A DNA stretch of 63,211 nt, filler included, from Octopus bimaculoides (taxonomy: Eukaryota): NCBI RefSeq assembly GCF_001194135.2. It is 8 parts of 8 records of this genome, joined end to end, with 100 filler letters (N's around TTAATTAATTAA, not from the genome) between each part and the next. Parts side by side here need not be neighbours in the genome. Positions count along the whole stretch, not along the records: positions 21,289 to 24,918 come from NC_068993.1; positions 25,019 to 30,791 come from NC_069010.1; 6 more parts are not named here. One strand, written 5' to 3'. The notes beneath the pieces are model-generated. The model was given only the letters and a program-made list of their open reading frames with translations, did not search any database and was not told where the DNA came from. The translations under genes and the position numbers were made by a program. Positions within the stretch are counted from its first letter, which is position 1. Every line of letters begins with the position of its first letter. This document shows positions 1 through 63,211 of the stretch, in pieces.

Positions 1-34
<34 letters not shown>

Positions 35-1344
35 GGATACATTTATATAACACACAGATACACACACACATATATAACACAAACATATGTATATGCATAT
101 ATACATATATGGTGATTCAGTGTGGCTGCTGTTAACTGACTGAAACAAGTAAATGTAAAAGAATATACATGTGTGAGTGTGTACATGTGTGTGTGTGTGT
201 GTGCACACGCGTGTGTGTTATACAAGCATCAAAGCTATTCTTTAACATGCTCACTAAAAAAAAAAATATCAATTAGGTGAAATGATCTTTGCAAACTAAT
301 TCTGCTGAATATTCTCTAGAAATTGGATTTACTCTCCCCAACCTTGAAAAATAATCAATAATATAATCTACAAAATAGACAAGGAAAAAAAAAATTCACT
401 ACCTGCAAAAAAAAAAAAAAACGACAACAGTGATCATCACCTAATAAAAATTCTTACTCATGTTTGAAAAGAAAAGAGTTTAATGTTCTTGCTGTTTTGT
501 GCATTTTTTGTGCACTTTTAAAACAACCGATTTTAAAATTTATTTTTACTTTTTCTATTTTTGTTATAAGGTAGCTCAGTTTCATTCCAATTAAGCAATC
601 AAGCAGAAAACAAATCACCATCATCATCACCACTATGACAATGGTGATAACTGCCGCCACTGCTGCCATTACCACCACCAAAATGTGTTCATGTTTTCTT
701 TTTTATGCTTGGGCCCCAACAGTGAATTGGAATCAATTCTTTGATGAGATAAGATGATGAAAAAATAATCAATAGTTGTCTATATAGAAATATAACACAC
801 ACACACACAGTTTTGAATGCTTGAAAGATCAGAGGGAAAGTTTTTCTTTTCCTTCACTCTGACTATTTATCATCAAATCTTTAGAAAACAAGCAGTATGA
901 ATTCCAAATGTCTAAATAAACCGACAATGTGAATATATAAATAGTATGATAGCACAGTACCCATTAAAATGGTAGGAGTATTTCTGTCTCTTTTCAGTAG
1001 TTCTAAATATTTCTACTTCATTTTCTTCTTGTGCTTCATTTTGTCTTCTTTCAGTTATTCTCTTTATCTTGAACCTCAATCATGCTTCTTCTCATGTTTC
1101 TGGTTGTCATTATGCAGCACTACTCTTTTCTCCAATTCATACTGTGCATTGGCATACTGTGATAATCTCTGATTTTTTTTTGGGGGGGGGGGGTCTGCAG
1201 TTCAAAGTTTTTCTGTGACAGAATTTCTTGAGTTGTTTAGGTTGCAATTAGCTGTTGCATATTTGAAAAACTGTCTTTTCACTTCCTTACTCTCATTCAT
1301 TATTCCCACTCACATCCTTCATTATTTCTTCCCTTCCTCTCTCA

Positions 1345-1663
1345 CATCGTATCTCAAATTCTGAAGTCCTCAAAAAGGCTGATTTTCAATCCATGCACTA
1401 TCTATCGATGCAGAGAAATTTCCATCGGACAGACCACAGTGCAAGAATTGGCAATGATAGATTCTCAAAGATAGTCCTGTTCTCACAACTGACAGATGGC
1501 TATCAAAACACTGGTAGACCCAAATCAAGATTCAAGGACACTGTCAAGCAAAACCTAAAAGGTTTATCTATCCTCACTGACAAGTGGTACCAGATAGCCG
1601 GTGATTGCTCTATCTCAAGAAATGTGATTCATAAAGTCAGTCAACCGTTGCCAGTGGACTGGA

Positions 1664-1665
<2 letters not shown>
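1345..1665 (+). mobile_element. RTE-clade LINE ORF2 C-terminal remnant
   Basis: Translation ISNSEVLKKADFQSM...RIGNDRFSKIVLFSQLTDGYQNTGRPKSRFKDTVKQNLK...W matches the RTE ORF2 tail pattern (R.PK..L...L..G.R..GRP..R.KD..K..LK). Confidence 0.7.
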
Positions 1666-1709
<44 letters not shown>

Positions 1710-4272
1710 NNNNNNNNNNNNNNNNNNNNNNNNNNNNNNNNNNNNNNNNNNNNNNNNNNNNNNNNNNNNNNNNNNNNNNNNNNNNNNNNNNNNNNNNNNN
1801 NNNNNNNNNNNNNNNNNNNNNNNNNNNNNNNNNNNNNNNNNNNNNNNNNNNNNNNNNNNNNNNNNNNNNNNNNNNNNNNNNNNNNNNNNNNNNNNNNNNN
1901 NNNNNNNNNNNNNNNNNNNNNNNNNNNNNNNNNNNNNNNNNNNNNNNNNNNNNNNNNNNNNNNNNNNNNNNNNNNNNNNNNNNNNNNNNNNNNNNNNNNN
2001 NNNNNNNNNNNNNNNNNNNNNNNNNNNNNNNNNNNNNNNNNNNNNNNNNNNNNNNNNNNNNNNNNNNNNNNNNNNNNNNNNNNNNNNNNNNNNNNNNNNN
2101 NNNNNNNNNNNNNNNNNNNNNNNNNNNNNNNNNNNNNNNNNNNNNNNNNNNNNNNNNNNNNNNNNNNNNNNNNNNNNNNNNNNNNNNNNNNNNNNNNNNN
2201 NNNNNNNNNNNNNNNNNNNNNNNNNNNNNNNNNNNNNNNNNNNNNNNNNNNNNNNNNNNNNNNNNNNNNNNNNNNNNNNNNNNNNNNNNNNNNNNNNNNN
2301 NNNNNNNNNNNNNNNNNNNNNNNNNNNNNNNNNNNNNNNNNNNNNNNNNNNNNNNNNNNNNNNNNNNNNNNNNNNNNNNNNNNNNNNNNNNNNNNNNNNN
2401 NNNNNNNNNNNNNNNNNNNNNNNNNNNNNNNNNNNNNNNNNNNNNNNNNNNNNNNNNNNNNNNNNNNNNNNNNNNNNNNNNNNNNNNNNNNNNNNNNNNN
2501 NNNNNNNNNNNNNNNNNNNNNNNNNNNNNNNNNNNNNNNNNNNNNNNNNNNNNNNNNNNNNNNNNNNNNNNNNNNNNNNNNNNNNNNNNNNNNNNNNNNN
2601 NNNNNTATATATATATATATATATGTAGTGGTTATCACATACACTTAACACATAGAAGGTTGCAAGTTCGAAACTTGCTGAAACCCATTAAATATTTATC
2701 TACAGTGGTGCTCCAGCATAACCACAGCTGCATGGCTGAAAAGAATAAAGGAATATAATAATTAGATAAAGATAGTTATGGCCAGTCTATGGGGTTACCC
2801 TGCATTTCACACTCATAAAGCGCTTAGCTTTACGATGCCTCTTCAGACCCTAATGGCTGGTGGCTTCTAGAGTGTGCTTCTCTCTCAGATTTATGATTTA
2901 CCAATGATACACACACACACACACACACGTTATCATCACCTTCATCATCTAATATCAGTCTTTCTTTCATGCTGCTGGCATGGATTGCTCCAATGTCTAC
3001 TTTGACATTGTTTCTACAACTGGATGTCTTTCCTAATACCACCCACTTTACAGAGTGTACTGGATGCTTTATTTTTCATGGCACCACCTCTTGTGAGGAT
3101 GCCATGTAGCTCACAAGACTAAGATTCCCATCACCTGAGTGAGGTTTCAGAAGATAGGGAGACAGCTTTATGCTAGATGAAAGATTTGATTACAAAGGAA
3201 AGGGTCAGAACAGGTTTTTGGCTGTAATAGAGACATGACACGTTCTCCAAGAGTGTGTGGAAGTAATTACTATTGACCTGGAAAGAGAATTAAAGATGGT
3301 AGTGATAAGGTGTCAGGGTAAGGCCTAGTGGTGGGGAGAAGAACAGGAAGGGATCCTGGACTGGATAAATGTATCAAGAGAGAGTATGGAAACTAGTGAG
3401 TGGATTTGGCACATGGAAACTGAAAGCCTGTTTCATGTGGGTGTGTTGAGTTTTACAGTTCATTGGAAACAGCCGAGCAACAAACTGTGGCATTGTTGTG
3501 ATTTCTCTTCTCAAGAAAATTGTCTGCTAGCTTTACACCTTTGAAGATGTGTAGAATGAAAAGGCCCCTTACTTGAAAAACTGGTAAGAGTTAATAACAA
3601 AAAGGGCAGCTGGTTGTAAAACAATGCTCAATTATATATCAGTCTAACCCATGCTAGCCTGAAAAAAAACAGACATAAAAACCAAATGAATTAATGAATA
3701 AGCATTCATTTAGTGAAATGGAGAGCTATGAGAAAAAGAATAACGGTGGAAAGAAAAACATTACTACTGTTATTAGGAAATTCCCAGGTCCTTTTAACCC
3801 ACAGTTATATTTTTCCCATCATTCCATAAGGTCAGGATCATGCTTGATTATTACAATAAAGCTTGGAAACATGAGCATCTCCTCCAAAGCTACATACACC
3901 TTCCAGAAGTTTGAGTTCTGATTTTCCTTTGTTTTATTTCTCCTTCAATGACCTTTCTGACACTTATTGTGAAAAACAACAGGGTGCAATTTGGTGCTGA
4001 TTCTCACCACCCTGATACTTCTGCATTGTTGTTTTAATGCATCTACGAGGGTATCCAATAGTTGGCTATGCCACCAGGTAAGCACGTGAAGAATGATCTG
4101 CAATGATGGCAGATTATTCACTGATGATGTATGGCCTCCACGCTGAAGATAATCAACAGTATCATCCCAGCTTTCACCATCTAATAATATTAGCTAGAGA
4201 TAGAAGAACACCATACACAAAATAAATATAGATATGGAAGTTCAGTTTATATTTTTTAAAAATATCCACTAC

Positions 4273-4313
<41 letters not shown>

Positions 4314-4374
4314 GCGCGTGCGTGCATAGACACACACACACACAAATGTCATTATCATTTTCACATCCACATTT

Positions 4375-4560
4375 CCATGGTTGCATGGTTCAGACAGAAT
4401 ATGCTGAGGTTGATTTTCTATAATCAGATGCCCTTCCCGTCGCCAACCCTTACCAGTTTCCAAACAATGTAATATTTCCCCATAGCCGAGCATGTTTTCA
4501 GAAGATTGTAAACAAGCAATCACCATTTGTATGACAGAGCCACTCATACACAAATATCAT
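4375..4560 (-). mobile_element. Degenerate SINE family C fragment
   Basis: Contains ttccatggttgcatggtt and gatgcccttccc...gccaacc, motifs shared with the copies at 11118 and 15263. Confidence 0.55.
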
Positions 4561-5610
4561 ACAATGTTAGAACAAAGATGGACACACACACACACACACA
4601 CACCATACGGCTTTAGGTACAATCCCACAATGAGTTACTTTAGGCTAGTGTCTTTTATCTCCGCAGGTTGATAAATACCTTGTAAGTGGGATTTAGTAGA
4701 AGTTTCTTATATAAATATATGAACATTTTGTGTGTGTTGTATATGTGCATGTCTACGTGCATGTTTATTTTTACACTAGTCTATATCTATGCTTACACTA
4801 ATAATTGATTCAACTCATACAGATATTTTTTTTTAAATGGGTTTCAAAATATAAAAATTTCAGAAAAACAGAGAAAACTATGGCTTACCATGTTTCATTA
4901 CTCATATTTGTATATCACGAAATAATGAATAACAGATTTTTCAAGCTGCTCAAGCATTAGTATAAATTTTCCAAAGCTCCTACATTATATTTCTAAAAAT
5001 CCACAGTGTATCTAGATTGTTCTTTGCAACACAGTAGTATTTGTAGTTAGTGCACCATTTGAGAAGCATTAATCTAAGGAAACTCAAAATCTCAGTCTAG
5101 TTTTCCAACATGTACTGTCATTTAGCTGGTTTTAACTCAAAATATCACAGTGCAACTAAGTATATATATATTATACATTAGATCATCTACTAATGTGTAG
5201 TGGAAGGTATAATTAGCATTCACATTGTACAGTGTCTGTCACCATTCCACAATCCTACAACCACCCTATCATTCCTTTCCCTGCCTCTGTAGTTGTAGCT
5301 GTCAATACCATCCCAACAATAGTTCTGGAACTGCTCAACCTTAATTGACATTCTAGTGGATGCTACCTGTTAAATTAGTGGCCTACAACTTACATCAAGT
5401 TTATATTGAAATATTAAAGGAAGTAAACCAAACTGGAAAATAAAATAAACCACAAACATGATTTTTTTAAAGTAAACAAATTACAAAGAGACATTAAAAA
5501 ATGGTATTAAAAAATAAAATAACCATGACAAAGGAAAACTTTTTGCAGGCAATATTGAAACAAGATCATATATTGTAGTAGTTATTAACCCAGGTTAACC
5601 CTATCTGAAT

Positions 5611-6002
5611 TTGTTGTTGTTGTTGGCACTCCGTCGCTTACGACATCGAGGGTTCCAGTTGATCCGATCAACGGAACTGCCTGCTCGTGAAATTAACATG
5701 CAAGTGGCTGAGCACTCCACAGACACATGTACCCTTAACATAGTTCTTGGGGATATTCAGCGTGACACAGTGTGACAAGGCTGACCCTTTGAATTACAGG
5801 CACAACAGAAACAGGAAGTAAGAGTGAGAGAAAGTTGTGGTGAAAGAGTACAGCAGGGTTTGCCACCATCCCCTGCCGGAGCCTCGTGGAGCTTTAGGTG
5901 TTTTCGTTCAATAAACACTCACAACGCCCGATCTGGGAATCGAAACCGCGATCCTATGACCACGAGTCCGCTGCCCTAACCACTGGGCCATTGCACCTCC
6001 AC
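5611..6002 (-). mobile_element. Full-length tRNA-derived SINE, family A, with 14-bp TSD
   Basis: Reverse strand starts GTGGAGGTGCAATGGCCCAGTGGTTAGGG (A box)...GGTTTCGATTCCC (B box) and ends in an (AAC)n tail. TSD AACCCTATCTGAAT at 5597-5610 and 6003-6016. Confidence 0.9.
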
Positions 6003-6487
6003 AACCCTATCTGAATAGATTTACGATTAAAAACATTCTCACTTTGTAGGCATAGTGTATCTAGGACTACATCGTTCAATGAATCCTTTTACTTTTAAGA
6101 AAGAAAGTTTTGATTTCCAGCTGGTCAAATAGTGATGTAACAGTTCCTTTGTTGAACTAAAAGCCACATGTTAATAAGGATGAAGAATGAGATTGTGAAA
6201 TGCTCATGATTAACTTAAGGACTAAAAGAAAAGAATTGACAAGTATCTTTCAAATGGAAATAGACCTGATATAAAGATTCTGAACATACAAAACTAATAT
6301 TAATTTTCACAATGGAGATGATAAAAAAGGGAACATAAAAGAAAACTTAACAATCATACCAAAGTTCACAATTTTACACATAATCTATGCAATAACCCAT
6401 CTGAGCATGGCACACATTCTCTCACAAGACCTTGATACAGTAATGCAATTTTCCCAGCGCATACACACACACACACACATACACACA

Positions 6488-6518
<31 letters not shown>

Positions 6519-6877
6519 TACATGTGGCTCTCTTAATGCTATGAAATCTTTTAGATATGCTAATACTTCTCTGAAACATTAGGAATTATCTCTGGATTTT
6601 GTAGCATTAGACTGATGAAAGAAATTTCTATTATAGAAGTTTTTAAACAGAACTTGAACCCAGCACTGCATGCCAACAAATCACAAATTTCACACTACTA
6701 TCATGGCTGACAGCAATAACTTATGACAACCATTATACTTAATTGTATTATTAGCTACTGATAGGAGAGTGTGGTAAATTCAATTGCCATGAGGAGTAAA
6801 GTATCCAATATTTTGGATTCTTGCTCTTTATCTGAGAGTGAAGAAGTGAGAGTAAGTGATGTTATCACTTTGGTTAA

Positions 6878-7571
6878 AGGCAATGGACTTACAATATAAA
6901 CTATTCTTTGACCATCTATGGTTGCTACTGTCACTTGACCATTTATGGTCTCTGCATGCATTTGATTTCTATGACCTCAAGACCCACTGACCATTTATGG
7001 TCTCCACTGCTACTTGATGCAATATGTAACATTATAATGTTGTTGTTGCTGTTGGCACTCCGTCGCTTACAACGTCGAGGGCTCCAGTTGATCCGATCAA
7101 CAGAACAGCCTGCTCGTGAAATTAACGTGCAAGTGGCTGAGCACTCCACAGACATGTGTACCCTTAACGTAGTTCTCGGGGATATTCAGTGTGACAAGGC
7201 TGACTCTTTTAATTACAGGCACAACAGAAACAGGAAGTAAGAGTGAGAGAAAGTTGTGGTGAAAGAGTACAGCAGGGTTCACCACCATCCCCTGCCGGAG
7301 CCTCGTGGAGCTTTAGGTGTTTTCACTCAATAAACACTCACAACGCCCGGTCTGGGAATCGAAATCCCGATCCTATGACCGCAAGTCCGCTGCCCTAACC
7401 ACTAGGTGATTGCGCCTCCACAGAGGCAATGGACTTACAATATAAACTATTCTTTGACCATCTATGGCCGCTACTGTCACTTGACCATTTATGGTCTCTA
7501 CATGCATTTGATTCTATGACCTCAAGACCCACTGACCATTTATGGTCTCCACTGCTACTTGATGCAATATG
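6878..7571 (+). repeat. ~149-bp direct repeat pair flanking a SINE
   Basis: 6878-7026 and 7424-7571 differ by about 3 substitutions and 1 indel. Each copy has three internal GACCAT(C/T)TATGG motifs. Confidence 0.9.
7038..7421 (-). mobile_element. Full-length tRNA-derived SINE, family A
   Basis: Near-identical to 5611-6002 and to the reverse complement of 32773-33166. Confidence 0.9.
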
Positions 7572-7582
7572 CAAGTATAACA

Positions 7583-9137
7583 TCTATATATATAAAAATG
7601 AGAATGTGTGTCTGTCTGTCTGTCTGTCTGTCTGTGTGAATCCCTAAAACTCGAGAACTACGCAACCAATTTCATTCAAATTTTACACATGCCTTACTTA
7701 GGGTTCTAGTTGTGTTTTAGTCAAAAAAAATTATTAACTTCTTGCAGAGTTCGAGCACACGGCAACATAATATCTCCTCCACTATTTAAGTATTACGTAT
7801 CAAAAGTGAAACAAAAACACTCATGTCAAATACTTTCACTTTAAAAATGAAACTATTCCACTAACTGAAACAATCACATTTCGATACTGTAGTGACAGAT
7901 ACTTTCACAGAGAGAGAGAGAGAGAAAGAGANNNNNNNNNNNNNNNNNNNNNNNNNNNNNNNNNNNNNNNNNNNNNNNNNNNNNNNNNNNNNNNNNNNNN
8001 NNNNNNNNNNNNNNNNNNNNNNNNNNNNNNNNNNNNNNNNNNNNNNNNNNNNNNNNNNNNNNNNNNNNNNNNNNNNNNNNNNNNNNNNNNNNNNNNNNNN
8101 NNNNNNNNNNNNNNNNNNNNNNNNNNNNNNNNNNNNNNNNNNNNNNNNNNNNNNNNNNNNNNNNNNNNNNNNNNNNNNNNNNNNNNNNNNNNNNNNNNNN
8201 NNNNNNNNNNNNNNNNNNNNNNNNNNNNNNNNNNNNNNNNNNNNNNNNNNNNNNNNNNNNNNNNNNNNNNNNNNNNNNNNNNNNNNNNNNNNNNNNNNNN
8301 NNNNNNNNNNNNNNNNNNNNNNNNNNNNNNNNNNNNNNNNNNNNNNNNNNNNNNNNNNNNNNNNNNNNNNNNNNNNNNNNNNNNNNNNNNNNNNNNNNNN
8401 NNNNNNNNNNNNNNNNNNNNNNNNNNNNNNNNNNNNNNNNNNNNNNNNNNNNNNNNNNNNNNNNNNNNNNNNNNNNNNNNNNNNNNNNNNNNNNNNNNNN
8501 NNNNNNNNNNNNNNNNNNNNNNNNNNNNNNNNNNNNNNNNNNNNNNNNNNNNNNNNNNNNNNNNNNNNNNNNNNNNNNNNNNNNNNNNNNNNNNNNNNNN
8601 NNNNNNNNNNNNNNNNNNNNNNNNNNNNNNNNNNNNNNNNNNNNNNNNNNNNNNNNNNNNNNNNNNNNNNNNNNNNNNNNNNNNNNNNNNNNNNNNNNNN
8701 NNNNNNNNNNNNNNNNNNNNNNNNNNNNNNNNNNNNNNNNNNNNNNNNNNNNNNNNNNNNNNNNNNNNNNNNNNNNNNNNNNNNNNNNNNNNNNNNNNNN
8801 NNNNNNNNNNNNNNNNNNNNNNNNNNNNNNNNNNNGGCTGCTCAAAAGTGGGCAGCAACAAAAAACCTATTTGTATATGCTCCACAAGGGAAAACAAGGA
8901 ACATAGTTTACAATGAGGTGTTATAATCACAACAGCAAGAAGTATGTACATGATCACCTTCTTTTACGAAACTTCATTGACTTTCATATATTTATATTGA
9001 TATACATATATATATACGTGTGTTTGGGTGCGTGTGTGTATATACATCTCTATATATAAAGATGATGCGTAGTCTAGACGGCGTTTTTAGATTTCATTAT
9101 TCTCTTTAACCCGGGCAACGCCGGGTATTTCTGCTAG
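7583..9137 (+). mobile_element. Helitron, internally deleted and spanning an N gap
   Basis: 5' A|TCTATATATATAAAAATG at 7583. 3' hairpin ACCCGG-GCAACG-CCGGGT (9109-9126) is followed by CTAG|T at 9134-9137. A RepHel helicase C-terminus lies inside. Confidence 0.7.
8837..8926 (+). pseudogene. Helitron RepHel (PIF1-like helicase) C-terminal fragment
   Basis: AAQKWAATKNLFVYAPQGKTRNIVYNEVL* matches the typical RepHel end (...NLFV.AP.GKTKNIVY.E.L*). Confidence 0.75.
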
Positions 9138-9499
9138 TTATAATATAAACATGACATTATAAAACAACACTATAATGACCAACACAAAATATCTCACAAC
9201 ATAATACATTCTCACCTACTACTTCTTCTCCACCAGGAAATGTAGCTAACACTTGAGAAACTGAGAAATGCATGTTTCAGTTGTTATTTAATTTTAGGTT
9301 ATGCTTGATTAAGCAAATACTACTGATTAAAAGCATTCAAGCCTCACTAACCCATATTTTTTTAACCACAAATTCTGTACCTAAAAGTATATCACCAATT
9401 AGTCTATTTTTATTATGGTGATAAGGTGTACTTTGAAGATTGTAGGAAATTTGACTGCTTTTTCTCATAGGTTAAGCAACCTTGTGAGCTGAATACACT

Positions 9500-9770
9500 A
9501 AAGTTGTGAGTTTGATTCCTGGTGGCATGTTGTGTCCTTGAGCAAGACACTTTATTTCACATTTCTCCAACTTAGCTGGCAAAAATGAATTGTACCTAGC
9601 TCAAAGGATCAGCCTTGTCACATTCAGTGCATCACACTGAATCTCCCTGAGAACTTCATTAAGATTACACATGTCTGTGGAGTGCTCAGCCACTTGCAAG
9701 TAAATTTCATGAATAGGCTATTGATCAAATCAACTGGAATACTTGTCATCATAACTGACAGACTGACCCA
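9500..9770 (+). mobile_element. Decayed SINE (CORE-like block plus family A 3' part)
   Basis: gtgtccttgagcaagacactttatttcaca is followed by atcagccttgtcaca...gtggagtgctcagccacttgc, shared with family A. Confidence 0.55.
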
Positions 9771-11084
9771 GCCAAAGCAACCATGTAGGAGCAACTATGA
9801 GCCAGTGATGGAACCTCTACATAGTCACTAGACCTGCAAGAAATAGCAGTCAAGTCTCCCTCAAAAACACATCCTAGCAACTTAAGAAAAGAATGACACA
9901 TTGGATAATATAGTGATGAATTTATACAAGAATAGTGTGGTCACGGCTGGAATACCTTTGACCTGAGGCTAAACAACAACAGTCACCACCATTGCCACAA
10001 TGAAATGGCCCCTTCGTTGTCAGCTGCATATATATAGCTCATGATGGACTGTAAAACACATTTAAAAAAATTTTTTTAATTCTGCCATCACATAACTAGA
10101 AGTGGGAGGGCAGCTCCCTGACCCTTTTCAAGGCTTCCGAAACACATGGGAGGAAGAAAGGGAGTTATCCTTAGACCATGATCTTGGTCAGAAGGCTTGC
10201 AACAGAATGGACACTGCTAAATCACCCAAGGGCCAGATAGTTATTTAAATCAAGATAAAGGATTAAGTCTCCTACATGTTTCCGCATAGTTTCCATCTAG
10301 CAAATTTGATTCAAAGGTTTTGGTCAACTTAAAGCTTTGGCAGAAGACACTTGCCCAAGGTGTCACTCTGTGGGATTGAACTCTAAACCAGGTAACTGCA
10401 AAACTAACTTCATAACCATACAGACATGCCAGCTCTCCAGTTCAAGATAAACAAATATCAGTCAATAAGTACATATAATATATATATATAAAAATAAGAT
10501 CCAAGGATCAAAGTGTAGGAAGTTAGTAAGCTTCAAGCAGTTCATACAAGGCATAAAAAACAAATTTCGGTGGTTTATTGAGAGTTGTAAATTTTTTCCA
10601 TATCAAAGATTAATAAGTTGAAAAAAGTTATTTTATAGCTTATGGTTAATAGCTGGGGGTTGCTGTGTATGTGAATAGGAATCCAAAATTAGGGGATGGA
10701 ATAGATAAAATCCAAGTTACATGTTTCATAGCTAACAGAACCTCAGAAGTAGCAATTGTCCAAACAAGGGGTACTCCACTAACTACTTGTCAGGCCAAAG
10801 ATGCCTTAATTGAATGAAGTTTACATTGTCAAGGGACCCCATGTTAACTTGCAGGAGATTCGATCAAAAATGCATGGAAAACATAAAAATTAAGAAGAAA
10901 AGGGGAAGCATATTAGTGAAAAAGTGTTGAATGGGTGTAAGTGTCTAAACTTGCTAAGGAAAAGAATAACACGAAAACAAAAAGGAGTAGGAGTGAAAAG
11001 TTTGATGTTATTGAAGCTAGTTAGAGGAATGTCGTTATGAAATTAGGCTGGGGTCATTTGTGGGTCTACTGTAGAATAAATAAG

Positions 11085-11117
<33 letters not shown>

Positions 11118-11118
<1 letters not shown>

Positions 11119-11468
11119 ATCATCATCATCATCATCGTCGTTTAACGTCCGCTTTCCATGCTAGCATGGGTTGGACGATTTGACTGAGGACTGGTGAAAC
11201 CAGATGGCTACACCAGGCTCCAATCTGATTTGGCAGAGTTTCTACGGCTGGATGCCCTTCCTAATGCCAACCACTCAGAGAGTGTAGTGGATGCTTTTAC
11301 GTGTCACCCGCACGAAGGCCAGTCAGGCGGTACTGGCAACGGCCACGCTCAAAATGGTGTATTTTTTGTGCCACCCGCACAAGAGCCAGTCCAGGGGCAC
11401 TGGCAACGATCTCGCTCGAAAATCCTACGAAGGCCAGTCAGGCGGTACTGGCAACGGCCACGCTCAAA
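11118..11468 (-). mobile_element. SINE family C with (ATG)n tail and internal tandem duplication
   Basis: Tail CCAACCCATGCTAGCATGGAAAGCGGACGTTAAACGACGATGATG on the minus strand. Conserved GGTTGGCATTAGGAAGGGCATCCAGCC motif. The ~45-bp unit cgaaggccagtcaggcggtactggcaacggccacgctcaaa occurs twice. Confidence 0.8.
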
Positions 11469-11594
11469 TTTGGGTACAGGACATTGCAAACAAAACGTAG
11501 ACAAAATGATAAACAAAGTACAGAAAACACACAGGCCACATAGAAAACATTACCTTCATCAGCTGCCACCATTCTAACACTATGTATAGGGCAG

Positions 11595-11815
11595 CCTTCT
11601 GGCAGAATGACTAGCATGCTGGCTGGCTAAAATGTTTAGCAGAATTTCATTTGTCTTCACGTTCTGAGTTCAAACTCTGCTGAGGTCAACTCTGCCTTTC
11701 ATCCTTTTAGGGGTTGATAAAATAAGTACCAGTTGAGCACTGGAGACGATGTAATCAACTTGTGCTCTCCCTCAAAATTGCTGGCCTTGTGCCAAAATTT
11801 GAAAACAATATATAT
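11595..11815 (+). mobile_element. tRNA-derived SINE with Nin-like central domain
   Basis: gttctgagttcaaactctgctgaggtcaactctgcctttcatccttttaggggttgataaaataagtaccag resembles the Nin domain and is homologous to 26855-27060. Confidence 0.65.
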
Positions 11816-11845
11816 TTATATATATAGATATATATATATATATAT

Positions 11846-11893
<48 letters not shown>

Positions 11894-12879
11894 TGTGTGA
11901 GTGTTACAGTGTTATGGAGAGTTGGTGGTGGGGGGGGCCTATTTTTTGTAAAGAAGTAGACGAGTAGGGAATAGGAGGTGGAGGAGATGACAGTAAATAT
12001 TGTATAATTGAATAACAAGACTGCAAATACAGTGAATAATAAACTGTGTGTGTGTGTAAACAGGAAATAGAATGAGGAGAAGGTAAGAGAGGGAAGTACT
12101 GACCTTTGGTAGTTGCTATCAGGTGTTAAAAATAAGAGGAACTTTAAGTAAATATTGTCTGCTGTTGGTAGATCAAGCTGGTTAAATAATAATGGTTCGC
12201 AGTATTTTAGTAGTGTTGACAGCTTAACAAGGTGTTGTGTGTGTGTGTGTACTAGTGTGAGGTGAGTAAGGGGAGTGGTGTGTCACAACTTGAAGAGCCT
12301 GGAGAAAGTAAGTTAATGGGTAATGAAAATTGAAGAAGATATATAAAAGCAAAAATCTATCACTACCTTCCTGCCCCCCAACTCTCTCTCTTTCATTGAA
12401 ATATAAAAGAGAATCAGTGTGAGAAAGAAAGAAAAAGCTCTTAACAAAGAAATCCACCAATTTTAAACAGCCCCACCCTGTCTCTACAGAAAGGCTTTGT
12501 TCCAGATGATTAAATTTGTCTCCACTACAGAATACAAATTTCATACATTTCAACTCCTTTAATTTGGTTAGTTTTTTTAATGAGACAAGTTACCATAAAC
12601 TCTGCTTTTGAATTTGTTAAATATTTATCTGCAGAGGAACTTCTAATCCTTATTCTTAATAATCTCATCTTCCTTAACACTTGTTTCAGTCATTGGACTG
12701 TGGCCATGTTGGCACACCACCATCAAAGGTTTTAGTCAATTTCGTCAATCTTAGCACTCATTTTACCAATCTCTAATAATGTCCTTGAATTGTCCCCTTT
12801 TAGAGAATGACCTCTCCTTAGGGAGTAAATACAACCAAGAATTAACACCAATGAACCCTACCAGTAAAGAAACATATGT

Positions 12880-12938
<59 letters not shown>

Positions 12939-14346
12939 CATGGAAAAATGGACATAAAAATGAACGAATGAACAATATACATAATGAGCCTCTGTTCAGC
13001 TTTTGTTAACTAAATTTCATGTATAAGATACTGGTCAACTTGAGGCTGTTGTAGAAAACACTTGCAGAAAGTGTTATACAGTGGGATTAAATCTAGATCA
13101 ATGTGGTTTGGAAATGAATTTTTTTTGTAACCACATAAGCATGCCATTGGAGATATTTTAAAACTAAGCACTAGAGTTGCTTAATGCAGTGAGATTAAAA
13201 GTTGATTAGTAAACTAATCCAATTAGTTTAAACTTTACTACAGATATCATTTTGGGTTTTTCTAGATTAAGAAATGTGTGACTTAGTTATAATTTTTTTA
13301 CTTAATGTTTGGTTGGTTAGAAAGGAGTTGGGGTAGCATATAAAGTAACAAGTTACTCTGAACAATATGGAGAGAGGAGGAGAAGAAGGGGAGATGAAGA
13401 GAGAGAGAGTGGTGGTGTTAGGGAAAAATAAGCTGGCTGAAGGTAATTATTTAGAAAGTATACATTTTCCTTCTATAGTGGTATAGTATGGACAGATTGG
13501 AAGCATTAGCAACCATGCAACATTTCTTTTGACTGGCCACCAACAAAAATATCCTATCATTTTGGTGCCAGGCTATCTGAGTAGATGAATGAAATAGCTC
13601 ATCAGCTGACTGGTCCAAAACAGGTACATTAGCTGATTGCTCAAGAAGTAGTGACTGGTGCCAGCTGGTTTGGGTAGATGAAATTAAACTAAATTTGTAG
13701 ATTTACATTCACATTGCCAGTATGCCAAAAATATCATGAGATAATCTGTCATAATATCTTCCTGGATTGTTATTCACTAAAAAAAATAGCAATTAATTGT
13801 TTCTTTGAAGTGAGAAATGAATAATTTTTGTTTGTGCACAAATCAAGCTAACCATAGTATTTGTGGTTCCAATATAGTTTTCCTGTACACTGACAGAGAA
13901 GCTGGAGTAACTGGGAACTAATGTGGTTTAATGATCACTGAGTGTAATGCTGAGCCTGGTGTCAGATTACTCTCCAAATGAGCTTTTTTTCAGATGGTCG
14001 ATGCTAACAGTCTCCTGTTTTCAGCATACATTAATGACAGAATACTTGGTAGTCATCTTGTAAGATACTTTTGCAGAGTGTCTAAAGCGGTTTCATTTTA
14101 CTTCTTAGTTCCTTTGATTCTAGGAAGAGCACAGATCACTAAAACAGATATAGCCATCCATCTCAATCCTTGACAATGGATTGCAGTTGTCTCCAGTTAC
14201 AGCCACTGGAAATGGTTCAGTTTCTATGGACTTTATGTTTTTGATTTGTTATGCTTCTATCTCTCTTGGATGTCCATTGGAGAGTTTACCTTGTAATGTT
14301 GAAAATAAGTTTCCAGAGGATGTATCCCAGTCAACCCCATTCCTCT

Positions 14347-14481
14347 TATAACACAAATGTGAAGACAGTTCTGCTGTATGCATGTGAAAAATAGCGAATT
14401 ACAAAGTTCACCATTGACAAGCTCCAGATGTTTGTGAATAAATATCTCTGGAACATTCTTCAGATGAGATGGCAAAACAAA
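14347..14481 (+). mobile_element. RTE LINE reverse transcriptase C-terminal remnant
   Basis: YNTNVKTVLLYACEK*RITKFTIDKLQMFVNKYLWNILQMRWQNK matches the RTE motif FN..VKSVLLYGCETW...KLQ.F...CLR.IL.I.W, with one in-frame stop. Confidence 0.8.
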
Positions 14482-14509
14482 CTCACATATAAGTGGAGTG
14501 GCTTTGTTA

Positions 14510-15165
14510 TTTTATTGTAATGAATGAAAACGTGAAGATATTTTATGGAACAGTATCAGATCCATCGGTAGGTGTGTATGCGTTACGTAGTTGGTGAATA
14601 TGGTTGGAAGAGTTCGGTATTGTGAAAGGGTAACTATCTCTCCTGGTAATGTCATATCATACAGAAGTCTCACTGTTATGCCTCCAAATCCATCCTTTAT
14701 CATAGAGTGAATGCAATTGAACCTCACACTGAAATGAAGCAAAGATGTTCTCTAGTTTTTGTTGATATTAGTTCAAATAAAGTTTACTGATATCAACTTC
14801 TTGTGTATATCAGATGGAAGGGTGTGACAGATAACAGAGTGCATTGAAGATTGTGTAATACTGGTTTGTTTAGACTCAAAATGATGTTCATTATCAGTGG
14901 AGATATCACACCAAATATGTCCACCTAAATAAGAAAGAAGCACTTGCTGAAATAACAAAACAGATTATGAATTACATAGCTCCAAGAACTTTTCATCGTT
15001 CCACTGATCACTTGCTATCTGTTCAAAATCAATGGTGGTAGAAGTATCAAATGAATCCATTTGTGTACATAAAAGTGCATCTTCTGCTACATTATCATTT
15101 TTTGGATGTGCCCTGATGTCAATAACTGACTCTGAAATACAGTTGAGGTGAAAGAGCATGCATCA
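14510..15165 (-). mobile_element. Gypsy/Ty3 LTR retrotransposon pol remnant (RNase H end, zinc-binding domain, integrase)
   Basis: DIRAHPKNDNVAEDALL...TIDFEQIASDQWNDEKFLEL resembles the RNase H end DIRHIPGKDNVVADALSR. HIWCDIST...KLISVNFI resembles the integrase N-terminus. Frameshifted. Confidence 0.7.
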
Positions 15166-15213
15166 GAGATTTAAGGTCTGCACAGATGGCAAATGCAGCG
15201 CAGCCATGTAACA

Positions 15214-15262
<49 letters not shown>

Positions 15263-15544
15263 ATCATCATCATCGTTGTTTAACGTACGCTTTCCATGCT
15301 AGCATGGGCTGGACGATTTGACTGAGGACTGGCGAACCAAATGGCTGCACCAGGCCCCAATCTGATTTGCCAGAGTTTCTAGAGCTGGATGCCCTTCCTA
15401 ACGCCAACCACTCAGAGAGTGTAGTGGGTTCTTTTACGTACCACTGGCACGAAGGCCAGTTAGGCAGTACTGGCAACGGCCACGCTCAAAATGGTGTATT
15501 TTATGTGCCTCCGCACAAGAGCCAGTCCAGGGGCACTGGCAATG
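15263..15544 (-). mobile_element. SINE family C, truncated by a gap
   Basis: High similarity to 11118-11468. Confidence 0.8.
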
Positions 15545-15586
15545 NNNNNNNNNNNNNNNNNNNNNNNNNNNNNNNNNNNNNNNNNN

Positions 15587-15626
<40 letters not shown>

Positions 15627-15702
15627 GTTTGTGTATATATATATATATATATATGTTTGTATGTATGTATTTATGTATATATACATATTTGTATATATAT
15701 GT

Positions 15703-15820
15703 GAAGGGGCATGGCCTAGTGGTTCGGGTGTTGCACTCATGATCACTAGATCGTGGGTTCGATTTCCAGATCAGACAGTGCATTGTGTTCTTGAGCAAAA
15801 CATTTCATTTCATATTGCTC
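15703..15820 (+). mobile_element. tRNA-derived SINE head with CORE-like block
   Basis: ggcatggcctagtggtt (A box), gggttcgatttcc (B box), then ttgtgttcttgagcaaaaca. Confidence 0.6.
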
Positions 15821-17149
15821 GGCAAATGGTGGAAGAGTAGAACTGTTGGCATATCAGCGAAAATGTTTTACAGTATATCTTTCAGCTCTCTACATTCTGA
15901 ATTCAAATTCCACCTGCCTGAAGAAAACAATGTGATTTCACTCCAGTATTTCTCCCAAGTCTAGTCATGGATAGCCAAAGTTCCAGTAATCTATTTAATT
16001 GCAAAAGGGGTAAGTACGAGCCCTGTCAGGTCATAGAGAATGTTGGAGAAGGCAGACCACCACTAGACTAGATGTGTATGTATGAAGACAGACAGACATA
16101 TAGACAGACAGAGGAACAGAGCTAGTACATTCTGTTGGATATGCAATTGTCAGTGTGCATATACAACAAAGTGTTAAAGTATTGAGAGAAAAGTTAAGCA
16201 TTGCCAGAATTAAATGTGGTGTGCAAGAGAGATGGATGAGGATAGATGCATAAAGAAGTACTGATCATTTAAAGTGTATAGAACTTGTGAAAGAGGGAGA
16301 TGCAGGAAGACAAGGGATGAAATATTGAAAGCTGATTTCAAGATGCTCAACCTTATGGAAGAGATGACAAAGGATTGACATAAGCATTATGACTAACAAA
16401 GAAAGTGTAGGTTGTTGGATCTTCATACGTCGAAAACTACAGGCGAGTCTATCATATATATATGAAAACACACACACCTCACACACACACACACACAAAA
16501 AAAAAACTACCTCGCTTGGCAACAGGTGAGAGTTGGCGGCAGGAAGGGCATCCGGCTGTAGAAAACTTGCCACACGAATAGCGCTGCGCATATATACACA
16601 TACATACCAGTGTTTAGTTTCCATGTTTCTTTACATCAGAACCATCAGAACAATGGTCCATTTGTTTACACATTCTGTAAATATTAAGTCCCACAACTTT
16701 TTAATTTTCATGTGAAGAGCAACAAAACCTCACTTGAAATAACAAAAGTTGATGACAAGAAGAGAATCAGGCCATAGAATACTACTTCACTAATACACAT
16801 CCAACACATGCCAGCAGGGAAAATGATGTAAAAATGTTGATGACGATGATGGCAATGATGCTATTATGTATTAGTCAGAGTGCTCTCCTCATCTTGATTG
16901 TTGCTTCACAATGTTTCAGTTGTTGTATGCTCCAGCCTTCTTCAGGTGTCTTCTGATTCACCTTAATACCTTGCCTGGGACTGAACTCAAAACCTTTGAG
17001 GTGACTGCACTGCATTAACCAATGCATTTATCTACTATGTTATGCCCATAGGCAGTGTCAGAGTGAATTTTTAAGGCTTAAACCACCTTCATTGATGTTT
17101 TACATCAACTCTATAGCAATTGGATAATACAATTTTGTACTTTTTGAGA

Positions 17150-17323
17150 TGTTGGTGGCACATAAAAAGCACCCGGCACACTCCGCTAAGTGGTTGTCAT
17201 TAGGAAGTGCATCCAGCCATAGAAAGCATGCCACAACAGACAGTTGGAGTCTGGACAGCTTCCTGTGAAACTGTCTAACCCATGCCAACATAGAAAGAGG
17301 ATGCTACAATGATAAGGATGATG
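17150..17323 (+). mobile_element. SINE family C 3' portion
   Basis: aaaaagcacc...ggttgtcattaggaagtgcatccagcc...tctaacccatgccaacatagaaag...gatgatg. Confidence 0.7.
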
Positions 17324-17363
17324 TATGTATGTATGTATGTATGTATGTGTGTATGTATATATA

Positions 17364-17424
<61 letters not shown>

Positions 17425-17568
17425 ATATATATGTATGCGTGTGTATATATATGTGTGTGCGTGTTATATATGTGTGTGTAAATAGAAAATATATATATAT
17501 ATATGTATATGTGTATATATGAGTATGTGTATGTGTGTATACATATATATATATACACACATATATAT

Positions 17569-17639
<71 letters not shown>

Positions 17640-17649
17640 NNNNNNNNNN

Positions 17650-17686
<37 letters not shown>

Positions 17687-17901
17687 TTGTTCAATATCCA
17701 CTCATTTACAATTATTACATGAAATCAAGACAAGGAGACACAAATGCACACACACATGCACATGAACCTGCAAAGCCATATGGCTAAAATGTGAAGTTCT
17801 CAAGAAAACAACCATATCTGTGCCTACACACACACATACACATTAGTAGAGGTACACCAAGGGAAGATGAAAGATGCTAAATTGGTTTAGCAAAAATGGA
17901 C

Positions 17902-17957
<56 letters not shown>

Positions 17958-17968
17958 TNNNNNNNNNN

Positions 17969-18026
<58 letters not shown>

Positions 18027-18365
18027 TCATCCAAAATGATACTAAAACTGAAGGCTATATTAGTAACTATAACATTACAGTCTCATAGTTTGATAAATTA
18101 TAATCATATTCATGATAATTACACTCAGACATTTAAACATTTAATGCAGGGGTCCGTTTTAAGATTAGAATGTCTGCATGTAATTAAACATGTTACAACA
18201 TTTCTAAGCTTCAATGCAGTTTACTGATATTGTATTGAAGTAATTCATTTATCTCATGTGCTTGCTGGCTTGATGTAAAATGTTATGTTTAATAAATAAT
18301 TTCATAAGTAAATGAAGCTTGGTTCTTAAAATTCAGAGACTTTGCATTAAATTCTACTCTTCTTG

Positions 18366-18441
<76 letters not shown>

Positions 18442-19006
18442 CTCTTTCTCACACACACACACACACAGAGATATACATGATAAAAATATAAGTGTATAAA
18501 TGAATGATTGATAATCACATACTCGAAATGTTTGATAGACACACTCACCTGGTTTATAGATTTAGATTCTTTCTTAAAGCTGCCCAGCCAAATGACATGA
18601 AGAAATAGAACTTATTGCTGATGATAAAAACCGACAGGAAGTGTGGTGGAATTCAAAGAGAGAAAGAAATTATTGAACATGTGTCTTGTGTCTTGTGTGT
18701 AGGTGTAGGTGTGGGTGTCGGATATATATCTGTGCGCACGTGCAACTGTCAGTGTGGGTGCAAATATGTGCCAGCATGTGTATGTATGTATGTGTATGTG
18801 CAAATGTATGTCTGTGTATGTGTGTATCCATCCATGTGTGTGTGTGTGTGCATCTATCCACATATATGTGAGAATGTGTTTGTGTGAATGTGTGTGTGTT
18901 TCTGTATGTATGTATGTGGTCTGTGCATGACTGTGTTTTTATGTGTGTATCTGTATCGATATATATATGTCATCATCACTTAAGGTCCAAATTCCATGTT
19001 GTCGTC

Positions 19007-19064
<58 letters not shown>

Positions 19065-19867
19065 CGTGCGTGTGTGTGCCTCCTAGTAGAGAAGATGAAA
19101 GTAAGCAATTAAATGAGATAAACAGAGAATAGATTATATACAAGGATCAGAGTTGATTACATCTTTAAATATTAGATGTTGCCACTGCTGTTGTTGACAT
19201 TCATTATCTATTTCAAGTTTTTAACATTGTTCCTTGAGTGTGTAAATATTGTTCTGTGAGACTGCTGAGGGTTATGCTGTGGGATGTTACTTGTTACTTT
19301 GTGATCTATCACAAAGTAACAACATTCAAACTAAAGTAAGAAAACAACTAAGACAAGAGTCTTTGATGTGACTTCACCTTTAGATTGTAATTTTCACCTT
19401 GATTAGACAAAGAAAAAAACCTGTGCATGGTTGCATGTCCTGCCAGAAATAATAGCCAGATATCCATTAATCATGTTGCAATTTTAAATGAGGAAAGCAC
19501 ACATTAGATAATGAAGTCCCAAACATTCCTAAAAAATTACGGGATTGTCATAGCTGGAATACTTTTTCATTATAGCTCCTCTTGATCAGAGTTAATCTGG
19601 AGTTAAAAAAAAAAACAACTATTTCTGAATAAACCAACAAGGGAGCTTTGCTAGAAATAGCAGCTAGATGTATTTCAAATTACACTCTAGCTTCTTGGAA
19701 AAGGAAGGACACATGAGATATTTTTTGTCCTTAATACAATGTGTCACATTAGTGGCCAAAATAAAAGATTTGTTTAAAAGTACTTTAAAAGCTGATACCA
19801 GACATAGGAACATGTATACATGTGTATATAATATTCTTGGTTACTTGAATAGAATATAAGAACAGGA

Positions 19868-20390
19868 TCATCATCATCATCATTTAGCATCTATTTTCCA
19901 TGCTGGCATGGGTTAGACCAGGGGGTCCGCGGACCACAGGGTGTCCGCAAGGACAAGACAGGGGGCCCGTGGACAGCAAATACTTTTTATGGGCAATTTG
20001 ATTTTATATATGTTTTTTAATTGAAATCTTTTAATTGACAATAAACCTATTTGTTAAATACTGTTAAATAAATAAATGTAAAAATATATGTTATTTTAAG
20101 CAAATATTAAGGTAAAGCCTGAAATATAAAGGGGTCCGCAAGTCAAAAAGTTTGAAAACCCGTGGGTTAGACAGTTTGATTAGAACTGGTAAGCCAGCGA
20201 GCTGCATCAGGTTCCAGTCTGATTTTGGCTCGGTTTGTACAGCTGGATGTCCTTCCTAATGCCAACCACTTCAGGTGGTGTAGTAGGTGCCTTATCCGTG
20301 TCACTAGCACAGGTGCATTTTGAGTGTCATTGGCACAGGTGCATTTTGAGTGTCATTGGCACAGGTGCATCTTAAATGTCATTGACACAA
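19868..20390 (-). mobile_element. SINE family C interrupted by a hAT MITE, with a 26-bp tandem repeat
   Basis: (CAT)n tail at 19868. The family motif resumes at 20173. The unit gcacaggtgcattttgagtgtcattg occurs about 3 times from 20307. Confidence 0.75.
19919..20164 (+). mobile_element. hAT-superfamily MITE with 8-bp TSD
   Basis: Ends CAGGGG...AAAAGTTTGAAAACCCGTG. TSD GGTTAGAC at 19911-19918 and 20165-20172. Confidence 0.85.
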
Positions 20391-20506
20391 GATAAAAATA
20401 AAAGAATAAAAAAAAATAAAAGATAGCAAAAGAAATTAAGCTATACAATTGTAGTGACCTATATTATGACCATTAAGTAAATTTATGGAAAGGTCATTGC
20501 TTAGAT

Positions 20507-20786
20507 CAGGGGTTTTCAAACTTTTTGACTTGCGGACCCCTTTATATTTCAGGCTTTACCTTAGGGACCCCCTTATAAACACTTTATGAAATTTATACAT
20601 AAATATTTGCTTAAAATAATATATATTTTTACATTTATTTATTTAACAGTATTTAACAAATAGGTTTATTGTCAATTAAAAGATTTCGATTAAAAAACAT
20701 ATACAACATCAAATTGCCCATAAAAAGTATTTGCTGTCCACGGACCCCAGTCTTATCCTTGCGGAACCCTGTGGTCCGCGGACCAC
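20507..20786 (-). mobile_element. Second, inverted copy of the same hAT MITE
   Basis: Starts CAGGGGTTTTCAAACTTTTTGACTTGCGGACCCC and is the reverse complement of 19919-20164 with about 40 extra bp. No TSD found. Confidence 0.85.
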
Positions 20787-20929
20787 ATCTTCATTTGATT
20801 ATTTTTTTTTCTATCTCCTTGTATTTCATATTTTTACCTTTATATGTCTACTCATTATGTAAAGGGACTGCAAATCAAAAAATGCAACCGATGCATATAA
20901 ATGCACAGTGTGTCATATATATTTCTCTC

Positions 20930-21147
20930 TTTCTCTTTCACTTGTTTCAGTCATTTGACTGTGACCATGCTGAAGCACCGCCTTTAGTCGAGCAAATCAA
21001 CCCCAGGACTTACTCTTTGGAAGCCTAGTACTTATTCTATCGGTCTCATTGGCCGAACCACTAAGTTACGGGGACGTAAATACACCAGCATCGGTTGTCA
21101 AGCAATGTTGAGGGGACAAACACAGACACACAAACATATACACACAC

Positions 21148-21150
<3 letters not shown>
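20930..21150 (-). mobile_element. SINE family B 3' half
   Basis: cttgtttcagtcatttgactg...tacttattctatcggtctc...ggggacaaacacag, the reverse complement of 31970-32163. Confidence 0.8.
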
Positions 21151-21188
<38 letters not shown>

Positions 21189-21232
21189 NNNNNNNNNNNN
21201 NNNNNNNNNNNNNNNNNNNNNNNNNNNNNNNN

Positions 21233-21244
21233 TTAATTAATTAA
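21233..21244. other. Artificial contig spacer TTAATTAATTAA
   Basis: The same 12-mer sits centred in ~100-bp N gaps at 21233, 24963, 30836, 35909, 47203, 52398 and 61286. It is a palindromic multi-frame stop linker, not biological sequence. Confidence 0.9.
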
Positions 21245-21834
21245 NNNNNNNNNNNNNNNNNNNNNNNNNNNNNNNNNNNNNNNNNNNNTGGTGATGGTGG
21301 TGGAAGTAGTGGGGTGGTGGTAGTGGAGGCGGAGGTGGTAGTGGTGGTGATGGTGATGGTAGTTAAGGTGTTTTGGTGGTTGTAGAGGTAGTGGAGCTGG
21401 TGTGGATGGTTGTGGAGGTAGTGGTGATGTTGGTGATGGTGGTGGAAGTAGTGGGGTGGTGGTAGTGGAGGCGGAGGTGGTAGTGGTGGTGATGGTGGTG
21501 GTAGTGGTGATGGTTGTAGTGGTGGTTGTGGAGGTAGTGGTGGTGGTGGTTGTAGTGATGGTGGTGATGGTTGTTGATGGTGATTGTCATACAGATGGTG
21601 AATGATAGCGGCTTTGTGCGCTGGTGGCGACAGTGGTATGATGGGGGTTTTCGTGGTGGCGATAGTGATGAAGCTGGTGGCGGCGGCGGCGTGGTGATGG
21701 TGCCATGGCGGTGGTGGAAGCGGTGACGATGGTAATTGTAGTGGTTGTACTGGAAATAGTGTTGGTGATGTTGCAGAATGTGGTCGAAGGATTATAGCGG
21801 TGTTAGCAGGGACATTGGCGATCTTATTATTGCT

Positions 21835-21894
<60 letters not shown>

Positions 21895-22313
21895 CTGGTG
21901 GTTGTAGTGGTGGTGGTAGAGATGGTAGTGGTGGTTGTGATAGTAGTAGTAGTTGTTGTGGTGGTAGTAGCAGTAGTAGTAGTAGTGGTGGTGGTTGTCG
22001 TGGTTGAGGTAGTGGTGGTTGTGGTGGTGTGGGTAGTGGTAGTTGAGGTGGTTGAGGTTATGGTGGGGGTAGTAGTAGTAGTGTCGTTGTTGCTTTTCTT
22101 TTTAGCCCCAGCTCAACTACGACTGAACAAAACTATGATCAATGGCGTTCCAGCCGTGACTACCCAAAATGTCTTTCATTTGTTAGTACCGTAACAAGTG
22201 AACGGGACGAACTTTCCGTTATTTCTAACAGGTCCAGCGAACACATAGTGAGGCACCCGTTTGGCAGGTGTCTTGCGAGTGAATTTGTTAGACGGAAACT
22301 GAAAGAAGCCCGT

Positions 22314-22358
<45 letters not shown>

Positions 22359-22379
22359 TACATATATATATATACATAC

Positions 22380-22575
22380 CTTTTGTTACATAATTTCAAT
22401 CTTTGTCTATTAATTCCCTGTTTTGTACAATTTATGTTGTTGCGATCAGAATTTCACCCCTTTTATACATACGAATTTGCCTTGATCGTACCACATTATA
22501 GACATTTTTCTGTTTTAAAACACTGTATCTTGATTGGTTTATGTGGGGTGGCCGAAAACTTTTGCACGACCATGT
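22380..22575 (-). mobile_element. Tc1/mariner-like terminal fragment
   Basis: Minus strand begins GTCGTGCAAAAGTTTTCGGCCACCCC, resembling Tc1-type TIRs. No partner end seen. Confidence 0.35.
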
Positions 22576-22878
22576 TTGGCGATCGTCTCGCATCTTCCAC
22601 TCTCGTCCAGAACCTCTACTACAAAGTATAATGATTAGGTATGGAAATGACCCCAACAGGGCCAATGTTTCATCTGTGAAAAACGCATGGTACTGCATAC
22701 GACGGGCTTCTTTCAGTTTCCGTCAGCCAAATCCACTCACAAAGTGTTTATGCTATGGGACTGAACCCGGAACCATGTGGTCGGAAAGCAAACTTCTTAT
22801 TACACATCCACGCCTGCGCCTATTCATATATACACCCTCGCATATACACACATGCTTATATATGAATATATGCACGCG

Positions 22879-22935
<57 letters not shown>

Positions 22936-23283
22936 ACACATACGGACGCGCGTGTGCGCTCAGATACACATGCATACGCAGAATTGCTATGCGTGATATG
23001 CAGTTGGATGATCTGTGTGTGTGTGCGTGTGTGTGTGAGCACGTGCGTGTATTTGTGTGTGTGCGCGTGTGGTGTATGTTTTGTAGAAAGGGAAGAGAAG
23101 AGAATGAGATCGCTGAAGGATTTGAGGAGTCTATAGGCATGTGCTTATCAGTTAGTTGGTGTATGTGTGTGTACACACATACACACATACACACATATAT
23201 ATATGTATGTGTGTGTGTGTGTGTGTATAAATATATATACATATACATATGTGTTTGTGTGTGTATGCATATGTGTATATATG

Positions 23284-23316
<33 letters not shown>

Positions 23317-23850
23317 ATGACTGTGTAATATCTGAAACAATGGAGCTGTCAAATTAGGTGTGTGTGTGTGTGTTTGTGTGTGTGATGATGAGGGAGAGAA
23401 AGAGAAAGAGAGAGAAACAGAGAAAGAGAGAGAGACAGAGAGACAGAGAGAGAAAGAAAGAGGGAAGTAGCAGAAATGAAAATAATTAAGTCTTGCTTAA
23501 AGTGTTAGTCTTCTTCTTGTTGTTGTTGTTGCTGTTGTTATTAAAGCTGTTTTCGTTAAGCAGTTCGGTCAACAAAGAACTTACGGCACGTAGGGTGGAT
23601 AGCCAATGAAAACAGAGAGAAGCTCACCCACGGTGTTAGCTACCCGGATCTACAATGATTACACAATCTCCGTTAGTTCGTGGATTTGCTGCCGGGAACA
23701 GCATTGTACACTTACTGAACTGGTCTCCTTTCAACACCTACCTATCTGTTCACCGTGGGACGTTAAAGTGTAATGTCCGGCAGAATGAAAAAAAATATAT
23801 ATATATATATAATTATTAAAGTTGAAAAACATCACAAAAATATCACAAAA

Positions 23851-23892
23851 AACTGCTACTCTGAGTTTCACGTTCCCGTTCGTCGAGCAGTT
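23851..23892 (-). ncRNA. Candidate minimal hammerhead ribozyme, variant core, in a Penelope-like repeat
   Basis: Minus strand: AACUGC UCGACGA ACG-GGAA-CGU GAAA CUC-A-GAG UA GCAGUU (stem I 6 bp, stem II 3 bp with GGAA loop, palindromic stem III). Confidence 0.5.
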
Positions 23893-23923
23893 GCGATCAT
23901 CCTTTAATAATAAACTATGTATG

Positions 23924-24891
23924 GATCCAGTTGGTTTGGCTGCTAGCATTTCAAAAACTATAGCTTATCGAAAATTTTAAAATTTGGTACAATATACTTT
24001 TCTAAGCTGAATTGCTAGAGTTATTTCACTTTTTCCAGAAAAATATTTTAAAAAAGTTACAGAGGTTTAAAGTTTGATTATTTTCATCCTGTCAGGATAC
24101 AGGATTTGGACGCTGCCATTTTGTGCGTGTCTGCACATTTTGTCGTCAACATCCTGAATATTGCACGTGTTGCCAATATTTGTAAACAATACGTGTTTTG
24201 TAGTTTGAAGCATTCAATATGGGATAGCACGAACTATTTATCCAAAAAACATTATTTAGCTGTTATTTTTAGCACACCTCACAGACAGAAAGAAACGAAC
24301 AAACAAGTTGTCTTAAGCATTCAATATGCATTTAATGCAAATATGATGAACAACATGTTATATGCGATAAACACATTACAATTTTCCACATGATTTCAAT
24401 ACAGTTTTAACAGAACGATTTGGAAGAATTAGACGAAAGTTCTCCGGTAATTTTCTTTCATGTAAATAAATATTTATGTTAATTCTAAAATTTGACCAGT
24501 TCATTCAAAGCGGAAGTTAAAAATACATTCAATCAATTTCTCGAACAAATTACAATTTTCCTATCTCCAACGCTACATAAATTCACATGCCCAATTGTAA
24601 ACAGATAGGAAAAACAAGTGGTTTCGATATATTTCTCAATGCATGCTTTCTTGCAGACAAAAGAGTTCTCATGTTCCGCTTGTTACTATGGAAACAGACA
24701 TGAATGTGTCTGTGACTTACCATTCACTAAAATTACCCAAAATTTTCAAACTTTAATTGCTAATTCTTTATTTATTGATTTATAACGAAAATGATTTTCA
24801 CTTCATTCATTAGCCAATAAAAATGTATCATTTGATTGAATATGAAATCAATTCGAACAGAATTGATACTGGCAGCCAAACTGACTAGATC
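23924..24891. mobile_element. Non-autonomous DNA transposon with 26-bp imperfect TIRs
   Basis: Left gatccagttggtttggctgctagcat versus reverse complement of right gatctagtcagtttggctgccagtat (21/26 identical). AT-rich interior with no ORF. Confidence 0.6.
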
Positions 24892-25020
24892 TCAAAGTAT
24901 GTATATATATATATATATNNNNNNNNNNNNNNNNNNNNNNNNNNNNNNNNNNNNNNNNNNNNTTAATTAATTAANNNNNNNNNNNNNNNNNNNNNNNNNN
25001 NNNNNNNNNNNNNNNNNNAA

Positions 25021-25180
25021 AAAGTGTATAAGGAACCCTCATGTATAAAGAGCCCCCTAATTTTGGGGGGCTTAAAATTTGGAAAAAAAGGTTTTGTAAG
25101 GGATTATAATACTATCCATGTATAAGAAACTCCCATAATTTTTTAACCTAAATTTTGACAAAAAAGGGTGTATAAACACT
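25021..25180. mobile_element. Decayed pogo/TcMar-like MITE
   Basis: Repeated gtataag..cccc..aatttt subterminal motifs ending aaaaagggtgtataaacac. Confidence 0.4.
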
Positions 25181-25193
25181 TTGTTGTGTAGTG

Positions 25194-25283
25194 GCGCGAA
25201 ATTATAGCCGCCATTGAGGAAGTACTATTCTGCGCATGCGCAGGGGACTTCACCACCGGAAGCCCTTCGAGTGCGCATGCGTA
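25194..25283. promoter_or_regulatory. Housekeeping-type promoter motif cluster (E2F, YY1, ETS, two NRF1)
   Basis: TTTCGCGC (minus, 25194-25201), CAATGGCGGC (minus, 25207-25216), TGCGCATGCGCA (25231-25242), ACCGGAAG (25255-25262) and TGCGCATGCGTA (25272-25283), all within 90 bp. Confidence 0.65.
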
Positions 25284-25708
25284 GTAAAACTGGTACTTAA
25301 AGAGTGAGTTTCACTTTGTTAGGCAGTTGCACGACAGACCTTCTACGTGACAACTCCTCACTCCTCAACGAAGCACTCTTCACTTCGATGGTGATAGCTA
25401 CTTGCTTCTCTGGCAGGCATCAAGGAAGCCCTTAACCTTCCAATACCAAATTACAACTTAATCAGCGGCTGCTATGCTGAATGACAGGAATTGTGAAACC
25501 AAGCATCATCAAAACAAAATAAAACTTATATTTTTATTATGTTGTAAAAATTGTTCTAATGTCTCTTCATATATAATGCTGTTGAAAGGTGATAGAGAGA
25601 GACTAATGCCTCTATGACAACTATCAAACTTTTACAGTTGTTATTAAGATGATGTTTGGAACATACAATGTTATTTTACTAAATTCTTCTTTATTTTAAG
25701 CTATGTTT

Positions 25709-25880
25709 TTTACATCATCTGTTTTCTTCTTTTACATCTTTTTCATCTTTTACATCATCTTTTTTCTTCTTTTAAATCTTTTTCATCTTTTACATCATCT
25801 GTTTTCTTCTTTTACATCTTTTTCATCATCTGTTTTCTTCTTTTACATCTTTTTCATCTTTTACATTATCTGTTTTCTTC
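25709..25880 (+). repeat. ~40-bp pyrimidine-rich minisatellite, about 4 copies
   Basis: Unit tttacatcatctgttttcttcttttacatctttttcatct repeated immediately upstream of the splice acceptor at 25904. Confidence 0.8.
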
Positions 25881-25904
25881 TTCTTGTTCTGTGTGTTGTT
25901 GCAG

Positions 25905-26207
25905 TGTATAACGCATCTGGAGGTCGAAGAACAAAACCTGTGTAACGATGTCTTCAAACTGACTGATTTCCTGGAAGGTCTATTAATGCTGACCAACCTC
26001 GATGTACTCAGCCTGCCCAACACCATCCACGTGAATATCTACCCAGAAGCGCCGTACATGTTGAACCAAGTCCTGCGCTCGCTGACCCGACTGCGCAAGC
26101 TGCACCTTCCATCCTGTAACTTACGGGATTCCCTCCACACAATACTCAGCGGACTCACAAAGCAGAAGACGGCATTCGAATGCCTCAACCTGCGCGACTG
26201 TCGCCTC
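25905..26207 (+). CDS. Internal exon of an LRRC14/PRAME-like leucine-rich repeat protein, 3' end lost in gap
   Basis: Acceptor ...ttgttgcag|TGT after a pyrimidine tract. Open frame CITHLEVEEQ...LTNLDVLSL...LTRLRKLHLPSCNLRDSLHTILSGL...FECLNLRDCRL fits the LRRC14/PRAME degenerate LRR pattern. GC and CpG are elevated relative to the flanks. Confidence 0.75.
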
Positions 26208-26854
26208 NNNNNNNNNNNNNNNNNNNNNNNNNNNNNNNNNNNNNNNNNNNNNNNNNNNNNNNNNNNNNNNNNNNNNNNNNNNNNNNNNNNNNNNNNNNNN
26301 NNNNNNNNNNNNNNNNNNNNNNNNNNNNNNNNNNNNNNNNNNNNNNNNNNNNNNNNNNNNNNNNNNNNNNNNNNNNNNNNNNNNNNNNNNNNNNNNNNNN
26401 NNNNNNNNNNNNNNNNNNNNNNNNNNNNNNNNNNNNNNNNNNNNNNNNNNNNNNNNNNNNNNNNNNNNNNNNNNNNNNNNNNNNNNNNNNNNNNNNNNNN
26501 NNNNNNNNNNNNNNNNNNNNNNNNNNNNNNNNNNNNNNNNNNNNNNNNNNNNNNNNNNNNNNNNNNNNNNNNNNNNNNNNNNNNNNNNNNNNNNNNNNNN
26601 NNNNNNNNNNNNNNNNNNNNNNNNNNNNNNNNNNNNNNNNNNNNNNNNNNNNNNNNNNNNNNNNNNNNNNNNNNNNNNNNNNNNNNNNNNNNNNNNNNNN
26701 NNNNNNNNNNNNNNNNNNNNNNNNNNNNNNNNNNNNNNNNNNNNNNNNNNNNNNNNNNNNNNNNNNNNNNNNNNNNNNNNNNNNNNNNNNNNNNNNNNNN
26801 NNNNNNNNNNCACACACACACACATGTATCAACATACACACACATATAAATAAC

Positions 26855-27060
26855 TAAGGCGGCGAAATGTTTAGCGGTATTTCGTTTGCCCGCTACGTTC
26901 TGAGTTCAAACTCCACCGAGGTCGACTTTGCCTTTCATCCTTTCGGGGTCGATTAAATAAGTACCAGTTACGCACGGGGGTCGATATAATTGACTTAATC
27001 CGTTTGTCTGTCCTTGTTTGTCCCCTCTGTGTTTAGCCCCTTGTGGGCAATAAAGAAATA
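26855..27060 (+). mobile_element. Nin-like-domain SINE with 17-bp TSD
   Basis: gaggtcgactttgcctttcatcctttcggggtcgattaaataagtaccag. TSD ACACACATATAAATAAC at 26838-26854 and 27061-27077. The head appears internally deleted. Confidence 0.8.
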
Positions 27061-27200
27061 ACACACATATAAATAACCACACCCATATGCACGTACACAC
27101 ACAAACATGTATACAAGCCCATAAATGCATGCATACAGTATATACATATAGATAAACACATTGATATATACACACACATAAACATATGTACATATGCACT

Positions 27201-27234
<34 letters not shown>

Positions 27235-27582
27235 CAAACATACACACTGGAACACACTTACAAGCACTGAAAAATACACATACACACATACAGTGACATA
27301 CACATGCAGACAAAAACACATATACACAAACATATGCACATACTAACAATCACACACACATACACTGACAAGCATACACACACACACACACACACACACA
27401 CAGAGGGAAACATAAACACTTGGATCCATATACACACACATACACTCAGACATATGCTACATATCCACATACACACTCAAACCCACGCACACAAACTCAC
27501 AATGCATACACAGACACAAGAACATACAGCTATATGCAAACATGACCCCTAAATTAAATTTCCATTTCCCCCACTAATAAAT

Positions 27583-27613
<31 letters not shown>

Positions 27614-27742
27614 TTATTTTGTATATTTTTCCTGTTGAAAAATAAAACTTTAAAAAATTAAAATCTAAAGAAAAAAAGTCTAAAATTATTTTTTTAACCT
27701 TAAATTTACAAAACAAAACAAAAAAAATGCATCTTCTGTAGC

Positions 27743-27850
27743 TATAGGTGCAGGCGTGGCTGGCTGTGTGGTGAGAGGCTTGCTTCCCAACCACATGTTT
27801 CCAGGTTTCGGTCCCACTGCATGGCACCTTCAACAAGTGTCTTCTACTGT
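27743..27850 (+). mobile_element. SINE family B tRNA-like head
   Basis: ggtgcaggcgtggctggctgtgtggtgagaggcttgcttcccaaccacatg...cccactgcatggcacc. Confidence 0.65.
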
Positions 27851-27856
27851 AGGAGA

Positions 27857-28385
27857 ATCAACTGTTCAAAGGTGGTTTGCAAATTTAAAGCTGGAAAGTT
27901 TAGCTTGGAAGATGACAGTTACAATGGAAGACCTTCAAAATTGGATGAAGATGTTTTGAAGGCAAAAATCAAATGAAATTCAAATATCATGACTAGAGGA
28001 CTTGCTGAGAAGTTAAGGATTTCTAAAATTATGGCTCATGAACACCTTGTGAAGCTAGGATACATTTCTCGCTGTAATGTATAAGTCCCTCACAAACTCT
28101 CAGTAAAGAATTGCTCGGACTGGTATTCCGTTTTGTGATATGCTTTTGAAATGGAATGAAAGGATGCCTTTCTTGAAACAACTTGTGACTGGACTAAGTA
28201 CAAAAAAACTTAGTGTGAAAAAGATCCTGGAGTTTGTATGAGGATCTCCCAAAACAGTAACCAAAGACGAATATCCATGTCAAAAAAGTTATGCTTTGTG
28301 TTCGGTGGGATCATAAAGGGATTATTTATTATGAATTTCTCCCACAAAACCAAAACATTAATCCTGATTTGTACTGTCATTAGCT
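27857..28385 (+). pseudogene. Mariner (SETMAR/Hsmar-like) transposase remnant
   Basis: STVQRWFA / FKAGKFSLEDD..GRPSKLDEDVLK...VPHKLS...LKQLVTG...VMLCVRWDHKGIIYYEFLPQNQNINPDLYCH, read across frameshifts and stops. Confidence 0.8.
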
Positions 28386-28394
28386 CTCTCTCTC

Positions 28395-28584
28395 TCTTTT
28401 ACTTGTTTCAGTCATTTGACTGCGGCCATGCTGGAGCACTGCCTTTAGTCGAGCAAATCGACCCCAGGACTTATTCTTTGTAAGCCTGGTACTTATTCTA
28501 TCGATCTCTTTTGCCGAACCGCTAAGTGACAGGGACATAAACACACCAGCATTGGTTGTCAAGCAATGCTAGGGGGACAAACAC
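28395..28584 (-). mobile_element. SINE family B 3' half
   Basis: Near-identical to 20930-21150. Confidence 0.8.
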
Positions 28585-30213
28585 NNNNNNNNNNNNNNNN
28601 NNNNNNNNNNNNNNNNNNNNNNNNNNNNNNNNNNNNNNNNNNNNNNNNNNNNNNNNNNNNNNNNNNNNNNNNNNNNNNNNNNNNNNNNNNNNNNNNNNNN
28701 NNNNNNNNNNNNNNNNNNNNNNNNNNNNNNNNNNNNNNNNNNNNNNNNNNNNNNNNNNNNNNNNNNNNNNNNNNNNNNNNNNNNNNNNNNNNNNNNNNNN
28801 NNNNNNNNNNNNNNNNNNNNNNNNNNNNNNNNNNNNNNNNNNNNNNNNNNNNNNNNNNNNNNNNNNNNNNNNNNNNNNNNNNNNNNNNNNNNNNNNNNNN
28901 NNNNNNNNNNNNNNNNNNNNNNNNNNNNNNNNNNNNNNNNNNNNNNNNNNNNNNNNNNNNNNNNNNNNNNNNNNNNNNNNNNNNNNNNNNNNNNNNNNNN
29001 NNNNNNNNNNNNNNNNNNNNNNNNNNNNNNNNNNNNNNNNNNNNNNNNNNNNNNNNNNNNNNNNNNNNNNNNNNNNNNNNNNNNNNNNNNNNNNNNNNNN
29101 NNNNNNNNNNNNNNNNNNNNNNNNNNNNNNNNNNNNNNNNNNNNNNNNNNNNNNNNNNNNNNNNNNNNNNNNNNNNNNNNNNNNNNNNNNNNNNNNNNNN
29201 NNNNNNNNNNNNNNNNNNNNNNNNNNNNNNNNNNNNNNNNNNNNNNNNNNNNNNNNNNNNNNNNNNNNNNNNNNNNNNNNNNNNNNNNNNNNNNNNNNNN
29301 NNNNNNNNNNNNNNNNNNNNNNNNNNNNNNNNNNNNNNNNNNNNNNNNNNNNNNNNNNNNNNNNNNNNNNNNNNNNNNNNNNNNNNNNNNNNNNNNNNNN
29401 NNNNNNNNNNNNNNNNNNNNNNNNNNNNNNNNNNNNNNNNNNNNNNNNNNNNNNNNNNNNNNNNNNNNNNNNNNNNNNNNNNNNNNNNNNNNNNNNNNNN
29501 NNNNNNNNNNNNNNNNNNNNNNNNNNNNNNNNNNNNNNNNNNNNNNNNNNNTATATATATATGTATGTATATATATCATCATCTTCGTCGTATGTATGGG
29601 TAGGACGGTTGACAGGAGTCAGCCAGGTAGAAGCCTACCCCAGGCTACAGTGTGTTGTTTTGGCAGGGTTTTTTACAGCTGGATGCCCTCTCTAACAGTG
29701 CTTTTTATGTGGTATTAGCACAGGTGAGGTTAGCTTTGGCATGATTTTTACAGTGTGGACTGGATGCTTTTCACATGGGACGTGTTTTTGTGTCTGTGTT
29801 TGTCCCCACTGCTGGACAAACTGTGCTGGTGGGTTTACATCCCTGTAACTTAGCAGTTAGGCAAAAGTAACTGATAAAATAAATATCAAGCTTTAAAAAA
29901 AATAATAAGTACTGGGGTTGAAACACTTGATTAATATTTCTTCAAGGCTACAGTCTCATGACTGACACAAGAAAAATGAAAAAAAAAAGAAAAAGAAAAC
30001 AAACTCAACAACCAAAACAATGACAATATCTACATATTTATTTATATATCCATAACGTGTATATAACCAACGTGTGTATATATGCATATTATATATATAT
30101 ATGTGTGTATATAATAACTTCAACAACATCTTTCCATGCCAGCATGGGTTATGAACAAAAACATGCATGTTTGTGCATGTATGGGCATTTATGCATGTGC
30201 GTCTATATGACAC

Positions 30214-30244
<31 letters not shown>

Positions 30245-30464
30245 CCGGAGTAAGCATATAAAATGTGCAACAAGGTGGAAAAAAGAGTACTCAAATACCA
30301 GAGGTAGAGTAATATGCTTTATTTAAAAGCAGCAGAAATATAACAAAAGATTGTTACTCGGAGTTTCACGTTCCCGTTCTAACAAAACTGTCCGATGAAC
30401 GGGAACGTGAAACGCCGAGTAACAGTCTTTTTTTATATTTCTGCTGCTTTTAAATAAAGTATAT
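30245..30464. mobile_element. Penelope-like terminal repeat arranged as a fold-back
   Basis: 68-bp arms at 30312-30379 and 30397-30464 (4 mismatches, 17-bp spacer). Each arm carries the 3' part of a hammerhead-like motif followed by AAATAAAG. Confidence 0.6.
30387..30426 (+). ncRNA. Candidate minimal hammerhead ribozyme, variant core
   Basis: ACUGU CCGAUGA ACG-GGAA-CGU GAAA CGCCGAG UA ACAGU. The inverted partner arm has CUCCGAG in stem III. Confidence 0.5.
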
Positions 30465-30580
30465 ATTGATATATATATATGTGTGTGTGTGTATGTATCA
30501 TGAAAGCAATGAACACATGAAGAGAAGACAACGCAGGAGGGAAAGGTTTTAAAAGACATATTAGCTAAATAATATGTGTG

Positions 30581-30615
<35 letters not shown>

Positions 30616-30742
30616 AACCCATGCTAGCATGGAAAGCGGACGTTAAACGAACGATTAAACGATATATACAAACATACATATACAGGTTATTATATACACA
30701 CACAAACATACATATACACGTTATATATGTGTGTGTGTGTGT

Positions 30743-30791
<49 letters not shown>

Positions 30792-31524
30792 NNNNNNNNN
30801 NNNNNNNNNNNNNNNNNNNNNNNNNNNNNNNNNNNTTAATTAATTAANNNNNNNNNNNNNNNNNNNNNNNNNNNNNNNNNNNNNNNNNNNNTTTATTTAT
30901 CTTTTTTTTTGTTTGTTTGTTTTTGTTTTGCATGTTGTGTACATGACTTAGTCAGAGGTGGGAAAAGGAGTGGCGGCTCCTTTGCCCCCTTAATTTCAGG
31001 GGGTGGTGGTGGTCAGGAGTTGGTCGGTGGGTGGGTGAGCTTTTGAGATTGGTGGGAGGGAAACAAGGAAAAATGGAGGGGTATCATCCAAGCAAACAGG
31101 ACCTGACCTGGATGTTTCTCGCAATAGAATGGAACCCTTCCCCCCTTTTCCACTCCTCTGCCAAATGCACTCTAGAGGCAGCCAGGTGGGTGGTGATGTT
31201 ATTAAACCAGTGTAATGATTATTATTGTTTGTCAACCTTAGCAAGATTGATGCTCCGGGTGCTGTAGTAGAGGTGTTCAGGGCTTGGTGGGTGTTGAGCA
31301 GAGCCCCTACGGACTCGCAAATCCTTTGGTGGTGTGGGGGGTAGTTTGGTGGTATTTTGATGGGGTTTAAAGGACCCCCTACTTTATTGGTACATCTTAC
31401 AGCCCAAAGGTTTCCCCACAGGTTTTTGGATGACCCAATGCTTATGGTAGAAGACAGGGTGGTATTGAAAATGAAACCATCTAGTTGAGATGCAAGCTCC
31501 TCGCATCGCTCTTTGGTGGTGGTG

Positions 31525-32390
31525 GTGGTTGTTATTTAGCCACAGGTCAGTCCTGATCAGGCACATCTATGATCAATGACATTCCAGTTATGGCCATCCC
31601 ATTCTTTTATCCAGACATAGTGTATCTAAGACTATGTTATCTAATGCCTAGGAGTGGCTGTGTGGTAAGTAGCTTGCCAACTAACCACATGGTTCCAGGT
31701 TCAGTCCCACTGCGTGGCACCTTGGGCAAGTGTCTTCTACTATAGCCTCGGGCCAACCAAAACTTTGTGAGTGGATTTGGTAGACGGAAACTGAAAGAAG
31801 CCCGTCGTATATATACATACATACAAACATACANNNNNNNNNNNNNNNNNNNNNNNNNNNNNNNNNNNNNNNNNNNNNNNNNNNNNNNNNNNNNNNNNNN
31901 NNNNNNNNNNNNNNNNNNNNNNNNNNNNNNNNNNNNNNNNNTATATATATATGTATGTGTTTGTGTGTCTGTGTTTGTCCCCCCCAACATCGCTTGACAA
32001 CCGATGCTGGTGTGTTTACGTCCCCGTAACTTAGCAGTTCGGCAAAAAGAGAACGATAGAATAAGTACTAGGCTTACAAAGAATAAGCCCTGGGGTCGAT
32101 TTGCTCGACTAAAGGTGGTGCTCCAGCATGGCCACAGTCAAATGACTGAAACAAGTAAAAGAGTAATGTGTCCTTTCATGCTGTTGTTGTTATTTAACCC
32201 CAGGTCATTCCTTACCAGGCACATCTATGATCAATGACATTCCAGTTATGACCATCCCATTCTATTATCCAGACATAGTGTATCTAAGACTACATCATCT
32301 AATGTGTCCTTTCATACTGTTGTTATTTAGCCACAGGTCAGCCCTGATCAAGCAAATCTAAGATCAATGAGATTATGCTTATAATCATCG
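31525..32390 (+). repeat. Tandem ~135-bp units of an interspersed repeat (family D), interrupted by a SINE
   Basis: gttatttagccacaggtcag...ctatgatcaatgacattccagttatg.ccatcccattc...gtgtatctaagacta at ~31525 and ~32183, and partially at ~32320. Related fragments lie near 22100, 51300 and 60200. Confidence 0.7.
31645..32163 (+). mobile_element. Full-length SINE family B with internal microsatellite (gap inside)
   Basis: Head taggagtggctgtgtggtaagtagcttg...ggttcagtcccactgcg, then gaaagaagcccgtcg(TA)n[gap](TG)n, then a 3' half ending gactgaaacaagtaaaagag. Confidence 0.85.
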
Positions 32391-32772
32391 TACCCTTTTT
32401 TTTTACAAGCAGAGAACCAAGAATTGTGATATTCAACATGTCTGTCTTTTTCTGTTTTTTTTTTTCATAGTGTGGTCCAAAGAGGAGATTTAACTGCTAT
32501 TTCTAGCAGGTCGAGCAACCATATCCAGTTCCCCACTGGGTGTGGTTGCTCAACATTTTGCAGTCAACTTCCATTTAATTTTTTTCTCTCACAACAAGAA
32601 AATCATCAAAACAACAAATAGTTACTGTTGCTGCTCCTATTTTAAGTCTTGGTTCAGCCCTGGAAGTGTAGACATCATTATCATCGGAAGGCTGGGACTC
32701 CAACCAGTCCTTTTGCAGTACCCTTAAATCCAGGAACTTTGCAGGAACCCCCTCATACATACATACATATAT

Positions 32773-33166
32773 GTGGAGGCACAATGGCCCAGTGGTTAGG
32801 GCAGCGGACTCGTGGTCATAGGATCGCGGTTTTGATTCCCAGAGCGGGCATTGTGAATGTTTATTGAACGAAAACACTTAAAGCTCCACGAGGCTCCGGC
32901 AGGGGATGGTGGCGAACCCTGCTGTACTCTTTCACCACAACTTTCTCTCCCACTCTTACTTCCTGTTTCTGTTGTGCCTGTAATTCAAAGGGTCAGCCTT
33001 GTCACACTCTGTGTCACGCTGAATATCCCCGAGAACTACGTTAAGGGCACACGTGTCTGTGGAGTGCTCAGCCACTTGCACGTTAATTTCACGAGCAGGC
33101 TGTTCCGTTGATCGGATCAACTGGAACCCTCGACGTCGTCAGCGACAGAGTGCCAACAACAACAAC
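32773..33166 (+). mobile_element. Full-length tRNA-derived SINE, family A
   Basis: GTGGAGGCACAATGGCCCAGTGGTTAGGG...GAGTGCCAACAACAACAAC. Confidence 0.9.
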
Positions 33167-33441
33167 ACGCGCGCGCACACACACACACTTACCTCTGACT
33201 ACTTACATGTCTTCCTCTAGAAATAGCAGTGAAATCTCTCTCTCAATTCTCACTGTTTTTCCTTTTTCGTTGTATATAAAATTGAAGGACATGGTGTACA
33301 ATATAATCCCTGATATACAAAACAGTCTGGCTGGTGGTCATGGGTGGAATGCCCTTGATCATAGGTCAGCTTCATAAAGAGTAGTGACCTGTTGTTAAAC
33401 ATCATCGACTTCATCTTTCACAGTCCAAGTTTTAATCACAC

Positions 33442-33476
<35 letters not shown>

Positions 33477-34072
33477 AGTCAATCAATCGATGGTTGTTCT
33501 GGCTAATAATTAGCTTTCATTATTTCAGTATTGAATTATCCGTTATTTTTCATTCGTTTCAGTCATTGGACTGTGACCATTCTAGGGCACCCTGTTCAAG
33601 GATTTAGTCAAGCAAACTGACCCCCCCCCAGTACTTGCTTTTTTCTTTTTTAATGTCGGGTACGTATTATGTTGGTCTCTTTTTGCCAAGCCACTAGGTA
33701 ATGAAGACAAACAAACCAACACCAGTTGTCAAGTGGTATGTGAACACACACACATACACACACACAAGAATACACACAAACACACAAGAATACATGCACA
33801 CACACACACACACACACACGTAAAATTAAATATGTTATGAAAGCTTATGAATAGTTCAGTACATTTATCAGAGTAAGAAAACCTACAACAGCGTAATAAC
33901 ACATGCAAATAAATAAATAAAATAATAAGCATAAATGTTTCGGTGAAAAAACAAAAAATATGTACCGATGGACAATCAAAACCAACCATTTACAACATTT
34001 GTTTCATTGGGCCTCAGTCCTTTTAGTTTGTACCGCTTGGACCAACCAATTGGTCTGGGTGTCCCAAGAGGC

Positions 34073-34595
34073 TTAAACCCATTTGTTGTAATAATTTTGA
34101 AACACAGTTTGAATTTAATTTTGGGGATAATAAAGAATTTAGTGAAATTCAGCTGGTGTTTGGAATGTAAATTTACTCAAAATTTTAATGGAAGGTTTAA
34201 ATTTATATCACTTTAAACGAGAGTTTGTATCATAGAACCAGGGGGTGGTGGTCTCAGGTGGGTTGGCTTTAGAAGGGTTAAATGTAATAAGGAATTTGGT
34301 GAGAGGGAGATTTGGTTGTTGGTTACATAAAAGCTCTCTCACCGACATGTGATCCCTATTTTGAAACCCTTTTGTTACCACATTTCTGTTCAAAAACACA
34401 CTGTTTTTGTTTTAATTAATTTTGAAAATAATATAGAATTTAGTGAAATAACTTTGTTTTTATTCAGCTGGAGTTTAGAACGTAAATTAATGCAAAATTT
34501 TGACGGAAGGAGGTTTTAATTTATATCGCTTTAAATGGAAGTTTGTTTTGTAGAACCAAAGGCAGTTTCAGGTGAGTTGGTATCAAAAGGGTTAA
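34073..34595. mobile_element. Two adjacent piggyBac-like MITEs
   Basis: The second copy has TIRs acccttttgttacca (34366-34380) and tggtatcaaaagggt (34578-34592), 14/15 matching, ending in TTAA. The first copy (34073-34281) is a more decayed homologue ending aagggttaa. Confidence 0.65.
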
Positions 34596-34956
34596 AGGGA
34601 TTGATGTAATTGAGCTGAAAGTGTGATTTTTACTATCTTCTTTCTTTTTAGAGGGTTGTAGATATATTCTATCATATGGTTTGTCATTACTTGGTTTTGG
34701 GATGGGTCTTTTTAAAGGATTTAAAGATCTTCCCTTTGTGATAATGGTACACTTAATCTTTCATCCAATTTGACACTTCCTGGTCTTCAGGTGTCATTAA
34801 GTTATTTGACTATCTTAAGTCATGGACAAAATGTGTTTCCTTTTAAACCTGTTATATCCTGTCCAAATATTCTTCCTGGTTTATGTTTATACCAACTAAA
34901 TTCCAACATATCTCATCAAAATCTGAAAGCTACAAGATAATGTATGATTAATTCAA

Positions 34957-35295
34957 AGGTGCATGGCTCAGTGGTTAGAGCGTCGAGCTTACGATCGTGG
35001 GGTTGTGAGTTTGAATCCTGGACTGGGCTGCATGTTGTGTTCTTGAGCAAGACACTTTATTTCCCGTTGCTCCAGTTCACTCAGCTGTAGAAATGAGTTG
35101 CGACGTCACAGGTGCCAAGCTGTATCGGCCCCTTTTGCCTTTCCCTTGGATAACACTGGTGGCGTGGAGAGGGGAGGGCGGTATGCATGGGCGACTGCTG
35201 GTCTTCCATAAACAAACTTGCCTGGACTTGTGCCTCGGAGGGGAACTTTCTAGGTGCAATCCCATGGTCAGTCATGACCGTAGGGGGTCTCAGCA
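34957..35295 (+). mobile_element. Full-length tRNA-derived SINE with CORE-like block
   Basis: ggtgcatggctcagtggttagagcg (A box), gagtttgaatcc (B box), then gtgttcttgagcaagacactttatttc...cagctgtagaaatgagt. Confidence 0.75.
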
Positions 35296-35574
35296 ATTTA
35301 CGGTAATACATACACGATCAGCCTCCCTTTGCTTCAAGTACTATTACCTGTTGTGTGGTGTGTGTGTGTGTGTGTGTCTACATGAGGTCTTCCCACATGC
35401 CCCACATGGCCTTGGGCTCATTCTCACTGCATGACACCCGGGCAAATGTTTCGTACCATAAGCTCAGGCTGACCAATGCTTTTACGAGTGAATTTGTAGG
35501 TGGGAACTGTGGAAGCCTGTTACACATGAACGCACACAGTCGAAATCGTGGTCATGGTCCTTTCTAGTATTATG

Positions 35575-35825
35575 TAAATGGCACTTGTGCTGGTGGCATG
35601 TAAAAAGCACCCATTTCACACTCGGAGTGGTTGGTGTTAGGAAGGGCATCCAGCCATAGGAACCATGCCAAATCAGACTTTGATTGGCATAGAAACCATG
35701 CCAATCAAGACTTTGGTCGTCTCAAGGCTATAGTAGAAGTCACTTGCCGAAGGTGCCACGCAGTGGGACTGAACCTGGAACCATGTGATTGGGAAGCAAG
35801 CTTCTTACCACACACACCGCACGCA
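35575..35825 (+). mobile_element. Adjacent SINE family C and family B fragments
   Basis: ggttggtgttaggaagggcatccagcc is followed by gactttggtcg...gtgggactgaacctggaaccatgtg (family B head in reverse orientation). Confidence 0.6.
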
Positions 35826-35830
35826 TGCTT

Positions 35831-35864
<34 letters not shown>

Positions 35865-63211: not shown

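What the first reader, a model, noticed from the sequence alone, without database searches (positions are those of the whole stretch)
23851..30426. Repeat family carrying a minimal hammerhead fold with a non-canonical C4 core and covarying stem I
Seen: two loci (23851-23892 minus; 30387-30426 plus) share the layout stem I, YCGAYGA, ACG/GGAA/CGU, GAAA, CUC-N-GAG, UA, stem I'. Stem I covaries (CUGC/GCAG versus CUGU/ACAG), which argues for selected RNA structure. Known: Penelope-like element terminal repeats carry minimal type-I hammerheads, often with a palindromic stem III, that cleave as dimers, and the canonical core is C3-U4-G5-A6-N7-G8-A9. Inference: both copies have C at position 4, which looks like a family trait rather than decay. 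This may be an undescribed U4C hammerhead variant, or a catalytically dead fold retained for another role, spread by a Penelope-type retroelement.
Basis: partly seen in the sequence, partly recalled or inferred. Interest (0 to 1): 0.75.

Follow-up and report, generated by a model that had tools for sequence, protein, structure and literature searches.

The report
Octopus retroelement hammerhead fixed for C4
Both flagged motifs are broken-off tail ends of a common Penelope-like jumping gene in an octopus-like genome, whose hammerhead RNA fold carries C in place of a normally fixed U across the family while an older sister lineage kept the U, which likely makes a slow self-cutter, though cutting is untested.

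Summary
The motif is the 3'-end hammerhead of a Hydra-clade Penelope-like element (PLE), on the sense strand 1.1-1.8 kb after its RT/GIY-YIG frame. C4 is a family trait: 1327 of 1587 genomic matches read CCGA. The 81 CUGA copies are matched by 84 CCAA copies, so they are CpG decay. Two other organism labels also keep C4. An older sister subfamily has U4 (29 of 30, none C4), so U4-to-C4 most likely happened in the master lineage. Core and stems changed less than flanks across five subfamilies (3/32 vs 40/117), so the fold is probably still selected. Copies run about 38 or 109 nt past the predicted cut, so they were copied from uncut RNA. Their 5' ends pile up at the fold's 5' edge, not at the cut. 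RNA reads show no ends at the site (weak test). U4C is known from one viroid variant. This scan noted C4 Hydra hammerheads before in other genomes. Verdict: new variant of a known kind; cleavage untested.

The parts
23853..23890 (-). Copy 1 hammerhead fold: stem I CUGC/GCAG, core U3-C4-G5-A6-C7-G8-A9 (C4 at 23885), 3-bp stem II with GGAA loop, palindromic stem III, predicted cut between 23857 and 23856
23811..23897 (-). Copy 1 whole stump (ends approximate): 5'-truncated 3' end of the older GCAG subfamily, ending in a TA microsatellite; 23897-23891 can pair with about 23848-23842 as a distal extension of stem I
30388..30425 (+). Copy 2 hammerhead fold: stem I CUGU/ACAG, core C3-C4-G5-A6-U7-G8-A9 (C4 at 30393), stem III damaged (CGC-C-GAG), predicted cut between 30421 and 30422
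30378..30459 (+). Short arm of the copy 2 insertion (young subfamily), ending about 38 nt after the predicted cut, then TA/TG repeats
30245..30379 (-).
30222..30244 (.). (TA)n target microsatellite at the long arm's 3' end
   Evidence: TA targets are typical of Hydra PLEs

Best explanation
These are 5'-truncated tail ends of a Hydra-clade Penelope-like retrotransposon whose minimal type I hammerhead fold has C4 throughout the family, and the fold is likely a slow, still-selected self-cutter that would work as a dimer or with the element's protein. SHOWN: (1) the motif lies on the sense strand 1.1-1.8 kb after the RT/GIY-YIG frame, near the 3' end; (2) C4 is the master state, and CUGA copies are CpG decay; (3) an older sister subfamily has U4, a U.U pair at 10.1/11.1 and a NUUA loop, whereas the C4 lineage has A-U and a GGAA (GNRA) loop; (4) inserted copies run through the predicted cut and end about 38 or 109 nt beyond it, in TA repeats, often with an inverted partner. 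INFERRED: (a) U4-to-C4 occurred once in the master lineage, along with a firmer stem II; (b) the fold stayed under selection afterwards; (c) reverse transcription starts downstream of the fold on uncut RNA, so slow cleavage is affordable; (d) the extended stem I hairpin promotes fold-back or template switching, giving the pile-up of 5' ends. UNTESTED: any cleavage. The two window copies are probably inactive relics.
For: Counts CCGA 1327, CTGA 81, CCAA 84 of 1587 (CTGA vs CCAA binomial p=0.88). The old GCAG subfamily shows the same symmetry, about 22 CTG vs 20 CCA in the first 100 of 164 rows (hand count). 22 of 25 distinct sense copies 1.0-1.8 kb behind an EN match (52-100% identity) have C4 (hand count). 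Hydra marks RWK, DKT, CxCX5C, CxxC/CxH. U4 sister: 29 of 30 T4, 0 C4, same tail, one with a related RT. It forms a clade on a flank-only tree (support 0.91) and is more diverged, 0.19 vs 0.04-0.15. Subfamily-level changes: core 1/12 (position 4), stems 2/20, free positions 4/6, flanks 40/117; Fisher p=0.007, and p=0.028 within C4 groups. Distal stem I: upstream TAACAAAA goes with GTTA (23 of 31, no GTGA) and TCRCAA with GTGA (16 of 24, no GTTA). Hydra-2_aMil has the same stem I and stem III with U4. The U4C viroid variant is slower but viable. Dead-core mutants of the Anolis PLE hammerhead still insert, and its cleavage needs protein. Organisms B and C keep C4.
Against: No cleavage was measured. 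RNA-seq (3 runs, 1 study, about 6% read, both strands equal) shows no start/end pile-up and near-even depth across the site; this is weak, since reads come from many decayed copies and none were found for Anolis either. In a deep mutational scan, other single changes in the CUGA turn gave low activity (PMC9901934, passage). The monomer hammerhead fold has a predicted probability under 0.001. The constraint test rests on five related subfamily majorities from 88 of 249 aligned copies, grouped partly by hand, with one weak node (0.41), and the sample was enriched by my own patterns. Stem I co-changes are few events along one lineage. The tree has no true outgroup: U4 as ancestral rests on copy age and on published Hydra motifs found with a descriptor that asked for CUGA.
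Confidence: 0.6

Rival explanations
1. The ribozyme is catalytically dead, and the fold is kept as a binding or stop signal for the element's RT/EN protein.
For: All copies derive from uncut RNA; 0 of 26 tail-selected copies start at the cut, while 16 of 26 start at -20..+10 of C3. Hammerhead activity was dispensable for insertion in vitro. No RNA ends at the site.
Against: G5, A6, G8, A9, G12-A15.1 and U16.1-A17 are unchanged in all five subfamily majorities while N7 and the palindrome centre vary, as expected for catalysis. U4C is reported as tolerated in a viroid.
Confidence: 0.2
2. C4 is compensated (A-U at 10.1/11.1, GNRA loop II, long bulged stem I, possibly a loop II/stem I contact), and the ribozyme cuts at about the normal PLE rate.
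For: The stem II changes accompany C4. A 10-12 bp stem I with a U bulge is kept. Perreault et al. suggest that tertiary contacts offset variant cores.
Against: No tertiary contact was tested; the single A-U contact of minimal hammerheads is recalled only, and my search for it found no paper. Stem II has only 3 bp.
Confidence: 0.13
3. The motif is a decayed hammerhead carried passively; C4 hitchhiked in a successful master copy, and nothing selects the fold.
For: Few independent events; total subfamily divergence is modest.
Against: Core and stems are more conserved than flanks (p=0.007; 0.028 within C4 groups). Paired changes keep stem I. An unrelated Hydra-type element in a metagenome contig also has C4 in an otherwise well-formed fold.
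Confidence: 0.07

Closest known systems
Hammerheads of Hydra-clade PLEs, above all Hydra-2_aMil of Acropora millepora (Craig et al. 2021, PMC8557442; section 11, passages, supplement parts 2-3 with Files S1 and S2)
   Same: 3'-end type I motif; stem I ctgt/acag and stem III actc-n-gagt-a as in Hydra-2_aMil; TA targets; inverted 5' copies; the same protein marks.
   Different: All 26 Hydra rows of File S2 read ctga (the general descriptor asked for it); this family reads ccga, with a 3-bp stem II and a GGAA loop.
Hydra-1_oBim (same paper), the one published octopus Hydra family in File S1
   Same: Same clade; its motif occurs in G000 (79 matches at up to 1 mismatch), which points to Octopus bimaculoides or a close relative.
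   Different: Different hammerhead with T4 in 12 of 12 loci read; its RT-EN is only about 30-43% identical to this family's.
Minimal PLE hammerheads (Cervera and de la Pena 2014, PMC4209133; parts 1-2 of 4 read, one of two supplements searched)
   Same: Short stem I, palindromic stem III, dimer-type design, thousands of solo and inverted copies; low in vitro activity reported.
   Different: The core variant reported in the text I read is U3-A8; the two CCGA strings in the searched supplement lie outside cores.
U4C variant of a viroid hammerhead (Ambros and Flores 1998; seen only as cited in PMC3088659; paper not held)
   Same: Same core change; reported as much less active in vitro yet sufficient in vivo.
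   Different: A rare variant in a replicating RNA, versus the majority state of more than 1300 genomic copies and several subfamilies here.
PAc (Poseidon) hammerhead of Anolis (Frangieh et al. 2024, PMC11167929; parts 1-2 of 4 read)
   Same: Two 3' ends separated by a tail; uncut RNA is the insertion substrate; no RNA-seq ends at the cut.
   Different: Other PLE clade; its hammerhead overlaps the ORF start; its tail is 30-40 nt versus about 70 nt here.

Membership tests
Hydra-clade PLE | RT followed by a C-terminal GIY-YIG endonuclease | tested here: met
   YRDDG and the IVY..Y.G EN motif in one natural frame (L089, L099). Pfam gave no hit on three broken fragments; the call rests on motifs.
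Hydra-clade PLE | RWK and DKT motifs | tested here: met
   RRLRWKAFFF and NSDKTKNLY in L121; definition
Hydra-clade PLE | CxCX5C linker, CxxC and CxH around the conserved E and N, no CCHH | tested here: met
   CNCKDPTSC, CDLCLLEK and NTCRH in L090 and L099; linker pattern in 40, CxxC in 61 and CxH in 62 of 77 EN-bearing loci, some duplicated. Absence of CCHH judged by eye.
Hydra-clade PLE | Insertion into (TA)n; 5' truncation with inverted copies | tested here: met
   (14 of 27 loci inverted, 13 solo, 0 direct within 1.5 kb)
Hydra-clade PLE | Placement in the clade by RT phylogeny | not tested
   Published Hydra proteins were not brought into a tree
Hydra-clade PLE | Canonical (CUGA) hammerhead near the 3' end | tested here: not met
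   Position and fold met; core is CCGA in 1327 of 1587. The paper lists this as a shared trait of PLEs, not as the clade's diagnostic.
Minimal type I hammerhead ribozyme | Three helices around the core, ends in stem I, palindromic stem III | tested here: met
   damaged in window copy 2
Minimal type I hammerhead ribozyme | Core C3 U4 G5 A6 N7 G8 A9, G12 A13 A14 A15.1, U16.1 H17 | tested here: not met
   11 of 12 positions canonical in the C4 subfamily majorities; position 4 is C. Window copy 1 also lacks C3.
Minimal type I hammerhead ribozyme | Site-specific self-cleavage after H17 | not testable with these tools
   No bench assay; RNA-seq uninformative
Non-LTR retrozyme | ORF-less head-to-tail tandem units, each with a hammerhead | tested here: not met
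   0 of 27 loci direct-tandem within 1.5 kb; the motif is attached to an RT-EN frame

The most novel reading that the evidence does not exclude
U4-to-C4 is a selected de-tuning that recurs in Hydra-clade elements. Because their cDNA is primed downstream of the ribozyme, a slower cutter leaves more intact template, and the C4 lineage replaced its U4 sister. The octopus U4/C4 sister pair is then a natural experiment on whether PLE hammerheads help or hinder transposition.
Probability: 0.2. Interest if true: 0.7.

Novelty: new variant of a known kind. Interest (0 to 1): 0.45.

Why it matters
What PLE hammerheads do is open: Craig et al. call it unclear, and Frangieh et al. found cleavage dispensable in vitro. 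Here a prolific lineage fixed a change at a near-invariant core base yet seems to have kept the rest of the fold, and its U4 sister survives in the same genome as a control. This gives a ready pair of sequences for testing cut rate against function. It also shows that CUGA-based searches miss whole high-copy families, and that apparent canonical copies can be CpG-decay products.

Tried and rejected
Rfam scan: no hammerhead among the 150 of 247 rows shown; hits were microsatellite look-alikes. Pfam on three frame fragments: nothing. My first guess of a Neptune-type PLE was dropped after the Hydra marks. Retrozyme reading rejected. U4 copies as an active minority rejected for the ACG-GGAA-CGU lineage (CTGA equals CCAA). 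5' ends made by ribozyme cleavage rejected: 0 of 26 tail-selected copies, 0 of 21 partner copies and 1 of 113 motif-selected copies start at the cut. Run search: no RNA holder listed; three raw RNA runs were laid instead and gave no ends and no splice joints (85 variant rows were not shown, so the share of U4 reads is unknown). An intron ending at stem I, as in Drosophila Penelope, was considered; one search gave no support. Monomer folding does not favour the hammerhead. Literature: hammerhead+U4C gave 1 paper; hammerhead+Penelope+CCGA and hammerhead+CCGA+uridine turn gave 0; octopus+Penelope+hammerhead gave no description of this family in the 4 listed. Lunse et al. 2017 and Ambros and Flores 1998 are not held, and one Cervera supplement could not be searched, so a C4 PLE variant may be in print there. 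No covariance model or R-scape run was made.
Full report
Observation. Copy 1 (minus, 23890-23853) has the core UCGACGA, so it lacks C3. Copy 2 (plus, 30388-30425) has CCGAUGA, but its stem III reads CGC-C-GAG, which weakens the palindrome. Copy 2 is one arm of a 68-nt inverted repeat whose other arm starts at G8 and runs on to 30245. Transcribed whole, this region is predicted to form a -100 kcal/mol hairpin that hides the fold. Neither window copy is a good candidate for activity.

C4 is the family state. The 20-nt core from G5 onward has 1587 exact matches in G000 and 0 for the reversed control. Of these, 1327 read CCGA and 81 CTGA. C4-G5 is a CpG, so decay should give CTGA and CCAA alike; CCAA has 84 matches (p=0.88). 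The older GCAG subfamily shows about 22 CTG and 20 CCA among the first 100 of 164 rows (hand count). Contigs of three runs under two other organism labels list no C-to-T at position 4 at the 5% level; those labels may be close relatives.

The carrier. Copies share a tail ending in one of two places, about 38 and 109 nt past the predicted cut, followed by TA or similar repeats. Long copies place the motif on the sense strand behind an RT/GIY-YIG frame. Among 77 EN-bearing loci, some duplicated and many with short flanks, 25 distinct ones had a sense copy 1.0-1.8 kb downstream; 22 have C4 and 3 have T4 (hand count). An earlier scan note pointed me to the Hydra clade. Its marks as defined by Craig et al. 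are all present: RWK, DKT, CxCX5C, CxxC/CxH and TA targets. The published Hydra-1_oBim motif occurs in G000 but belongs to a different family with T4 in 12 of 12 loci. The genome is therefore likely Octopus bimaculoides or close to it (inference). All 26 Hydra rows in File S2 read ctga, and Hydra-2_aMil has the same stems I and III as this motif.

A U4 sister. A pattern for a divergent stem II found 30 copies; 29 have T4, 1 has A and none has C. They share the family's tail, and one carries a related RT. On a tree of flanks alone (88 of 249 aligned copies kept), they group with support 0.91. They differ 0.19 from their majority, against 0.04-0.15 for four C4 groups. They have U.U at 10.1/11.1 and a NUUA loop; the C4 groups have A-U and GGAA. 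U4 as the ancestral state is inferred from age and from the published relatives; there is no true outgroup. Copy numbers of the two types are not comparable, since older copies escape exact patterns.

Selection on the fold. Across five subfamily majorities, 1 of 12 core positions (position 4), 2 of 20 stem positions, 4 of 6 free positions and 40 of 117 flank positions differ (p=0.007; within C4 groups 0/12, 1/20, 2/6, 22/117, p=0.028). Stem I also extends to 10-12 bp past a U bulge, with upstream and downstream strands changing together between subfamilies; for the two smaller or older groups the gain over shuffled controls was only about 1 kcal/mol. These are a few events on one lineage and do not amount to formal covariation.

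How copies arise. Insertions include the cut site and the sequence 3' of it, so the template was uncut there (inference). In 30 copies chosen by the tail alone, 26 had readable flanks: 16 start at -20..+10 of C3, 0 at the cut, 8 further 3' and 2 further 5'. In several of them the inverted arm joins at the complementary strands of the long stem I (seen), which suggests fold-back of the cDNA. 14 of 27 motif-selected loci are inverted pairs, most with one long and one short arm. This matches the PLE tail pattern and the finding that dead-core mutants of the Anolis element still insert.

Activity. Untested. For: the catalytic bases are unchanged, and a viroid U4C variant is reported as slower yet viable. 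Against: other changes in the CUGA turn gave low activity in a deep scan, the monomer fold is improbable, and 2465 RNA reads laid from three runs of one study show no ends at the site. The last is a weak test: both strands are equally covered, and reads come from many decayed copies. Direct tandems, the usual route to dimers, were absent in 27 loci, though direct pairs 1 and 4 kb apart exist (L064, L065).

Recurrence and novelty. One marine metagenome contig holds a Hydra-type RT-EN (40-47% identity) with a C4 hammerhead and a 7-bp stem I about 135 nt after the stop (L297); it is a single copy. Earlier scan notes report C4 Hydra hammerheads in other genomes and C4 in phage hammerheads (unchecked), and hammerhead-bearing Penelope tail ends in this genome. 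My searches found no paper on a C4 PLE family, but Lunse et al. 2017 and one supplement could not be read.

Papers seen. PMC4209133: parts 1-2 of 4 and one supplement search. PMC8557442: passages, section 11, supplement searches and parts 2-3. PMC3088659: passages and section 8. PMC11167929: parts 1-2 of 4. PMC6765202, PMC9901934 and PMC3907566: passages. bioRxiv 10.64898/2026.07.22.740005: part 1 of 5. Hammerhead numbering and the GNRA label are from my own knowledge.

Verdict. A real, family-wide C4 core in the 3' hammerhead of a Hydra-clade PLE, with a U4 sister lineage as a natural control. New variant of a known kind; interest 0.45.

Noticed in passing
window 37896-38695, minus: Fragment of another Hydra-like RT, 33-47% identical to this family's RT; no attached hammerhead found in 35965-41000.
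   Followed up: partly
L297:2-1540 (marine metagenome contig): Hydra-type RT-EN with a well-formed C4 hammerhead behind it, from an unknown eukaryote.
   Followed up: partly
L198-L227 (G000): Older U4 sister subfamily with U.U at 10.1/11.1 and a NUUA loop.
   Followed up: yes
L125:5024 minus; L073:2511 plus; L118:983 and L129:1607 plus: Other hammerhead-like motifs with canonical CTGANGA cores, one with a CAGCTG palindrome; possibly other PLE families.
   Followed up: no
L348-L377; L001-L030: 5' ends of copies crowd into about 30 nt at the fold's 5' edge, and inverted pairs mostly have one long and one short arm.
   Followed up: partly
L065:5252: 18-45% of RNA reads carry G5A, more than the roughly 5% among strict genomic matches; may reflect older or a few well-expressed copies.
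   Followed up: no
window 46548-46591, plus: Weak U6 snRNA fragment, 31.6 bits, below the gathering score.
   Followed up: no
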